From IMG/VR virus record IMGVR_UViG_3300020477_000013, positions 137,586 to 201,585 of that record: a DNA stretch of 64,000 bases. The stretch is one strand, 5' to 3'. The position numbers were made by a program, and so were the translations under genes. This document shows positions 1 through 64,000 of this stretch, one piece after another. The notes below the pieces were generated by a model that was not told the DNA's origin, did not search any database, and worked only from the letters and a program-made list of their open reading frames with translations. This DNA comes from a virus (lineage: Duplodnaviria > Caudoviricetes). Every line of letters begins with the position of its first letter. The first letter of the stretch is position 1.

Positions 1-159
1 CTGTGGTTCATACTCACATGATTCAGGAGGTTAACCAGATGCTGAGGGCTTTTAATATATAGTTATCTTTGTGAGATACATGTGTATAATCAACATGTCT
101 TTCGTGTCAAAAGAATGTGAAGGTACTAATTATACAAGGCGCAACATGGGAGCTAAGTC

Positions 160-609
160 ATGAGTTTAAATTGGGCAAATAATAATCATAATTACGTTCC
201 AGCGTATCAGATGTCGGGCCTTCCGTTTGCGACCGGATCCGCCTCTACGTCAGAGCTGGCCAACAACGTTGTCGTAAAGGTCAAATTTCCATACGTGACA
301 AGGTGGATTTATGTTCGGAATAATGGTTCAGGCGATCTTCGCTTAGGTTTTAGCGAGAATGGTGTTAATGCAAATAATGCAAATACATACAATGTGACAG
401 GTTCAAACAGGAACTACATTGTTATCCCTGCGGCCGCGGCCGGTAAATTTAGTCACCTTGGACCCCTGGAGGTTAAGTGTACATCTGTTTATCTCCGGCG
501 CGATGCTAGTACTTCTACTGGGTTCGAACTCATGGCAGGGTATACTGCTATTCCGGAAAATCAATTCCTTGTACTGACTGGGTCGAATGACTTCCAGGGT
601 GTTGGATAA
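160..609 (+). CDS. Hypothetical protein, possibly virion-associated
   Basis: 149-aa beta-rich ORF with RBS; YQMSGLPF start resembles small structural proteins of large phages (recall only). Confidence 0.5.
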   Translation: MSLNWANNNHNYVPAYQMSGLPFATGSASTSELANNVVVKVKFPYVTRWIYVRNNGSGDLRLGFSENGVNANNANTYNVTGSNRNYIVIPAAAAGKFSHLGPLEVKCTSVYLRRDASTSTGFELMAGYTAIPENQFLVLTGSNDFQGVG

Positions 610-649
610 TTTTTTTATAAATCTTATTGTCTCTCTATAGAATTGGCAT

Positions 650-1696
650 ATGGAAAAAGATTATTATGATATCTTAGGCGTATCTAGATCAGCGAATTCT
701 GATGATATAAAAAAAGCTTATCGAAAGCTAGCTGTTCAATTTCATCCGGATAAAAACCCGGACGATTCAGTTGCAGAAGAAAAATTCAAGGAGATAAGCG
801 AGGCATACAGCATTCTGTCTGATCCCACAAAGAGGTCACAATATGATTCACCTACGGGGTTTACACATGCCGAGGGCTTTAACACAGCGGGTGATTTCAA
901 CGATATCTTTCAGCAGTTTGGGTTTGACGATATTTTTTCTGGTTTTTTCGGCGGCCGCAGGAGGCGCCGTCAGCAGTCGAGGAACCCCAATATAGAGATG
1001 GAGATGGAGATCCCATTTCTCGACTCAGTACGCGGCGTGACGAATAAGATTCACCTGCAGCGCCGCGCGTCATGCGGCTCATGTCATGGCTCTGGTGCAA
1101 AGTTGGGTAGTAAGCCTGTGACATGCCCAACATGTAATGGCGCGGGAAGGACAGCACACAGGCAGGGGTTTATGTCTGTGACTATGGGATGCAGTACATG
1201 TTCTGGCTCCGGGAAAATTCTTACTGACCCTTGTTTGTCATGCTCTGGCACAGGCGTAACGCTGGAGACTGAAGAATTTGATATTAGGGTTCCTGCTGGG
1301 ATTCATGAAGGAGAATGTGTTGCTATAAGGGGGATGGGTGAGGTAGTGGATCCCTCTCTTCCACAAGGCGACTTAAATATTTTCATAAAAGTAAAGAAGA
1401 CAAAAGATTTTGACCGCCGAGGTAATGATATTTTCTCCGATGTATCAGTACCGTTTGAGATTGCTACGCTGGGAGGTACTGTAGATCTTACGACTATCCA
1501 CGGGACAAAAAAAGTGACTGTGCCGAAAGGTACACAGACAGGAAAGACAATTCGTGTAGCAGGTATGGGGGTTCACCATGAAACAGACTCTGCAAAGGGT
1601 GATCATTTTGCAAGGGTAATGATATCTGTTCCCACTACACTTACTGAGGATCAAGAGAATGTTTTGAGGATGTATTTTTCTTTGAACAATACATGA
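650..1696 (+). CDS. dnaJ: Chaperone DnaJ
   Basis: J-domain with HPD, G/F region, four CxxCxGxG repeats, C-terminal substrate domain. Confidence 0.95.
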
Positions 1697-1741
1697 TAAC
1701 GGTTTAATTTTTTAACTAAGAAGCAAAAGGAGCCGCAAGGG

Positions 1742-1960
1742 ATGGATACCATCGAAGATCTCAAGAAGCTTAATAAAGAGCTCAATGAAGAGATTAATAA
1801 CTTAGAGTCTGATCTTGAATTTTGCCGAAGGGAACTAGCCGAATCCGTACGGGACGACATAGAATACCAGGCGACAATTCGAAAATTGCGTGCAGAAGTC
1901 AATAATTTAAAAAACAAGATTAAAGTTCTAGAGAGCCCTAACACAGGAGGAGATGAGTAA
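1742..1960 (+). CDS. Coiled-coil hypothetical protein
   Basis: 72 aa, heptad pattern, RBS AAGG, TAATG overlap with next gene. Confidence 0.7.
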   Translation: MDTIEDLKKLNKELNEEINNLESDLEFCRRELAESVRDDIEYQATIRKLRAEVNNLKNKIKVLESPNTGGDE

Positions 1961-2145
1961 TGGCAATGTCAGTAAAGAAGATGACAGGAATGCCTAGCCC
2001 AAAGAAGAAGACGTCACAGGGGTGTGGGAAATACACAAAGACATCCCATGCTGGGGGCGAGACTTATTACGGGCATGTGAGGTCTGGGTCACCACCAGGC
2101 AAAGCACATAGGAGAAAGAAGCCTTATAGGGGACAAGGTAGATAA
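1960..2145 (+). CDS. Small basic protein (KKTSQG...KKPYRGQGR type)
   Basis: 61 aa, RBS AGGAG; motif typical of small basic proteins of large marine phages. Confidence 0.7.
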   Translation: MAMSVKKMTGMPSPKKKTSQGCGKYTKTSHAGGETYYGHVRSGSPPGKAHRRKKPYRGQGR

Positions 2146-2414
2146 TGCAAGGCCAACCCTGGAAAGTCGAAAAGATATTTGATACATTTGAGCTAGCTGA
2201 TAAGAAGCGCAAGAATATTCTCCGAAATTCAGAAAATGTAAGTGTGAAGGTTAAGAGGATGTCAACCGGTAAATTTGCCGTGAAGACTAGGACACAGCAC
2301 GTTGATGCCTCCGCGGTGGCTAGGGAAGATAAGCAGCCCCTTAGTCCAAAAAAGCTTAGGCAGGAAAAGAAGCGCAAAAATCGAGAACGTCGAGCTAAGA
2401 AAATGCCGTCCTAA
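2145..2414 (+). CDS. Basic hypothetical protein
   Basis: 89 aa, translationally coupled (TAATG). Confidence 0.65.
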   Translation: MQGQPWKVEKIFDTFELADKKRKNILRNSENVSVKVKRMSTGKFAVKTRTQHVDASAVAREDKQPLSPKKLRQEKKRKNRERRAKKMPS

Positions 2415-2427
2415 TACCTTCCACTTA

Positions 2428-2456
2428 GTGCAAAAATCGAATATTTATTTTATAAT
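2428..2456 (+). promoter_or_regulatory. Early-type promoter GTGCAA-N17-TATAAT
   Basis: Exact motif, followed by GGAGG RBS and ATG 2482. Confidence 0.8.
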
Positions 2457-2481
2457 AATATTGTAAGGCACGGAGGATACC

Positions 2482-3306
2482 ATGGCACGAAAGTCAAGAG
2501 AATTGAGACTTTCACAATCTAGAGACCTAATGCTTGCTTACGAAGAAGCATGTATGGACTCTGATTATCGATATCGGTTTATCGGTGACATGGTAAGGAG
2601 GCTTGAACGCCCTAAGGCCCTAAGTCAAAAGCAACGAAAGTGGCTGGATTCTCTTATCGACGAGGGGGCCCCCGCGCCTAAAGGCGACCCAGTTCTCATA
2701 CAGAAGATTAAAGATGCTGCTGAGCTTGACGGGATGCAGCATCGCCGTCAGGTTCTATGTGATTTTGCCGGAACGATTTGTAGAGGATATACCCTCAGCG
2801 AAAAGCAGTTTAAATTTTTGGATATCATGTTATCTGAGGCGGAAGAGATTAGGCAGAATGGAAGGTATCGCCCTGCGGATCCTGGCCGGTTAGCCACCGC
2901 AAGTTCGCTGTTGTCAGGTAAGTCAGAGTGGTATTGGGCTCACCGCCGTGGTACAGCGAAAGCCTATCATAAAGTTCAATCATGGCTTAAGTGGAACACC
3001 ATGCGAGAGGTGATTGAAGAAGTTAAGCTGCTTGGCAAAGAAACAAACCACGTTTTAGGTGAAGAGCCGGTTATCGATGAGTGGTCGTGCGAAAAGGTTT
3101 TGAAGGCAGCAAAAACCGGTTTGTCTGAGATTGACTCTCCTCGTCATGAGGTCGGTGCACTACGTTATGTGGTCCTCGCCGGAAAAAGCATTCCCGGCAT
3201 GGTAATGACTGAACCAAAAGTTATGGGTAATGATGTTAAGCAACAAATCCTGGTGGGGGGTGAAATGATTACATGCTCCACTACAGATATTCGTAAAAGA
3301 AAATAA
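2482..3306 (+). CDS. Hypothetical protein (putative early)
   Basis: 274 aa ORF downstream of promoter, strong RBS. Confidence 0.75.
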   Translation: MARKSRELRLSQSRDLMLAYEEACMDSDYRYRFIGDMVRRLERPKALSQKQRKWLDSLIDEGAPAPKGDPVLIQKIKDAAELDGMQHRRQVLCDFAGTICRGYTLSEKQFKFLDIMLSEAEEIRQNGRYRPADPGRLATASSLLSGKSEWYWAHRRGTAKAYHKVQSWLKWNTMREVIEEVKLLGKETNHVLGEEPVIDEWSCEKVLKAAKTGLSEIDSPRHEVGALRYVVLAGKSIPGMVMTEPKVMGNDVKQQILVGGEMITCSTTDIRKRK

Positions 3307-3404
3307 ATGCAGTAAAAAAGGTTTATACACTTAGCACAGTATAGATAGAATATTCACAACCTGGGGTCACTTGGCCCCTTTGTTATATTAAAAAAGGTAT
3401 TAAA

Positions 3405-3767
3405 ATGTTGAGAATAATTTTGGTAATAGCGATGATTGCTGTCTCTCTTCTGTTGATGGGTTGCAGTGATGATGTTGTCAATGAGGTATCAGATACCCAG
3501 GGGGTTTCTGTATCGGAGGACGCTTTGGGCTCGGATGCATCTGGGTTAGATGCTGAGGGTTCTCCAGCAGATGCTGGTGAAGCTTCCACCGACGTTGACG
3601 AGCAAGATAGTGCTGCCTCAGAGGGTGGTGATTCTGTACCAGCAGAGCCCATTGGCGATGATGCCGAGGAACTACCCTCAGATCCAACTGAGAATCCTGG
3701 TGATCAGTCAGCACATTATTCATTTCCCGCTTGGGAAATTCCACCTTCAAATGACGATAACAGATAG
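3405..3767 (+). CDS. Putative lipoprotein with acidic low-complexity body
   Basis: Hydrophobic N-terminus ending LLMGC (lipobox), Asp/Glu/Ser-rich remainder. Confidence 0.6.
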   Translation: MLRIILVIAMIAVSLLLMGCSDDVVNEVSDTQGVSVSEDALGSDASGLDAEGSPADAGEASTDVDEQDSAASEGGDSVPAEPIGDDAEELPSDPTENPGDQSAHYSFPAWEIPPSNDDNR

Positions 3768-3777
3768 GAGGTTTATC

Positions 3778-4113
3778 ATGAAGGAATTTTTAAAGAAGAA
3801 TGGTATTTGGGTCGTTGCAGTTACGGTAATTGTTGCAGTTTTGCTTTGGGTATCTGGTATCGTGGGTAGTTTTGTGCCTGGTGTAGCTACTAACACTAAC
3901 ACAGCCACTGATACTACTATCACTGCGCCTGCGTCGACATCTACTTCTGGTGAGAATACAGGTACAACCACAGGTACAACCACAGGTACAACCACAGGTA
4001 CAACCACAGGTACGACGAATACGGGTACAACAACTACACCTGAGAATTCTGTGCCTACGATTGAGGGTACCTCCACGAATGCTGATAAGACGAATATTAA
4101 TACAGACAATTAA
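3778..4113 (+). CDS. Membrane-anchored Thr-rich protein
   Basis: RBS AGGAGG before ATG 3778; N-terminal TM helix; TTTG repeats. Confidence 0.7.
   Translation: MKEFLKKNGIWVVAVTVIVAVLLWVSGIVGSFVPGVATNTNTATDTTITAPASTSTSGENTGTTTGTTTGTTTGTTTGTTNTGTTTTPENSVPTIEGTSTNADKTNINTDN
3958..4017 (+). repeat. 12-bp tandem repeat ACAGGTACAACC x4 plus one degenerate copy
   Basis: Read directly; encodes TGTT repeats. Confidence 0.9.
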
Positions 4114-4135
4114 TATACGCTATTAAGCATGCCAT

Positions 4136-4170
4136 AAAAGGCATCCCCGGCATCGGGGATGCCTTTTTTA
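4136..4170 (+). terminator. Rho-independent terminator, probably bidirectional
   Basis: AAAAGGCATCCCCG-GCAT-CGGGGATGCCTTTT followed by T-run. Confidence 0.9.
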
Positions 4171-4246
4171 TTATAACCATGTCTATACCACGTAGTGCCA
4201 CACATGATGCTTGTACACTGTATGTGGGTTATATAAGGTTTAACAT

Positions 4247-4320
4247 GTTCTCGTAGCTCAGCTGGATAGAGCGACCGCCTCCTAAGCGGTAGGTCGCAGG
4301 TTCGAATCCTGCCGGGAACG
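4247..4320 (+). tRNA. tRNA-Arg(CCT)
   Basis: Cloverleaf, anticodon loop CTCCTAA, TTCGAAT T-loop, no encoded CCA. Confidence 0.93.
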
Positions 4321-4321
4321 A

Positions 4322-4654
4322 TTAATACTCACTATCGGAAGCATCAGGTAGTCTCATTGTTATCCTGCCGCTTTCAAGCTCGTCAGAAAGGAATTTTTGT
4401 GTATAAGATAATTCATGCCTAAATTTTTCGAGTTGCCGTTCGACATGATGATATTCTACGTTGACTAATTCTTCTATTTTGTTTAGCCTATCATGGACTC
4501 CGGCGTCCCATTCATATTCTGCTGACATTTTTTTTCTTTCTAAGATAATTCCTATAGAGAAGCCAAGAACAAATGCAGCCGCTACTGCGGCTACAAAAAC
4601 AATGACGTCCATTATTTCCAACCCAATCATGATTTTATAAATAAGCGATAGCAA
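4322..4654 (-). CDS. Hypothetical membrane protein
   Basis: 110 aa with one TM segment; start uncertain. Confidence 0.55.
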   Translation of the reverse strand: MLSLIYKIMIGLEIMDVIVFVAAVAAAFVLGFSIGIILERKKMSAEYEWDAGVHDRLNKIEELVNVEYHHVERQLEKFRHELSYTQKFLSDELESGRITMRLPDASDSEY

Positions 4655-4706
4655 TTAACTTATACACATAATGGAAAATTAAATCTTATTACGAGGTAGT
4701 AGGCTG

Positions 4707-5780
4707 ATGGCAGTAACTAAAATTCATTACAGCAGAACGAGCGAAGGGGGGGTGGAACGAGCAGTCGGTCACGCCCTGAAAGCTTACCCAGGTACACTTT
4801 TAATATTCGTGGCCGATTCGTCTAAAATATATGATGCAGTACGAGAGCGTTATCCTTTTCATGCTTGTATTCTTGCCGATAAGGAGCCTGATGAAGTCGT
4901 ACCTGATATACTTAAGGAAAAGCGTATTGACATCAAGCAAGCAACATTTGTAATTGCATGCAACAGCGACCAGAAAGCCTTAAGGTATGTTGTATATATC
5001 ACTGAGAATGGTGGGAAATATTTTCCCTGTGAAGACTCAAGGACGGCACAATATTTTCACATTAATGATAAGTGCTTTAGCATTGTAAATAGGCTGATGT
5101 GGATAGCACCAAGCCATGTATCGGTCGACCAGTGGTGTAACATTATTCAGGCTATCGATATGACTTCCGATCTCACTGGCTCATACGTCGAGATAGGTGT
5201 GTTTAGAGGTTCTAGTGCAAAAGTTGCGTATGATTATTATAATACCATATGTAGGGAACAGACATGCTATTTTTTAGATACGTTTGGAGGGTTTCTTTAT
5301 GATAGTGCTAAGGACAGCCCTGACGCTAGGTGGGCAGAGGCCGATTTGCATGTTGTAGAGGATCATCCTATTTTCGGTAATTTGAAAGAGCAAGTTGGGG
5401 CATATTTGGATGGTAAGGCGGTGACTGCACATGGCGTGCTAGTACCTCCAGCTTCATGTACTAGCGGCACCCCGGATTCAACATATGCGGAATATAAATT
5501 GGTATCATGTGATATTTGTGAAGATAACCTCCCTGGGGAGATAAAAAAGATCGCGGTATGTAATATCGACGTTGACCTCCAGGGTGCTATTGAGGCTGCT
5601 CTAAGAAAGTGTCATCCTGTGATGGAATCAGGTGGTATAATGATAGTTCAAGACCCCGGAAAGACTCCTAGGCTTATCGGCGCCCGCCACGGTCTAGATA
5701 AATTCATGCAAGAGTTTGGCTCTAATTATCACCAAGTATACCTTGAGTCGTCAGGTCAGACTTACCTTATCAAGAAATAA
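4707..5780 (+). CDS. Class I SAM-dependent methyltransferase (TylF/MycF-like) with N-terminal extension
   Basis: YVEIGVFRGSS, YFLDTFGG, NIDVD, GGIMIVQD motifs. Confidence 0.75.
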   Translation: MAVTKIHYSRTSEGGVERAVGHALKAYPGTLLIFVADSSKIYDAVRERYPFHACILADKEPDEVVPDILKEKRIDIKQATFVIACNSDQKALRYVVYITENGGKYFPCEDSRTAQYFHINDKCFSIVNRLMWIAPSHVSVDQWCNIIQAIDMTSDLTGSYVEIGVFRGSSAKVAYDYYNTICREQTCYFLDTFGGFLYDSAKDSPDARWAEADLHVVEDHPIFGNLKEQVGAYLDGKAVTAHGVLVPPASCTSGTPDSTYAEYKLVSCDICEDNLPGEIKKIAVCNIDVDLQGAIEAALRKCHPVMESGGIMIVQDPGKTPRLIGARHGLDKFMQEFGSNYHQVYLESSGQTYLIKK

Positions 5781-5794
5781 GAGGAAGGTGCTCA

Positions 5795-6409
5795 ATGATT
5801 AAGTTGCTAGGGAAGGTGCCACGCAAGATATACGTTGCTTGTTCTGGTGGTTCCGATTCGATTGCTGCTTTAGATTTTTTAAGGCGTGGCAATCGGGATG
5901 TGTCTGCATGTTATTTTGACCATGTGACAGATCACAGCCCTGTAGCATGTGATGCAGTCAGTTCATATTGTAGCGAGCATGGTTTATCACTCACTTTAGG
6001 TAGTTGTAAGCGCACGAAAAGCAAGGGGGAGAGCTGGGAGGAGTATTGGAGAAATGAGAGGCTAGATTTCTTTCACTCTTTAGATGCACCAGTGGTTACA
6101 GGACATACATTAGACGACGTGTGTGAGTGGTGGGTGTTTACTTCGCTGACTGGGGTTCCTCGATTGATCCCATATGCACATAAAAACGTCATTAGGCCAT
6201 TCATGCTAACACCAAAGGCTGATATGGTTTCGTGGTGTGAGAAGAAGGGAATCAAATTCGTTGAAGACCCGTCGAATTTTAGTGACAAGTATATGAGGTC
6301 GTTTATCAGAAAAAATATGATGCCTCATGCACTTTATGTGAACCCTGGGTTTTATAAAGTTATGAGAAAAAAGCTAATCGATGAAACATCACACTTGGGA
6401 AGTGTATAG
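5795..6409 (+). CDS. tilS: tRNA(Ile)-lysidine synthetase, PP-loop domain only
   Basis: ACSGGSDS PP-loop, R-x-x-R, TGHTLDD, IRP, DPSN, RSFIR motifs. Confidence 0.88.
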   Translation: MIKLLGKVPRKIYVACSGGSDSIAALDFLRRGNRDVSACYFDHVTDHSPVACDAVSSYCSEHGLSLTLGSCKRTKSKGESWEEYWRNERLDFFHSLDAPVVTGHTLDDVCEWWVFTSLTGVPRLIPYAHKNVIRPFMLTPKADMVSWCEKKGIKFVEDPSNFSDKYMRSFIRKNMMPHALYVNPGFYKVMRKKLIDETSHLGSV

Positions 6410-6437
6410 TTTGGTATACATTTTTTAAGCAATCTTC

Positions 6438-6515
6438 GGGCCCCTAGCTCAATCAGGTTAGAGCAAGCGGCTCATAACCGCTAGGTTCAGGGTTCAAGTC
6501 CCTGGGGGCCCACCA
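6438..6515 (+). tRNA. tRNA-CAT, likely tRNA-Ile2
   Basis: Cloverleaf with CCA; CGGCTCATAACCG arm like bacterial Ile2; C4:G69 and C5:G68; not an initiator; adjacent to tilS. Confidence 0.9.
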
Positions 6516-6540
6516 AAAACTATGAAGACAGGTTTTTATC

Positions 6541-7575
6541 TTGAGTAATATTACTAGCGCAATTTGTTTTGATGATGTCTTGCTTGTCCCTAAGTATTCT
6601 GATATCCATTCAAGAAAAGAGATCGACTTGAGCGTCCCGCTACCTCGTACTAACATGTCTTTGGAAGTACCTATCATCTCTAGCCCGATGGATACAGTTA
6701 CTGAAGATAACATGTCACATGCCATGTATGCATCAGGGGGCATGGGGATTATTCATAGGTATAATACTGTGGACAGGCAGGTCGAGATCTTAAATGATGC
6801 GATTATCGCCGGTGTGAAGCTGCCGGCTGCGGCTGTGGGTGTGTCTGGCGATTATCTAGATAGGGCAAGGGCATTGGCTGCCCATGGTGCAAAGGTTATA
6901 TGCATCGATATTGCTCACGGTCATCATATCCTTATGAAGAATGCATTGTATGAACTGAGATGCTCACTTGGTAAAAGCGTGCATATTATGGCAGGTAATG
7001 TTGCAACTCTTGATGCGTTTAATGATCTTGCAGACTGGGGTGCTGACAGTATCAGGGTAGGAATAGGGGGCGGTTCAATCTGCTCTACACGTGTCCAGAC
7101 TGGGCATGGAATGCCAACACTCCAGACAATTTTTCACTGCGCAAAATCAGATAGGGATGCGTTGCTTATCGCCGACGGAGGAATTCGAAATAGCGGAGAT
7201 ATCGTTAAGGCATTAGCGGCTGGAGCAGATGCGGTGATGCTGGGCTCTCTACTTGCAGGTACTGATGAGTCTCCTGGTGAGGTTATTTATATTCCCACCG
7301 AAGACAGGCGAGTCAAGGCTTATCGTGGTATGGCTTCAATAGAAGCCCAGGTTGATTGGCGGGGTCATACATCATCAGTGGAAGGTGTTTCAACGACCAT
7401 TGATTATAAGGGTCCTGTCGGGGTAGTCATTGGAGGCCTAGTAACAGGCATAAGGTCAGGCTTATCCTACTCTGGAGCAAGGGATGTAAGGGAGTTCCAA
7501 GCAGCAGCAGAATTTATAAGGCAAAGTGCAGCTGGGGCTGTTGAGAGTTCAACCCACATCCTAAAGTCTTCTTAG
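6541..7575 (+). CDS. guaB: IMP dehydrogenase / GMP reductase family, no CBS domains
   Basis: [19 protein letters not shown] catalytic Cys loop, ADGGI, YRGMAS, EGV; IMPDH versus GMPR not resolvable. Confidence 0.8.
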
Positions 7576-7616
7576 CCTACATATTTATATAACATAAATA
7601 ATGTGAGGAAAACACC

Positions 7617-8198
7617 ATGCAGGTTTTGGCATTAGACTTAAGCTATGTAATGGCACCTTCTATCTCGGAATATGATTCCTTCCCGTGCAGCACAAGAATA
7701 AGCCCTGAGAAGCACTGGGATGCCATTAGGCATTCAACTGGAAAAGATCGGTTTGCGTTTAGTCTAGAGAGATTAGGCGAATTAATACGGGTTTTTTCGA
7801 AAGCGCTTAAGAATATAGAGCAAGATCAAATACACTGGGTGATGCACCAGAGTGATGTTTTACCCGTTCTAGTGTCATGTGACCACCTAACAATACATAA
7901 TATTGACCATCACCATGATATAGAGTCTCAGTCACTCGATATGGCAGGGTGGGTACATGAGCTTGATAGGCAGAAATTAGTTGATGAATATACCTGGTGG
8001 CGAAATAGGAATTCTAAAAACATAAATGAGGATATGCTGAACTGCTCTTATGGTGAAACTACATTTTCAAAAAGGCAGCCCATGAAAAACCCGGATGTTG
8101 TTATTATTTCACGCTCACCCTTGATGGTACCACCCGAGTTACAAGGGCTTTACGATATTTTTCAAGGTATGGCATGTTCGTGGTTCAATTCTCACTGA
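7617..8198 (+). CDS. Hypothetical protein, possible arginase/deacetylase-like fold
   Basis: 193 aa; NIDHHHD metal-binding-like motif. Confidence 0.55.
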   Translation: MQVLALDLSYVMAPSISEYDSFPCSTRISPEKHWDAIRHSTGKDRFAFSLERLGELIRVFSKALKNIEQDQIHWVMHQSDVLPVLVSCDHLTIHNIDHHHDIESQSLDMAGWVHELDRQKLVDEYTWWRNRNSKNINEDMLNCSYGETTFSKRQPMKNPDVVIISRSPLMVPPELQGLYDIFQGMACSWFNSH

Positions 8199-8231
8199 TA
8201 TTTGCTTAGTGTTTTAGGATGATAGTTAATT

Positions 8232-8606
8232 ATGACGACGGGGAGTCGAGGCGTGGAATATACGAAGCACTTGCTTAAGGTTCTGATAGGTGAAATGATA
8301 GAGGCTAGAGACCCGTTAACGGTACCAGGTCCTGCTATGTGGCGTGCACAAGCCCAGAAAAGAAAAGATGCAGAGGCCGAAGCAGAAGAGAAGAAGAAAA
8401 AGCGAACACCTAAGTCCTCTACAGGTCATGAATACTCACCAGCCAGCGGGTTTGTTGACTACTATGGCGACACCAATGATGCATCATTTATGGATGATTA
8501 CGGTTACTATGGGTACCCAGAGGTGGGTGACTATGACGACTATGACGACTATGACGACTATGACGACTATGATGGTGGTTATGATATAGGTGAAGGCGAT
8601 TACTAG
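8232..8606 (+). CDS. Hypothetical protein with Asp/Tyr-rich tail
   Basis: 124 aa; LLKVLIGE resembles degenerate leader; DYD repeats. Confidence 0.65.
   Translation: MTTGSRGVEYTKHLLKVLIGEMIEARDPLTVPGPAMWRAQAQKRKDAEAEAEEKKKKRTPKSSTGHEYSPASGFVDYYGDTNDASFMDDYGYYGYPEVGDYDDYDDYDDYDDYDGGYDIGEGDY
8529..8573 (+). repeat. 9-bp tandem repeat GACTATGAC x4 plus one variant
   Basis: Read directly; encodes DYD. Confidence 0.9.
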
Positions 8607-8609
8607 TTT

Positions 8610-8783
8610 ATGAAGTTAGATATTAAAACGCTCATTACGCTTTTGTCCATCGCTGCTATGCTGGGGGGCTTCTATTATTCTACCGAGGTTCGTCTTGATA
8701 CATTGGAAAGTAATGTTGTTGAATTAAAGTCTGAAATTCAGGGGCTGAAAAAGCAAGTTAACAGACTTAAGAAAAGGAATTAA
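8610..8783 (+). CDS. Small TM plus coiled-coil protein (57 aa)
   Basis: Own translation MKLDIKTLITLLSIAAMLGGFYY...KKRN; below ORF-track cutoff. Confidence 0.65.
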   Translation: MKLDIKTLITLLSIAAMLGGFYYSTEVRLDTLESNVVELKSEIQGLKKQVNRLKKRN

Positions 8784-8786
8784 GGG

Positions 8787-8942
8787 ATGTCTGACACAGT
8801 AGTTGCATCATTAATAATTTTAGGATTCACTGTCACGGGTATATTTTTAGGTGCATGGTTTGCCGCACGGGGGTTCGAGAAATCGCTTATTCAAATGATG
8901 GATGATCCTGATGCACCGTGGAACAAGGAGGATGAAGAGTGA
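8787..8942 (+). CDS. Small membrane protein (51 aa)
   Basis: Own translation MSDTVVASLIILGFTVTGIFLGAWF...; overlaps next GTG. Confidence 0.6.
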   Translation: MSDTVVASLIILGFTVTGIFLGAWFAARGFEKSLIQMMDDPDAPWNKEDEE

Positions 8943-9313
8943 GAATTACAAAGAAGCAGCTAAGGCAAGTCATTCGTGAAGCAGTCGAAGAAAATGAGCT
9001 GCTCGGCCTTACGGGCCCATGGCATGAAGTCGTAGCTGCATACATAGCTCGTGGTCCCGGTAATGGGAGTCAGTCTGCAACAAATATGGTGCTTAATAAG
9101 TTACACATGGGCCCGGATCTATGGCGTATGCAAGAGGATGTTTTAGAGGACATGCTTATTGAGCTTGGGCCAAATGCCACCCCTGAACAAATTGATGCGG
9201 TGAGTATTGAATTTCGCGATGGCGTTCGTGCCAATAAGTGGATGCCTCAAACCAAGGAAGAAATGGAGGCTGATTGGGCCCGCGGCGGAAAGCCTCGTGC
9301 GGATTACAGTTAG
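8939..9313 (+). CDS. Leader-family protein (MRITKKQLRQVIRE)
   Basis: Shared N-terminal leader, RBS GGAGG. Confidence 0.8.
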   Translation: MRITKKQLRQVIREAVEENELLGLTGPWHEVVAAYIARGPGNGSQSATNMVLNKLHMGPDLWRMQEDVLEDMLIELGPNATPEQIDAVSIEFRDGVRANKWMPQTKEEMEADWARGGKPRADYS

Positions 9314-9321
9314 GGTGTTAG

Positions 9322-9567
9322 ATGAAAATTACACGTAGCCAACTTAGAAGAATCATCCGAGAAGCGATATTGCTAGAAGACAAAGAGGGAAAAGGAAAAT
9401 GCCCTGATGATGGTTGTGTTCAAAAGCGCTCGAAGGGCTGGGTTATTATCTCTAACAAGACCGGAGAATGCTGGGGCAGAAGTAAGAAGCAGGGAGGCGA
9501 GTGTACATATTATGGCTCAAGGGAAAAAGCTGAAGCAGCGCTTGGCGCTTATCATGCAGGTGGGTAA
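9322..9567 (+). CDS. Leader-family protein, Cys-containing cargo
   Basis: MKITRSQLRRIIRE; four Cys. Confidence 0.8.
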   Translation: MKITRSQLRRIIREAILLEDKEGKGKCPDDGCVQKRSKGWVIISNKTGECWGRSKKQGGECTYYGSREKAEAALGAYHAGG

Positions 9568-9816
9568 ATGAAGATGTCTGGCAAACAGTTGAGAAAGATT
9601 ATTCGAGAGACGTTATCATTGGACCTTGAGGTTGGTGACGTAATTCTAACAGGCCGATTCAAGAATAAGCGCACTGTCGTTAGGGAACTAGGGACTGATG
9701 ATCTAGGTCAACCAACCGTTAACGGGATGAAGGTCTTATCTTTTCGCATTGAAAAACTGATGCCAAAAAGTAAGTGGAGTAAGAAGACACTGGAAGAGAT
9801 AGGGGAAGACGAATGA
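9568..9816 (+). CDS. Leader-family protein
   Basis: MKMSGKQLRKIIRE. Confidence 0.8.
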   Translation: MKMSGKQLRKIIRETLSLDLEVGDVILTGRFKNKRTVVRELGTDDLGQPTVNGMKVLSFRIEKLMPKSKWSKKTLEEIGEDE

Positions 9817-10100
9817 GAATAGGGTTATCAAATTTGAGAATGTTGATTAGAGAGGCATTGGAGGTGTCTGATGAAGAGATTAGGGCATTTCTTTCTGACC
9901 AGGCTGCAACTTACCATCAGGACCACAGTCTAGACATTGATGGTGATGAAATTCCGGATGCATCCGCTATTCGTGAACTACTGCAGGCCGATTTTCTAAA
10001 TAACTTTAGTCATATCTCAATTAGCGATTATGCTGATCTTATTGACAGGTTATCTGTGATGCCTGACGTCAAGTGGTCACGCCCTGTGATGATGGTGTAG
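9813..10100 (+). CDS. Leader-family protein (divergent leader)
   Basis: MRIGLSNLRMLIRE. Confidence 0.75.
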   Translation: MRIGLSNLRMLIREALEVSDEEIRAFLSDQAATYHQDHSLDIDGDEIPDASAIRELLQADFLNNFSHISISDYADLIDRLSVMPDVKWSRPVMMV

Positions 10101-10107
10101 GTTATAG

Positions 10108-10404
10108 ATGTGGCCGAAGGGGTATCAACTTAAATGGTTTCGAAGGGAACTTCCAAGAAAAGAAGGTCCTGCCCCGCCTATGAGACCCGGTTTCGGCCAA
10201 ACACCCCTTAACGTAATACAGGATGGTGATAAATTTTACGTTGGGACCTACTTTGTTTTACCTGATGGGTCTAGGAAACCATATACAGTTGAGAGTCAAT
10301 ATTTCTCCACGGAGAAAGAAGCCAAAGTTGTATTGTCAAGAATGACAGGCGGAAAAATGAAGGAGTCACTACTGCGTGCTTATGTAAGAGAGATGCTGGG
10401 CTAA
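10108..10404 (+). CDS. Hypothetical protein
   Basis: 98 aa; ends with leader-like MKESLLRAYVRE. Confidence 0.65.
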   Translation: MWPKGYQLKWFRRELPRKEGPAPPMRPGFGQTPLNVIQDGDKFYVGTYFVLPDGSRKPYTVESQYFSTEKEAKVVLSRMTGGKMKESLLRAYVREMLG

Positions 10405-11562
10405 ATGAGTAATGATAAAATATCTGCATTTTACATAATGACAGAACCTGAGAAGATGGGTTACCCATATATTGAATCGATCACCTCTGTGCTGTCTTTT
10501 GCCGACGAGGTGGTTCTGGTGATGGGTAGAGATGAACCGGCTAGCGAGAAAAAGATTGACCAGTTGGCACGTTCTATTCCTCGGCAAAAGTCAGTTAAAA
10601 TAGTGAAGACCCATGCTTGGCCAGAATTCGGATGGAACTATAATATAATGAGAGATCATATTCAACGCGGTTTGGACGAGTGTACACATGACTTATGTTT
10701 AAAGGTGGATTGTGACTATGTCTTTAGAGATCAGCATTGTGATGAGATCCGTTCAGCAATTCAAATTCATGCACAGGATAATCATTTAGTAACCTTTGGC
10801 AGGGTCAATTTTTCATGTTTAGGAAAAGCAGATTATCAACCAGCGATAGATCACACGCCTTGTTACGTTATTAATAAACGTGCATTGAGAGATGATGGCA
10901 TAGAGTGTGCTATATCCAATGAGTCGGGATCGAACCAACCTATTTTCATGAAAGACGAAAGGGTCCTAGATGTGTCTTCCGGTAAGGACCTCAAGGTGCT
11001 ACCCCTAAGTCCTATGTTACCAGATAGCCTAGAATCCTGGGTTTATCATTACCTTGTGATATGTCCAGTAAATTATTCATACACTTTCATGACTGCATCA
11101 AGAATTGCTAAGACGTGGTCTGAGTGGCATAGGGCTATACATCTCAGGTTTGGTAATCTCCGCATGCCGAATTTCGATTTAGATGATATGCATCAATCAA
11201 TCAAGAATTTTGCGGCTTATCATTTCCAAGCAAAGATTCCATCCCTGGGGCATTGTAGAGACTGGGATGAAATAAGGGGTATTATTTTAGGCTCCAGCGG
11301 TGATACTTTAGCGGATATGGTCAACAGGGGTATTTTACATTGTAATGACAGAGGTGAACCCCAGGTGTCAGGGGCCATGACAATGCAACTTGTAGACCAC
11401 CCTGCATGTATGAGACATGTATTACAGGGCATTTCATCCGACAAGTGGGGATTTAATAACTTTAACCTGCCTGAACCTCCCTCGAGGGGATTAACGCATG
11501 AAGGTGCGGCTGCCATATATGAGAAGTGGTTAGGGGATATTGGTAGTTACTTGAATGAATAA
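10405..11562 (+). CDS. GT-A (family 2-like) glycosyltransferase
   Basis: YPYIESITSVLSFADEVVLV start, DCD (DxD) motif. Confidence 0.65.
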   Translation: MSNDKISAFYIMTEPEKMGYPYIESITSVLSFADEVVLVMGRDEPASEKKIDQLARSIPRQKSVKIVKTHAWPEFGWNYNIMRDHIQRGLDECTHDLCLKVDCDYVFRDQHCDEIRSAIQIHAQDNHLVTFGRVNFSCLGKADYQPAIDHTPCYVINKRALRDDGIECAISNESGSNQPIFMKDERVLDVSSGKDLKVLPLSPMLPDSLESWVYHYLVICPVNYSYTFMTASRIAKTWSEWHRAIHLRFGNLRMPNFDLDDMHQSIKNFAAYHFQAKIPSLGHCRDWDEIRGIILGSSGDTLADMVNRGILHCNDRGEPQVSGAMTMQLVDHPACMRHVLQGISSDKWGFNNFNLPEPPSRGLTHEGAAAIYEKWLGDIGSYLNE

Positions 11563-11684
11563 ATAAACCCCCCCGCAACAACCGGGATTTTAATTCATTT
11601 TTAAGTGTCCCTTATCGGTTGCATGTGATATTTATTTGCAGAATTGAATTATGGTATTCATATGATATCATCTAGGGGTTTAAA

Positions 11685-11792
11685 ATGAGTGAATTTTTAT
11701 GGGGCTTTGTTGCGGGTGCGGTTGCTTCTCCTTTTGCATGGGAAGGCCTTAAGTGGTGCTTCCGAAAGGTGAAGGAAGCCACTAGTAAATAA
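11685..11792 (+). CDS. Small membrane peptide (35 aa)
   Basis: Own translation MSEFLWGFVAGAVASPFAWEGLKW...; RBS AGGGG. Confidence 0.55.
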   Translation: MSEFLWGFVAGAVASPFAWEGLKWCFRKVKEATSK

Positions 11793-11858
11793 GTGGTATT
11801 ATATTAAAATTTGCGTTAGCGTGGGATAATTGGTCTGGGCCCACGAGGGGAAAATAAA

Positions 11859-12119
11859 ATGAGACTATCAAAAAATCAATTAAGACAAATCATTCGAGAA
11901 TCGCATAGTGAGTCGATGTCGGGTGTGAATAGTCAGGTTAGAGAGTCACTCAGCTCTCACGAAGAAAAAGCTCAGGCGGACTCCTTCGCCATGTTTCCCG
12001 GTAACACTATCATGGACTTGGAATCACTTCACGACTTGTGGTATGGTCGCTTTACAAGTGATGAAAACTTGATACTTGACCAGGCAATTGCACTTTTGAA
12101 CAGGGAGCTCAGGGGGTAA
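11859..12119 (+). CDS. Leader-family protein
   Basis: MRLSKNQLRQIIRE. Confidence 0.8.
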   Translation: MRLSKNQLRQIIRESHSESMSGVNSQVRESLSSHEEKAQADSFAMFPGNTIMDLESLHDLWYGRFTSDENLILDQAIALLNRELRG

Positions 12120-12121
12120 TA

Positions 12122-12403
12122 ATGCAAATATCACGTAAGAAGTTAAGAAGAATCATTAGGGAATCGTTGCTTCAAGAGTACGGTCCTGAATCTCGTGGGG
12201 AGCCCGGGCACAGAGGTGCAGATGGAAACTGGGTCGATCCTGGCATGGATGGTTACAATCCATACAAGGACAAGTCTCTGGCACCTGGTAACGGTTGGCC
12301 CCCTGAAGAGAGATCGGCAGCTATTAGAGCGTATACAGGCAGAGATGGTTACATTGCCAACTCTCAAGTGGACAAAAGCTGGGTGCATCCAGCATTTCGA
12401 TAA
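12122..12403 (+). CDS. Leader-family protein
   Basis: MQISRKKLRRIIRE. Confidence 0.8.
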   Translation: MQISRKKLRRIIRESLLQEYGPESRGEPGHRGADGNWVDPGMDGYNPYKDKSLAPGNGWPPEERSAAIRAYTGRDGYIANSQVDKSWVHPAFR

Positions 12404-12414
12404 GAGATAAACTA

Positions 12415-12777
12415 GTGAAAATCACAAAACGACAACTCAGACGAATTATTCGGGAATCAATCACGGGCACGACAATTTATGTCGAGAAGAGTCCATACGG
12501 TGGGACTATGATTGAAGATGAGAATGGCGAATATCTTTCTGTGGGAGAGATGGTAAAATCCTTATTAGACTCAGGTGAATCAGACTTCTTTCACGATGCT
12601 TTAGGGCTACAGGAACTCATGGCAGCCCATAGCCGTGGTGTTCAGGGTGGTATGCAGAAGTGGGACTCTGATGTGTTCGAACAATACTACAGCCTAGACA
12701 TGGATAAAATGATTGACACATATGCCGGTGCTAATGGATTACAAGTCAAATACATCCCCATGGGAGAGGATTACTAA
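12415..12777 (+). CDS. Leader-family protein
   Basis: GTG start, MKITKRQLRRIIRE. Confidence 0.82.
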   Translation: MKITKRQLRRIIRESITGTTIYVEKSPYGGTMIEDENGEYLSVGEMVKSLLDSGESDFFHDALGLQELMAAHSRGVQGGMQKWDSDVFEQYYSLDMDKMIDTYAGANGLQVKYIPMGEDY

Positions 12778-12778
12778 A

Positions 12779-13048
12779 ATGAAGATCACAAAAAGACAAC
12801 TTAGAAGAATCATCAAGGAAGAGAAAGCGAGGCTTCTTATAGAAATGAATCCCGCTGTTGAGGAGGGAATCTCACGTGGCGTGCAGAATGGCATTTGGGG
12901 CTGGCTCGAGCGCGAGTTTGCCCAAGACATGACCGGTGAAGATGTGTGGAATAATCCTACATACACCGAGAGTATTGCACACGCATTGGAAACAATTGCC
13001 AAGGAAGTACGGACCGCAGGGACGCAAGAAGGTACGTACGGGGGGTAA
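12779..13048 (+). CDS. Leader-family protein
   Basis: Start reassigned to leader ATG 12779. Confidence 0.82.
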   Translation: MKITKRQLRRIIKEEKARLLIEMNPAVEEGISRGVQNGIWGWLEREFAQDMTGEDVWNNPTYTESIAHALETIAKEVRTAGTQEGTYGG

Positions 13049-13049
13049 A

Positions 13050-13337
13050 ATGAAGATCACAAAAAGACAGCTCAGACGAATTATCAAAGAACAACTTCAA
13101 CTTCTTAGTGAGGAGGGCTATGATAGTTATCGTGATAGTAGGCGAGAGGCTGGCTATGGTGGAACAACTTGGAAGAGTAAGCAAGACTATAGGCGTCGAA
13201 GAGCCCAACAGATAAAGTATGCAGAGGAAGTCACAGCCCAGGGAAGAGAAGATGCCCTTGCCGGCCGGCCTAAAGACGCTAGCATAGGGCACCTTGCGTA
13301 CCATGAGGCATACGACGAAGCGCTCAAGGAAGCATGA
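13050..13337 (+). CDS. Leader-family protein
   Basis: Start reassigned to leader ATG 13050. Confidence 0.82.
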   Translation: MKITKRQLRRIIKEQLQLLSEEGYDSYRDSRREAGYGGTTWKSKQDYRRRRAQQIKYAEEVTAQGREDALAGRPKDASIGHLAYHEAYDEALKEA

Positions 13338-13338
13338 T

Positions 13339-13674
13339 ATGAAGATCACAAAGAGACAACTCAGAAGAATCATCAAGGAAGAGCTTCAATCCATGACAGT
13401 TGACAAGCGAGATCAGCTTATGGATGCGCTGGAAGATAAATACGGACTCCAGGTAAGAACTACCGAAGAGTTTGGTTCTGGTCCTGGGGGCGTATGGATT
13501 GCTGCTGAGTCAGCTTCCGCACAAACGCCGGACGGCTTACCACTGTTTGACTACTACTTGGACATGGATCCATATGAATTTGGTGTACACCCGGAATTTT
13601 CAAGGTTTATTGCACCTTATGGTTTTTATGCAGAGTGGAATGATCCAGGAACATTAATGTTGTGGAGGGTGTAA
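13339..13674 (+). CDS. Leader-family protein with globular cargo (YAEWNDPGT)
   Basis: Start reassigned to leader ATG 13339. Confidence 0.82.
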   Translation: MKITKRQLRRIIKEELQSMTVDKRDQLMDALEDKYGLQVRTTEEFGSGPGGVWIAAESASAQTPDGLPLFDYYLDMDPYEFGVHPEFSRFIAPYGFYAEWNDPGTLMLWRV

Positions 13675-13675
13675 C

Positions 13676-14023
13676 ATGAGAATCACAAAGAGGCAGCTAA
13701 GAAGAATTATTAAGGAAGAAAAGGCGAAGCTGATAAGAGAGTCATTTTCGCCTGATTCTATCGCTGAGTTTGATAGGGAAATTAATTCCAATCTGGAACA
13801 GGGGAAGTTGTACCTTGACATGGGTGATACTTCGATGGCTCAGATGTACGATGATGATGCATATTCTTTAGAGGCCATTAGAGATATGGCCATTCAAGAC
13901 AGGGCAGCTGGTGAGCCTATGGGATCAAATTCACTTCGTAATTTGGTTAGCCGTTTAGACACAGCCGCACGTGAAAAGATACCAGACGACTTCTATTACT
14001 GGATAATCGGCGAGGATTATTAA
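13676..14023 (+). CDS. Leader-family protein
   Basis: MRITKRQLRRIIKEEKAKLIRE. Confidence 0.82.
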   Translation: MRITKRQLRRIIKEEKAKLIRESFSPDSIAEFDREINSNLEQGKLYLDMGDTSMAQMYDDDAYSLEAIRDMAIQDRAAGEPMGSNSLRNLVSRLDTAAREKIPDDFYYWIIGEDY

Positions 14024-14024
14024 A

Positions 14025-14483
14025 ATGAGAATCACAAAGAGGCAGCTAAGAAGAATCATTAGGGAAGCTTATTATGAAGATGCCGAAGACCGAGGATATT
14101 TTGACCATGTTGGTGGTCTCAACGCTCCTAAGCATCCTGATAATGAAGAGTATATGGCTGGGTGGGATCAATCCATCATAGATGATAAGGTCTCCGCGGA
14201 CCACAAGGCAGAGAAGGAGATGGAAAGAAGGCTCCAGCCAGCACGCGATAGAACAATGGCAACACTCGATAGATCACGTCAGGAACTGGAGAGTGCCCAT
14301 GGAATCACTGACGACTTGGCCTACGAAGTTGAGATGGGAAGTCTCTTTCTGGCTAAGGAAGATGAGCTCCGTAAGCTGGCCAATGCAAGTGGTGCCCAAG
14401 GCCTAGCCGCTAAAAAGTTATTGGACATGACCCCCCAGCAACGTGCTGCATATAAAAGTTTAATGATTAGGACAACGATGTAG
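14025..14483 (+). CDS. Leader-family protein
   Basis: MRITKRQLRRIIRE. Confidence 0.82.
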   Translation: MRITKRQLRRIIREAYYEDAEDRGYFDHVGGLNAPKHPDNEEYMAGWDQSIIDDKVSADHKAEKEMERRLQPARDRTMATLDRSRQELESAHGITDDLAYEVEMGSLFLAKEDELRKLANASGAQGLAAKKLLDMTPQQRAAYKSLMIRTTM

Positions 14484-14502
14484 GTCGTAAATAAGATATT
14501 AC

Positions 14503-14763
14503 ATGAAAATCACTAAGAGACAACTAAGAAGAATCATCAAGGAAGAGAAGGCTAAGCTTCTTAATGAGTATACGCCTGCCGATACCAGCGGGTCAGCTCC
14601 TTATTCTAGCCCTGCAAACATTGAAGAAGAAATAGCAGAACTCGAAAATGCTCTTAACTCTCTATACGTCGCAGGCAGAGCACTTCCTTTTCCGATGGAT
14701 AGAAGAATCATGGATGCTACCGAGATGATCGAGAGGGCGCTCAATATATTACAAGGAAAGTAA
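14503..14763 (+). CDS. Leader-family protein
   Basis: MKITKRQLRRIIKEEKAKLLNE. Confidence 0.82.
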   Translation: MKITKRQLRRIIKEEKAKLLNEYTPADTSGSAPYSSPANIEEEIAELENALNSLYVAGRALPFPMDRRIMDATEMIERALNILQGK

Positions 14764-14764
14764 A

Positions 14765-15037
14765 ATGAAGATCACAAAGAGACAACTAAGAAGAATCATC
14801 AAAGAAGAGAAGGCCAGGCTCATGAATGAACAACCTACTCGCCGGCCTGACTATAAGTTTAATCAGGGCGTACAGGGTGAATATGCTCCCGGTGAATCAG
14901 TACTTGAGGATTTGATGGTCGCGGTTGACGAAGCTATTGCCAACGCCACGGGTCAGATCGATCTAGATTTTCAAGATGGTCCGCTATCGTCTAGACAAGT
15001 TGTCAATTTTGTTATTCGATCGTTACAGGAAAGATAA
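14765..15037 (+). CDS. Leader-family protein
   Basis: MKITKRQLRRIIKEEKARLMNE. Confidence 0.82.
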   Translation: MKITKRQLRRIIKEEKARLMNEQPTRRPDYKFNQGVQGEYAPGESVLEDLMVAVDEAIANATGQIDLDFQDGPLSSRQVVNFVIRSLQER

Positions 15038-15038
15038 A

Positions 15039-15428
15039 ATGAAAATCACCAAACGACAACTTAGAAGAATCATCAAAGAAGAGAAGGCCAGGCTCATGTC
15101 CGAAGCCGACACTGGAATGCGACCAGGGCCAGATGGCATTATCGTCGTCGATCGTGGAAATATGGGGAGAGAAAAAGATCGTTGGCTGGTACTGTTTGAG
15201 GTGGAAGATATTGTATCCCCCGAGCTATACACTTATCTCTCGCAAAGAAGCGATTGGAGAAAACTAACATCTGGCCCTAAGGCAACAGGCCCGACCGAAG
15301 AGGCAGCCCGGGCCAAGCTCAACAAGGCTATTGATAAGTTTCTGGCAATGCTATCTCAGAAAATCATTGAAGCACGAAACGAGGTCGGCATGCTGGACGA
15401 ATTCAGGGCAAGCTTGGAGAAACTATAA
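15039..15428 (+). CDS. Leader-family protein
   Basis: Start reassigned to leader ATG 15039. Confidence 0.82.
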   Translation: MKITKRQLRRIIKEEKARLMSEADTGMRPGPDGIIVVDRGNMGREKDRWLVLFEVEDIVSPELYTYLSQRSDWRKLTSGPKATGPTEEAARAKLNKAIDKFLAMLSQKIIEARNEVGMLDEFRASLEKL

Positions 15429-15429
15429 A

Positions 15430-15714
15430 ATGAAAATCACAAAACGACAACTTCGAAGAATCATCAAAGAAGAGAAGGCCAGGCTTCTATCTGAGGTGAC
15501 CCCCGGTGAACGTGATGATGCTAAGAGGCTTGATGCAGAGTGGGCAGCAAGGGTAAATGCAGAGCAAGGTGCCCTCCAATCTCAAGCTGATATCTCACGT
15601 GAGTTAGGCGAATTACATAATGCTATCGATCGATTGATTGACGTGATGGGCCGTGATGAAGTAGCCGCTGAGCTTGAGGGAATCGCAGAAGAGATTAGGA
15701 TGGGAATGGTATGA
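15430..15714 (+). CDS. Leader-family protein
   Basis: Start reassigned to leader ATG 15430. Confidence 0.82.
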   Translation: MKITKRQLRRIIKEEKARLLSEVTPGERDDAKRLDAEWAARVNAEQGALQSQADISRELGELHNAIDRLIDVMGRDEVAAELEGIAEEIRMGMV

Positions 15715-17366
15715 AAATCACAAAAAGACAACTCAGGCGAATCATCAAAGAAGAGAAGGCCAGGCTCATGGAGTATGGTGGCCGACCTTATGACCCAACT
15801 GTTCCTGGAGACTACGAGCGATATCGTGATAATCCGACCGGCGACGCGCCTCCGGGTGGCGAGTGGGATGCAAAACTGGAGAAGATGGCCGATGAAGTCG
15901 GTGATCGAGCCGCCGGTGGATACGAACCATCGATGGACGGTTCTCCTGAAGCGTATGCTGACCATATCCTTGATTGGTATGCTGAAGACCCACCACCTCC
16001 GCTCGACGAGATGGAGGGTTTAGCGTTTGCACTGTCAAAGCCCTATTATAGAAAGGTGATTAAGGCCGCGGTTCTCGAGTACATCGGAATGATGACAGAA
16101 GGAAGGGCTTTACATGAGCAATACCATTCCATGTCACCAGCCGGCAAATCCTTGTCTAGATCGATTAAAGGTAAATTCATGAGGATGTACCCCGACGCCT
16201 CGGTCGGGATTGACGGTCGTGAAGGGTGGATCACAGTCAATGGTAAAAAGGCTATCAATATGTCCCAGGCTAGCGGACGCGGAATGTCAGATGAAGAAAT
16301 GATAGACAAGATGCATGCAGTATATGCCCAGTCACAAGTAGATCCCGATATCCCAACCGCCGACACGAGAATGGATACGTTTATGGAGGGAAAAATGAAA
16401 ATCTCAAAACGACAACTCAGGCGAATCATCAAAGAAGAGAAGTCGAGGGTTTTATCTGAGCGCCGAATGCAAATTGCACCACGACGAAGGCGTAGCGTTC
16501 TGTTGACAGAGCGTAGTTTACGTTACGTAGCACGCCAGGCTATCATCGATCACAACCGAGGTGTTCGAATTGATGAGAATTGGTTTAGTGACGTAGCAAA
16601 GAAGGCCAAGGCCTTTGTCGCCGATAAAGTGGAAGACGCCCAGATAATGTTTAATGACTTCAAGAAGAAGCTCCCGGGTGGTATGGCAAAGCACATATCT
16701 AAGGCGTACAAGAAAATGATCAGAGATGTCAAAGAGATGACAGACAAGGTCGATTTTGGGCTATACGATTTGAAAGCTATCGAATGGCAGCCAGATTCCA
16801 TGGAGGAGGCACTAGAGAACGGCAAGATCGTCAAGAAGTTCTTTGATGACTTTAACATCGACATGGACATCAACGATCTAATGGGTCAAGAGAATTTTGA
16901 CGCTGATACCGAGTATGATCTCAATCAAAAATTTAAGAAATCCCTAAGGGATGTTATGCAACGAACAGAGTTTTACGTGTTCACTGATACTGAGATTGAG
17001 AAAACTAAAAAGAAGATTGTCGACGCCCTAGGGGAAAAGAAAGGAAAGGCAGTTGCTGAAGAGATGGCAGAAGAGCTAGTTGCAACAATGAAAGAGTACG
17101 AAGAAGACGTGCTTAGTCGCGATTATGCTGATGAAATATCGCTGGCAGTCCGTGGGTATGCCAAGTCCTTAGCCTATGCTGCTGAGCAAGAGTGGGCAAA
17201 GAAGATGGATGAGAAAGAGCGTCGATTAGCTGGCCTAGAGCGTATGAAGATAGCTGATGCCAACGAAAAAGCAGCTTGGAAGAAGGAGGAGCGACGAAAA
17301 GATCGCGCCGCTAAGAAGAAGTACAGCACTGAGCCGGAGGACCGGACAAGGTCTAAGTGGAGCTAA
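15711..17366 (+). CDS. Large leader-family protein with second in-frame leader at 16395
   Basis: 551 aa; internal MKISKRQLRRIIKEEKSRVLSE preceded by GGAGGG. Confidence 0.85.
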   Translation: MKITKRQLRRIIKEEKARLMEYGGRPYDPTVPGDYERYRDNPTGDAPPGGEWDAKLEKMADEVGDRAAGGYEPSMDGSPEAYADHILDWYAEDPPPPLDEMEGLAFALSKPYYRKVIKAAVLEYIGMMTEGRALHEQYHSMSPAGKSLSRSIKGKFMRMYPDASVGIDGREGWITVNGKKAINMSQASGRGMSDEEMIDKMHAVYAQSQVDPDIPTADTRMDTFMEGKMKISKRQLRRIIKEEKSRVLSERRMQIAPRRRRSVLLTERSLRYVARQAIIDHNRGVRIDENWFSDVAKKAKAFVADKVEDAQIMFNDFKKKLPGGMAKHISKAYKKMIRDVKEMTDKVDFGLYDLKAIEWQPDSMEEALENGKIVKKFFDDFNIDMDINDLMGQENFDADTEYDLNQKFKKSLRDVMQRTEFYVFTDTEIEKTKKKIVDALGEKKGKAVAEEMAEELVATMKEYEEDVLSRDYADEISLAVRGYAKSLAYAAEQEWAKKMDEKERRLAGLERMKIADANEKAAWKKEERRKDRAAKKKYSTEPEDRTRSKWS

Positions 17367-17370
17367 AACA

Positions 17371-17634
17371 ATGAAAATCACCAAACGACAACTTAGAAGA
17401 ATCATCAAAGAAGAGAAGGCACGAATCCTTAGGGAGATCCGAGATGAACGATCTCCCCAGGGCCGCCAATCTGCTCGTGGTCCCGCTAGCGCCTATGATC
17501 AGGGATATGAAGCAGGCACAAGGGGCGATCGATCTGAAATGCCACTCGAGCAATACGGTACACCTTTCTACGATGCATGGATGGAAGGCTGGGATGACGG
17601 ACTAGCTTCATTCCATGGTGGCGGAAGCTACTAA
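17371..17634 (+). CDS. Leader-family protein
   Basis: Start reassigned to leader ATG 17371. Confidence 0.82.
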   Translation: MKITKRQLRRIIKEEKARILREIRDERSPQGRQSARGPASAYDQGYEAGTRGDRSEMPLEQYGTPFYDAWMEGWDDGLASFHGGGSY

Positions 17635-17681
17635 ACGAAACAGGCAATTTTAGCCAACAATATTATAAAGGAGAAATTACA

Positions 17682-17780
17682 ATGAGAAAAGTATTACATA
17701 GATTAGTAAATTTATTCAATAACTCACACTGCTGCTGCTGCTGTGGTTGCTGTCCTCACCCTGAGAAGTCTTGCTGTTAG
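17682..17780 (+). CDS. Cys-rich metallothionein-like micropeptide (32 aa, 9 Cys)
   Basis: RBS AAGGAG; MRKVLHRLVNLFNNSHCCCCCGCCPHPEKSCC. Confidence 0.7.
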   Translation: MRKVLHRLVNLFNNSHCCCCCGCCPHPEKSCC

Positions 17781-17791
17781 GGGTACATGAT

Positions 17792-18046
17792 ATGAGAGTC
17801 ACTAAGCGGCAACTAAGGCAAATCATTAGAGAAGCTCTTGAAACCGAAATGGAAGAGGGGGATGTACTTGGTGAGGAAGACCTTGAGGAGTACTGGACAC
17901 CCGGCATAGATACTTCAGGCCGGGTAGATACCAGCAGGGCAGACAAAAAGCCTACAGGCCAGGAAATGGGTTGCAAAGATCGAAGGACCGGGAAGACTGT
18001 TGAGCCGTATTGGCAACAGAGAATGGGAAAATGGGTGTGCCCATAA
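17792..18046 (+). CDS. Leader-family protein
   Basis: MRVTKRQLRQIIRE at ATG 17792. Confidence 0.8.
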   Translation: MRVTKRQLRQIIREALETEMEEGDVLGEEDLEEYWTPGIDTSGRVDTSRADKKPTGQEMGCKDRRTGKTVEPYWQQRMGKWVCP

Positions 18047-18309
18047 TGAAAATTACAAAAAGACAATTAAGAAGAATCATCAAAGAAGAGAAAGCCAAGC
18101 TCGTCTCCGAGATATCGGCTGAACGGGGTGCTAGCCTGCCTCGTACCCATATGGGCGAGACAATCACACCAGAGAGCGTCGTTGCCGACCTGTTTAATTT
18201 AGCAGCTAAGGTAGAAGCTTTAGGTGAAGATTTCTTTTCTGACAGCGACAGCTTAGCTGATTGGGCGAATAATTTTATGTCCAGACATAACGTTATGCAG
18301 GAGAGATAA
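18046..18309 (+). CDS. Leader-family protein
   Basis: Start reassigned to ATG 18046. Confidence 0.82.
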   Translation: MKITKRQLRRIIKEEKAKLVSEISAERGASLPRTHMGETITPESVVADLFNLAAKVEALGEDFFSDSDSLADWANNFMSRHNVMQER

Positions 18310-18316
18310 CATTAAA

Positions 18317-18565
18317 ATGAAAATCACGAAGCGACAACTCAGAAGAATCATCAAGGAAGAGAGGGCCAGGTTACTTAATGAAGGGCCTAACCTAGCGCTT
18401 CGTAATGCGATCATGGATACTTACGAGGGCGTGTATGGAGATCTAATCTCACAAGGTGCCGATCCATCGGTTGCACAAGATCGAGCTAGTGATGCAGTTA
18501 TGTCAGAGGTTGAAGCCTGGTTGGATGCCGTAGGAATTCCACGCACATATGTGGGATTATCATAA
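18317..18565 (+). CDS. Leader-family protein
   Basis: MKITKRQLRRIIKEERARLLNE. Confidence 0.82.
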   Translation: MKITKRQLRRIIKEERARLLNEGPNLALRNAIMDTYEGVYGDLISQGADPSVAQDRASDAVMSEVEAWLDAVGIPRTYVGLS

Positions 18566-18816
18566 TGAAAATCGCCAAACGTCAGCTAAGAAGAATCATC
18601 AAAGAAGAGAAAGCACGATTGTTGACAGAGGATAGCATTAATGCTGCAGAAGATCGACTTTTCGCCGCTATAGATGACTTTGTACAAGTGGTAGATGAGG
18701 AACTAGGGTACGATGTTCCACTTCACGTGTTACGGCGGCAGGTTGATGATGTAGTTGGCTCAGCTTTTGCACAGTTTGAAGCGGACCAAAAAGCAGAGGA
18801 TGACTTAAGATCATGA
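18565..18816 (+). CDS. Leader-family protein
   Basis: MKIAKRQLRRIIKEEKARLLTE. Confidence 0.82.
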   Translation: MKIAKRQLRRIIKEEKARLLTEDSINAAEDRLFAAIDDFVQVVDEELGYDVPLHVLRRQVDDVVGSAFAQFEADQKAEDDLRS

Positions 18817-19175
18817 GAATCACAAAACGACAACTCAGACGAATCATTAAAGAAGCCATGGAAGATGAGCCCATCCGCATGATACCAGGTGATTCATTCC
18901 CTGCAGATGCGCTTAAATCAAGGCGCTCCAGGAAACCCCAACCCTCCGGCGAATTCAGAGACACAATCGTTATGAGTCCAACCGGCGATACTCTCCTAGT
19001 CGGTGGGCAGGAAGTGGCTCTTCAAAATGCTGTAAAAGAACTCGAGATACAGTCAGGTCAGCCAGTGTCGGCCATACAAGCAGGTGATATCAACGCGAAG
19101 CTATTAAGACAGTATGGTCAAGGATACGTTGAGCTTCCAATATCTTGGTCGCCCAATACAGGATGGAAATTCTAA
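18813..19175 (+). CDS. Leader-family protein
   Basis: MRITKRQLRRIIKEA. Confidence 0.82.
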   Translation: MRITKRQLRRIIKEAMEDEPIRMIPGDSFPADALKSRRSRKPQPSGEFRDTIVMSPTGDTLLVGGQEVALQNAVKELEIQSGQPVSAIQAGDINAKLLRQYGQGYVELPISWSPNTGWKF

Positions 19176-19432
19176 TGAAAATCACGAAAAGACAGTTAAA
19201 GCAGATCATCAAAGAAGAGAAGGCAAAGCTCAATGAAGGTGGATGGAGTAAGGGTCCAGAGCGCCTTAGGGAGATTAGGGAAGGAATGCTAGAGGCCTTA
19301 TTCCAGTCCATCGATGCTCAAGCCTCTTATGATCCAGAAGCCCTGGGAATTATTAAGTCTGAAATAATGATGCGAGGCCTAGATTTTAGAAAAGAGGCAC
19401 TGGCTTACTTACGAGAACTAGAGGGTTATTAA
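19175..19432 (+). CDS. Leader-family protein
   Basis: Start reassigned to ATG 19175. Confidence 0.82.
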   Translation: MKITKRQLKQIIKEEKAKLNEGGWSKGPERLREIREGMLEALFQSIDAQASYDPEALGIIKSEIMMRGLDFRKEALAYLRELEGY

Positions 19433-19433
19433 A

Positions 19434-19748
19434 ATGAAAATTACAAAGAGACAGCTTAGAAGAATCATCAAGGAAGAGAAAGCCCGGCTTGTAAATGAGA
19501 TCCAGGCTGAGAAAGACGTCAGGCAGCTGACCCTTAATCAAGGTGAGGTTGATAAGGTTGAGGCCATGCGATCAGCACTGGATAGAATGTTCTTTGAGTA
19601 TCGAAAAATAAATTCAATACCCCCACAATGGCTTGATGACTCCAACGGGTTCGGTACATCCAGGTATGATAAACTAGAAGAACTGTTGATGGATGCAGGC
19701 GAAGAAATGTCAGACTTGGTACATGATATGAAGAAAGTGGGAATATAA
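19434..19748 (+). CDS. Leader-family protein
   Basis: MKITKRQLRRIIKEEKARLVNE. Confidence 0.82.
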   Translation: MKITKRQLRRIIKEEKARLVNEIQAEKDVRQLTLNQGEVDKVEAMRSALDRMFFEYRKINSIPPQWLDDSNGFGTSRYDKLEELLMDAGEEMSDLVHDMKKVGI

Positions 19749-19758
19749 GACTCAGAGT

Positions 19759-19779
19759 GAGGTTCAAAGGTTGAACCTC
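19759..19779 (+). other. Intergenic 9-bp stem hairpin
   Basis: GAGGTTCAA-AGG-TTGAACCTC, no U-tract. Confidence 0.6.
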
Positions 19780-19828
19780 GTATCATTAACAAAAAATTAT
19801 CTATATTAAAAAATGGGAGGCACCTAAA

Positions 19829-20410
19829 ATGATAGTTACAAAGAGACAATTGAGAAGAATAATCAAGGAAGAAGCACGCCGTCTAATGGAGGACAGCATT
19901 GACAGTGAGCTTGATCACCTTAAGAAAAATGTGCATGATGATATTGAGCACATTCGTGATCTAAAAGATGACATTAGGGATGATCATGAAGAAGAGCTTC
20001 GTGCGGAGAAGGCACGCAAGGATGAGTCGCGCCGGAGGACAAAGTCTAAGCTACGCAGGATTGTTCGTCGTACTATCAACGAAGAGCATGCAGACTGGGG
20101 CATGGGAAAAGATGAAGATTCACGTACACACCATGGCGAAAAAGATTATACAGGCCATAAGGGTGATCATTCAAAGACTCATCCAGGTGAATTAGACTAT
20201 GAAGATGATGCAGCTGGAAGAGCACATGATGCAATTGCTGCTATTCATGACCTGGCATCTGCAGCAGGCGTTGAGCTTGATGTTACGGCCGGGGATGCTC
20301 TTGACAGTGAGGATGCAACGATCATCGCTATGGAAGGCAGGCTCCGCCGACAGGCACTAAAGAAGCGTATTAAAAGATTGACGAGGGATGCGATCCGCCG
20401 AGGACTATAA
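19829..20410 (+). CDS. Leader-family protein, His/Asp-rich
   Basis: MIVTKRQLRRIIKEE; internal KLRRIVRRTINEE; RBS GGGAGG. Confidence 0.82.
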   Translation: MIVTKRQLRRIIKEEARRLMEDSIDSELDHLKKNVHDDIEHIRDLKDDIRDDHEEELRAEKARKDESRRRTKSKLRRIVRRTINEEHADWGMGKDEDSRTHHGEKDYTGHKGDHSKTHPGELDYEDDAAGRAHDAIAAIHDLASAAGVELDVTAGDALDSEDATIIAMEGRLRRQALKKRIKRLTRDAIRRGL

Positions 20411-20411
20411 G

Positions 20412-20654
20412 ATGAAAATCTCAAAACGACAACTAAGAAGAATTATCAAAGAAGAGAAGGCCAAGTTACTAAAAGAGGCACCGACTCCTGAATTTGGTAT
20501 ATTCGATCAGTATTACCTAGCTGATCTACTGATGGAAGAGGTCGAAAGTTTTATGGACCAGACAGGGGTGGATAGCTTCGGGCCGGCCGAGGTCGAGGAT
20601 ATGCGTAATGCAGTCATGGCGGCACTTGATACGATTGTGAAACAGGTGAGCTAA
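20412..20654 (+). CDS. Leader-family protein
   Basis: Start reassigned to ATG 20412. Confidence 0.82.
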   Translation: MKISKRQLRRIIKEEKAKLLKEAPTPEFGIFDQYYLADLLMEEVESFMDQTGVDSFGPAEVEDMRNAVMAALDTIVKQVS

Positions 20655-20674
20655 ACCTAAGTGAGGTTAAAATT

Positions 20675-21067
20675 ATGAGAATTTCAAAACAACAATTAAG
20701 AAGAATCATCAAAGAAGAGCGCATGCGAATTCTTTATGAGGAAGTTGAAGAGATGGAGATCAAGGTAGACACTAATGAACACCACTGGCCTCGTGTAGAG
20801 TGGTCGAACATTGGTGAGCTTACCGATAAGTGGGCAGACCAAGAGAGAAATGCTTGGGATAAAGGTGATACGTCTATGCTTCCGGAGAAGCCGGAAGACG
20901 TCAGCATATCCGCATGGGAAGCAGAGCATAAGGCTGCTTGGGAAGACCAGGTAGAAAATGCTGCATTAGATTTAGAGGCGGAGTTAACCACACGGATCCG
21001 CAGGCTAGCTCTTAAAACGATGCAGGAATTTACTGATTCGCTGATAGCGGGTGATTATTCTGCCTAG
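20675..21067 (+). CDS. Leader-family protein
   Basis: MRISKQQLRRIIKEE. Confidence 0.82.
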   Translation: MRISKQQLRRIIKEERMRILYEEVEEMEIKVDTNEHHWPRVEWSNIGELTDKWADQERNAWDKGDTSMLPEKPEDVSISAWEAEHKAAWEDQVENAALDLEAELTTRIRRLALKTMQEFTDSLIAGDYSA

Positions 21068-21075
21068 TTTGGTAA

Positions 21076-21921
21076 ATGGGGGTGAAGCAGATGCCTAAAG
21101 ACAACCACAAGAAATTTCTATCAGAACTTAAGGACTTATCACCGACAGAGCGCCGTGTTGCTTTAAAACTAGCACGCTCATCACGTCCTTCAGCGCGAAG
21201 GTATATAAGGCTTGTCTTAGAGAATAAGAAATCCTACAGCAAAGCCGGTACGGGTAGTATGTCTGCTAAGGAGGGTGATTCTCGGCACTCCGCCAAAAGA
21301 AAAGGGGATTATTTTCAAGCTAATGTCATCGCTGAGGGAATTTTTGGGTGGTCTGGCGAAAAGATAATGAAGAAGATTGTTGGTAGGAATTATGCACCCC
21401 CTATCCGAGTAGATGCTGCTGCAAAAAATCTCGAGGTTGCGCTTGGGCAGTATGCGACGTCTTATGCGAGGAAGGCTACGCCTCGCCGTGTATCTCCTGA
21501 TGAATTTGCTCAAGAAGCAAAGGCAGGTTTAGCTAAGGGCCTGCGGCTATGTACTTCATTTGCAAGGCACGTTGCTACTTCTTTAGACGCTAAAACTGAA
21601 CCTGCTCAAATCAAGAGGGAATCTACGGATATTCGGGAAAAAATTCTGCGTGCAAAGATTAGGGAGCTTCTTGTAAAAGAGCAAGTTGTTGGGTATACGG
21701 CGCCGCAAGAAAAAAAGTCTGATGGTGGGGGATACTTGAGCGTAGGTGACATGGGTGTTGATACAACACTCGGTGATGATTCAACGGACGAAGATCAGGC
21801 ATCAGCTAACCAGGTAAGAAAGCTAACACAGCAACGCCAACAAGATTTAGATTCTGGTGATACAGTTGATGCAGAAAATGTGGGTCAACAGCTTGGCATG
21901 GCCAGGAAGATGAGAGGGTAA
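21076..21921 (+). CDS. Hypothetical protein inside array with internal leader-like motif
   Basis: 281 aa; KILRAKIRELLVKE internal. Confidence 0.75.
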   Translation: MGVKQMPKDNHKKFLSELKDLSPTERRVALKLARSSRPSARRYIRLVLENKKSYSKAGTGSMSAKEGDSRHSAKRKGDYFQANVIAEGIFGWSGEKIMKKIVGRNYAPPIRVDAAAKNLEVALGQYATSYARKATPRRVSPDEFAQEAKAGLAKGLRLCTSFARHVATSLDAKTEPAQIKRESTDIREKILRAKIRELLVKEQVVGYTAPQEKKSDGGGYLSVGDMGVDTTLGDDSTDEDQASANQVRKLTQQRQQDLDSGDTVDAENVGQQLGMARKMRG

Positions 21922-21922
21922 A

Positions 21923-22564
21923 ATGAGGGTCACACGAAAGCAACTAAGAAGAATTATTAGAGAAACATGGGCCGATGATGATAGAGATTTCTCTGCACCC
22001 CCAGGCGAAGAAGACTACTACGCTCCCGGTGGAGAAGGTGAGCAGGTTACGGATACACAGCTCAAAAGAGGCTGGGGTTCATGGCTAGAAGAAAGAGGCC
22101 TGGAATTTGAAGACTTGGACGATCTCGCCCTCGCGGCCGGCGCACCTAACAGGACATGGCTAGATTCCATCCCTCCGCATGATGGTTTCATCGGCCCGTT
22201 GGATGTTGGGGTGTGGGTAAAAGATATACAGGCTGCTAAGGAAATATTGTCAACAAGAGCAGGAGACTACAGTTCGTCGCCACATGGTAAGAAGATGAAT
22301 GAAGGCGTTGACCCCCGAGGCCTTAAGACATATCTCAAAAGCCTGGGGGTCAAGCGAAGCTTCGGCAACTTGACCGATGTTCTATCAACAGTGTTTAACG
22401 AATTCGAGGGTGATGCTGTAGACATGAAGGAAGAGGTTGAGATCGTTAATGGCATACGTGATGATAACGGGCAGGCGATCAATTGGCCCATTGAAGTCTA
22501 CCAAGACATCTACGGGCTATATAAAAAGCACCGGCGGGGATTCCGCGCTCAAAGGAGATGGTAG
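21923..22564 (+). CDS. Leader-family protein
   Basis: MRVTRKQLRRIIRE. Confidence 0.82.
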   Translation: MRVTRKQLRRIIRETWADDDRDFSAPPGEEDYYAPGGEGEQVTDTQLKRGWGSWLEERGLEFEDLDDLALAAGAPNRTWLDSIPPHDGFIGPLDVGVWVKDIQAAKEILSTRAGDYSSSPHGKKMNEGVDPRGLKTYLKSLGVKRSFGNLTDVLSTVFNEFEGDAVDMKEEVEIVNGIRDDNGQAINWPIEVYQDIYGLYKKHRRGFRAQRRW

Positions 22565-22566
22565 TA

Positions 22567-23001
22567 ATGAAGATATCTAAAAAAAAGATTCAACAAATCG
22601 TAGCTGAAAATATATTTGATTTGTTTATCGCACCAAAAAAAGTACATACGATGAAAATTTCCCAGCGGCAATTAAAAAGAATGATAAAAGAAGAGAAGGC
22701 AAAGCTCAAAGAAGCCGGCCCAAATTATCCCAAGCATGCATTTCCAGAGAAGACGCCGGCCAAACAAGGCGCTGCTATGACAACCTCTGGAGACCCACAG
22801 TCATACCATGACTTAGCGACACGCATGGATAAGATTACTTTATTGATTGAAGATCTTTCTATGGACTACGTCGATAGTGGCTGGTTGAAGGGAGGTGATC
22901 ATGCTTCTTTGGCTAATGATTTAGATAATCTCTTCTCTAACTCAGATAGGCTAGCTATGGCGGTTATGGGATTAGCACGATCAATGGGAGATATAGAGTG
23001 A
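22567..23001 (+). CDS. Leader-family protein with two tandem leaders
   Basis: MKISKKKIQQIVAE then MKISQRQLKRMIKEE at 22651. Confidence 0.78.
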   Translation: MKISKKKIQQIVAENIFDLFIAPKKVHTMKISQRQLKRMIKEEKAKLKEAGPNYPKHAFPEKTPAKQGAAMTTSGDPQSYHDLATRMDKITLLIEDLSMDYVDSGWLKGGDHASLANDLDNLFSNSDRLAMAVMGLARSMGDIE

Positions 23002-23336
23002 GAATCACCCGCAGGCAACTAGGAATAATTATCCGGGAAGAGATAGAGAAGTCGGCCCCCTTTGGAAGTGGCATGGAGCAGGCTGATCTCGACCCTGAAG
23101 AGAAAGAACTGATTGGGCACACATGACTGACACATGCCAAGCTGAAGTCTTCAGCTTTACAGGAATCTTACGGGATACGAGGGAATATGGCAGGAAAGGT
23201 TGTTTGGCACTCTTTAAAGAAGGACGGGTCAATCACTAAATATGATATAAGGTTCGGGGGTAAGATCCTTAGGGGGATTCCTGCTGCCCTTGTGGAGTCA
23301 ATTAAAGAAGTACAACATGAACATGAGGAGAGATAA
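22998..23336 (+). CDS. Leader-family protein with in-frame UGA at 23124 (candidate selenoprotein, 112 aa)
   Basis: GTG start MRITRRQLGIIIRE...IGHT*LTHAK...WHSL...YDIRF...HEHEER in one frame; SECIS-like hairpin 23139-23157. Confidence 0.65.
23139..23157 (+). promoter_or_regulatory. Candidate bacterial SECIS element
   Basis: AAGCTGAA-GTC-TTCAGCTT starting 12 nt after UGA, GU in apical loop. Confidence 0.55.
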
Positions 23337-23337
23337 G

Positions 23338-23583
23338 TTGAAAATTTCAAAAAAACAACTAAGAAGAATTATAAAGGAAGAATTCGACAATATGCTGAGT
23401 GAGCCGACTCCGGAGGATGTTGTGCCGGTAGAGGATGCATGGGCAGGTGGGGAAGATTTGGTGATGCCGATAGACCACTCAGAGGCCGGCGGGTCTGAAC
23501 CTGTAACTAGTTTTCCAGAGACGCTAGACATTGTCGACTCGATAACCGAAAGGGTAATGAGAAGATTAAGAGGGAATAGGTGA
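23338..23583 (+). CDS. Leader-family protein
   Basis: TTG start, MKISKKQLRRIIKEE, RBS GAGGAG. Confidence 0.8.
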   Translation: MKISKKQLRRIIKEEFDNMLSEPTPEDVVPVEDAWAGGEDLVMPIDHSEAGGSEPVTSFPETLDIVDSITERVMRRLRGNR

Positions 23584-24260
23584 GATATAAATTATCAGAA
23601 TCATCTCTTCGTTACATTATTCGAAATCTATTAATAGAGAAGAGGTGGGTGGATCTTGGCGCAAAAAAAGGCGTTGTCATCGATCTCCACCCTTCTGATT
23701 TTGAGGATGAGGAGTGCCTTGAAGAACCATGTCCTGAGGGTGTCCGCGATTTAGATGATGAGATATTTGACCTGATTCAGAACGCATACAGGGATGTTGA
23801 GTTGGAACCTGGCAAGTTTGGAAATGCAAAAGTTAGGTCTCCCTCTGATTTACCTGGTGGGTATACTATAATGCAGGCCGCTGATTTAGATGATGATCCT
23901 GATCCGGATTTTTTTCGTGGTGGAAAGATGAGGGGTGGAAGGTACAAGCTAGGGATTGTGGGCCACGATGGTTCACAGGCTGCTATCGATAAATATCTTG
24001 AAGAAACAGCTAGCCAGCTAATGTCAGGGGCAATGGCTGAAATGTCTGGTAAGATAGCACATATCATGATTACAAGGTATGGTGTACCGGCAGTTACTTC
24101 CCATGCTGCTGTACAGTCAATGCTAGGTAAGGATGTATCATGGGTGGGACGCCATCCGGATGATCACTACGCCGACCGCTATGGTCCTGAGTACGAGGGA
24201 TTTTATGATCGTGTTATTGGGGGTAAGTCCCATATGAAAATTTTATTAGGGGGCACTTGA
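23580..24260 (+). CDS. Hypothetical protein with divergent leader
   Basis: MRYKLSESSLRYIIRNLLIE; 226 aa. Confidence 0.78.
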   Translation: MRYKLSESSLRYIIRNLLIEKRWVDLGAKKGVVIDLHPSDFEDEECLEEPCPEGVRDLDDEIFDLIQNAYRDVELEPGKFGNAKVRSPSDLPGGYTIMQAADLDDDPDPDFFRGGKMRGGRYKLGIVGHDGSQAAIDKYLEETASQLMSGAMAEMSGKIAHIMITRYGVPAVTSHAAVQSMLGKDVSWVGRHPDDHYADRYGPEYEGFYDRVIGGKSHMKILLGGT

Positions 24261-24324
24261 TTTTTTAATTAACTAGTATACTTATTCACGTAGAATTTTG
24301 CCTTTTACGAGAGGAGCCTATGTG

Positions 24325-24597
24325 ATGAAGAGATATCTATCTTTATTTTACTGGTTATTATTACTAGGTTTTTTGATGATGTTCCTGGTTGCTCTTGACT
24401 CCGCGGTTGTTAGGGCCGCGCAACCAAAAAGCAAATTTTACGATTTCAGTGAGCAATTAATAGACGGCGAAATTAAAAAGCCCACAACCCTTTATACAGA
24501 TGCTCGAGAAAGTGTAAGATTTGATAGGTTACTTAAGTTAAAGAAGTCGTTTATCCCCGATCTCCTTGATACTGCCAAGGAGAGGGTATTTAAGTAA
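24325..24597 (+). CDS. Exported protein resembling myxobacterial GltF/CglF
   Basis: Signal peptide then YDFSEQLIDGEIKKP...RFDRLLKLKKSFIPDL pattern (recall, unverified). Confidence 0.55.
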   Translation: MKRYLSLFYWLLLLGFLMMFLVALDSAVVRAAQPKSKFYDFSEQLIDGEIKKPTTLYTDARESVRFDRLLKLKKSFIPDLLDTAKERVFK

Positions 24598-24606
24598 TGT
24601 GATGAG

Positions 24607-24897
24607 ATGGAAAAAAGGGATGATGAAAATCGCGCCGACCAAGCTATAAAGAAAATCGATTCTTTATTAAGCCGCATAGGGTCTGGTACAATTCCATCCG
24701 GAATGTACGTTGAGAATTCGTTAAACGAAATTAGGGATGTAATTATAGAGTTGCAACATGAGAATGAATCGTTGTGGTTTATGCTAGATGAAATACGCGA
24801 CTCTGACATTGAAGAGCATTCTGATACATTGAATAAGGCTCTAGAGCAAATTAAGCTGGAGTCTTTAATGAAAAATATGAAACCCGTAGAAGCATGA
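24607..24897 (+). CDS. Hypothetical coiled-coil protein
   Basis: 96 aa ORF. Confidence 0.65.
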   Translation: MEKRDDENRADQAIKKIDSLLSRIGSGTIPSGMYVENSLNEIRDVIIELQHENESLWFMLDEIRDSDIEEHSDTLNKALEQIKLESLMKNMKPVEA

Positions 24898-24907
24898 GGG
24901 GCTTTAG

Positions 24908-25105
24908 ATGTTGAGAGTGGGAAACCGTGTTTCTCCCTTTTTCGATATGGGAAAAAAGGGAACCATAATAGACATGATACAAACTAGTCACCAGACATGG
25001 ATGGTCGATGGCTCTGCTAGCCACTCATGGGTCATTAGGGTGAAATTTGACAATGGTGATATATTTGAATATTCACCAGGCGACCTCATGCCGATAGACG
25101 ACTAA
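24908..25105 (+). CDS. Small SH3-like hypothetical protein
   Basis: MLRVGNRV start, beta-rich. Confidence 0.65.
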   Translation: MLRVGNRVSPFFDMGKKGTIIDMIQTSHQTWMVDGSASHSWVIRVKFDNGDIFEYSPGDLMPIDD

Positions 25106-25117
25106 GCAGAAATAGAA

Positions 25118-25786
25118 TTGAATAAATTTAGACTGGTATTTTTTATATCACTTACCTTTGTGCTACTTCAATATCCAGAAGGCCATGCACATAAGGGTGA
25201 TTATATGAATCGTGATATGTCATGTGACCATGGTCCTGGAGATGAAATCTCATATGAAGAAATTCGCCGTATAGCCATTCACGGATGTCCACTTCGAAAA
25301 TCAAGTAGCGTGAATATTGAGCTTATAGATAAGTTGATTTCTATTGAGAAGAAGTTCGGCTTACCGTCCTCGGTACGAGGCCTTCTACTATCTGCAGCAT
25401 GTTCAGAGTCCGGCTACAACCCCAAGGCCCGTGGTGATTATAGAAAGAGCAAAAAGACAAAAAGAAAGATCGCCAAGGCCCACGGTCTACTGCAGTTTTG
25501 GCCATGGGCTAAGAAGTATATAGATAGAGATGACCCCGTCCAGTCTGCTGATTTCTGGCTTAAACGAATTAAGAGACAAATTCCATTCGTTAAAAAGAGA
25601 TGCAAGTTTAAGAATAAGAGGAAGATCTGGTTTGCATCACATGTCACAGCCGTACGTGCTCCAAAGAAAACGGGGAGGTGTTATGAGTCAAGCCGGCACC
25701 ACAGGTTACTGAAGGGATGGCACCGATCGATTATCAGGGACCGTAAAGCATGCCATGACAGAATGTTGAATAATAATGGGTGCTGA
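25118..25786 (+). CDS. Lytic transglycosylase (SLT-like) with N-terminal hydrophobic segment
   Basis: AACSESGYNPKA catalytic Glu helix and GLLQ motif. Confidence 0.65.
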   Translation: MNKFRLVFFISLTFVLLQYPEGHAHKGDYMNRDMSCDHGPGDEISYEEIRRIAIHGCPLRKSSSVNIELIDKLISIEKKFGLPSSVRGLLLSAACSESGYNPKARGDYRKSKKTKRKIAKAHGLLQFWPWAKKYIDRDDPVQSADFWLKRIKRQIPFVKKRCKFKNKRKIWFASHVTAVRAPKKTGRCYESSRHHRLLKGWHRSIIRDRKACHDRMLNNNGC

Positions 25787-26126
25787 GGATACAATGGGGG
25801 GTTACTGTAACGTGTTAAGGGCACATGAGGATTATCTTCTTAAGTCAAAGGAAGCTGCTTTGGAGCTTAAGTCGTATCTAACTAAGCTGCATATGTCTTT
25901 AGAGAAAGACATTGCTAAGCGGAAAGAGCTTCTAGACTTTAGCGAAGGAGAAGCTGTATGCTCACCTGAAGAGATTAAAAAAGAGAAAGAGGAAATAGCA
26001 TTTCTTGAATCCATATGCCATGAGCAGTTATACAGGCAACTTACAAGGTGGATCAAGTTTCAGGAGAAAATAAAAGATGGACCACCAAGAAAAAAAAGAA
26101 AGCGCGGCCGTAATAGATCTCGTTAA
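25776..26126 (+). CDS. Hypothetical protein
   Basis: 116 aa helical ORF. Confidence 0.6.
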   Translation: MGAEDTMGGYCNVLRAHEDYLLKSKEAALELKSYLTKLHMSLEKDIAKRKELLDFSEGEAVCSPEEIKKEKEEIAFLESICHEQLYRQLTRWIKFQEKIKDGPPRKKRKRGRNRSR

Positions 26127-26430
26127 GTATAAGATAGAAAAATATATAAAATTTTTACCTCCGGGAAGTACTGAGAGGAAGATTAACGAAAAGATTTTGG
26201 AGTTATATGAGGATGGAAAAGTTACCGTATACTGGTCTGATGAGGACCTCTGGGTAGCAATGACTGATGGTTCACCTGTTTCACCCGAGCTCCTAGGGTT
26301 ACCTGAGACAGGTGATGATGAAGTTGAGATTATATACCGGGACCTATCTTATGACGATTTTCCGGAGATAGAATTTACCCCCGATTTCGGTTCTTCTGAC
26401 GATGGGGATGACGAGCCGATTGATGAGTGA
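26077..26430 (+). CDS. Hypothetical acidic protein
   Basis: 117 aa, RBS AGGAG. Confidence 0.65.
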   Translation: MDHQEKKESAAVIDLVKYKIEKYIKFLPPGSTERKINEKILELYEDGKVTVYWSDEDLWVAMTDGSPVSPELLGLPETGDDEVEIIYRDLSYDDFPEIEFTPDFGSSDDGDDEPIDE

Positions 26431-26545
26431 TTTATTGAAGTTGGTAACACTTACATTTTGTGGTGTTATACTGGTTCAGGTGGTATGTATATTTTCTTTT
26501 TTTGTTAGTTTTCTGCTTATTGCATGGGCAGTATCAGGGCTATGA
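26423..26545 (+). CDS. Small membrane peptide (40 aa)
   Basis: Own translation, hydrophobic. Confidence 0.5.
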   Translation: MSDLLKLVTLTFCGVILVQVVCIFSFFVSFLLIAWAVSGL

Positions 26546-26563
26546 TATACAGGGTGAAGTAGT

Positions 26564-26698
26564 ATGATAAAAAATATTAAGCATATGACATTTAAGAGCA
26601 CTGATGGATCTCTTAATACGTTTGGGTTTGTTACGCTAATTGTTGCGTCGATAGTGGGAGCGCTGTCGCCTTTTTTACTATCATTATTTTTTAATTAA
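26564..26698 (+). CDS. Small membrane peptide (44 aa)
   Basis: Own translation, C-terminal TM helix. Confidence 0.5.
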   Translation: MIKNIKHMTFKSTDGSLNTFGFVTLIVASIVGALSPFLLSLFFN

Positions 26699-26847
26699 AC
26701 ACAGCTCTTCTGTGCATTAGATTTAATGATATTGATGTACAGTACAAAATAATGCCCGTATCGTTCAAGGGCATTGCAAATAGATTTAGGTGAAACGATA
26801 GTCGCGATACATTTTCTTAGTAACTTTTTTATTTTATAGGAGCTGAT

Positions 26848-28314
26848 ATGGGAAAGCTTAAGCAACTAAGAGGCAATTTGATTAGGGATTCCCTATCATC
26901 TGGAGCGAATAATGCATACCAGCTAGATACCGGCGCTATCTCTGTACAGACAGGAGAACATACAGGCAGGTCGCCTGATGCAAAGTGTATAGTAAGGGAT
27001 TCTAATACTGAGGGTGTCGTTGATTGGGAGAATAACCAGGCGTGTACACCATCTGAGTTTCTATCTTTACGCGATAAGATGCTGGCCTATTCTGGGACCA
27101 TTCACACATATAAGCAGGCCTTGTTTGCGGGCCGAGATGAAGACTACCAGATAGGTATTTCTGTTAATACTTCAACTGCATGGCAAGCATTATTTGCGAA
27201 TAATATGTTTGTGAGATGCAGGGAAAAAACAACCCCCCCTCAGGTCAGGTGGGAGATTTTTTGCTTTCCTGAATTCCAAGAAGAAGCTAGGGTGATGATA
27301 AGTTTTACACATCGCCAAATTCTCCTAACAGGTACCCATTATGCAGGGGAAATTAAGAAAAGTATTTTTACGGTTTTAAATTATATCCTCCCTGGGTTGA
27401 ACGTCCTCCCGATGCATTGCTCAGTCAATGCTGGTTCTGACCTCAAGAATTCTGCTGTATTTTTCGGCCTTTCGGGGACCGGAAAAACTACGTTGTCTGC
27501 ATCTCCAGGTCGTGTTTTGATCGGCGACGATGAGCATGGCTGGTCACCTGACGGGCTTTTTAATTTTGAGGGTGGCTGTTATGCAAAAGTCATAAATTTA
27601 TCAAGAGAGTCTGAGCCAGAGATTTGGGATGCTGTTAATCGAGAAGGCGCAATTCTCGAGAATGTTGTTGCCGATGAGTCAGGTGTACCAGATTTTTCCA
27701 GGAGTGACCTAACAGAAAATACGAGAGGCTCTTACCCTATTTCACATATTGATAATGCATCGCTAGAAGGTACAGCACCTCACCCTCAAAATATTATTTT
27801 TCTTACGTGTGATGCTTTTGGTGTGTTACCTCCTGTATCTAGATTGAGTAAAGAAGAAGCAGTTGAACATTTCTTGCTGGGGTATACTGCCAAGGTTGCC
27901 GGTACTGAGCGGGGTATATCTAGTCCAGTTGCAACGTTTTCACACTGTTTTGGCGCACCATTTATGCCTCACAAGCCGTCGGTATACGCAGATATTTTAC
28001 GAGATAAAATTAGCGATCATGATGTTGACTGTTGGCTTGTCAATACGGGGTGGGTAGCAGGAAACTATAACGACGGTCATAGGATTCCTCTGGGCGTTTC
28101 CAGAAAGATTGTCGACATGATACTTGCCGGTACTTTAGCTAATGAACAATTTTGCAAACATGAATATACTGGATTATCGATTCCATCTGGCACTAAAGAA
28201 ATACTGGGCTGTAAGCTTCAGCCTGAACTAAATTGGAAAGATGAATCTAAATATCAACGTGAGGTTATTTCACTAATGGAGAAATGGTCAAGCGTTCTAC
28301 AAAAACTGCGTTAG
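26848..28314 (+). CDS. pckA: Phosphoenolpyruvate carboxykinase (ATP)
   Basis: TGRSP, YAGEIKK, FFGLSGTGKTTLS, LIGDDEHGW, NFEGGCYAK, ENTR motifs. Confidence 0.96.
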   Translation: MGKLKQLRGNLIRDSLSSGANNAYQLDTGAISVQTGEHTGRSPDAKCIVRDSNTEGVVDWENNQACTPSEFLSLRDKMLAYSGTIHTYKQALFAGRDEDYQIGISVNTSTAWQALFANNMFVRCREKTTPPQVRWEIFCFPEFQEEARVMISFTHRQILLTGTHYAGEIKKSIFTVLNYILPGLNVLPMHCSVNAGSDLKNSAVFFGLSGTGKTTLSASPGRVLIGDDEHGWSPDGLFNFEGGCYAKVINLSRESEPEIWDAVNREGAILENVVADESGVPDFSRSDLTENTRGSYPISHIDNASLEGTAPHPQNIIFLTCDAFGVLPPVSRLSKEEAVEHFLLGYTAKVAGTERGISSPVATFSHCFGAPFMPHKPSVYADILRDKISDHDVDCWLVNTGWVAGNYNDGHRIPLGVSRKIVDMILAGTLANEQFCKHEYTGLSIPSGTKEILGCKLQPELNWKDESKYQREVISLMEKWSSVLQKLR

Positions 28315-28332
28315 TATTTTTAGGGACAAATA

Positions 28333-28848
28333 ATGGGTGATGTCAAGGTAGGGGATAACGTTAACATCGGTGAGAATGTAGCTATTGCAAAATCGCCGTA
28401 TGAGAATGATTCTCCGAATACAATCATTGGATTTACATGCGGCGCGTTCGATCTCTTACATGCAGGGCATGCATTAATGCTTGAAGAAGCGAGAAGTAAA
28501 TGTGACTACTTAATAGTAGGTGTACAGTCTGATCCAACTCTTGACCGACCAGAAAAAAACCAGCCAGTGCAGAGTTACGACGAGAGAATAACCATGGTTA
28601 GGTCTATAAGATATGTAGATGAGGTTGTCTTATACGATACTGAAAATGATTTAATCGACGTACTTCAGAAATTAATGCCTGACGTAAGGATAGTAGGTGC
28701 TGACTGGGAAGGTAAAGAATTTACCGGTAGTGATTTACCTATCGATGTATATTTTAACTCTAGGGACCATGGGTGGTCGACAAGCGATTTAAGGCGAAGG
28801 GTATACAATGCAGAGAAGTCTAATGTTAGCAGGGGATCTATAAGTTGA
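28333..28848 (+). CDS. Cytidylyltransferase (TagD-like)
   Basis: GAFDLLHAGH HxGH motif, GVQSD, R-x-H-x-x-S-T-S. Confidence 0.85.
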   Translation: MGDVKVGDNVNIGENVAIAKSPYENDSPNTIIGFTCGAFDLLHAGHALMLEEARSKCDYLIVGVQSDPTLDRPEKNQPVQSYDERITMVRSIRYVDEVVLYDTENDLIDVLQKLMPDVRIVGADWEGKEFTGSDLPIDVYFNSRDHGWSTSDLRRRVYNAEKSNVSRGSIS

Positions 28849-29120
28849 ATGTTGACCTAGGTTCTTCAAGTTGGCATAATTTTTCTACACCTTCAAAGCC
28901 TCTGGGGGTTAGGGAGTCGCAACAGTCTGGTGAGAGTTTTACTGGGAATGCGTATCTCAACTCGCGTAGGGAAAAGAAGGCCTCCCGGAATGCCAAGAAG
29001 AAATATGCCCCGGCGGTGATATGCAATATTTCTGGCATCCACCCGGATTCCCTAAAGAGGTCTGTGTTAACATATAATAGATTCGGGGGGCTGTGTTATA
29101 CGTATGATATCATTAAATGA
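28845..29120 (+). CDS. Hypothetical basic protein
   Basis: TTG start overlapping upstream stop; fills gap. Confidence 0.4.
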   Translation: MNVDLGSSSWHNFSTPSKPLGVRESQQSGESFTGNAYLNSRREKKASRNAKKKYAPAVICNISGIHPDSLKRSVLTYNRFGGLCYTYDIIK

Positions 29121-29973
29121 TAGATTTAGCTATGTTGGTAATACACCACTCATGCGATTGGGCGAAAATCTTTGGGCAAAACTTGAAACCTTTAGTCTAA
29201 CCGGGTCCGTTAAAGACAGGCTAATTAGCTTTATTCTTGCCCGTGCTATTTCTAGGGGTGATATTGATGAGAATTCTGTACTCGTTGAAGCCACATCGGG
29301 GAACACCGGTATATCGCTAGCTGCGCACGGAGCCAAGCTCGGCCTTAAAGTTAAGATCATTATGCCTAAAAATATGAGTGCTGAACGTAAGCAAATGATG
29401 AGTATCTACGGGGCAGAGATAATAGAGGTGGGGGATAGCGATTTTGAAGGTGCAATTGTTGCCCGTAATAATCTCGTGGCCTCGAATACTAGGTACTGGT
29501 CACCAAATCAATTTGAGAATTTAGACAACATACTGTGCCATCGTCTAACTACTGCACCTGAAATTTCATCTCAATTACCTCCAGGCGTTAAATGGGAAGC
29601 ATTTGTTTCGGGCGCTGGAACGGGAGGTACGATTATGGGTGTACAGCAATATGTTAATGCGGTAGGATCATTAGACACTAAGGTAATAATGGTTATGCCT
29701 GCTGAGGACTCAAAAAAACATGGCATCCAAGGAATTAATGATGGGGCTGATTTTTTGGTAGATCATACATGCATTGATGAATCGATTAGTATTAAGACTA
29801 CCGATGCAAAGAACAGGGCGCGCCGACTAGCCAGTGAGAATGGCTTGTTAGTAGGGATTAGCGCCGGTGCGAATGTTTTAGCTGCTGAAATGTGGATCCG
29901 AAAAAATAAGCCAAAAGGTGCAGTGGTTACAATATTATGTGATCGTGGCGAGAGATACCTTAGTATTCTATAG
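29104..29973 (+). CDS. cysK: Cysteine synthase (PLP-dependent, CysK/CysM family)
   Basis: GNTPL, GSVKDR, EATSGNTG, GAGTGGT, GISAGA, CDRGERYLS. Confidence 0.88.
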   Translation: MISLNDRFSYVGNTPLMRLGENLWAKLETFSLTGSVKDRLISFILARAISRGDIDENSVLVEATSGNTGISLAAHGAKLGLKVKIIMPKNMSAERKQMMSIYGAEIIEVGDSDFEGAIVARNNLVASNTRYWSPNQFENLDNILCHRLTTAPEISSQLPPGVKWEAFVSGAGTGGTIMGVQQYVNAVGSLDTKVIMVMPAEDSKKHGIQGINDGADFLVDHTCIDESISIKTTDAKNRARRLASENGLLVGISAGANVLAAEMWIRKNKPKGAVVTILCDRGERYLSIL

Positions 29974-29995
29974 GTTGCTGCATATATAGATTATA

Positions 29996-30190
29996 ATGAA
30001 GTTGACCATAACAGAGCTTAGGGCGTTGATTAGAGAGTCATTTATCTCTATAATTAATGAGGGCCTCCCTTATCCGGATAAAGGAGCACCTGATATTAAT
30101 ATCCCTGACCCTGACCCAGATGTCGGAGATGCTGAAGATCTTCCAGGCGAAGGTGATGTCAATAGGCTCATCGCAACGGTTTATCCCTAA
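29996..30190 (+). CDS. Leader-family protein (divergent)
   Basis: MKLTITELRALIRE. Confidence 0.7.
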   Translation: MKLTITELRALIRESFISIINEGLPYPDKGAPDINIPDPDPDVGDAEDLPGEGDVNRLIATVYP

Positions 30191-30913
30191 TTATTTTATC
30201 CCTTGAGCCTTAGGGTACCTTTTTGTGGCGTATGAGAGATACTCTTTTCTAATCATAGACATTAAGCTATGGAGTTCTTCTTCATCATAGCCTTCCCTTA
30301 ATCCTCTCTCATAAATGAAAGTTAGTTCTTCATCTATAATTTTACCTAGGGGAAGCCGATTTCTTTTTGCTCGTTTCATAAATCCAGCTATATGGCCTGC
30401 GATCTCCCCGGGACACATATAGTATGATGCAGCGTTAGATAAAGACGCCCAAATATCTTCTTCTCCGGATAGGTGTTTAGAGCAGTCCATTAATTCTGAT
30501 GTCTCTTGTCCAGAGTGCTCTAGTTCATGCCGAAGTGCATCAGTTAATTCTTCATCAATGAACCCCAGCATGCTATCTTTAAAGTCTCGTGGTAGCCTGA
30601 GAAAAACCCTAATATCAGAATTTTTTCTTTGCTTTTCTGTTGCATCAATGTCGAATTCATAAGCTGCTGAGGCGCTTGGCGTACCTTCGCTAATATCGAT
30701 TATCACATATCGTAAATACTCGATATCGTCAAGCTCGGGGACATCCTGGAGCATAAAGCTCACGTTTCCGATTTCCATAAAGTGTTCACGTACTTCAGGA
30801 TCTTTTATCGCTTTCATAACATGGCGCTTGATTGTTGTTGTGTACCTATCAAGCTTTCTACCCGTTATAATAGCTTCTGATATAACAAGGCGTAAGAGTT
30901 TTAATCCTTTCAT
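30191..30913 (-). CDS. Putative Zn-metallopeptidase-like protein
   Basis: LRHELEH (HExxH) plus downstream E; N-terminal LLRLVISE. Confidence 0.65.
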   Translation of the reverse strand: MKGLKLLRLVISEAIITGRKLDRYTTTIKRHVMKAIKDPEVREHFMEIGNVSFMLQDVPELDDIEYLRYVIIDISEGTPSASAAYEFDIDATEKQRKNSDIRVFLRLPRDFKDSMLGFIDEELTDALRHELEHSGQETSELMDCSKHLSGEEDIWASLSNAASYYMCPGEIAGHIAGFMKRAKRNRLPLGKIIDEELTFIYERGLREGYDEEELHSLMSMIRKEYLSYATKRYPKAQGIK

Positions 30914-30935
30914 GTTTTTAAATATATGTTGTGTT

Positions 30936-30964
30936 GTGCAAAATGGCTCTTCTTAGAATATAAT
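30936..30964 (+). promoter_or_regulatory. Early-type promoter GTGCAA-N17-TATAAT
   Basis: Exact motif. Confidence 0.8.
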
Positions 30965-30990
30965 ATGAATATAAGGCAAAGGAAAACTTT

Positions 30991-31440
30991 ATGGCAAGCA
31001 TTTCCAAGAAAACACTTGCGGCGGCAAAAGCCAATATTAGAGAAAAAACGCCTGATGTGTGTGAAGACGAACGTGTTAACAATACACGTGCACGTAAGAA
31101 AGATATGCAAAATGCTAGGGCTGCTGCACGCGCTATGAGGCCCGACCGGTCTTTCTCTAGAAAGGTAGTAACCGGCCCAAATTCTTTAAAGCGGCGCCGG
31201 CCTAAGACTAGCTTTAATTACTCTGAGGGCTCTCTTGTTGAGGTTCGAAAGTCATTTTCGAATTACAATACGCAATACATTTCCGTAGATAAAGGTACCA
31301 TTGCTATGGTTGTCAATGGTCCATATGAGACAGGACATTCTACATATGGGGTAGACATTCTCATTGGTGGAATGATGGTTAAAAATGTTAATCCCAAGTA
31401 TCTCATAATGCATATGGCACCGGGGAGAGATCATGAATAA
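30991..31440 (+). CDS. Hypothetical protein with C-terminal SH3-like domain
   Basis: 149 aa downstream of promoter. Confidence 0.7.
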   Translation: MASISKKTLAAAKANIREKTPDVCEDERVNNTRARKKDMQNARAAARAMRPDRSFSRKVVTGPNSLKRRRPKTSFNYSEGSLVEVRKSFSNYNTQYISVDKGTIAMVVNGPYETGHSTYGVDILIGGMMVKNVNPKYLIMHMAPGRDHE

Positions 31441-31714
31441 AGACTTTAATACCAGGTCGGCAGTTGAACCTCTGCTACTGGAAGGGTATGCTTTGAAAGA
31501 GAAGTGTGGACGTACATCATTGTGTATCGGCTCAAGGCTAAAAAGCTTGCGTGCACCCCAGGTTTCTAATGAGAAATATGCTCGTCTAGACGCACCCAGC
31601 ATTCCTGTATACGAATACAAGATGTTTGATGAGGGAATGATATCATATATAGATTCAGATGACGTTGTTGAGATGTTATCAGGGGGCGCTAGAATTGTCA
31701 TCACGGAAATCTAG
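31433..31714 (+). CDS. Hypothetical protein
   Basis: 93 aa, RBS GGGGAG. Confidence 0.6.
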   Translation: MNKDFNTRSAVEPLLLEGYALKEKCGRTSLCIGSRLKSLRAPQVSNEKYARLDAPSIPVYEYKMFDEGMISYIDSDDVVEMLSGGARIVITEI

Positions 31715-31931
31715 TAAAAGAAGGCAAGCTGGTCACAAGTCGCAAAAAGACCTTCCTCCTAAATTTAAGTTGGGTCATAGGATTGCACTTGATACACCGG
31801 CCGGTGATGTGATAGGTGAGATAAAAGAATGTGATTTAACTCATGCGGTAATGGTTAGCGATTTAGACAACACGATACGTTATCGGCTGCCTCATGAAAT
31901 GATTAAGCGAGGAAAGGTTAGATTTTTATAG
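31659..31931 (+). CDS. Hypothetical SH3-like protein
   Basis: FKLGHRIAL...; start uncertain. Confidence 0.45.
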   Translation: MTLLRCYQGALELSSRKSSKRRQAGHKSQKDLPPKFKLGHRIALDTPAGDVIGEIKECDLTHAVMVSDLDNTIRYRLPHEMIKRGKVRFL

Positions 31932-31998
31932 CATGTGAGATGCGAATATCTAGTTAGGAGATTAGTTATAAAATAGGGATTTAGTAATTCTGTTTTTT

Positions 31999-32340
31999 AT
32001 GTCACTTACTATTAAAAATTTTATCTCAGAAAGATATGAATATGCTACTTTTTACTTTTTGCTATTTTTCATTGTCGCTGCAAATGCTTTCGATGCACTG
32101 TGTACGATAAGCTGGATTGAGTCCGGCCTAGCCGTCGAGGCGAATCCTCTTATGGCATATCTTTTAGAGCGTGGGCATAACTTATTTTTTGTTGTAAAGA
32201 TGTCTGTCGTTTGTGTAGCTACATGGATTCTTTATTTGAGGCGGCACTTTAGGCTAACCCGGATTCTGGTCGTACCGGTTTCATTGGTTTACGCAGTTGT
32301 GTTAATGATTCACTTAAGTATGATAGGCTTACCAGGCTAG
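31999..32340 (+). CDS. Membrane protein (DUF5658-like)
   Basis: NAFDALCT...EANPLM motif, three TM helices. Confidence 0.7.
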   Translation: MSLTIKNFISERYEYATFYFLLFFIVAANAFDALCTISWIESGLAVEANPLMAYLLERGHNLFFVVKMSVVCVATWILYLRRHFRLTRILVVPVSLVYAVVLMIHLSMIGLPG

Positions 32341-32354
32341 GAGAAAATTAATTT

Positions 32355-32579
32355 ATGGTGACATGGATTATTATTGCTATCGCTTTTTCGATTCTACTTC
32401 ACAGTATATACCACTCTTACAGGCGCGCGAAGTATGAGTCTGACATCACTTCTTATCTTGAGGAATGCCGCCGGCGAAGAATCGATGCCTTATACGGTCG
32501 GCTTTCTATTGCGGACGACAGGGATGCGGTTTACCAGGTGGTAGAAAATGAAGATGAAAAGCCTAACGGGGAGTTTTGA
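32355..32579 (+). CDS. Small membrane-anchored protein
   Basis: N-terminal TM, RBS AGGAG. Confidence 0.65.
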   Translation: MVTWIIIAIAFSILLHSIYHSYRRAKYESDITSYLEECRRRRIDALYGRLSIADDRDAVYQVVENEDEKPNGEF

Positions 32580-32754
32580 TTTGTGCACCCGCGATTGCCT
32601 ACTGGATTATGATATCATGACCTGCATGGGTTGTGGAAGAACGCTGGACGAAATCAGTAACTGGTTTTTCATGTCAGCTCAAGAAAAGTATGCAGTCGCT
32701 CAGAGAATTGATAGGGCCAAGTCATGTGGCGATAACAAGAAAGGGGGTAAGTAA
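32548..32754 (+). CDS. DUF1289-like Cys-cluster protein
   Basis: C-x3-C...C-x-G-C-G-R-T-L-D-E-I-x-x-W. Confidence 0.75.
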   Translation: MKMKSLTGSFDLCTRDCLLDYDIMTCMGCGRTLDEISNWFFMSAQEKYAVAQRIDRAKSCGDNKKGGK

Positions 32755-32756
32755 GT

Positions 32757-33005
32757 ATGGAAGCCCCAGGTGTCGAAAATAACCTCAGTCATATCATAAG
32801 AGATATCGACGATTCTTTAAAGAAGTTTTCCGAAGTGTACATGACCATTAATAGTTCAATACAGTCTGCAGGTGACCTAGATGTTGACAAGGCTTTTATC
32901 ATAAGGGCTGAAATGATGCTAGGTCGTATGCATTCGCTTAGGGAAGATATACAGAAGGTTAGAGATGGCCTTAGGGAGATATCTACTTCTGCTAGTGCAA
33001 TTTGA
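32757..33005 (+). CDS. Hypothetical helical protein
   Basis: 82 aa ORF. Confidence 0.6.
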   Translation: MEAPGVENNLSHIIRDIDDSLKKFSEVYMTINSSIQSAGDLDVDKAFIIRAEMMLGRMHSLREDIQKVRDGLREISTSASAI

Positions 33006-33055
33006 AATAACGCATGGTATAATATAAATGTGGTAAGGGGATTACCACACAGGAG
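32995..33055 (+). promoter_or_regulatory. Promoter plus stem-loop plus RBS cassette
   Basis: GTGCAA-N17-TATAAT, hairpin GTGGTAA-GGGGA-TTACCAC, AGGAG. Confidence 0.8.
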
Positions 33056-33060
33056 ATATC

Positions 33061-33177
33061 ATGATTAGGTTTTTAACAGATTGTGTTTGTGCTTTTTTCT
33101 TGGGCCAACTAGCCGCCTTAGGCTTTGTCGTCGGTTCTTGTTTGGGTATCGCGCTTCTGTTGGCTATGGTGTTTTAG
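33061..33177 (+). CDS. Small hydrophobic peptide (38 aa)
   Basis: Directly after cassette RBS; MIRFLTDCVCAFFLGQLAALG... Confidence 0.55.
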   Translation: MIRFLTDCVCAFFLGQLAALGFVVGSCLGIALLLAMVF

Positions 33178-33852
33178 CTCTTTGCGCCTTGCAAACCTGG
33201 TTAACAATCTTCTGGTTAGTGCACTCGGTTTCTCCCATGCCCTATGCGAAGTGGGGAGTGTAGCACAGTAATTCATGAATCTAATGAAGCTAAAAAATTC
33301 AGGCCGTAAGTAAGAAGGAATATCACGGTCTTTTTCGTATTGTAGCCTTTGGGCTTTATCAATCCACCCATTTTTTTCTATGAATTTTTTTCTATATTCA
33401 CTGTGTTCAGGGATGATGAGCTCAGCTAGCTTTCTTCTCTTCTTTGCCCATGGTGAATTTTCATATTCAATACGCTCCATGTAGCTGCGAAATTTTTCCA
33501 ATCCTTTATCATGGGTTTGTAGGAGTTGTAGATCGTATGACGGAAACACTTGGTGGTGCACTAGATTGAGGTGTCGGCATATGCTAATTGCTTTTGCCCC
33601 AAGGCCAGACCCTATGTGAAAATGATCCATGCCTATGTGATTGAGGATGATCATCGTTCGCAATATTGGGTTTCCGAATTTCGCCCCCGCATATCTTTCT
33701 GAATCATCAATATCAGGTATGATAACATAGGGGGCCATTTCGAAATTCCCCTGGATTAACTGCCACTTATTCGGAACGGTTTTAATGAGGCCGGCATCAA
33801 TGAATACCTGTAGTCTGTCTTCAAGCATCACTTTAAATGCATCGGTACCCAT
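33118..33852 (-). CDS. Hypothetical protein
   Basis: 244 aa ORF, RBS AAGGA on minus strand. Confidence 0.75.
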   Translation of the reverse strand: MGTDAFKVMLEDRLQVFIDAGLIKTVPNKWQLIQGNFEMAPYVIIPDIDDSERYAGAKFGNPILRTMIILNHIGMDHFHIGSGLGAKAISICRHLNLVHHQVFPSYDLQLLQTHDKGLEKFRSYMERIEYENSPWAKKRRKLAELIIPEHSEYRKKFIEKNGWIDKAQRLQYEKDRDIPSYLRPEFFSFIRFMNYCATLPTSHRAWEKPSALTRRLLTRFARRKELKHHSQQKRDTQTRTDDKA

Positions 33853-33933
33853 TCCACTATTCCTTAAGAAAGATCGAAGGCGCTACCCTTCTTATTAATA
33901 GATATGGGATATCAAAATAAATGTATACAGCAC

Positions 33934-33962
33934 GTGTAAAAAACTGTGATTTATAATATGAT
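33934..33962 (+). promoter_or_regulatory. Promoter variant GTGTAA-N17-TATGAT
   Basis: Upstream of tRNA-Leu. Confidence 0.6.
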
Positions 33963-33981
33963 TGCTATGTAAAGATAATAT

Positions 33982-34068
33982 GGCACCGTGGCGGAATTGG
34001 TATACGCATCAGACTTAAAATCTGACGCCCGTACGGGATTGAGGGTTCGAGTCCCTCCGGTGCTACCA
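33982..34068 (+). tRNA. tRNA-Leu(TAA)
   Basis: Cloverleaf with long variable arm, CTTAAAA loop, CCA. Confidence 0.95.
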
Positions 34069-34107
34069 CACATGTTACAGACTTGGTCGGTAAATTTTTG
34101 AGAGAAA

Positions 34108-34731
34108 ATGATTATATTTAGATACGAGGGTATACCAGTACGTCTTCATTTTAGTTTCTGGATTTTAGTTGCTTTTTTAGTACTTCCCGAGATGGTCACT
34201 GGAAGTATGGGAAGTGCTTTTTTATTGGTGCTAATGCTTACTGGGCTTTTCGGCTCTGTCGTTCTTCATGAGTTTGGGCATGCCTTGATGGCCAGAAGGT
34301 TTGGTATTGACACAACTTCAATTACATTATACCCCTTTGGGGGTATTGCTGCTCTTAAGAGTGAGCCCCAGACGAGTAGGTCAGAATTTTATATAGCAGT
34401 CGCCGGTCCGGCTGTTAACATCGTTTTGTGCGTTATGCTTTTTCCATTTTATATGATAGACATGCCTTTAGCTGCGGAGCTAATTACTGTTAATCTAGTT
34501 TTGGGTATTTTTAATCTAATTCCCGCTTTTCCGATGGACGGGGGCAGAATATTGAGGGCATATTTGTCACAAAAAATGTCACGTAAGGGTGCAACGATCA
34601 TTTCTTTAAGGGTCTCTAGGGTATTTGCATGGGTGTTTATTGCCCTCGGTTTGGTCACCAGTGGCGTTAACCTAGTGTTGATTGGGGGATTCTTGCTTCT
34701 ATTCATTAGCCAAATAGAGCGTCAGGTTTAG
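34108..34731 (+). CDS. Site-2 protease (peptidase M50)
   Basis: LHEFGH, AGP, NLIPAFPMDGG, multiple TM helices. Confidence 0.92.
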   Translation: MIIFRYEGIPVRLHFSFWILVAFLVLPEMVTGSMGSAFLLVLMLTGLFGSVVLHEFGHALMARRFGIDTTSITLYPFGGIAALKSEPQTSRSEFYIAVAGPAVNIVLCVMLFPFYMIDMPLAAELITVNLVLGIFNLIPAFPMDGGRILRAYLSQKMSRKGATIISLRVSRVFAWVFIALGLVTSGVNLVLIGGFLLLFISQIERQV

Positions 34732-34806
34732 GTTAACCAAAGGCATATGCCCTAAACATGTTTACAATATTGTAATCATGATGGATATTATGTGTTCTAA
34801 TAGAGA

Positions 34807-34998
34807 TTGAGGATGAATTTTATGAGATATGTACTTATGATTATTTTGATGTTTGTTGCACTAACAATGGGTTCGTGCTATGTCCCAATGCCATCAGTTG
34901 GTGTTAGGTCGACTCCCATTAAGCATACTAAGAGGTGTGTACACACTTCAGGCGGCTCAATTAAATGTGAGCATACTCAGACGTACGTTAGGTATTAA
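34807..34998 (+). CDS. Putative small lipoprotein
   Basis: Hydrophobic N-terminus ending MGSC. Confidence 0.55.
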   Translation: MRMNFMRYVLMIILMFVALTMGSCYVPMPSVGVRSTPIKHTKRCVHTSGGSIKCEHTQTYVRY

Positions 34999-35003
34999 TC
35001 ACA

Positions 35004-35330
35004 ATGCGTATATGGACAATATCAACGATAGGGAAATGTGTTCTCTTAGCATTGTTTTATTTATCTTTGTCTTCATGTATAGATGTCAGTATAGATCCGC
35101 TAGACCCCCTAGGGCACCCACCACATGATGGAATGTACATATCCCTTTATGCGGATGCCCACTATACACACCCCCAGTGTTATGCCGACATTGTTTTTGA
35201 GTATGATCATCCTATAGATTGTGATGATGAATGTTGCTATTGGGAAGATGGGTATTGTGAGTTACTATATTGCACCGATGATGTCTTGGATTGCGATTGG
35301 AAGTTAGTATCGGATTCATGCGTGACTTAA
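35004..35330 (+). CDS. Putative Cys-rich lipoprotein
   Basis: LSSC lipobox, several C-terminal Cys. Confidence 0.6.
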   Translation: MRIWTISTIGKCVLLALFYLSLSSCIDVSIDPLDPLGHPPHDGMYISLYADAHYTHPQCYADIVFEYDHPIDCDDECCYWEDGYCELLYCTDDVLDCDWKLVSDSCVT

Positions 35331-35457
35331 TAACCCCATGGGAAGGGGCAAAGTGAGTTATGCGGTTTTGCGTGTGTAGTCCCGTTATAAGAACACTAGT
35401 GTTCTTCTTCCGTGCCTCTCATCCGCGTTTCGCAAATCGAGGGATATAGTTATATGT

Positions 35458-36093
35458 ATGCAAGGAGAAGAACCAGAGACAGGCTTTCAAGAGCTGCTAG
35501 TGCTTGCCGACGTCGCCCGTCTCGAGTTCGAACAGTTTAGTGAGAGAGACAAGCTTTATCGACGTGAGTTCAATCGAGAATTTGCGGATGAACTAGCATA
35601 CCTCGTTTCACAGGATGCACTTCCCAAGGAAGAAAAGGGTGCTAAGATTGATGGGGAAGACGAGAGGGAAGCTGTGTCTAAAAAGACCCTCAAGAAAATG
35701 CACCGAAAACTAGCAAGGTTGACCCACCCCGACCTCACGGATGCAGAGGATGACACAGAGTTTAAAAAGATCCAGGAGGCATATGAGGCCGGTGACGTTG
35801 CAACGATCGTCGCGGCCTGCAAGCAACACAATGTCAACGTTGACCTGACCGCCCTAGAGTCTCGCTCTCTCCGAAAACAGATAGAATCAAGGAGACAACA
35901 TGTTGCTGCTGGAATGGCCACCGCTCACTGGATCTGGTGTGAGTCTGACAAGACTGATAGCATCCGACGCCACATGTGGACATACATGAACATTGACCCC
36001 GCTGAATATGAAAAGTGGTTATCTGATAATGACATAGTCGTTCTTAAGGAGCTAAAAGAAGATGAGATTTTGGTCAGTTTTAGTGTGGAATAG
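35458..36093 (+). CDS. J-domain-containing protein
   Basis: HRKLARLTHPD...FKKIQEAY. Confidence 0.75.
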   Translation: MQGEEPETGFQELLVLADVARLEFEQFSERDKLYRREFNREFADELAYLVSQDALPKEEKGAKIDGEDEREAVSKKTLKKMHRKLARLTHPDLTDAEDDTEFKKIQEAYEAGDVATIVAACKQHNVNVDLTALESRSLRKQIESRRQHVAAGMATAHWIWCESDKTDSIRRHMWTYMNIDPAEYEKWLSDNDIVVLKELKEDEILVSFSVE

Positions 36094-36250
36094 CGAGACA
36101 GAGAGTGAAGAGAGTTTCCGCGTTGCCGGACCCAGCACGAATACCGCGAAGACAATAAAGGATACATTTCGACAAGTGCATCCAGAGTGGAAGAACATCC
36201 GCATGCGACGGGTAAAGAAGCCGACCTGGTGGAAATATGGCGAGAAGTAG
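36062..36250 (+). CDS. Hypothetical protein
   Basis: 62 aa ORF. Confidence 0.6.
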   Translation: MRFWSVLVWNSETESEESFRVAGPSTNTAKTIKDTFRQVHPEWKNIRMRRVKKPTWWKYGEK

Positions 36251-36294
36251 CAATGCTTAAACTTTCGGCAGATCTCGCGTAGGGTTAATCACAT

Positions 36295-36876
36295 ATGGCT
36301 GATGGCACACAGGTCCTGAAAATAATTGATGATATGAACCTAGGCGCGGGTTCTGTCTTTATCGATGCAGGTGCACAGACGGGCCAGGAGCTTCACTACT
36401 TGGCCAACACTGATATCGAGGTGCACTCTTTTGAGTGTCACCCTGAACACTTTAAGCAACTGAATAAAGTGTACGGAGGCTGTCGTAATATTGAGCTATA
36501 TCATGCATGTGTGTATATTCATGATGAGATGATCCCGGTATACTTTAAGCATGGAGACTCTATGGGTTCAATGTCCCTGTGCGAAGCGAAGATTAACGTG
36601 AATGAGAGAGATGGAATTATGGTGCGCTCGATTGACATATGCAATTTTGTCTCTAGCCTAGGGAGACATGTCGATGTGCTCAAGTTAGATGTAGAGGGCG
36701 CTGAGTTTGATATTATAGAAAAGCTCATCACCTCCCACAAGATTAACAACATATCACGCATATACTTCGAGGATCACCTACATAAATTCCACGATCACGC
36801 CTGGCACCAGAAGAGAGAGAAGGTTCTTGAAATGATGACTGCTTTCCCTAATAGTAAATTCGGTGTGTGGTATTAA
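36295..36876 (+). CDS. FkbM-family methyltransferase
   Basis: FIDAGAQTG, VHSFECHP, LKLDVEGAE. Confidence 0.85.
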   Translation: MADGTQVLKIIDDMNLGAGSVFIDAGAQTGQELHYLANTDIEVHSFECHPEHFKQLNKVYGGCRNIELYHACVYIHDEMIPVYFKHGDSMGSMSLCEAKINVNERDGIMVRSIDICNFVSSLGRHVDVLKLDVEGAEFDIIEKLITSHKINNISRIYFEDHLHKFHDHAWHQKREKVLEMMTAFPNSKFGVWY

Positions 36877-36900
36877 TTTTTCAATTTTAGTAATTTAATT

Positions 36901-36929
36901 GTGTAAAATGCGCCAGTATTGGGTAGAAT
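36901..36929 (+). promoter_or_regulatory. Promoter variant GTGTAA-N17-TAGAAT
   Basis: ATG 36937 lies 7 nt downstream, possibly a leaderless mRNA. Confidence 0.6.
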
Positions 36930-36936
36930 AGTACAC

Positions 36937-37392
36937 ATGGATAATAAAAAGCCAGAGACTGTCATCGTTGCCTTGAGCGGAGGGTTTGACCCCCCCACCC
37001 CGGGGCACGTCTCGATGATTCGAGATGCCAAGAATATTGGTGACGTCATTATTATCCTGAATAGCGATGGATGGTGCGACAAGGCACGGTGGTCGGGCAA
37101 GAGGTTCCTACCTTTTGAGACCAGGAAGAGGTGCTTGGAGCTAATCCCCGGGGTTGTGGGGGTCATTGAGGCAAAGGATGCCGATGGTACTGTATGCGAA
37201 TCCTTACGTGAGCTCAAGCCGGACTTTTTTGGAAACGGCGGGAACCGTACGGTAAAGAATACTCCGGAGGTTGAGATGTGTAAGGATCTCGGAATTGGGA
37301 TGTTGTGGTTCCTGGGTGATAATGTCAAGCAGGAGGATCATGACGTCCTTAAGGAGGCCGTGATGGAGGCCAACAGGGTGAGAGGCCTATAG
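36937..37392 (+). CDS. Cytidylyltransferase-like protein (RfaE/TagD family)
   Basis: SGGFDPPTPGH, ILNSD, F-x-N-G-G-x-R, E-x-x-x-C. Confidence 0.8.
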   Translation: MDNKKPETVIVALSGGFDPPTPGHVSMIRDAKNIGDVIIILNSDGWCDKARWSGKRFLPFETRKRCLELIPGVVGVIEAKDADGTVCESLRELKPDFFGNGGNRTVKNTPEVEMCKDLGIGMLWFLGDNVKQEDHDVLKEAVMEANRVRGL

Positions 37393-37533
37393 TATGGGAG
37401 CAAATATGTTTTTTTTGTAATGGAGCTATGACGTTTTGTATTGGGGATTTTTAGTATCCCCGCATGTAAATTAATTTAGGTGAAAATGCATATGCAGAGT
37501 AACCGCTGTTCTTTTTAAAATAAAGCAATATTT

Positions 37534-37609
37534 GCCCTCGTAACTCAGCAGGCAGAGTAGCGGGCTTTTAACCCGAAAGTCGTAGGTTCGAAACCTACCG
37601 GGGGCACCA
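37534..37609 (+). tRNA. tRNA-Lys(TTT)
   Basis: Cloverleaf, CTTTTAA loop, CCA. Confidence 0.93.
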
Positions 37610-37655
37610 AACACTTCTGTTCCAGGTATCAAAATGATATATCATGCCATGATAT

Positions 37656-37818
37656 GTCACGCCGAGGATGGAAGCCTTAAGGAACGACAATCCTAACTGT
37701 TGAGCTGCTACTCCAGTTAGACAAATCGTTCGCCGTTGCAGCGGAAACCGGAGCCTTGGCACAGCCACCCGGGCAAGCGGTGACGGGGGCATGCGCCGGT
37801 TAGCCCGGCGTGTCCCCC
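37656..37818 (+). ncRNA. Unclassified multi-helix structured RNA
   Basis: Nested complementary segments of 5-14 bp; GC-rich island without a credible ORF. Confidence 0.55.
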
Positions 37819-37872
37819 TAGCTTGTTTGTTTAGAGACTAAGACATAAATTTTTAAAATTAGGAGTTTAACC

Positions 37873-38127
37873 ATGTCCGTAGGAAGACAATTACATAGGG
37901 CAGCTGTTGCCCACTTTGAATCCCAGAGGGAAGAAGCTATCGCTGTGCTTCAGCTTTACTTCACTTCGCCTAGTGCAGTTGGAGATCATCCAGGCCTCGT
38001 CGGCGATATCGTTGAATGGACCTCAAAGATAGCTGAAGCAGAGGATGCCCTCAGGGTCTTGAGTACCATGTTCAGGTTTGAGGAAAATTCACAGGCACCC
38101 ATGGGTAAATCCGAACCAGGCTCCTGA
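37873..38127 (+). CDS. Conserved-looking phage hypothetical protein
   Basis: 84 aa, RBS AGGAG, AVGDHPG motif. Confidence 0.7.
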   Translation: MSVGRQLHRAAVAHFESQREEAIAVLQLYFTSPSAVGDHPGLVGDIVEWTSKIAEAEDALRVLSTMFRFEENSQAPMGKSEPGS

Positions 38128-38139
38128 TAACCCAGATAT

Positions 38140-38215
<76 letters not shown>

Positions 38216-38275
38216 CATATTGATCTTGTACATTTATTCATTGTCTTTTAATTTTTCTTAGGAGGATTTTTTAAA

Positions 38276-38518
38276 TTGAATAGAATTTGGACTGCAGTTA
38301 GTACTAATCGTTCTACCGGCCAGCGATGCCGCAATGTCTTCAACGGCGGGTTTGACTATGACGTGGCACTTAAGGAATTTAATGAAGAATTCCCAGGCCA
38401 CATGCTAGAAGTGCTAGCACCTGGTACAGTGGAAATGAAAACGTTTAGTACCGGTAAATCGCGTAGTGGGCAATCCCTCCGTGTTAACCCTCTAAATGAT
38501 ATGCCTTCGGGATTTTAG
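38276..38518 (+). CDS. Hypothetical protein
   Basis: TTG start, RBS AGGAGG. Confidence 0.6.
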   Translation: MNRIWTAVSTNRSTGQRCRNVFNGGFDYDVALKEFNEEFPGHMLEVLAPGTVEMKTFSTGKSRSGQSLRVNPLNDMPSGF

Positions 38519-38526
38519 GAGAAAAT

Positions 38527-39000
38527 ATGAACAAGTTGGACAAGCTAAATTCTGCACTTACGGATGGTACCATGGACGTTGTGATGATCTATGAAGATCG
38601 TTGCGATGTATGGCACTGTACGGATGAATACGTTGCGGAGGCAGTTGAGCAAACTAGCACCGCTGATGCACTGGCACAGCTAATTACACTGTCACCAGAA
38701 ATAACGGATCAGTGGGGTAATCCCATCCTTGATAACATGCGTGATAGTGGTTATCTTGAGGATTATCAGCGTGGCGGCGGGACTTTTTGCGAACATGTTG
38801 CTAGTTCGATTCGCCAAAATTTTTATGAGGGTGATTGGCTAGAGTATAACACAGAAAAGTACGATCACAAACGTGGGTGTACAACCATTTCTGCTACTGT
38901 TAAGCTTCCTATGCGTGACGTTATTAAGCTTGATGAGGCTGCATTATCAGGGTGGACGCTACAGGTAACAACTGACCTAGGCAACCTGATTATTGAGTAA
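38527..39000 (+). CDS. Hypothetical protein
   Basis: 157 aa, RBS AGGAG. Confidence 0.75.
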   Translation: MNKLDKLNSALTDGTMDVVMIYEDRCDVWHCTDEYVAEAVEQTSTADALAQLITLSPEITDQWGNPILDNMRDSGYLEDYQRGGGTFCEHVASSIRQNFYEGDWLEYNTEKYDHKRGCTTISATVKLPMRDVIKLDEAALSGWTLQVTTDLGNLIIE

Positions 39001-39004
39001 TCTT

Positions 39005-39033
39005 GTGCAAATCTCCTGCCTGTATGTTACAAT
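39005..39033 (+). promoter_or_regulatory. Promoter GTGCAA-N17-TACAAT
   Basis: Followed by AAGGAGG RBS. Confidence 0.75.
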
Positions 39034-39057
39034 GTACATACAAGGCAAGGAGGCCAC

Positions 39058-39459
39058 ATGAGTAAGAAACTCTCGAAAGGTTGTTTAGTTCGTCTCGATC
39101 CGCAAGTGTGCTTCACTAAGAAGCATGGTGGTGGTCTTCAATACCCTAGAACGAACTACCTAAATGATGAGCGCGGGACAGTCGAGAGTTCTCGGCCTGT
39201 GACACCCGAAGAGACTAAGGCTTGGTATGCGTCTGACGCATCGAAAGGCATGAATAGTGCCGGCGAGTCGAAGCTGCCACCTCAGTCGGCCTATGTTCTC
39301 TTGCACCGTGATCGTACATATCAAGTACTTCGTGCTCGATGTCGAGTCCGACTGGGCTGGGGTAATCCGACGCCTGGCTTGACTAAGATTCTTTGTACGC
39401 ATACGGGTGAAGAGACATACGTTAAGCGAGAGTTGCTTGAGGTTGTCTGTGAAGGATAA
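39058..39459 (+). CDS. Hypothetical early protein, SH3-like with insertion
   Basis: KGCLVRL...LLEVV. Confidence 0.75.
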   Translation: MSKKLSKGCLVRLDPQVCFTKKHGGGLQYPRTNYLNDERGTVESSRPVTPEETKAWYASDASKGMNSAGESKLPPQSAYVLLHRDRTYQVLRARCRVRLGWGNPTPGLTKILCTHTGEETYVKRELLEVVCEG

Positions 39460-39637
39460 GTTGCTCAAGGTAATAGCATGGAGGTTGATATCTATCACTA
39501 TAACTCTCATCATCCTGGCTGTCGTCATGGGTGATGTAGGGTCTGCAACTGGGATTACATTTTTTCTTCATGGATTTTTAACCGTATGTCATTTTGCATT
39601 TGAAAATTTATGGGAGAAATTTCATGAAAGAGGGTGA
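39449..39637 (+). CDS. DUF2061-like membrane protein
   Basis: K-x-x-x-W-R...F-E-x-x-W pattern, two TM helices. Confidence 0.6.
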   Translation: MKDKLLKVIAWRLISITITLIILAVVMGDVGSATGITFFLHGFLTVCHFAFENLWEKFHERG

Positions 39638-39851
39638 TATCGTAAGGGTGAAAAACCCGACTAATCTTTGGCCTGAGGATAATGAAGAAAAGGCTCGATC
39701 TCTGTATCCGTGGAAGTTTGAGGTGGGGATTGTGACATGTACGAAACCATACGGGGGATTTCCAGGTAAAGAAGTTTATGTGCACTTCCCCAGCTATCCT
39801 GAAAAGACTATCTTAGCCGACGCCCTAATTGTTGTACATGAAGGTGGGTGA
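39624..39851 (+). CDS. KVGDLV-family SH3/KOW-like protein
   Basis: MKEGDIVRV. Confidence 0.7.
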   Translation: MKEGDIVRVKNPTNLWPEDNEEKARSLYPWKFEVGIVTCTKPYGGFPGKEVYVHFPSYPEKTILADALIVVHEGG

Positions 39852-40020
39852 TCTAGTTGTACCCCTCCGCACTAAAGAAGAGGCTGGTTTGGGGTTTGGG
39901 TTAATCATTGAATCATATTTCAATGACTCAGACTTAACTGAGTATTTCTATGTTGCTTGGAAACATGAGGCCCAGTGGTGGTCTGAGCTTGAGCTTAAGG
40001 TAATTGATGAACCTGCTTGA
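39838..40020 (+). CDS. KVGDLV-family protein
   Basis: MKVGDLVV...LKVIDE. Confidence 0.75.
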   Translation: MKVGDLVVPLRTKEEAGLGFGLIIESYFNDSDLTEYFYVAWKHEAQWWSELELKVIDEPA

Positions 40021-40300
40021 ATTTGACGATAACGATTGGGATATATGGTCCGGCTGTGAATCTCCTCGCCCATTGAGGTGCGAGGTTGAATGTCTTACCG
40101 GCGACCCAATTACAGTAATCATCGATGGTGTAGATGTTATCATATGCGGAGATGAATCCGAGGTAGGAATTCTGGGCAATCACTTTTCCTATCATTCAGA
40201 GGGAATAGCAATGATAGCTGTTCTGTCATTGGGACAGCCTAGCGTGCCGGCATGTATTAATGAACTACGAAATATTTTGTTGTCATTTGTGCAAACATGA
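40004..40300 (+). CDS. Hypothetical protein
   Basis: 98 aa ORF. Confidence 0.6.
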   Translation: MMNLLEFDDNDWDIWSGCESPRPLRCEVECLTGDPITVIIDGVDVIICGDESEVGILGNHFSYHSEGIAMIAVLSLGQPSVPACINELRNILLSFVQT

Positions 40301-40345
40301 TAATATCGTATTATAATATACTTGTGGTTAGGGGAAATAGCCACT
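40289..40345 (+). promoter_or_regulatory. Promoter plus stem-loop cassette
   Basis: GTGCAA-N17-TATAAT, hairpin GTGGTTA-GGGGAAA-TAGCCAC. Confidence 0.78.
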
Positions 40346-40371
40346 AAGATAACGGACTTGGAGCTTAGAAA

Positions 40372-41049
40372 GTGAAAGCTAGTGAACGTGACGCAATCAT
40401 CGATGACCTTCTCCTTAAGCGCCCTGTAGGGCCGAAGGGCGTGAATCTTACATTCACTACGACGGAAGAGTACTGCTATGATACCGGCAGGTACCGCAAT
40501 ATTCAACGCTGTGATACGCCCCATTACGGTTACGACGTTGAAACGCTCTTTGACCTTGGCCTTCATGATAGCTCTAGCGTTTCAAAGTATGTCAGGGATC
40601 GATGGTTCGCCGGAAAGTCTTCTTGGGAAATTGGCCGAAGGAAGTCGACGATAACACGCCGCGCAAATCGCATCTGGGAACGTATCGGCCAGGGTGTTCG
40701 TCACATGAAGCGTGAGGGAGGCCGAGGTATCTACGCAGTCCGTCCCGCATATGGGGGAGACACGATTGCATACATCTTCGGTAGCAATCCCCAAGAGGCC
40801 ATCAGCGTCGCTGCGACGTTCATCCCTCCCACAGACGGTAGGAGCTACCGCGCGGATTTCAAAGAGCTTGGAGGCGTAGAGAAACTGCGGTCTTACAACG
40901 AGAAGCTCCAGAAGTATCTACAGAATGAAGTCAAGCGTTGCGAAGAGCAGCTCAAGACTTATGAAAAAAAGATGAGTGACTGCACAAATCGGATGACAAT
41001 GCTCAATGTTTTGGCCGGGCACCAGGTTGCTCTAGAAACTGATGTTTAA
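40372..41049 (+). CDS. Hypothetical early protein
   Basis: 225 aa, GC-rich codon usage. Confidence 0.75.
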   Translation: MKASERDAIIDDLLLKRPVGPKGVNLTFTTTEEYCYDTGRYRNIQRCDTPHYGYDVETLFDLGLHDSSSVSKYVRDRWFAGKSSWEIGRRKSTITRRANRIWERIGQGVRHMKREGGRGIYAVRPAYGGDTIAYIFGSNPQEAISVAATFIPPTDGRSYRADFKELGGVEKLRSYNEKLQKYLQNEVKRCEEQLKTYEKKMSDCTNRMTMLNVLAGHQVALETDV

Positions 41050-41060
41050 TCACCATCTCT

Positions 41061-41150
41061 GTGCAAATATTTTCCCCATGTGATACTATATAAATGTTGG
41101 TGGGGAAAACCAACCCAGTATAACGAAGCTTTAACTTTCGACCAAGGAGA
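41061..41150 (+). promoter_or_regulatory. Promoter plus stem-loop plus RBS cassette
   Basis: GTGCAA-N17-TACTAT, hairpin GTTGGT-GGGGAAA-ACCAAC, AAGGAG. Confidence 0.75.
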
Positions 41151-41154
41151 TATC

Positions 41155-41910
41155 GTGAAGCTAAACGTTAAGAATAATGAGGTACCTTTTGGCACTAACA
41201 TTCTTGAGGTAAAGGTACCCAAGCAATTGCGCAACAAGGTCAAGTCAGGCCTTGAGTACATTGACTGCGCACTGGGAGGTGAGGGCTTTACACCTTCAGC
41301 TGTCACATTCTTTACAGGCACCCCGGGGTCAGGCAAGACCACGATGATGCTCAAGCTGGCAGATAGCCTGACTAAGCAGGGGGCCGTGGTCCTCTTCAAC
41401 ACTGCTGAGGAGAGTCTCTTCCAGGTCAAGCTGGTCGCTGAGCGACTCGGACTCCGAAACGGGTTCGTCGCCGGCCAGGAGAACCACATCCCTACGCTGC
41501 TTGAAAATTGTGACAAGCTTCGAGCCAAGCGTGGCAACAAGAAGAAGCCGTTCTTCCTCATCGTCGACAGTCTCCAGTGTATGGACGACGGTAAGTACAA
41601 GGATGGCCACGTTAATCGAGCTTCTGCTGAACGTAGCCTAGGTATGATTACCGATTACTGTAAGGAGAATTTCTGTAACGCTGTCGTCATTGGACAGGTC
41701 AACAAATCCGGACAAATGGCGGGTACCAATAAGCTTAAGCATATGGTTGACGCCATGATGGAATTGAGCGTTGAAGAGAAAGACCGCGACCTTGAGGGTT
41801 GCCGAGTTCTTCAGACAACGAAAAATCGGTTTGGGGGATGTGGTCATACATTTTTCCTCCAGCTCAACCGCAGAGGGTTTACTGAGGTTGCTCGGGTTAG
41901 TGCTGCCTAG
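41155..41910 (+). CDS. RadA/Sms-like RecA-fold ATPase (no Zn finger or Lon domain)
   Basis: GTPGSGKT Walker A, IVDSLQ Walker B, KHMVD, KNRFG; start reassigned to GTG 41155. Confidence 0.85.
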   Translation: MKLNVKNNEVPFGTNILEVKVPKQLRNKVKSGLEYIDCALGGEGFTPSAVTFFTGTPGSGKTTMMLKLADSLTKQGAVVLFNTAEESLFQVKLVAERLGLRNGFVAGQENHIPTLLENCDKLRAKRGNKKKPFFLIVDSLQCMDDGKYKDGHVNRASAERSLGMITDYCKENFCNAVVIGQVNKSGQMAGTNKLKHMVDAMMELSVEEKDRDLEGCRVLQTTKNRFGGCGHTFFLQLNRRGFTEVARVSAA

Positions 41911-42004
41911 GTAAGCTAGCTCAAATAGATGGGCTAGGAGTGGTTATTTACATTTACAAGTGTACGTGTGAACATAATAATAGTTAAGAAATTAAGGTGA
42001 CATC

Positions 42005-42577
42005 ATGAAGGTAATGTTTTTGCATGGGCTCGAGGGTAGCCCTGAGGGCCTAAAGGCAACTTATTTGTGTGAAAAATACAATGCGGTTGTACCGAAACTA
42101 GATATGAGCGAATTGATTCGGCTCAAGGGGGATTCTAAAAACTGGAGCCTCGTTGATCGATATGATATCTTGTGGGCATCTAGGATTCCTCTCCGGCAAG
42201 TTCGTGAAGCTATAACAGAGAATAAACCTGACATCATTGTTGGGTCTTCGATGGGCGGCGCGCTACTGGCGAAAATGATTATAGAAAATGCATGGTCAGG
42301 TCCATCAGTTTTTCTTGCGTCTGCTTCAAAAATGATGTTTGATATCTCGAAGGTTTCACCTGCAACAGGTAAGAAGTGCAGGTGGATCCACGGGTCCATG
42401 GATGATGTTGTACCCCTAGACGACAGTATCGACATCTCAAAGGCGTCTGGGGGTAGCCTAGAGGTAATTGATGACGACCATCGCCTAGAAAAAATTATTG
42501 AACTTGGCAGCCTAGATGAAGCTATCATGCATGCAGGAAATTACGTTGAAAGAAGTCTGGAAAAAAATACTGGCTAA
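42005..42577 (+). CDS. Alpha/beta hydrolase (YqiA-like esterase)
   Basis: LHGLEGSP, GSSMGG, HG-x-x-DD, DH catalytic elements. Confidence 0.85.
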   Translation: MKVMFLHGLEGSPEGLKATYLCEKYNAVVPKLDMSELIRLKGDSKNWSLVDRYDILWASRIPLRQVREAITENKPDIIVGSSMGGALLAKMIIENAWSGPSVFLASASKMMFDISKVSPATGKKCRWIHGSMDDVVPLDDSIDISKASGGSLEVIDDDHRLEKIIELGSLDEAIMHAGNYVERSLEKNTG

Positions 42578-42729
42578 TCTGACATCATATGAATTTATGG
42601 TGTATACCTTCGCTGCCAATGTCACACTGTTGCTCATCTTTGCCCTGATGATCCAATATTGTTAGGAGGCATCATCTCGTGGGCTCTGAGTGGCGTTACA
42701 TAACAGCATTGAGCTACGGTGCCTGGTAC

Positions 42730-42984
42730 ATGTATGTAGTGGAGTGTGCTGATACTACTCTATATACCGGAATCACCAAGTGCATCGATAGAAGGCTACG
42801 AGAACATAATGGAAGTAATCGCGGGGCGAAGTATACACGCTCACGCCGGCCGGTAAAATTAGTGTATTACAAGCAGTATCAAGATCAGTCATCAGCTCTA
42901 AAGGCAGAGTCAAAATTTAAGAAGATGACTAGATTTCAGAAACTACAAATAGTTAAGGGATTTTACAAAAATGGAAAAGACTGA
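42730..42984 (+). CDS. GIY-YIG nuclease (YhbQ/UPF0213-like)
   Basis: YVVECADTTLYTGIT...RRL-x-EHN...GAKYT...ALKAE. Confidence 0.88.
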   Translation: MYVVECADTTLYTGITKCIDRRLREHNGSNRGAKYTRSRRPVKLVYYKQYQDQSSALKAESKFKKMTRFQKLQIVKGFYKNGKD

Positions 42985-43162
42985 CGTCAAGAATTTAATG
43001 CAGTTGAGGGAGTATATACGCAACTACTATCAGGAGTTGCCCAAGAAATATGTCGCAGGAAATGTCGAACATGACGTTGCATTTAGGGAAGTAACGACAT
43101 TCTGTGCGACACTTATCAATAGCTTAGACGATCTGCTCAAAGATCATGTAGATTTTACGTAG
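42971..43162 (+). CDS. Hypothetical protein
   Basis: 63 aa ORF. Confidence 0.6.
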   Translation: MEKTDVKNLMQLREYIRNYYQELPKKYVAGNVEHDVAFREVTTFCATLINSLDDLLKDHVDFT

Positions 43163-43171
43163 TAGATATCA

Positions 43172-44380
43172 ATGGATCATTCGAAGAAAACGGGTGTACT
43201 GCTGTGTTTGGATGAAGACCGTACCCTTGAATTCGAGGCCGGCCTAGAGTCCCTTATTCCAGGCTACAGGTACATTGATTGGAGAATAACACCCATCCTT
43301 AAGCCCTCACGATCTTGTGGGGAAGATGCTTTTAGGTGGGACCACACATGGAAAGCAAAGATAGGCTTGCATGATGAGTCTGTAATAACAGATTCCAGCA
43401 TAGGAATAAAGACAAGAGACTATCTATCGAAGTATGCAGATGAATTTGGATGGCATCTTGTAACTAATTTAAAGCAAGAGTTTCCTGTACCATGGGATAA
43501 CTCTTCTTTTTTTATAACGCTATACAAGGGCCACAAGTCATGGGATAAATCGCTAATCCCTACCCCTCAGCGCACATGGAGTCACTCTGTTGGGGTAGGC
43601 ACACCTAGGCGAATCGTTGGGGTAATGCAGGTAAAAAATTCAGAGCTAATAGTCGAGAAGACTATAGAGAATATTATGCCCTTACTTGACTGGCTTATCG
43701 TATTAGACAACGAGTCGTCTGATTCGACACCATCAATCGTACGAGAGATTGCCTCTCACGACCCGCGTATTCTGACAAAGGATATCCTCACGACAGAATC
43801 AGGTGCAAGGTATCTTCATTCGCTATGTGGAACAGACACAGTCATAGTTAAGGTTGATGCTGATGAAATTTGGAACCCTTTTTACGTAACATGGTTGCGG
43901 GATTACCTTTTGTGTGCTAATGTAGTTAACACATGCGAATTTGAAATTCCATCCGGCCAGATATACGTCAACGGAGTAGATTTAAACAATAATGTATGTA
44001 CAGGTAAGCCTGAATCGTGGAATGGCATGCATTATTTTGGAAATATTATAGCATGGCCTCAACAATCAGAAAGGCTGCACGGACCTAAGAAGAAGATCCG
44101 GGCAGGAACACGGTCTCAACCTGTTCAGCTGGGTGGGCCTAGGGGTTCCTACCCTATTTTGCATTTCCCATTTTTCCAGTTTTCCAAAGAAAAGACCTGG
44201 GGTAAGAAACTTGGTTGGGAACAGCACAAGGTTTCATATGTAGAGCCTGACCCCAAGAAATGGAAAGTTGAATCTCTGGATGAATTCGGCGTTACTTCCG
44301 TCATGTCACAATTGTTGGGGAATGAAAAAATGTGGGTCGTACCGGGTGAATTTATAAATGCAGCATTGGAGAGAGAATAG
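43172..44380 (+). CDS. Protein with GT2-like glycosyltransferase domain
   Basis: MQVKNSE...IVLDNESSDST...DADE. Confidence 0.65.
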   Translation: MDHSKKTGVLLCLDEDRTLEFEAGLESLIPGYRYIDWRITPILKPSRSCGEDAFRWDHTWKAKIGLHDESVITDSSIGIKTRDYLSKYADEFGWHLVTNLKQEFPVPWDNSSFFITLYKGHKSWDKSLIPTPQRTWSHSVGVGTPRRIVGVMQVKNSELIVEKTIENIMPLLDWLIVLDNESSDSTPSIVREIASHDPRILTKDILTTESGARYLHSLCGTDTVIVKVDADEIWNPFYVTWLRDYLLCANVVNTCEFEIPSGQIYVNGVDLNNNVCTGKPESWNGMHYFGNIIAWPQQSERLHGPKKKIRAGTRSQPVQLGGPRGSYPILHFPFFQFSKEKTWGKKLGWEQHKVSYVEPDPKKWKVESLDEFGVTSVMSQLLGNEKMWVVPGEFINAALERE

Positions 44381-44617
44381 ATGAAGAACTATATAGCCTG
44401 CGGTGTAGCAGGTCTTGTCATGGGATTTTTGGTGAGCTGGTTTGTGATGACTGTTTGGGATGGGCTTATTCCTGCTCCACCCGAGAACGTTATTATCCGG
44501 CAGGCTCTTATGAGCCATTGTCAAGATACACCTGTGAGGGTATTATCCTGCCCCGGTCGGGTAGATACGTGTGTTTGTGGAAATCTTACAGAGAAGGATC
44601 TAAAGGGTGGAAAATAA
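44381..44617 (+). CDS. Small membrane-anchored protein
   Basis: N-terminal TM, Cys-containing C-terminus. Confidence 0.6.
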   Translation: MKNYIACGVAGLVMGFLVSWFVMTVWDGLIPAPPENVIIRQALMSHCQDTPVRVLSCPGRVDTCVCGNLTEKDLKGGK

Positions 44618-46118
44618 TATTTTAGACGCTGGCGCCGAAGAGTTTATAACTGAGCTTGCGGGTGTTTTTCATACGAGTCTTAAGGTTTTGCTAGGTGCCC
44701 GCAGGGATAGACAACTACAATATGACAGCGGGCACCTACCTGATTTTCTGCAAGAGACAGAAGGTATTAGAAATTCAACATGGGAAGTTTCACCCGTACC
44801 TGAAGATATTCATGATAGAAGGGTAGAGATCACAGGCCCACCTGATAGAAAAATGGTGATTAATGCACTCAATTCTGGTGCGAATGTCTTCATGGCTGAT
44901 TTTGAGGATAGCATGTCGCCCACATGGGAGAATGTGCTAAGTGGTCAGCAAAATTTATATGACGCAGTTCGAGGCACTATAACTTATGAGCACCCCACAA
45001 AGGGGACATACAGATTGTGCTCCAATCCCGCAGTTTTATTTGTCAGGCCTAGGGGGTTACACCTACCGGAGTCTCATTTTAAAGTAGGGGGAGAGGATGT
45101 ACCAGCGTGCTTGTTCGACTTTGGTATTTTTATGTATAATAATGCCAGGTACCTTGTTGATAGTGGGCGCGCTCCGTATTTTTACCTGCCAAAGCTAGAG
45201 CATTATTTGGAGGCAAGGTGGTGGAACAGCGTATTCACCTGGACCCAGGAGAAATTAGGCATTGAGCCCGGTACGATCAAGGCAACAGTTTTGCTAGAGA
45301 CCCTTCCTGCTGCATTTCAAATGAATGAAATTCTTTATGAGCTTAAGGAGCACTCAGCAGGCTTGAATTGTGGTAGGTGGGACTACATCTTTAGCTATAT
45401 TAAGACGCTGGGGGGTGATCCTTCATATGTGCTACCTGATAGGTCACAGGTTACGATGGAATCCTCTTTTATGACTGCGTATTCAAATTTGGTCGTTCAC
45501 ACATGTCATAAAAGAGGAATTCATGCCATGGGAGGAATGGCGGCTCAGATCCCCATTAGGGATGATGCTGCAGCAAATGCCTCAGCAATGGAAAAAGTTT
45601 ACCAGGATAAGCGCAGAGAAGTCGCCGCCGGACATGACGGCACATGGGTAGCTCATCCTGGCCTTATATCCATAGCAAAAGATGTATTTAATGAATTCAT
45701 GCCTGGTAAAAACCAAATATCTTTAAAGACAGAGTGCTCATGTTCACAGAGCGATTTGCTGCAACCGTCGCAGGGAACTATCACCCGACAGGGCCTACAG
45801 CAAAATGTTGATGTAGGTATTCGATATATTTCTGCATGGCTTAACGGGAATGGGTGCGTGCCTCTTTATAATTTAATGGAAGATGCAGCTACTGCAGAGA
45901 TATCTCGCACGCAGATTTGGCAATGGATAAAGCATGGTGCAACCCTGGACGACGGCACACCGGTTAGCCACGGTTTGCTGGAGGCAATTACAGGAAAAAT
46001 TGTATGGGATAATCCATCATTGAAAGATGGCGCAAATTTATTTTTAGACATGTGTTTAAATGAAACCGTGGTAGAGTTTTTAACCATACCTGCATATAAA
46101 AGGATTATGAATGGGTAA
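44607..46118 (+). CDS. aceB: Malate synthase A
   Basis: [59 protein letters not shown]. Confidence 0.96.
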
Positions 46119-47355
46119 TAATGATGATCGTTGGCATGGTATATCCAGGCCGTATTCTACAGAAGATGTTGTACGTTTGAGGGGATCACTTCCGGAACGT
46201 TATGTCCTTGCCGAAAGGACGTCAAAGAAACTATGGAGGCTGCTCAACGAAAAGGACTATACACATGCTATGGGTGCCGTTACAGGCAATCAAGCTATGC
46301 AGATGGTGAAGGGTGGCTTGCCGGCAATATACTGTTCGGGGTGGCAAGTTGCAGCTGATGCTAACGATTCACATGAAATGTATCCCGATCAAAGTCTTTA
46401 TGCGGTCCACAGCGTTCCCATGCTAGTCCAAAAAATAAACAATGCTTTGAGGAGAGCAGACCAGGTTGAGTGGTCCGAGAATAGCTCATCTACGTCAAGG
46501 GACTGGTTTGTACCGATCGTAGCAGATGCCGAAGCTGGGTTTGGGGGATCACTTAACGCGTTTGAATTAATGAAATCTATGATCAGGGCAGGTGCGGCGG
46601 GTGTACACTTTGAAGATCAGTTAAGCTCTGCGAAAAAGTGCGGTCATCTCGGTGGTAAGGTCTTAGTGCCAGGCAGCGAATTTATCAAAAAACTAGTTGC
46701 GGCCCGCCTGGCTGCTGACGTGATGGGAACGGACACCATATTGATAGCAAGGACTGATGCCAATAGCGCAAAACTATTAACGTCAGACATAGATCCGGAA
46801 GATAAGCCATTCATTACTTCAAGTGACAGGACGCCAGAGGGATTTTATCGAATCACCGGTGGTCTAGATCTAGCTATTTCTAGAGGGCTAAGATATGCAC
46901 CCTACGCAGACCTAATTTGGTGTGAGACTGGAAAGCCTGACTTAGAAGAAGCAAAGAGATTCGCAGATGCTATTCATGAGAAGTATCCTGGAAAACTGCT
47001 GGCGTACAATTGTTCACCGAGCTTTAACTGGAAGAAAAATCTGGATGATGAAACAATAGCAAAGTTCCAACGTGAGCTAGGGAAGATGGGTTACAAGTTT
47101 CAATTCATTACCCTGGCTGGTTTTCATAATCTCAATTACCACATGTTTCAGTTAGCTCGAAATTATGAAGAAAAAGATATGACGGCATACTCTGAATTAC
47201 AGGAGAGTGAATTTGAGGCAGAGGTTAATGGGTATACGGCAACTAAGCATCAGAGAGAAGTTGGGACCGGATACTTTGACGCGGTTGCTCAGGTGATATC
47301 AAGCGATTCATCTACGCTAGCATTAAAAGAGTCAACAGAGGCGGAGCAGTTTTAG
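46111..47355 (+). CDS. aceA: Isocitrate lyase
   Basis: [46 protein letters not shown]. Confidence 0.97.
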
Positions 47356-47357
47356 AA

Positions 47358-48155
47358 ATGTCATATGCTTCTTATATTCCCTTTGTTTCAATGTATTGTC
47401 ACAATTTTAAAACAGCCAATATTTTAGAGGTTGGTACCGAATATGGAACATCTTTTATTTCTTTGTTGCATCGGCTGGTAAATAGCAATCGATCTTTTAA
47501 TATGGTGGGTGTAGATATTTGGATTAGGGATTCATTTAATGCTACGGTTCAATCAATCCCGCGCGATCAGGAAAAACAAAGAGTCACACTTTTAGAGGCT
47601 AACAGCCTAGATATCCTAGGTCATGTCTTACAGCCGGGCCGCCTAGGCGGCCCATCAGGGCGCTCAATATTAGAGATGCCTATATCCGTAGCACTGGTGG
47701 ACGGCGATCATAATTACTATACTGTTAGTAAAGAGTTAGAGCTAATCGGTAAGTATTCATCACCAGAAACGATTATCGTTTGTGATGACTATAGTACTCG
47801 ATATGGTGATAAAGACATGTTTTACTCTGAGGTGGCTGAGTATAAGCACGTCGACGAAGGTTCATTTACACCCCGTGTATCCCTTGAAAAAGAAGGTGTC
47901 CGACCTGCTGTTGACGATTTTCTGGAAAACAATAATATGTGGGAAAAGCTAGATGATCCCCCTGATTTGACACACGATGGCTGCTTGTTGTATAGGAAAG
48001 ATAATAGGATATTTAACTCGCTATTCCAGGCGTATCCAGATCTACCTGTACAAATAAGAAATATCCAGGCTATTGATTCGGGTAACGGTGCAATCATCGA
48101 CATGACGGGAGACAAAGCTGTTAGTATCATACAGCAATTAAATTCCGCACCATGA
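47358..48155 (+). CDS. Class I SAM-dependent methyltransferase
   Basis: LEVGTEYG, VDGDH-x-Y, IVCDDY. Confidence 0.75.
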   Translation: MSYASYIPFVSMYCHNFKTANILEVGTEYGTSFISLLHRLVNSNRSFNMVGVDIWIRDSFNATVQSIPRDQEKQRVTLLEANSLDILGHVLQPGRLGGPSGRSILEMPISVALVDGDHNYYTVSKELELIGKYSSPETIIVCDDYSTRYGDKDMFYSEVAEYKHVDEGSFTPRVSLEKEGVRPAVDDFLENNNMWEKLDDPPDLTHDGCLLYRKDNRIFNSLFQAYPDLPVQIRNIQAIDSGNGAIIDMTGDKAVSIIQQLNSAP

Positions 48156-48218
48156 GATGAATGAGCTCTTTTCACGATATATTTAAATTTGTAGCACGTT
48201 GCTGTGCTGTAGCTCTAT

Positions 48219-48719
48219 TTGACAATAAGCAGTGGGGGGCAGGGTATTGTGTTGAGCGCGATAATCCAGATAATGATAGCAATTATAGTCGCTAATCTTT
48301 ACGAATGGGTTATCCACAAACATGTTTTACACGGCCTCGGAAAAAAGAAAAATTCTTCATGGAGTTCACACTGGTCAGTGCACCACAGAAACTGTCGTCA
48401 AAATGAAAATTTTGACCAAGACTACCTAGATGTTTTTGGCGGCGGCTGGAGCGAAGGAGCAAAAGAGATAGTAGGCGTTTTGTTTTTGGCTATTATTCAA
48501 ATTCCTACATTTTTTGTGTTTCCCTGGTACGCTGGAACATCTATCATGATGGCTGGGCTATATTTCTTCATACACCGAAAAGCCCATCTAGATATTGATT
48601 GGTGTAAAAAATGGGTACCGTGGCACTATGATCACCACATGGGAAAAGACCAGGACAAAAACTGGGGTGTTACCCTCCCGCTGTGGGACTATATCTTGGG
48701 CACTAGGGTAAAGTTATAA
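48219..48719 (+). CDS. Fatty acid hydroxylase/desaturase superfamily membrane protein
   Basis: His boxes EWVIHKHVLH, HWSVHH, HRKAH, HYDHH. Confidence 0.78.
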   Translation: MTISSGGQGIVLSAIIQIMIAIIVANLYEWVIHKHVLHGLGKKKNSSWSSHWSVHHRNCRQNENFDQDYLDVFGGGWSEGAKEIVGVLFLAIIQIPTFFVFPWYAGTSIMMAGLYFFIHRKAHLDIDWCKKWVPWHYDHHMGKDQDKNWGVTLPLWDYILGTRVKL

Positions 48720-48769
48720 AATCTGTGATTACTTTTTTATAACGAGTTATTCTTTCGTTATAGTTTGGT

Positions 48770-49102
48770 ATGTACGGATTAATCATTTCACTGTTGTTGC
48801 TCGGCGCGCCAGACATGCATGACCCCACCTGGGAAAGGGCTGATGTTCGATCATTCGAAAGATACGATGCAGGTAATACATGCATTTTTAATTTTTATTC
48901 TCCAAAAATATTGAAGAAATATGAGGTCTGGATTAAGCCCAAGTGGAGGAAGTATCGGCACTCCAGAAGTATAGAGAGACTGGTGATTATTCACCCCATA
49001 TGTAATGATCGCAACTGGTATGCACATGGTGGTATGTATGAGACTCATACCATGAACAAGTATTTGAGAAAGTTTGGAGCGAAGTTTAAAAAAGTTAATT
49101 AA
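48770..49102 (+). CDS. Hypothetical exported protein
   Basis: Short hydrophobic N-terminus. Confidence 0.55.
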   Translation: MYGLIISLLLLGAPDMHDPTWERADVRSFERYDAGNTCIFNFYSPKILKKYEVWIKPKWRKYRHSRSIERLVIIHPICNDRNWYAHGGMYETHTMNKYLRKFGAKFKKVN

Positions 49103-49190
49103 TTTCTGTACACCTTCAGCGTTTCAGATAATATTATCACATAACCAATTGGCGACATCGCCACCAACTATCTTTTAAAGGAGATACTAC

Positions 49191-49391
49191 ATGAGCTATT
49201 TGAATTCTAAGAGCACCAAGCGTTTCGATTTTACAATTAACCAGAACAAGACGTCCAAGAAGGCTGGATCCAACCAGCTGACGATTAGCACACGCCCCTA
49301 TGGCGACCGCTACAGCGTGGGTACCAGCACCCTCCAGATGACTGTGAAGGAAGCGCAGACTCTCAAGAATTTCCTGAATGAGAACCTCTAG
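49191..49391 (+). CDS. Small hypothetical protein, probably highly expressed
   Basis: RBS AAGGAG, biased codons, own terminator. Confidence 0.75.
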   Translation: MSYLNSKSTKRFDFTINQNKTSKKAGSNQLTISTRPYGDRYSVGTSTLQMTVKEAQTLKNFLNENL

Positions 49392-49420
49392 GGTACTTGC
49401 TTAGGCATTTGCTTAATATG

Positions 49421-49457
49421 AAAGGACACCCAGTTAACTGGGTGTCCTTTTTTTATT
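49421..49457 (+). terminator. Rho-independent terminator
   Basis: Perfect 30-bp palindrome AAAGGACACCCAGTT/AACTGGGTGTCCTTT plus T-run. Confidence 0.9.
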
Positions 49458-49547
49458 TGGTGAATAATAAAATATACATCTGTTGTCTAGAGGGTATCTT
49501 TAGTATGTCCCTAGGGACATTGGACACACACACACAAGGAGAAAAAA

Positions 49548-49751
49548 ATGGGTGATTCAAAAAAGAGTGGATACGAGCTTCGTACCGACTTACTAGGAAT
49601 GGCAATCGGAATTGTTTCCGACAAGACTAATCGCCAGTTTGAGAACGAGCATCTTAAGCCGGAAGGACAGCGTAATGCTGTTGCTCCATATACGACTGAA
49701 GATATTATTGCAGAAGCTGAAAAGCTGTATGCGTTCGTCCAGAAGAAGTAA
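49548..49751 (+). CDS. Conserved-looking phage hypothetical protein
   Basis: GYELRTDLLGMA...AEKLYAFV; RBS AAGGAG. Confidence 0.75.
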   Translation: MGDSKKSGYELRTDLLGMAIGIVSDKTNRQFENEHLKPEGQRNAVAPYTTEDIIAEAEKLYAFVQKK

Positions 49752-49822
49752 TATTATATGCCGCAGGGGGGCACGGGCTAAAAGGTGTCTCATTTCTTAA
49801 CACACAACAAAATTGGAAAAAA

Positions 49823-50260
49823 ATGAAAGTAGAAGTAGGGCAGAATGTCAGTGTACATTACATGGGTACGCTTGAAGATGGAACTGAATTTGACAATTCT
49901 CGTACAAAGGGTACACCCCTAGATTTCACAGTGGGTTCAGGACAGTTGATTCCTGGGTTTGACAGTGCGGTCGTTGGAATGGGCGTAGGAGAAGTTAAGA
50001 GTATCAAGGTAGCTCCCGGTGAGGCTTACGGTGATTTTATACCAGAGGCGATCGTTAGCGTACCTAAGTCTCAGTTTCCCGAAGGGTTCCAATTTGAGGT
50101 AGGCGCCGTGGTACATGGTAAAAACCCAGACGGATCTATAGCTGCGGCTACGATAGCATCTCAAGATGGATTTACTGTTACATTAGATTGCAATCATCCC
50201 CTTGCAGGAAAGAACCTCAATTTCGAAATTGAAGTGGTAAGCATTAATGAAAACCAATAA
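49823..50260 (+). CDS. slyD: FKBP-type peptidyl-prolyl isomerase (SlyD-like, no His tail)
   Basis: VSVHYMG, FD-S, GQLIPGF, AYG, DCNHPLAGK-x-L-x-F. Confidence 0.88.
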   Translation: MKVEVGQNVSVHYMGTLEDGTEFDNSRTKGTPLDFTVGSGQLIPGFDSAVVGMGVGEVKSIKVAPGEAYGDFIPEAIVSVPKSQFPEGFQFEVGAVVHGKNPDGSIAAATIASQDGFTVTLDCNHPLAGKNLNFEIEVVSINENQ

Positions 50261-50573
50261 GAGAAGCCGGCCGTCCCGTAAGGGGTACCGCAATAAGTCT
50301 GAGCTTGAAAGAATAGGCGAAATTGTAGCTTCAATTGCCGGCCTGGACAACGATGAGATAGTGAGCTTGTACGAAGAACATGAGTCAATTCGTGACCGGC
50401 GTATTAACAAGAATGACGACCCAATCAGGAGTGAGACCCGCAATAAGAAGCTAACGGGATGGTCATCTTGGATGAAAGCTGGGGGCATGGATCCTGATAA
50501 TAAGCATGTAAAGAATTTTTGCCAAATGCTGATTAAGGCGAGCAATAAACCCCACGCTACATTTGACGGATAA
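50247..50573 (+). CDS. Hypothetical protein
   Basis: 108 aa ORF. Confidence 0.6.
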   Translation: MKTNKRSRPSRKGYRNKSELERIGEIVASIAGLDNDEIVSLYEEHESIRDRRINKNDDPIRSETRNKKLTGWSSWMKAGGMDPDNKHVKNFCQMLIKASNKPHATFDG

Positions 50574-50925
50574 AATGATATCGTCTAAGTTAGCCTTAGG
50601 CATATTACTTTACACATTAATGCACGTCTTTGTTTGGTTTGGCACCAATTCTCAATTCATGAAAAGTGCTGAGAATGTTAATACATTAATGTTAGCGCTA
50701 ATTTTATCGATACCCATAACGCTGTGTGCTTATTATGCTAGCAGATATACATATGATGAGCTTGGCGAATCAATTTGGGCTGCTCGCTTTATAGGGTTTG
50801 GCGTTTCTTACCTAGTGTTTCCCGTGTTAACATGGGTCCTACTAGGCGAGTCCATGTTAACATATAAGACAATATCATGTGTATTCCTGTCATTCCTGAT
50901 GATATACATACAAGTTTTTTCATGA
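50563..50925 (+). CDS. Four-TM membrane protein (DMT/SMR-like)
   Basis: Four hydrophobic helices. Confidence 0.65.
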   Translation: MTDKMISSKLALGILLYTLMHVFVWFGTNSQFMKSAENVNTLMLALILSIPITLCAYYASRYTYDELGESIWAARFIGFGVSYLVFPVLTWVLLGESMLTYKTISCVFLSFLMIYIQVFS

Positions 50926-50938
50926 TAGGAGAGATGAA

Positions 50939-52114
50939 ATGAAGACACTTTTTGATCTAGGCGCATGCGTCGGCGACTTTACAACTAGTTGGTTAGAGAA
51001 AAACCCCGACGGAAACGTCGTCTGTGTAGAACCTGATCCAGAAAATTTACGGATCCTTAAAGAAAAATTTGGTATGCATGCGAATGTAAAAATCATACAT
51101 GCGTGTATTTCAACAGAGTCAGGTACTTCTACTTTTTATCGTGGTACATCTACCACAAATGGCTCAATGGACCTAGAGACAGAAGCGCTACGGAGGTTAG
51201 ATGCCCCTGAGGAAATTAGCGTCCGAACCCTATCGGTGCCTGAATTATTCCATGAATGTGGCGTTTCTCACTCTAATAGTGTAGTAAAGATTGATATTGA
51301 GGGGTTTGAACACAGGGTGCTATGTCAAATGTTGGATCAAGACATCATTCCCCTAGATGTCTATATGGAAGACGGGTGTAGAAAAACGACCACGTTGGAA
51401 GAATGGAAAGCTCGTCTGGATTTTTATAAAAAGGTTGAGAAGCTGAATATTCTTGACAGGTTTGCCTTTGAGACTAGCGCTGAAGCCGGTACACGTCATC
51501 TGCTAATGCCACGAGATAGCAGGGACAACCCCGGGCGTATAATTGGGTATGTCGGCGTTAACGGGTGGTATGCATATAAGAAGATCAAGAATCCAGAATT
51601 TGCAATTGCGGAATTCTTAGACGAGGGGCGCTGTCTCTTTACGAATGCTATTGAACTTGTGGCACAGCGAAATGTATACCCCGGGGTTGTGGATTATGAT
51701 ACAGCACACTCTTTTTTGGCTGATGCTAACGAATACGCGTTCTGCTTATTTGCCGGGCCCTTTAAACAGTTAGTCGCATGCCCCAACGCCGCCCCGGGCG
51801 AAGAACATCACGTCCTTCTGCATACATTACGAGAACTAGATTTTAACACCGGTAGGTCTGACCTGGTTACTGAAATTCCCTTAGGGATGGCTATGATTCC
51901 GGAGAAGGGAGGCAGTTTTAGTTGCATGCCCCTCTTGACAACTGCGATAAATGTGACAGTCGATGAAGTACTTGATAGCAGGATATGGAAAGCAGCCGCT
52001 AAAGCATATTTTGATCTCCATCCGGAATATCATACCATTACTCGTCATATGCTTAAGATGGTAGGCGTCCCCGAGGATCGAATTCCCTACCCTTCTATGC
52101 AGAGTTTTAAATAA
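50939..52114 (+). CDS. FkbM-family methyltransferase with C-terminal extension
   Basis: FDLGACVG, VEPDP, KIDIEG. Confidence 0.8.
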   Translation: MKTLFDLGACVGDFTTSWLEKNPDGNVVCVEPDPENLRILKEKFGMHANVKIIHACISTESGTSTFYRGTSTTNGSMDLETEALRRLDAPEEISVRTLSVPELFHECGVSHSNSVVKIDIEGFEHRVLCQMLDQDIIPLDVYMEDGCRKTTTLEEWKARLDFYKKVEKLNILDRFAFETSAEAGTRHLLMPRDSRDNPGRIIGYVGVNGWYAYKKIKNPEFAIAEFLDEGRCLFTNAIELVAQRNVYPGVVDYDTAHSFLADANEYAFCLFAGPFKQLVACPNAAPGEEHHVLLHTLRELDFNTGRSDLVTEIPLGMAMIPEKGGSFSCMPLLTTAINVTVDEVLDSRIWKAAAKAYFDLHPEYHTITRHMLKMVGVPEDRIPYPSMQSFK

Positions 52115-52142
52115 GATAATCAGGGTTATTATTTTTAGAATT

Positions 52143-52171
52143 GTGTAAATTGCTCTTGTGTATTGTATAAT
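52143..52171 (+). promoter_or_regulatory. Promoter variant GTGTAA-N17-TATAAT
   Basis: Upstream of tRNA. Confidence 0.7.
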
Positions 52172-52207
52172 GATATCATAAGGGGCAAGGAAATCTTGTC
52201 ACGCTAC

Positions 52208-52285
52208 GGGCTCTTAGCTCAATCAGGTTAGAGCGTCGGCCTCATAAGCCGCAGGTTCAGGGTTCAAGTCCCTGAGGGCCCACCA
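52208..52285 (+). tRNA. tRNA-CAT (elongator Met or Ile2)
   Basis: Cloverleaf, CTCATAA loop, CCA; D and T arms identical to tRNA at 6438. Confidence 0.9.
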
Positions 52286-52312
52286 TTCATAGTTTGCAAG
52301 GGAGAATGAGTA

Positions 52313-52564
52313 ATGATGAGAAAGCTTGAAGAAGAAGTAAGAGATGATGTCTCAAGGCTGTTAGCAATGCTCAACCCCGGAGTAGAAGAAAGCTCCGAGA
52401 CGTATCAGTTTGTGAGAGATCGGCTTACTCGAATGGCAATTATGGGTACTCTTCCTCCTGCTAGCCGACCGAAGCATAGTTCATCTCAAATGACTAGTCG
52501 ATCGAGTGATAAAAATCCCATGATCGATTTTAGTGCTGAGAAGGAAAAGTTTATTGCCCCATAG
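52313..52564 (+). CDS. Hypothetical protein
   Basis: 83 aa, RBS GGGAG. Confidence 0.55.
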   Translation: MMRKLEEEVRDDVSRLLAMLNPGVEESSETYQFVRDRLTRMAIMGTLPPASRPKHSSSQMTSRSSDKNPMIDFSAEKEKFIAP

Positions 52565-52632
52565 GGGACGCTTCATTTTTGATAAGCTTTCGAAAAGTAA
52601 TGAGTTACAAACGCACATTACTTTTTATACAC

Positions 52633-52661
52633 GTGCAAATCCATCCTACATGTAGTATAAT
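52633..52661 (+). promoter_or_regulatory. Promoter GTGCAA-N17-TATAAT
   Basis: Exact motif, RBS AAGGAGG follows. Confidence 0.8.
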
Positions 52662-52682
52662 GTACATGTAAGGAGGGGTAGC

Positions 52683-52796
52683 ATGGCGCACCTGATGATG
52701 ACAATATTGGTCCTCGGTATCTTGAGTGTGGGTGGCGTACGCCCTATTAGTCCCTCTACTGGTAGCGTTAACACATTCTTGGTGGAGCTAGTTTAA
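52683..52796 (+). CDS. Small hydrophobic peptide (37 aa)
   Basis: Strong RBS; TAATG overlap with next gene. Confidence 0.55.
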   Translation: MAHLMMTILVLGILSVGGVRPISPSTGSVNTFLVELV

Positions 52797-52984
52797 TGAA
52801 AGTAGGTGACTTGGTGAAAATTAACGATCTCTGTGCCCAGCTTGATTTAGTCGGTACAATGGGGACAGTCGTCGAAACTGGAATCAAAGAAGAATGGCAT
52901 TCATGGCTCCTCGCCGGTGTGTTAACGAATAAAGGCGTTATCCGGTTCCGCGAAGACACACCTCAGCTTGAGGTGATTGAATGA
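52796..52984 (+). CDS. KVGDLV-family protein
   Basis: MKVGDLVK...LEVIE. Confidence 0.78.
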   Translation: MKVGDLVKINDLCAQLDLVGTMGTVVETGIKEEWHSWLLAGVLTNKGVIRFREDTPQLEVIE

Positions 52985-53187
52985 ACGAGCTGCCGCTGTT
53001 TCTTGATGTTGGTTCTTTGGTTCGGTCTAACGCCGGCACTAAACATCATGGAAAGCTGGGGATCGTCACCCATGTGAAATATCGCTGGAGCGACCCTCGT
53101 GAAGAAGAGTTAGAGGTCGCGGTTCTCTACCCTGAGACGGGTGAAGAGATGTGGTGGAGTGAGTATAACCTTGAGGTGGTTCAGTGA
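52981..53187 (+). CDS. KVGDLV-family protein
   Basis: DVGSLVR...LEVVQ. Confidence 0.75.
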   Translation: MNELPLFLDVGSLVRSNAGTKHHGKLGIVTHVKYRWSDPREEELEVAVLYPETGEEMWWSEYNLEVVQ

Positions 53188-53402
53188 AAGTCGGTGATTT
53201 GGTGAAGTTCAATAAGACCGGGGTCTTTGCCTTGATTCTTCAAGCCTCCGATGAGGGTGGGTATACATCTATGGAGCTACACGTTCTTGGCGATGTCTTG
53301 GCCCACCCAGCATTGAGAGCTGGTACTCTACAAAACCCCATTGACATCACTTGGATGTCTGAGCATATGCTCAAAAGAACTGCGGAGGTGGTAAATGTCT
53401 AG
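53184..53402 (+). CDS. KVGDLV-family protein
   Basis: MKVGDLVKF. Confidence 0.78.
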   Translation: MKVGDLVKFNKTGVFALILQASDEGGYTSMELHVLGDVLAHPALRAGTLQNPIDITWMSEHMLKRTAEVVNV

Positions 53403-53616
53403 GGATCAGATGGCAATTCGAGAAGCGTTTAGTGCGCTATGCGAATATCAAAACCCATCAAGCTCTGAAGAAAGAAAACAGATGAGCCTTATTCGATGTT
53501 GGCAAATTCTTGCTGCAGCAGTTCAGGCGGACCGGCCTGCTCATGAGTATGTTCACGACCAATTGAATAATTGGTCTTATGGAAAAGAAGAGGAGTTGTA
53601 TGATGAAGGTGGGTGA
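53395..53616 (+). CDS. Hypothetical protein
   Basis: 73 aa ORF. Confidence 0.6.
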   Translation: MSRDQMAIREAFSALCEYQNPSSSEERKQMSLIRCWQILAAAVQADRPAHEYVHDQLNNWSYGKEEELYDEGG

Positions 53617-53800
53617 TTTGGTAAAGATGAAGGGCCCTAAGTCAGAGTATAGGTGGCGGACTGGTTATGGCGAAGGAATCGGCGTTATTCTAGAAGCACC
53701 ACATCGCACCCAGCGAACAATGCGTGGGTGCACTGTGATGTGGACAGCTGGGGACATTAAGGATGTTCCGGAAGACTGGATTGAGGCGATCAGTGATTAA
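53600..53800 (+). CDS. KVGDLV-family protein
   Basis: MMKVGDLVKM. Confidence 0.78.
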   Translation: MMKVGDLVKMKGPKSEYRWRTGYGEGIGVILEAPHRTQRTMRGCTVMWTAGDIKDVPEDWIEAISD

Positions 53801-53891
53801 GCATTTCTTTAGGTTTATGGCAGATGTTTTTATGGGCGGTAGGTGCTGCTCACAGTGTAGTTGCTGGAATGCAAAGAGTAGAGACGATTAA
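53793..53891 (+). CDS. Cys-cluster micropeptide (32 aa)
   Basis: GTG start; MIKHFFRFMADVFMGGRCCSQCSCWNAKSRDD; fills gap, TAATG overlap. Confidence 0.5.
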   Translation: MIKHFFRFMADVFMGGRCCSQCSCWNAKSRDD

Positions 53892-54097
53892 TGAAAGTTG
53901 GTGACTTGGTTCGATGTATATGGCAACCTCGTACATCGCGTATCGAAAAAGGTTGTGCGGTACAAATGGAGCACTATATCAAGGGTGAGCTGGGTATTAT
54001 TGTGAGCTTAAGTAAGTACGGTACACCACATGTTTTGTTTCCGAAATTTATGTACGAGCATCCTTTGGCACATACTGCGCTGGAGGCAGTGGCATGA
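53891..54097 (+). CDS. KVGDLV-family protein
   Basis: MKVGDLVR...LEAV. Confidence 0.78.
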   Translation: MKVGDLVRCIWQPRTSRIEKGCAVQMEHYIKGELGIIVSLSKYGTPHVLFPKFMYEHPLAHTALEAVA

Positions 54098-54152
54098 TAC
54101 TGTTTTTAGTACTCGCACTCCTTTTTGCACTGTGCTATATGGAGGACATGTC

Positions 54153-54248
54153 ATGAAGTTTGGTGATGTTGTCTACTACACCTTCGGCTGGGGTTTGGCA
54201 ATTGCCATCATGGCCTCGATTATTACGATGATTGTGGTGACGCTATGA
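54153..54248 (+). CDS. Short TM peptide with KFGDVV start
   Basis: RBS GGAGG; 31 aa. Confidence 0.45.
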   Translation: MKFGDVVYYTFGWGLAIAIMASIITMIVVTL

Positions 54249-54439
54249 AAGCAGGCGATCTTGTGAAGATGAAGTCTAGCGTGAAATCAAAGCTGAGTCC
54301 CCACAATCCGAAGACTAGTCCAACCGATCAGGTTGGCCTGGTGTATAGTACTCATGCTAGAGGAATCAAGGTACTTATGCCTGACAGCACCATCAAGCTG
54401 GGCTTGGTTGATCATTGGGAAATTGTACAAGAAAGTTAG
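54245..54439 (+). CDS. KVGDLV-family protein
   Basis: MKAGDLVKM. Confidence 0.75.
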   Translation: MKAGDLVKMKSSVKSKLSPHNPKTSPTDQVGLVYSTHARGIKVLMPDSTIKLGLVDHWEIVQES

Positions 54440-54467
54440 GAATATTGTAATTAATTGCTAGCACCTC

Positions 54468-54535
54468 GTGCAAATTAATATAACGTGTATTATAATATAA
54501 ATGTTGGTTGGGGATTCCCCCCGAAATAGGAGCTG
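54468..54535 (+). promoter_or_regulatory. Promoter plus stem-loop plus RBS cassette
   Basis: GTGCAA-N17-TATAAT, GGGGATTCCCC hairpin, AGGAG. Confidence 0.8.
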
Positions 54536-54538
54536 ACA

Positions 54539-54922
54539 TTGGGTTACGGTTATCGCAGTCTGCGCCCGGAGTGGAAGAAGGACTGGGCCATGGAGGCCGA
54601 GTTCGACGCCGAGGGTGTGACGCTCACGCTGTTCAGCAGCGACATCTGGCACTACAACAAGTACTACCTCACCTTCGACGCCCTCAAGGAGTGGAGCAAG
54701 TCCAACAAGTTCCTCAATGACCTTGCATGGATTCGGTCGGAGTACACCCGGCAGGTCCTCAAGGACCCTGAGCGCGCGGACACCTTTCGGAATAGCGGTC
54801 CTCGTAGCTGGAGTTCGAGCGAGAACTGGCTTAAGCCGGTGCCGCTCCACGACCACATCGCCAAGTATGGGGAGCCGGCTAAGATGATCTGCCCTTACAC
54901 CGGCGTCGACAGGTTGGCCTGA
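54539..54922 (+). CDS. GC-rich hypothetical early protein
   Basis: TTG start after RBS; codons strongly C/G-ending. Confidence 0.75.
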   Translation: MGYGYRSLRPEWKKDWAMEAEFDAEGVTLTLFSSDIWHYNKYYLTFDALKEWSKSNKFLNDLAWIRSEYTRQVLKDPERADTFRNSGPRSWSSSENWLKPVPLHDHIAKYGEPAKMICPYTGVDRLA

Positions 54923-55134
54923 TGAAGGTCGGTGATCTGGTAAAGTTTGTGCCCGCACCCGGGCGCTGGAAAGGCGAGATGCCTCGTTGCCCCGGCGATC
55001 AGGTTGTGGGCAAGACTGCTATTGTCACGGCCTATGTTCCCGACGAGACCCACGATTGGGGAGGAAGGTGGACCGTGTTCTGCGATGGGTATACCTTTGA
55101 CCACTGGGGTGACTTTATGGAGGTCGCAGAATGA
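54922..55134 (+). CDS. KVGDLV-family protein
   Basis: MKVGDLVKF...MEVAE. Confidence 0.78.
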   Translation: MKVGDLVKFVPAPGRWKGEMPRCPGDQVVGKTAIVTAYVPDETHDWGGRWTVFCDGYTFDHWGDFMEVAE

Positions 55135-55352
55135 AAGTTGGTGACCTGGTAAAGTTCGTAGGCTGTGCGAAGTTCTACAAGGGGCGCATTGGGACTGTTG
55201 TTCAGACTTGGGACCACGCTCGCAACTCAGCGAATGTATATTTTCCCGGGGCTGAAGGTCAGGGTCGTGATCAGCCGGGACTAGGTCAAACAAGGAATGG
55301 GTTACACTGCATGGCATATGATGAGCTGGAGGTTGTCAGTGAAAGTTGGTGA
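55131..55352 (+). CDS. KVGDLV-family protein
   Basis: MKVGDLVKF...LEVVSE. Confidence 0.78.
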   Translation: MKVGDLVKFVGCAKFYKGRIGTVVQTWDHARNSANVYFPGAEGQGRDQPGLGQTRNGLHCMAYDELEVVSESW

Positions 55353-55518
55353 TATGGTTGTACTTCATGACTCGCAGCGCCGGAACGGGAGCTACGCCGG
55401 TAAGCTAGCGTTAATTGTTGGGGCTGGAGACTACAATGACTACGTGCTGAGTATAGACGGGGAAATACGAAAATTCCATGTATCCCAAATCGTAGGTTCC
55501 ATTAATGAAATCAGGTGA
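55339..55518 (+). CDS. KVGDLV-family protein
   Basis: GTG start MKVGDMVV. Confidence 0.75.
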   Translation: MKVGDMVVLHDSQRRNGSYAGKLALIVGAGDYNDYVLSIDGEIRKFHVSQIVGSINEIR

Positions 55519-55687
55519 CCTGATAAAGCTCCCACAGAACCAGGGGTACGCCATTGCCGTAAAGGTCGTTAGGCACCATGGTGACCCTGGGCTTCCTACT
55601 GGAGATACAGCGGTGCTGGTCATGCAGGAATGGGGCGAAGATTGGTGGGATGCCGACTGTTGTGAGGTTATTAGTGAAAGTGAATGA
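55505..55687 (+). CDS. KVGDLV-family protein
   Basis: MKSGDLIK...CEVISE. Confidence 0.75.
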   Translation: MKSGDLIKLPQNQGYAIAVKVVRHHGDPGLPTGDTAVLVMQEWGEDWWDADCCEVISESE

Positions 55688-55688
55688 T

Positions 55689-55883
55689 ATGGAAGTTGGC
55701 GATCTAGTAAAGACTAAAGTTCCAGGCTTCGGAACTGGAAATACTGTAAGGTTGGGCACAGTTGTTAACAACGAGAAATTTATGTTATATAACCATAATG
55801 GCCCTGTTTTCGTTATGCATGATGATGGAGAGATTCTAGAGTGGTACCCATGGCAATTAGAGGTGATTAATGAGGGTCGGTGA
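55689..55883 (+). CDS. KVGDLV-family protein
   Basis: MEVGDLVK...LEVINE. Confidence 0.75.
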   Translation: MEVGDLVKTKVPGFGTGNTVRLGTVVNNEKFMLYNHNGPVFVMHDDGEILEWYPWQLEVINEGR

Positions 55884-56073
55884 TCTGGTCGAGGGACCTG
55901 GGGTAATTGGTACCCTTATTCGAATTCATACAAAGACACAGGATCTGCTTATCCGTGACTCAGACGGGGATTTGCATGTAAGACTAATGGCATCTTGTGC
56001 TACAATAAGCAACCCAGGTGATACGCACGATACCCCTCAAGGCATCCTGGCTAACGAGGATAAGGTTACTTAG
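55870..56073 (+). CDS. KVGDLV-family protein
   Basis: MRVGDLVE. Confidence 0.72.
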   Translation: MRVGDLVEGPGVIGTLIRIHTKTQDLLIRDSDGDLHVRLMASCATISNPGDTHDTPQGILANEDKVT

Positions 56074-56095
56074 GCTAGCCTTAAGGTTGTCCCCT

Positions 56096-56332
56096 ATGAG
56101 GATTAATCCCGGAGATTTGGTGATTCATAAGGACGGCATGGGTGTGTGGGGAATAGGAATAGCAGTAGCTGAGGGACCTGTGTTACCTGTATCAGGAAAA
56201 CAGTGGGTAGTTATGTGGCCAGAAATGCCGGGCAGTATAGACACTGCATATGCACCTGAAAGCTTAGATTATTTTCCTGAGATATACTTGGTACCCATCA
56301 GCCCGAAGGGGACGCCATCAGCGGACAAGTGA
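56096..56332 (+). CDS. KVGDLV-family protein
   Basis: MRINPGDLVI. Confidence 0.7.
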   Translation: MRINPGDLVIHKDGMGVWGIGIAVAEGPVLPVSGKQWVVMWPEMPGSIDTAYAPESLDYFPEIYLVPISPKGTPSADK

Positions 56333-56466
56333 TTGCCATCATGACCCATGGGCAGAATACAACAATTATATTTCCTGTCACCCTTAAGTGTTGCGTTACA
56401 CTGCTGAATACAGTTGGGCGTATTTCCTAAGAGTCTTTTAATATACATGATTATTTTTTTAAGCAT
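56269..56466 (-). CDS. Small Cys/His-rich protein
   Basis: C-x3-C...CC-x-LP-x-GH-x-G-x-H; preceded by ATACTTA on minus strand. Confidence 0.55.
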   Translation of the reverse strand: MLKKIIMYIKRLLGNTPNCIQQCNATLKGDRKYNCCILPMGHDGNHLSADGVPFGLMGTKYISGK

Positions 56467-56549
56467 GTTGTTAAGTATTATATACTAGGCTTTAATCCTT
56501 TTTTGTCACCTATAGGTGATATCGTTACAACATTGAGCGGAGTAGAAAG

Positions 56550-56969
56550 ATGTCAGAACCAGCGAGTCCAGGTGTTTTACGGGTTAAAACTGAAACGTTT
56601 AAGGATATTCGTGATCTCCTTACCTCAAATCGTAAAATTCAAGCAATTAAATTGTTGCGAAGTGAACTTTCTATTTCATTGAAGGAAGCAAAATTTGCGA
56701 TAGATCGGCTTCAAGCTGAGATGGGTGGTACGGCAACAGGATTAGATTATTCCCATGCAAAGAAGCTGCTCACAGGCCCAGCTGTTCTTAACGTAACCCT
56801 TGATTACGGCGATGGCCCTGTGGAGCTGGATGTAGAGGGAATGCAGTTGCGTGCATTAACAGAACTGCAAACAATCGGGATCGAGTCTTGCAACCATATG
56901 CTTCACCTGGTTGATGTGTTTAAGGCAATTTCTGATGGTCATCAAGTATACATCCGCAAGTCATATTAG
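56550..56969 (+). CDS. Protein with ribosomal L7/L12 C-terminal-like domain
   Basis: RKIQAIKLLR...SLKEAK-x-x-ID. Confidence 0.6.
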   Translation: MSEPASPGVLRVKTETFKDIRDLLTSNRKIQAIKLLRSELSISLKEAKFAIDRLQAEMGGTATGLDYSHAKKLLTGPAVLNVTLDYGDGPVELDVEGMQLRALTELQTIGIESCNHMLHLVDVFKAISDGHQVYIRKSY

Positions 56970-57053
56970 CGATATGCTTTCTTTGTCATGCCATAAACAA
57001 ATTGGTACTTTATGCAATATTTACTTAATATTGGTAAAGGGATAATCAATATT

Positions 57054-57200
57054 ATGAGAATTACTGAATCTGAATTGAGATTATTTATTCGTCAACAGCT
57101 ATTGCTTCATGAAGAAAATCAGGTCGATGAAATTTACGAAGACGACGAAGGGCATGATGATGGCTTAGAAGAGGCAGAAGGTTCTCCTCCAGCCGGCTGA
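57054..57200 (+). CDS. Short acidic leader-family protein (possible UGA readthrough to 57206)
   Basis: MRITESELRLFIRQ; ends PPAG-UGA-ACT-TAG. Confidence 0.65.
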   Translation: MRITESELRLFIRQQLLLHEENQVDEIYEDDEGHDDGLEEAEGSPPAG

Positions 57201-57231
57201 ACTTAGACTATTTGTCGGGTCACGATAAAGC

Positions 57232-57768
57232 ATGAAAATAAAAAAATCAAAATTAAGAAGAATTATAAGTGAGCAAGTTGAAGACGCAATTGCCACTATA
57301 GAGGTGCCGAACATGTTCACCACGGCCCTTGTTCCTTACCTGGCTTCGTTAAGAGCCCTTCAGCTGTGGTTTCATTCTGCACATAACCTCACAAAGGGCA
57401 CTGGATTTGCTGGTGATCATACCGAGCTGTATGGAAAAATATACGTAGAACTGCAAGACAACTACGATGCAGCGGTAGAAAAAGCTATCGGTTTATCAGG
57501 TGATGAACAGGTCGCATGTCCTGTCCTAATTACCGGTGGCGCACTTGAGGTCTTGGGACAACATATGTCACCATCAGGTGCGTCATCCTTGGATATAGCT
57601 AAGGCAGCGCTAGGGTTACTAAATGCACACGTAGAGCTTTTGACATACACATTTTATTCGCTTGAAGATGGGGGGACTTTACCTCTAGGCTTGAATGATT
57701 TCCTAATGTCTTCTGCAAATGATTACGAGACATATATGTACATGTTGCAACAACGTGTCAAGGAATAA
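57232..57768 (+). CDS. Ferritin/Dps-like protein fused to the family leader
   Basis: MKIKKSKLRRIISE then H-x-x-H-x-x-x-x-G-x-x-F-x-x-D-H...D-x-x-x-EK ferritin-like motifs. Confidence 0.75.
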   Translation: MKIKKSKLRRIISEQVEDAIATIEVPNMFTTALVPYLASLRALQLWFHSAHNLTKGTGFAGDHTELYGKIYVELQDNYDAAVEKAIGLSGDEQVACPVLITGGALEVLGQHMSPSGASSLDIAKAALGLLNAHVELLTYTFYSLEDGGTLPLGLNDFLMSSANDYETYMYMLQQRVKE

Positions 57769-57775
57769 CAGGGTT

Positions 57776-58321
57776 ATGAAACGACGAAGAAGAACTATCA
57801 ATGAACTCCACCCTAGGGATGTAGCAGATGCAGAGTATGATCGCCTACAAGATCTAGGGGGAATGTATTCTGATATGCACAAAGAACTATACGGCCGTAG
57901 GCCTCGAATCCCAATGTTTGCGACAGTCGAAGAAGCAGAGGCTGCTGTTGAAGAAATTTGGGGAGAATATGCTGCACATAATCGAGCAGAGGAAGAGATG
58001 GTCCAACAGGACTTAGAGTATCAAGAGATGGAAAGAAAAATACAAGAGTTGATGCCCGGTGAATATGATATAGAGTTACCTATGCAATCAGGCATGGGAC
58101 GTCGTGTAGAAGGGAACGTCTCAAAAAGAGAAATGGATCGCTTGATTACTGAGGACTTTATTTACGAGGCTGCCAAGGATTTTTCCTACGAAGGAAGTGC
58201 ACAGCAAGAAATAGATGACATTATGGCTGCTGTTGCCGGTGACCTAGGCTTCAGTGACGGAGCTGATCTTGAAGAGCACCTCATACGTCTATTCATTAGA
58301 GCTGGCCACTTATCCGGGTAA
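57776..58321 (+). CDS. Hypothetical acidic protein
   Basis: 181 aa; SDMHKELYGRRPR motif. Confidence 0.7.
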   Translation: MKRRRRTINELHPRDVADAEYDRLQDLGGMYSDMHKELYGRRPRIPMFATVEEAEAAVEEIWGEYAAHNRAEEEMVQQDLEYQEMERKIQELMPGEYDIELPMQSGMGRRVEGNVSKREMDRLITEDFIYEAAKDFSYEGSAQQEIDDIMAAVAGDLGFSDGADLEEHLIRLFIRAGHLSG

Positions 58322-58385
58322 GTATTAAACTATTTTTTCTATAAGATGATTTTTGCATTAAGTTGACAAAAGTAACCCTTAATGC

Positions 58386-58455
58386 GTGCAAAATACTTTC
58401 TTCCATGGTATAATATAAATGTCTGGAGGGGATGGACCCCGGAAGGCAAAGGAAA
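58386..58455 (+). promoter_or_regulatory. Promoter plus stem-loop plus RBS cassette
   Basis: GTGCAA-N17-TATAAT; 29 bp identical to the copy at 63786. Confidence 0.8.
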
Positions 58456-58458
58456 GAG

Positions 58459-58626
58459 ATGACAATCATTTTTCATCTGCCCACCGAAGAGGAGCTGGCG
58501 CGCGATCGAATGGATCTGTTGCCTGAGACCATTGAAGAGGTGGCGAACACTTACACCCGCAATCTCACTCGTGAGATGTATGGAAACATTGAGAACACGA
58601 TTCAGTTCGTAGTTCCCAACCGATAA
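58459..58626 (+). CDS. Small hypothetical early protein
   Basis: ATG after cassette. Confidence 0.6.
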   Translation: MTIIFHLPTEEELARDRMDLLPETIEEVANTYTRNLTREMYGNIENTIQFVVPNR

Positions 58627-58637
58627 AGGAGAAATAG

Positions 58638-58907
58638 ATGATTCAAGTTGGTGATCGAGTTCGTTCGTTTGATTTTGTCCAGGGTGACTTTGGTCGCGAC
58701 CTGGATGGCGAACGAGCGTGTTATGTGGAAGGTGTGGTCGAGGCATTCGTCGAGCGAGAGGGTTGTCCCCGTTACGAGCTCCGCGTTGAGCGAGAGGTCT
58801 TCGGCGGTGACCGGTTCTATCACCGAGTTGGCCGTCTGGTCTATCCTCCGGTTAATGGTACCCCTAAGCTCTTCGGTGGCGTTTGCGATAACGTCGAGCT
58901 GATTTAA
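58638..58907 (+). CDS. KVGDLV-related SH3-like protein
   Basis: MIQVGDRVR; RBS AAGGAG. Confidence 0.75.
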   Translation: MIQVGDRVRSFDFVQGDFGRDLDGERACYVEGVVEAFVEREGCPRYELRVEREVFGGDRFYHRVGRLVYPPVNGTPKLFGGVCDNVELI

Positions 58908-58930
58908 TAAAGTAAAAGTAGGAGAATAAG

Positions 58931-59095
58931 ATGGGATGGTCGCGTTATAACCGCTATGGCTACGGTAAAGATTACCACGACAGTGATGGTAATGATCTTC
59001 GGGGCGGGGCTGATGAATACTTCGTTGCTTATTGCTATTCCTGTGATAAGAAAACAGAGCATGATGTCTGCACTGATAAGTGCGTTGAATGCTAA
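58931..59095 (+). CDS. Small Zn-finger-like protein (54 aa)
   Basis: Own translation; CYSC...H..C...CVEC; RBS AGGAG. Confidence 0.6.
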   Translation: MGWSRYNRYGYGKDYHDSDGNDLRGGADEYFVAYCYSCDKKTEHDVCTDKCVEC

Positions 59096-59172
59096 CAGCC
59101 TTATTGACATTACTCTGTGCAACAAATGCCTGGGCACTTTTTCTATGTTGGGCATCAAAGTAAGGAGAAACA

Positions 59173-59421
59173 ATGTTTGATTACGAAGATTGGTGCGCGC
59201 GCCGTAACTATGTTCAGCCCGTGGCTGGTGATGAAGTCGTCCGGTACGACCCGGGCGGCGAGCTAGAGTCTCGTGTGGGCCTGCTGTATCATGTTGATGC
59301 TTATGCTGGTGGTCTCCCGCGAGGTCATGTGGTTTACGATGATGGGTACGAGCTTCATGACTGCCTGTTTATCTTCCAGCGCCCCGAGGACGCTGCTAAC
59401 GATCCGACTTGGTGGGAGTAA
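59173..59421 (+). CDS. Hypothetical protein
   Basis: 82 aa, RBS AAGGAG. Confidence 0.7.
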   Translation: MFDYEDWCARRNYVQPVAGDEVVRYDPGGELESRVGLLYHVDAYAGGLPRGHVVYDDGYELHDCLFIFQRPEDAANDPTWWE

Positions 59422-59515
59422 ATTTCATGGTGTGGGTAGGATATACGTTAATCAGCATTGGGGTATACATTGTGCTGAACCATATTCTCGACTATTTCGA
59501 CAAGGGACGATAAGA

Positions 59516-59776
59516 ATGAAATCTGTGCTTGATACTGTATTGCATTATAAAGAAATGGAGAGGCTATGTCCCGCTAGTGGAATGTTGCGTGAAGTTCAAC
59601 AACAATATGCAGACATGGCCACCGGTGGCGATGGCGGTGAGCTGGGGTATGTTCCCAACGACTATGAGGGTCCTCCGGCGGGGAAGTATGGCGTGACTTG
59701 CAGGGCCTACAACTATCCGAACCACCCAGATTCATTTTTTCAAGAGGTGTGTTCGTTGATGGGCTGGCGTTGGTAA
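59516..59776 (+). CDS. Hypothetical protein
   Basis: Start reassigned to ATG 59516. Confidence 0.6.
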   Translation: MKSVLDTVLHYKEMERLCPASGMLREVQQQYADMATGGDGGELGYVPNDYEGPPAGKYGVTCRAYNYPNHPDSFFQEVCSLMGWRW

Positions 59777-59778
59777 CA

Positions 59779-59973
59779 TTGAAAGTAGGAGACCTGGTCC
59801 GAATAGGGTATAACCAAACAATGAAGGGTCTCCCATGGGAAAACCGGGTGGGTATAGTAGTTGAGATCAATGAATCCTCACCCTCAGATCTCTTAATAGC
59901 AACAGTTAATTTTGGAGGAGACATCCTAGAGTATCCAACGAACAAGCTACGGGTTATTAGTGAGAATCGGTGA
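59779..59973 (+). CDS. KVGDLV-family protein
   Basis: TTG start KVGDLVR...LRVISE. Confidence 0.72.
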   Translation: MKVGDLVRIGYNQTMKGLPWENRVGIVVEINESSPSDLLIATVNFGGDILEYPTNKLRVISENR

Positions 59974-60145
59974 CCTGGTTAGGTTGAGCTGGTTTGGTAC
60001 TAGCTTTAATGACCCACCTGAGCTTAAAGGTGTAGGTGTCATAACGGACATTGAAGTATCTCAAGATGGTGATGAGCGGTATGAGGTGCACTGGCCCAAT
60101 ATCGGTACTCGTTATCATCATGAAAGATTGTTGGGTCTTCTTTGA
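59960..60145 (+). CDS. KVGDLV-family protein
   Basis: MRIGDLVR. Confidence 0.72.
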   Translation: MRIGDLVRLSWFGTSFNDPPELKGVGVITDIEVSQDGDERYEVHWPNIGTRYHHERLLGLL

Positions 60146-60169
60146 GATAAGTAAAATAGGGGGATTATA

Positions 60170-60502
60170 ATGTACGAGTACAAAGCGATTATAACGAAGG
60201 TCTATGATGGCGATACCCTGACAGCAGATGTGGATCTTGGGTTTAAGATGTGGGCAAAGAAAATAAAGCTCAGACTAATAGGTGTCGACACACCTGAAAT
60301 TCGAACGAAAGACCCGAAAGAAAAAGCTTTAGCGATTAAAGCTCGCGACAGAGTCAGGGAACTATGTCTAGGTAAAGAAGTAGTAATCGTTACCCGCAAA
60401 AAAGGAAAATATGGCAGGTGGCTCGCATCTGTGTATATCGAAGATGGTGACCTTGACATGGCGACATTCTTAATCAAAGAAGGCCTGGCGATGAAGTATT
60501 AG
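60170..60502 (+). CDS. Thermonuclease (SNase-like) family protein
   Basis: VYDGDT, RLIGVDTPE, GKYGRWLA. Confidence 0.88.
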   Translation: MYEYKAIITKVYDGDTLTADVDLGFKMWAKKIKLRLIGVDTPEIRTKDPKEKALAIKARDRVRELCLGKEVVIVTRKKGKYGRWLASVYIEDGDLDMATFLIKEGLAMKY

Positions 60503-60504
60503 TT

Positions 60505-60699
60505 ATGAAAGTTGGAAATCTTGTACGTTTCTGGGACTATGATGGGGGTGATGGCTTTGTCGTTGGTCTTGTCGTTGAAATGGGTAACTATAGATACACG
60601 TCTGATGGGAAAGAGGTTGCATCTTTAAAAATCTTGTATAAAAACTCGATTCAGGTAGTACCATTAGATAGCGAGTGGATTCCTGAGATAGTATGTTGA
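60505..60699 (+). CDS. KVGDLV-family protein
   Basis: MKVGNLVR. Confidence 0.75.
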   Translation: MKVGNLVRFWDYDGGDGFVVGLVVEMGNYRYTSDGKEVASLKILYKNSIQVVPLDSEWIPEIVC

Positions 60700-61319
60700 A
60701 TGCCATAGTAGTCACGCTATTGTTGTTGGGAGACTCCCAGACAGGCGGGGAGATGGGCCGTTTACTAGAAAAGCGCTATCATGATAATAATGTAGTTGTC
60801 CACAGGGAAGCATCCGGAGGAAAGGGCGTAGATTATTTTTTATCTGCCACCCGAAAACCTAGGGTGGCTAAAGAAAATTTACACGCCGATGTTTCATTAT
60901 CAAAAAAAAGGAAGATAAGAAAGCACCTCTCATTAGGCGTAGAGTATATAGTTTTCGGTTCATTGGGAGGAAATGATGCGAGGCCAGGATGCTGTTCGGG
61001 TCATGCAAGGAAAAAACTTAAGTTGAAATACCGAAGGCTATTTAAGCAGCTTTGTTCATACGGCGCGATTGTCATCTTTAATGGCTCACCTAGGGCCGAC
61101 AGCTCTAGATGGCCTAGGTTTGATAAGAGAAGAAAAGAAGTAGACAAAATTCAGGAGGAGGCGAGTGCTGGAACGTGCGTTATACGCAACAGTATCCGCC
61201 ATATGAGAATTCCGCCCGATCCGGATGGGTATCACTATAATAATTCAGCACCTCTCTACGTAGAGTATCTCATGAATCTTCCCGGCATGAAACTTCCTAT
61301 CATCGAGGCAACGCCATGA
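60693..61319 (+). CDS. SGNH/GDSL hydrolase-like protein
   Basis: LGDSQ block I, G block II, GGND block III, DGYH block V. Confidence 0.72.
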   Translation: MLNAIVVTLLLLGDSQTGGEMGRLLEKRYHDNNVVVHREASGGKGVDYFLSATRKPRVAKENLHADVSLSKKRKIRKHLSLGVEYIVFGSLGGNDARPGCCSGHARKKLKLKYRRLFKQLCSYGAIVIFNGSPRADSSRWPRFDKRRKEVDKIQEEASAGTCVIRNSIRHMRIPPDPDGYHYNNSAPLYVEYLMNLPGMKLPIIEATP

Positions 61320-61537
61320 AGTGTGGAGATTTAATTACATGTATGTTTGATGAAGTACACAAGCCTACATACGGATTAATAATTGATATTGCGTCAACGA
61401 CAAACCTGGGTTGCATGCATGAGACTGAGCCCCCCTTGTTGAGGGTTCTGTGGGCAAATGGGGAATTAGAAAATGTGTACTCAGATGACCTTAGTCTTGT
61501 AGCAGAAGCGATCTCTGTTTTAGGGGGTGAAAGCTAG
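61316..61537 (+). CDS. KVGDLV-family protein
   Basis: MKCGDLIT. Confidence 0.72.
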   Translation: MKCGDLITCMFDEVHKPTYGLIIDIASTTNLGCMHETEPPLLRVLWANGELENVYSDDLSLVAEAISVLGGES

Positions 61538-62228
61538 AATGTTTCCTTATATCCCAAGAAATTTTGTTCAGTTCATAAGCCTGTTTCTTTTTGGTGCTGG
61601 GGCAATCGTCATTGTAGCTGGCGGATGGGAGGATACAATGAGCCGTGCTATTGGGATATGTCTTATGGCTGGATCAATCTGGTTCGTCATGATGAGTGAA
61701 TCTGTTTTTCTAGGTAAGGTTCAAGCACAGATGCACCAAGTCCTAGATACGCTCAGCGCAAAGAGGGAAGCTGAGATTCAAGAGCTGCTAGATTTTCTTA
61801 AGGGGTCTAAGTTGGCATCAACCCCTATGGACAGCTGGGATGGTGTGAAGGCGATGGTGACCACTTTACCCTACCCAGCATTTTTACTTTCTCCGTCAAT
61901 GGAGATCATCAAGACGAACGATCATATGACAGACTTGCTAGGGTATGAACAAAATGCCCTAAACGGAAAGCCTGTTTATCTTATCAACGACATCACCCTC
62001 TTGTCTCATACTGCTAACGTTGCTCGGCGTGAAGAATATATAGATAAAGAACACCTCTCAATGAGATACATGTATATGCACAAAGATGGTAGCGGGGTGG
62101 TTGGTTCGCTTCACGTAATCAAGGTCATTGATGGCGCTTTTTTTATGGTCTTCCATCCGGACACTAACAACATGATCACTGACAATGACATGAATAGGAT
62201 ATTAACAAGAAAAAATGTGGCACCCTAG
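61527..62228 (+). CDS. Two-TM protein with a PAS domain
   Basis: PYPAFLL...N...LLGY...L-x-GK; HKDG...V-x-x-S. Confidence 0.7.
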   Translation: MKARMFPYIPRNFVQFISLFLFGAGAIVIVAGGWEDTMSRAIGICLMAGSIWFVMMSESVFLGKVQAQMHQVLDTLSAKREAEIQELLDFLKGSKLASTPMDSWDGVKAMVTTLPYPAFLLSPSMEIIKTNDHMTDLLGYEQNALNGKPVYLINDITLLSHTANVARREEYIDKEHLSMRYMYMHKDGSGVVGSLHVIKVIDGAFFMVFHPDTNNMITDNDMNRILTRKNVAP

Positions 62229-62296
62229 TGCAAAATGTCCTAGCATATTGTATAATATAAATGTTGGAGGGGAAAGGAATCAATCCCCAAGGAGAA
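62228..62296 (+). promoter_or_regulatory. Promoter plus stem-loop plus RBS cassette
   Basis: GTGCAA-N17-TATAAT, GGGGA...TCCCC, AAGGAG. Confidence 0.8.
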
Positions 62297-62303
62297 ACAA
62301 CGA

Positions 62304-62591
62304 ATGCTTCGAGGAATGATTAACGATCTTCAAGACATGACTGACAACCAGCTTCATGAGCTTAACAATGCGATTATCGCACAGCTTAAGTTTAATCGTG
62401 ACCGCAAGGCTGCTGCTAATCGAGCTGCCTTCCAGGCTGGCGATCGAGTCCAGTTTATCGGGCGGCATGGAAAGATGATTGGTACGATTAAGCGGGTCAA
62501 GCGAAAGAAGGCCATCGTCACCGTCAACGCTATCGATAACATCCATCACGGTAATTGGGACGTTCCTCTGGGCATGCTGTCTGCAGCCTAA
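62304..62591 (+). CDS. Early protein, helix plus SH3/KOW-like domain
   Basis: FQAGDRVQF; no ATA, TTA, AGR or AAA codons. Confidence 0.8.
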   Translation: MLRGMINDLQDMTDNQLHELNNAIIAQLKFNRDRKAAANRAAFQAGDRVQFIGRHGKMIGTIKRVKRKKAIVTVNAIDNIHHGNWDVPLGMLSAA

Positions 62592-62607
62592 ATAAATAAA
62601 ATGTGGG

Positions 62608-62725
62608 AGACACGGGCGATCTACCAGCATTCAAGATCACCGGGCACTTTCGGGTGGCATGCCGGTTGCGGTGCTGGAGTCGTTGCGGAAGCGGGGTCGA
62701 AGTACTGACCATTTAGGCCGTGTCT
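62608..62725 (+). ncRNA. Unclassified structured RNA (about 118 nt)
   Basis: 8-bp closing stem AGACACGG/CCGTGTCT enclosing several helices. Confidence 0.55.
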
Positions 62726-62792
62726 AGATAGAGAAGTTGGGAACTCTATCACTTTTGTTCTTTGATGTCATATTTGAAGAAGCCATGGGCCC

Positions 62793-62821
62793 GTGTAAAA
62801 ATACGGGTTTTGTTTTAGTAT
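62793..62821 (+). promoter_or_regulatory. Promoter variant GTGTAA-N17-TAGTAT
   Basis: Upstream of uvsE. Confidence 0.55.
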
Positions 62822-62837
62822 GGGGTATGGAGGCAGT

Positions 62838-63761
62838 ATGTCAGTTAATCTAGGATATGCGTGTATTAATACCACGCTACAAAAGCAATCAAAAATTATG
62901 TGTAATCGTGGTATGATCAAACGCACATGGCTAGCCAAAGGCATGCCGTATGCCAGCACGCTAGCTCTTTCAAATGTGCGAGGCCTGCGTGAGGTTGTCA
63001 AGTGGAACAACGCTAATGACATTAATGTATATCGCATTACATCTTGTCTATTCCCGTGGATGTCTGAGTATGACATTACACAGCTACCAGACTATAATGA
63101 TATCGCTGCTATTCTTGCCGATGTAGGTTGTATTGCACGCCAGTCCGGCCAGCGTCTCTCATTTCATCCAGGCCAGTTTTGTGTGTTGGCTAGTCCCAAC
63201 GAGTCTACTGTAGTCAAGTCCCTTCGCGAGCTTGATCAAACAGCACAGATTATGGACATGCTTGGCATGCCTAAATCACCAGCGGCCAAGATTAATATTC
63301 ATGTCGGTGGTGCATATGGTGAACGTGATAATGCATTAGCTCGTTTCTGTACAGCGTTTAAACGCCTTAGTTATTCCGCCCAGTCACGCCTTACGGTTGA
63401 GAATGACGATAAGCCTAATCTATATTCTACCAAAATGTTGTATGATGGTGTGCACAAGCGCATCGGCATTCCCATTGTGTTTGACTCGCACCATTTTGCC
63501 ATCGGCCCACAGGACCTTGACTATCATGACTCATATTATCTAGCGCGTAGCTCTTGGCCGACGGGCATCAAGCAACAGGCACACCACAGTAACAGCAGGC
63601 GTACGTACGAAGATCCTACTGCAAGCAAGCCGGCACACAGTACATGGTTCTATACGCCATTTGAGTCATATAACGAACCAACCGACGTTGTTCTCGAGTG
63701 TAAAGCTAAGGAGCTGGCGGTCTTCAAATACCGTAAGGATTTTATGAGAAAAGCCGCTTGA
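62838..63761 (+). CDS. uvsE: UV-damage endonuclease UvsE/UVDE
   Basis: LGYACIN, YRI, RLSFHPGQF, IHVGG, LTVEND, FDSHH, ECKAKE. Confidence 0.92.
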   Translation: MSVNLGYACINTTLQKQSKIMCNRGMIKRTWLAKGMPYASTLALSNVRGLREVVKWNNANDINVYRITSCLFPWMSEYDITQLPDYNDIAAILADVGCIARQSGQRLSFHPGQFCVLASPNESTVVKSLRELDQTAQIMDMLGMPKSPAAKINIHVGGAYGERDNALARFCTAFKRLSYSAQSRLTVENDDKPNLYSTKMLYDGVHKRIGIPIVFDSHHFAIGPQDLDYHDSYYLARSSWPTGIKQQAHHSNSRRTYEDPTASKPAHSTWFYTPFESYNEPTDVVLECKAKELAVFKYRKDFMRKAA

Positions 63762-63764
63762 CGC

Positions 63765-63835
63765 GTGCAAAATAATGATCCCCGGGGTATAATATAAATG
63801 TCTGGAGGGGATGGTCCCCAAAGGCAAGGAGAAAA
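63765..63835 (+). promoter_or_regulatory. Promoter plus stem-loop plus RBS cassette
   Basis: GTGCAA-N17-TATAAT, GGGGA-TGG-TCCCC, AAGGAG. Confidence 0.8.
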
Positions 63836-63836
63836 A

Positions 63837-64000
63837 ATGACTCGCTTCACGAAAGAAAACCTCGTCAAAGACGGAAAGTACGTTTACTACAGCCCAACCG
63901 GCAATCCCTACGCGGACGACGCCAAGTTCGTTGCTCGATTCAAGGTTGCTGGGATTGGTAGCTACATGACTCACCTCCGAAAGAACTGGACGGTCGAGGA
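63837..64000 (+). CDS. Partial early hypothetical protein (runs off window)
   Basis: ATG after cassette RBS; open frame MTRFTKENLVKDGK... Confidence 0.65.
   Translation, partial: MTRFTKENLVKDGKYVYYSPTGNPYADDAKFVARFKVAGIGSYMTHLRKNWTVE

Follow-up and report, generated by a model that had tools for sequence, protein, structure and literature searches.

The window is the whole stretch of DNA that was analysed, 64,000 nucleotides covering positions 137,586 to 201,585 of the IMG/VR virus record IMGVR_UViG_3300020477_000013 (Duplodnaviria, Caudoviricetes). Near its 3′ end, the plus strand carries a conserved RNA unit of 148 nt (62603–62750) that extends from a GUGGG leader to the end of a terminal hairpin, P5; models R1 and R2 match 62598–62765 with 178 and 119 bits, respectively. 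Judged by sequence comparison, the unit is one member of an uncatalogued family of small structured RNAs of uncultured marine T4-like phages. The element has a G + C content of 52% (genome 43.6%) and is present as a single copy in the 201,585-bp record. It is preceded on the same strand by an ORF of 95 amino acids (62304–62591, taken from the ORF list) and, further upstream, by a sigma-70-like promoter (62228–62256, plus strand; GTGCAA, 17 nt, TATAAT). The promoter was read from the sequence; a strict consensus scan misses it because GTGCAA is a poor match to TTGACA. The RNA closes a unit headed by this strong promoter, in keeping with the original prediction, which had placed it at the 3′ end of a strong transcript. 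Two near-identical cassettes (62228–62300 and 63765–63838), each with GTGCAA-17-TATAAT, ATAAATG, a hairpin with a GGGG arm and AGGAG (Shine–Dalgarno), lie ahead of the 95-aa ORF and the window's last ORF, respectively, and drive them; the same promoter cassette is found directly 5′ of the RNA in two other family members (L055 and L098). Downstream, a 3′ tail (62751–62816, plus strand, from the terminator scan) consists of a U-rich run after P5 followed by a strong intrinsic terminator (62787–62816). The next gene (62838–63761, plus strand) encodes a UvdE UV-damage endonuclease (Pfam PF03851, 1.4e-49).

Neither neighbouring gene accompanies the RNA. The 95-aa ORF has a sub-threshold Pfam match, no PHROG match and no relatives in viral contigs; the flanks of the RNA differ among homologues, and this ORF is not linked to it elsewhere. 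UvdE homologues on 25 viral contigs, including the two closest (L001 and L002, 84–87% amino acid identity), have no element upstream, and the UvdE gene is not functionally linked to the RNA. As UvdE loci occur without the RNA and the 95-aa ORF has no relatives, the RNA moves independently of its neighbours in the window. The nearest upstream tRNA gene is 10.3 kb away. The window copy is located in the 3′ untranslated part of an mRNA, not beside tRNAs, and could remain part of that mRNA.

In the overall fold, P1 stacks directly on P2a, a four-way junction connects to P2, P3 and P4, and P5 follows at the 3′ end; all parts lie on the plus strand. The GUGGG leader (62603–62607) is unpaired and nearly invariant, also in members found with patterns that lack it. 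P1 is formed by 8 bp between 62608–62615 and 62718–62725. P2 (62616–62683) is made up of a base helix, P2a (4 bp, 62616–62619 with 62680–62683), which covaries between CCA/UGG and CGA/UCG, and a distal domain (62620–62679) of variable length. The distal domain has a long form in the window, common to the window, L029, L058 and L099 types; across the family it ranges from a 4-nt loop (tetraloop) to an insert of about 110 nt, and L098 and L143 contain an additional insert. P3 (62684–62693) is a 3-bp hairpin with a GNRA tetraloop, GGAA in the window and GUAA in most members; two of its pairs are invariant in 63 of 63 members. P4 (62695–62710) is a 5-bp hairpin, the loop of which (AAGUAC in the window) varies in sequence. 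A 7-nt joining strand, J4/1 (62711–62717; alignments A2 and A3), ends in a conserved AGG. P5 (62727–62750) is a 7-bp hairpin with the 10-nt loop A-AGUUGGGA-A. Conserved nucleotides are concentrated at the junction as well as in P3 and the P5 loop. The family splits into two subtypes, of which the common one has CCAGAG...CG-UGG-UUGCGUAAGCGUG and that of the window has CGAUCU...AG-UCG-UUGCGGAAGCGGG. A check by eye for pseudoknots with the GUGGG leader, J4/1 and the P4 and P5 loops revealed no complementarity that holds in both subtypes.

The five pairings of the original prediction were all located where it had put them. AGACACGG (62608–62615) pairs with CCGTGTCT (62718–62725) as P1; CCAGCAT (62624)/GTGCTGG (62671) and ACCGG (62639)/CCGGT (62662), the latter helix capped by CAC-UUUCGG-GUG, are found within the variable P2; the GGAA-loop hairpin corresponds to P3 (62684–62693) and GGTC/GACC (62695–62710) to P4. 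The GUGGG leader, P2a and P5 lie beyond that list, which also did not cover the membership of the family in tRNA arrays, the main clue from the relatives.

A single-sequence ViennaRNA fold of the element reproduces the same pairings. The fold energy is not better than that of shuffled sequence (z = −0.81 for 62600–62735 and −1.51 for 62606–62754; z = −2.09 for the minus strand), and therefore thermodynamics alone cannot separate the element from chance. Two short ORFs of 35–37 amino acids (62601–62716) overlap the element, and this overlap would be consistent with a short protein-coding gene at this position. The reading frame of the conserved block differs between the window and L026, so the block is not coding; the ends of the ORFs differ in homologues as well, and substitutions are compensatory for pairing rather than synonymous. 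A site acting at the DNA level fares no better, as the element always lies on the transcribed strand and, G-U pairs being common in the family alignment, pairing of equal quality is not seen on the opposite strand. We regard an explanation by a short ORF or a DNA site, without an RNA, as having next to no probability.

Searches against known RNA families left the element without a match. At the gathering threshold, Rfam 15 (4227 models, including 5S, 4.5S/SRP, 6S, tmRNA, RNase P, riboswitches and small ribozymes) identifies six tRNAs in the window and none of its families on the element (62598–62765). The same holds for a permissive scan of 62200–63000 with E up to 10 and for scans of 12 homologous loci with E up to 1, in agreement with the original description of the RNA as unclassified. 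The permissive scan gave a chance U11-like match on the minus strand. On the 3′ tail (62751–62816), it gave a RybB-like match (RF00110; E 0.16 in the 801-nt search) and an overlapping MicC-like match (62749–62824) that is weaker still (17.3 bits, E 9.1). RybB identity for the tail was rejected, as the match scores 20.3 bits with a required cut-off of 40. The tail and the RybB seed region have the 12-mer UUCUUUGAUGUC in common; a part of the tail, CACUUUUGUUCUUUGA, is kept in L054 and L104, where the continuation is different. ARAGORN detects neither a tRNA nor a tmRNA at the element, and a literature search for core sequence strings of the RNA returned no paper.

Relatives were obtained from other phages. 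A DNA search of whole related virus records revealed an 82% match to 62679–62756 in two records; in both, the match is located inside a tRNA gene cluster, directly 3′ of an intron-containing tRNA. The three variants (window, L029 and L026) contain five compensatory pairs, and model R1 was built from them. Viral, metagenome and genome contigs were scanned with sequence patterns, and the candidates were confirmed with R1. This gave 63 distinct full-length members (alignment A3) from marine viral and metagenome contigs, representing at least 63 phages. The RNA is 103–192 nt long across the family (median 129 nt). Two metagenome loci (L052:2806–2903 and L080:11229–11326) resemble the family in nothing but the block of P4 and J4/1, GGGGUCGAAGUACUGACCAUUCAGGCCG, for an R1 score of about 18 bits; these blocks may be chance matches or remnants.

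In A3, 99.8% of 1632 cells are in standard pairs and 19 of the 26 modelled pairs show compensatory (both-side) changes: 6/8 in P1, 2/3 in P2a, 4/5 in P4 and 7/7 in P5. P3 never shows compensatory variation. None of 500 column shuffles reached the observed values, and sliding the partners by one to three columns reduced pairing to 25–47%. As A3 is fitted to the model, 16 diverse members were also aligned with plain MAFFT and folded with RNAalifold. This repeat again gave P1, P2a, P2b, P3 and P5, with compensatory changes in 21 of 30 pairs; RNAalifold pairs a J1/2 nucleotide with one of J2/3, lengthening P2a to 4 bp. Because the members were found by sequence patterns, the apparent conservation of the pattern parts is biased; each part was, however, free to vary in the sets of members found via other patterns. 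P3 and the GUGGG leader are constant in the set recovered via P4; in members found through the leader or P3, the P4 stem changes in a compensatory manner and its loop is free (AAGUAC, GAUUU, UGGAUU, GUGAU). P3 is absent from two of the three search patterns. The AGG of J4/1 is part of one pattern and is retained too in members from the others. The covariation that the original prediction had put forward as a check on its proposal bears out a conserved, structured non-coding RNA, and the compensatory changes in these alignments show purifying selection that maintains the fold.

The record encodes a T4-type gp23 major capsid protein (PF07068, 217.8 bits). Among cultured phages, the nearest capsids are those of Flavobacterium phage immuto (51.6% identity) and Microcystis phage Mel-JY01 (49.8%); the capsid of Rhodothermus phage RM378 is more distant (38.8%). 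Model R2 finds no match in immuto, Mel-JY01 or three uncultured megaphage records, which carry the nearest capsid or UvdE relatives, and blastn with the window copy and a typical member finds none among 50,697 phage records, a collection that may lack records very close to the window. Two complete relatives, G001 and G003, carry the RNA. It is absent from the related virus record G002, which is rated complete, and is therefore dispensable. Together, its absence from the searched cultured phages and from G002 identifies it as an accessory gene of an uncultured marine clade. Among bacterial genome contigs there are three matches, on MAG contigs of Legionellales, Flavobacteriales and Dehalococcoidia, of which at least one (L142) carries a tRNA array. 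We take these to be mis-binned phage contigs, and hence they do not identify a host.

In many other phages, the RNA has tRNA genes as neighbours. As ARAGORN misses intron-containing tRNAs, the counts are lower bounds: a same-strand tRNA gene is located within 500 nt in 27 of the 63 members and an antisense one in none; 13 of the 19 upstream tRNAs within 500 nt are Arg(UCU); in 14 members, P5 is followed at 4–12 nt by the start of the next tRNA; and in L134, L140 and L069 the preceding tRNA ends 1–5 nt before GUGGG. The strand of the RNA gene is that of the surrounding genes without exception. L055, L098 and L144 have their own promoter directly upstream, with no ORF in between, and others, the window copy among them, have unrelated ORFs before or after them. 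A U-run follows P5 in about half of the family. Clustering of flanking ORFs identified no gene that is always adjacent. Downstream, the neighbours differ between members (tRNAs, promoters, unrelated ORFs), and this diversity speaks against an RNA that regulates a single specific gene in cis.

Several further features were noted at these and related loci. In the tRNA island of related phages, group I introns (RF00028, 49–70 bits) are located in tRNA genes (L026:1163–1455, 1808–2006 and 2456–2640). The most frequent true ORF nearby encodes a basic protein of about 50 amino acids (for example, L111:2022–2192, L056:1904–2059 and L090:4193–4348, and in the phage's own genome, outside the window, G000:C1:133198–133341). 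It is found at 18 loci within 3 kb, always on the same strand, has the motif RNW-x-AV-x-AHF-x-(S/T)GAG-x-H-x-DKKK and no Pfam or PHROG match, and may resemble ArfA, a ribosome-rescue factor. Another structured RNA without a catalogued family, about 165 nt long and here called module c, starts with GAGGCCUUGG and ends with CCCCUCU. At 14 or more loci it immediately precedes or follows the element (for example, L042:353–517, L135:2063–2228, L108:9275–9440 and L050:1953–2118, and on the minus strand L088:511–676 and L053:911–1076). Compensatory changes are seen in 13 of its 40 predicted pairs (10 sequences); Rfam has no match to it in L042, and blastn finds no copy in the genome to which the window belongs. 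Another two GC-rich modules, also conserved, one with GUCGUCUGGAGCCGAAAGGCU and the other with GGUCCGAAAGGAGGAGCUCAAAGAGGCGC, are located about 170–400 nt upstream of the element and downstream of a TATAAT promoter (L050, L057, L073, L088, L038, L137 and L108). The linkers between modules are short and A/U-rich, and the order of modules varies between phages. Such arrays resemble chains in which several small RNAs are strung together with tRNAs.

Three rival functions were weighed. As a cis-acting element, the RNA could be a structured 3′ end or 'punctuation' module that resists 3′ exonucleases, or a guide for the processing of polycistronic tRNA or mRNA. The window copy, after an ORF and before terminators, has a position that suits this role; so does the place of other members in arrays between separately processed RNAs, and the U-run after P5 in about half of the family resembles an intrinsic terminator. 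Many members, however, have no U-run after P5 and adjoin a tRNA, L055, L098 and L144 have their own promoter and no upstream gene, and the conservation of the junction, P3 and the P5 loop is far above what a stabiliser or terminator needs. We consider a cis-acting role unlikely. More doubtful still is a riboswitch-like sensor: a small ligand bound at the conserved four-way junction would decide whether transcription ends at P5 or continues into the tRNAs or genes beyond it. Conserved nucleotides in the junction with variable peripheral stems are reminiscent of an aptamer, and P5 comes directly after P1, often with a U-tail; yet the downstream genes are mutually unrelated (tRNAs, promoters, assorted ORFs), and in several members the U-tail is missing. 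Conservation extends to the P5 loop itself, an uncommon trait in an expression platform. The known riboswitch families give no match, and a conserved alternative pairing of the P1 3′ strand with P5 was not seen. A generic riboswitch was rejected because the RNA does not consistently precede functionally related genes as part of their 5′ UTR. Cleavage by the RNA itself, as a self-cleaving or catalytic unit that helps to cut the arrays, would be compatible with a compact multi-stem junction with invariant nucleotides and with the location in arrays of small RNAs with short A/U-rich linkers. Against it, the Rfam ribozyme families do not match even with E up to 10, no conserved candidate cleavage site was identified, and host RNase P and RNase E suffice for processing beside tRNAs; we give catalysis very little credence.

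The P5 loop deserves comparison with tRNA. In textbook numbering, the consensus of the tRNA D-loop is A14 R15 N16 N17 G18 G19 N20 A21. In our reading against this numbering, the family loop A-AGNNGGGA-A reads like a D-loop: its conserved A, G, GG and A correspond to A14, R15, G18-G19 and A21, and two variable positions correspond to 16 and 17. The RNA has no T-loop, anticodon arm or 3′ CCA, and tRNA mimicry is therefore at best partial. A tRNA at the element was rejected, as ARAGORN and RF00005 detect the six true tRNAs of the window but not the element, P4 and P1 are separated by seven unpaired nucleotides, and there is neither a 7-nt anticodon loop nor a UUCRA T-loop. A tRNA-Sec (selC)-like reading, prompted by the 8-bp stem, was rejected for want of a UCA anticodon loop and an acceptor-adjacent T-arm. 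The element could still descend from a tRNA gene, degenerate or rearranged, and be carried without function by travelling with the tRNA island. Its association with tRNA arrays, the D-loop-like P5 loop and an acceptor-like 8-bp P1, followed by G-CCA in most members, are in line with such a relic. We think this descent highly improbable, given that ARAGORN and the Rfam tRNA model do not detect the element, that it is also found away from tRNAs (as in the window), and that each variable helix shows compensatory changes while unpaired nucleotides stay invariant across divergent phages, which together show purifying selection on this fold.

Knowledge of small stable RNAs in the tRNA clusters of phages goes back to the 1970s (species 1 and 2 of T4). 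To our knowledge, none of them has a known function. The family RNA is similar in size to T4 rnaC (species 1, 139 nt) and rnaD (species 2, 119 nt), and both are non-coding RNAs of T4-type phages on the tRNA strand, a few nucleotides from tRNA genes. The T4 order is tRNA-Arg(UCU), rnaD, rnaC, and Arg(UCU) is also the commonest upstream neighbour in the family; a T4-like position (in a tRNA cluster, on the same strand, after Arg(UCU)) is seen in the family but not for the window copy. Homology to rnaC or rnaD was rejected: with filters off, the best R1 match in T4 68000–76000 has 9.5 bits and lies on the D-arm of tRNA-Gln. The folds differ as well, as rnaC is predicted to have a 3′ tRNA-like T-arm (GGUUCGAAUCC), whereas the family has no T-loop but a four-way junction and a 3′ hairpin. 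The family is thus new and well supported, and its kind, the stable RNAs of tRNA clusters, has been known since T4. The roles of rnaC and rnaD are still unexplained (PMC3014915). GOLLD and ROOL (Weinberg et al. 2009, 2017) are structured RNAs of unknown function that often occur in phages or prophages and near tRNA genes, with which they are possibly co-transcribed (PMC5737381). A preprint describes both as assembling into multimers (bioRxiv 10.1101/2024.12.08.627333). GOLLD and ROOL are about 580–800 nt long, come mostly from Firmicutes and relatives and are Rfam families, whereas the family described here has 103–192 nt, belongs to marine T4-like phages and, in the window and in 12 homologous loci, matches no Rfam family.

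Two further RNAs were compared with the family. The RNA at 37733 (window 37634–37818) belongs to the same phage, lies beside tRNA genes, as many family members do, and has no Rfam family. A shared CGTTGC...GCGG segment had been noted between the two; the letters are present in both, but they amount to a 6-mer plus a 4-mer, and kinship did not hold up, the two being separate families: the family model R2 has no match at 37600–37850 with filters off, and blastn finds this RNA in none of the loci examined. Bacterial and phage Y-RNA-like RNAs of the YrlA type are small and have tRNA-like features, and some reportedly lie in phage tRNA arrays (Chen et al. 2014). The element has no match to YrlA (RF02553), and the weak YrlA matches in homologous loci fall on true tRNAs; unlike YrlA, the family has no T-arm. 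Ro60/TROVE (PF05731) is absent from the phage's own genome (record 73% complete), in which no RtcB gene was found either; the control genomes match PF05731.

We prefer to read the family as trans-acting stable small RNAs that mature together with tRNAs, to which we assign a probability of roughly 0.55. In the trans-acting reading, the RNA would be transcribed from sigma-70-type promoters, its own in L055, L098 and L144 or that of an upstream gene in the window. Host tRNA-processing enzymes would then release it: RNase P would cut where the next tRNA begins, and RNase E together with exonucleases would free the RNA after the previous one. The tight packing between tRNAs suggests that RNase P and the tRNA 3′-end machinery set the ends of the RNA. 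The product would accumulate as a stable species and act in trans. Most speculatively, the conserved junction, P3 and the D-loop-like P5 loop might bind a protein of the tRNA or translation machinery; the RNA would then act as a decoy that draws off a host enzyme or nuclease directed at tRNA, or as the partner of a phage protein. A tRNA-mimic or protein-binding role of this kind is purely an inference.

A narrower form of the trans-acting reading can be put forward tentatively, with a small chance of being correct. The RNA would be one of at least four to five uncatalogued array RNAs and a partial tRNA mimic, in which the 12-bp stacked P1–P2a helix and the D-loop-like hairpin could titrate or misdirect a host factor directed at tRNA, for example an anticodon nuclease of anti-phage defence or a tRNA-modifying enzyme. 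If this is true, the phage would have in this RNA a device for counter-defence or for taking over translation, and the class to which the 50-year-old puzzle of T4 rnaC and rnaD belongs would gain its first functional handle. Numerous divergent members and their clear covariation, along with a compact conserved core and a variable arm of modular build, make the family a well-defined object for study. Together with the uncatalogued RNAs beside it, the family suggests that the 'tRNA islands' of abundant marine T4-like phages are mixed arrays of tRNAs and other structured RNAs, and such arrays bear on how phages take over or protect translation in ocean bacteria.
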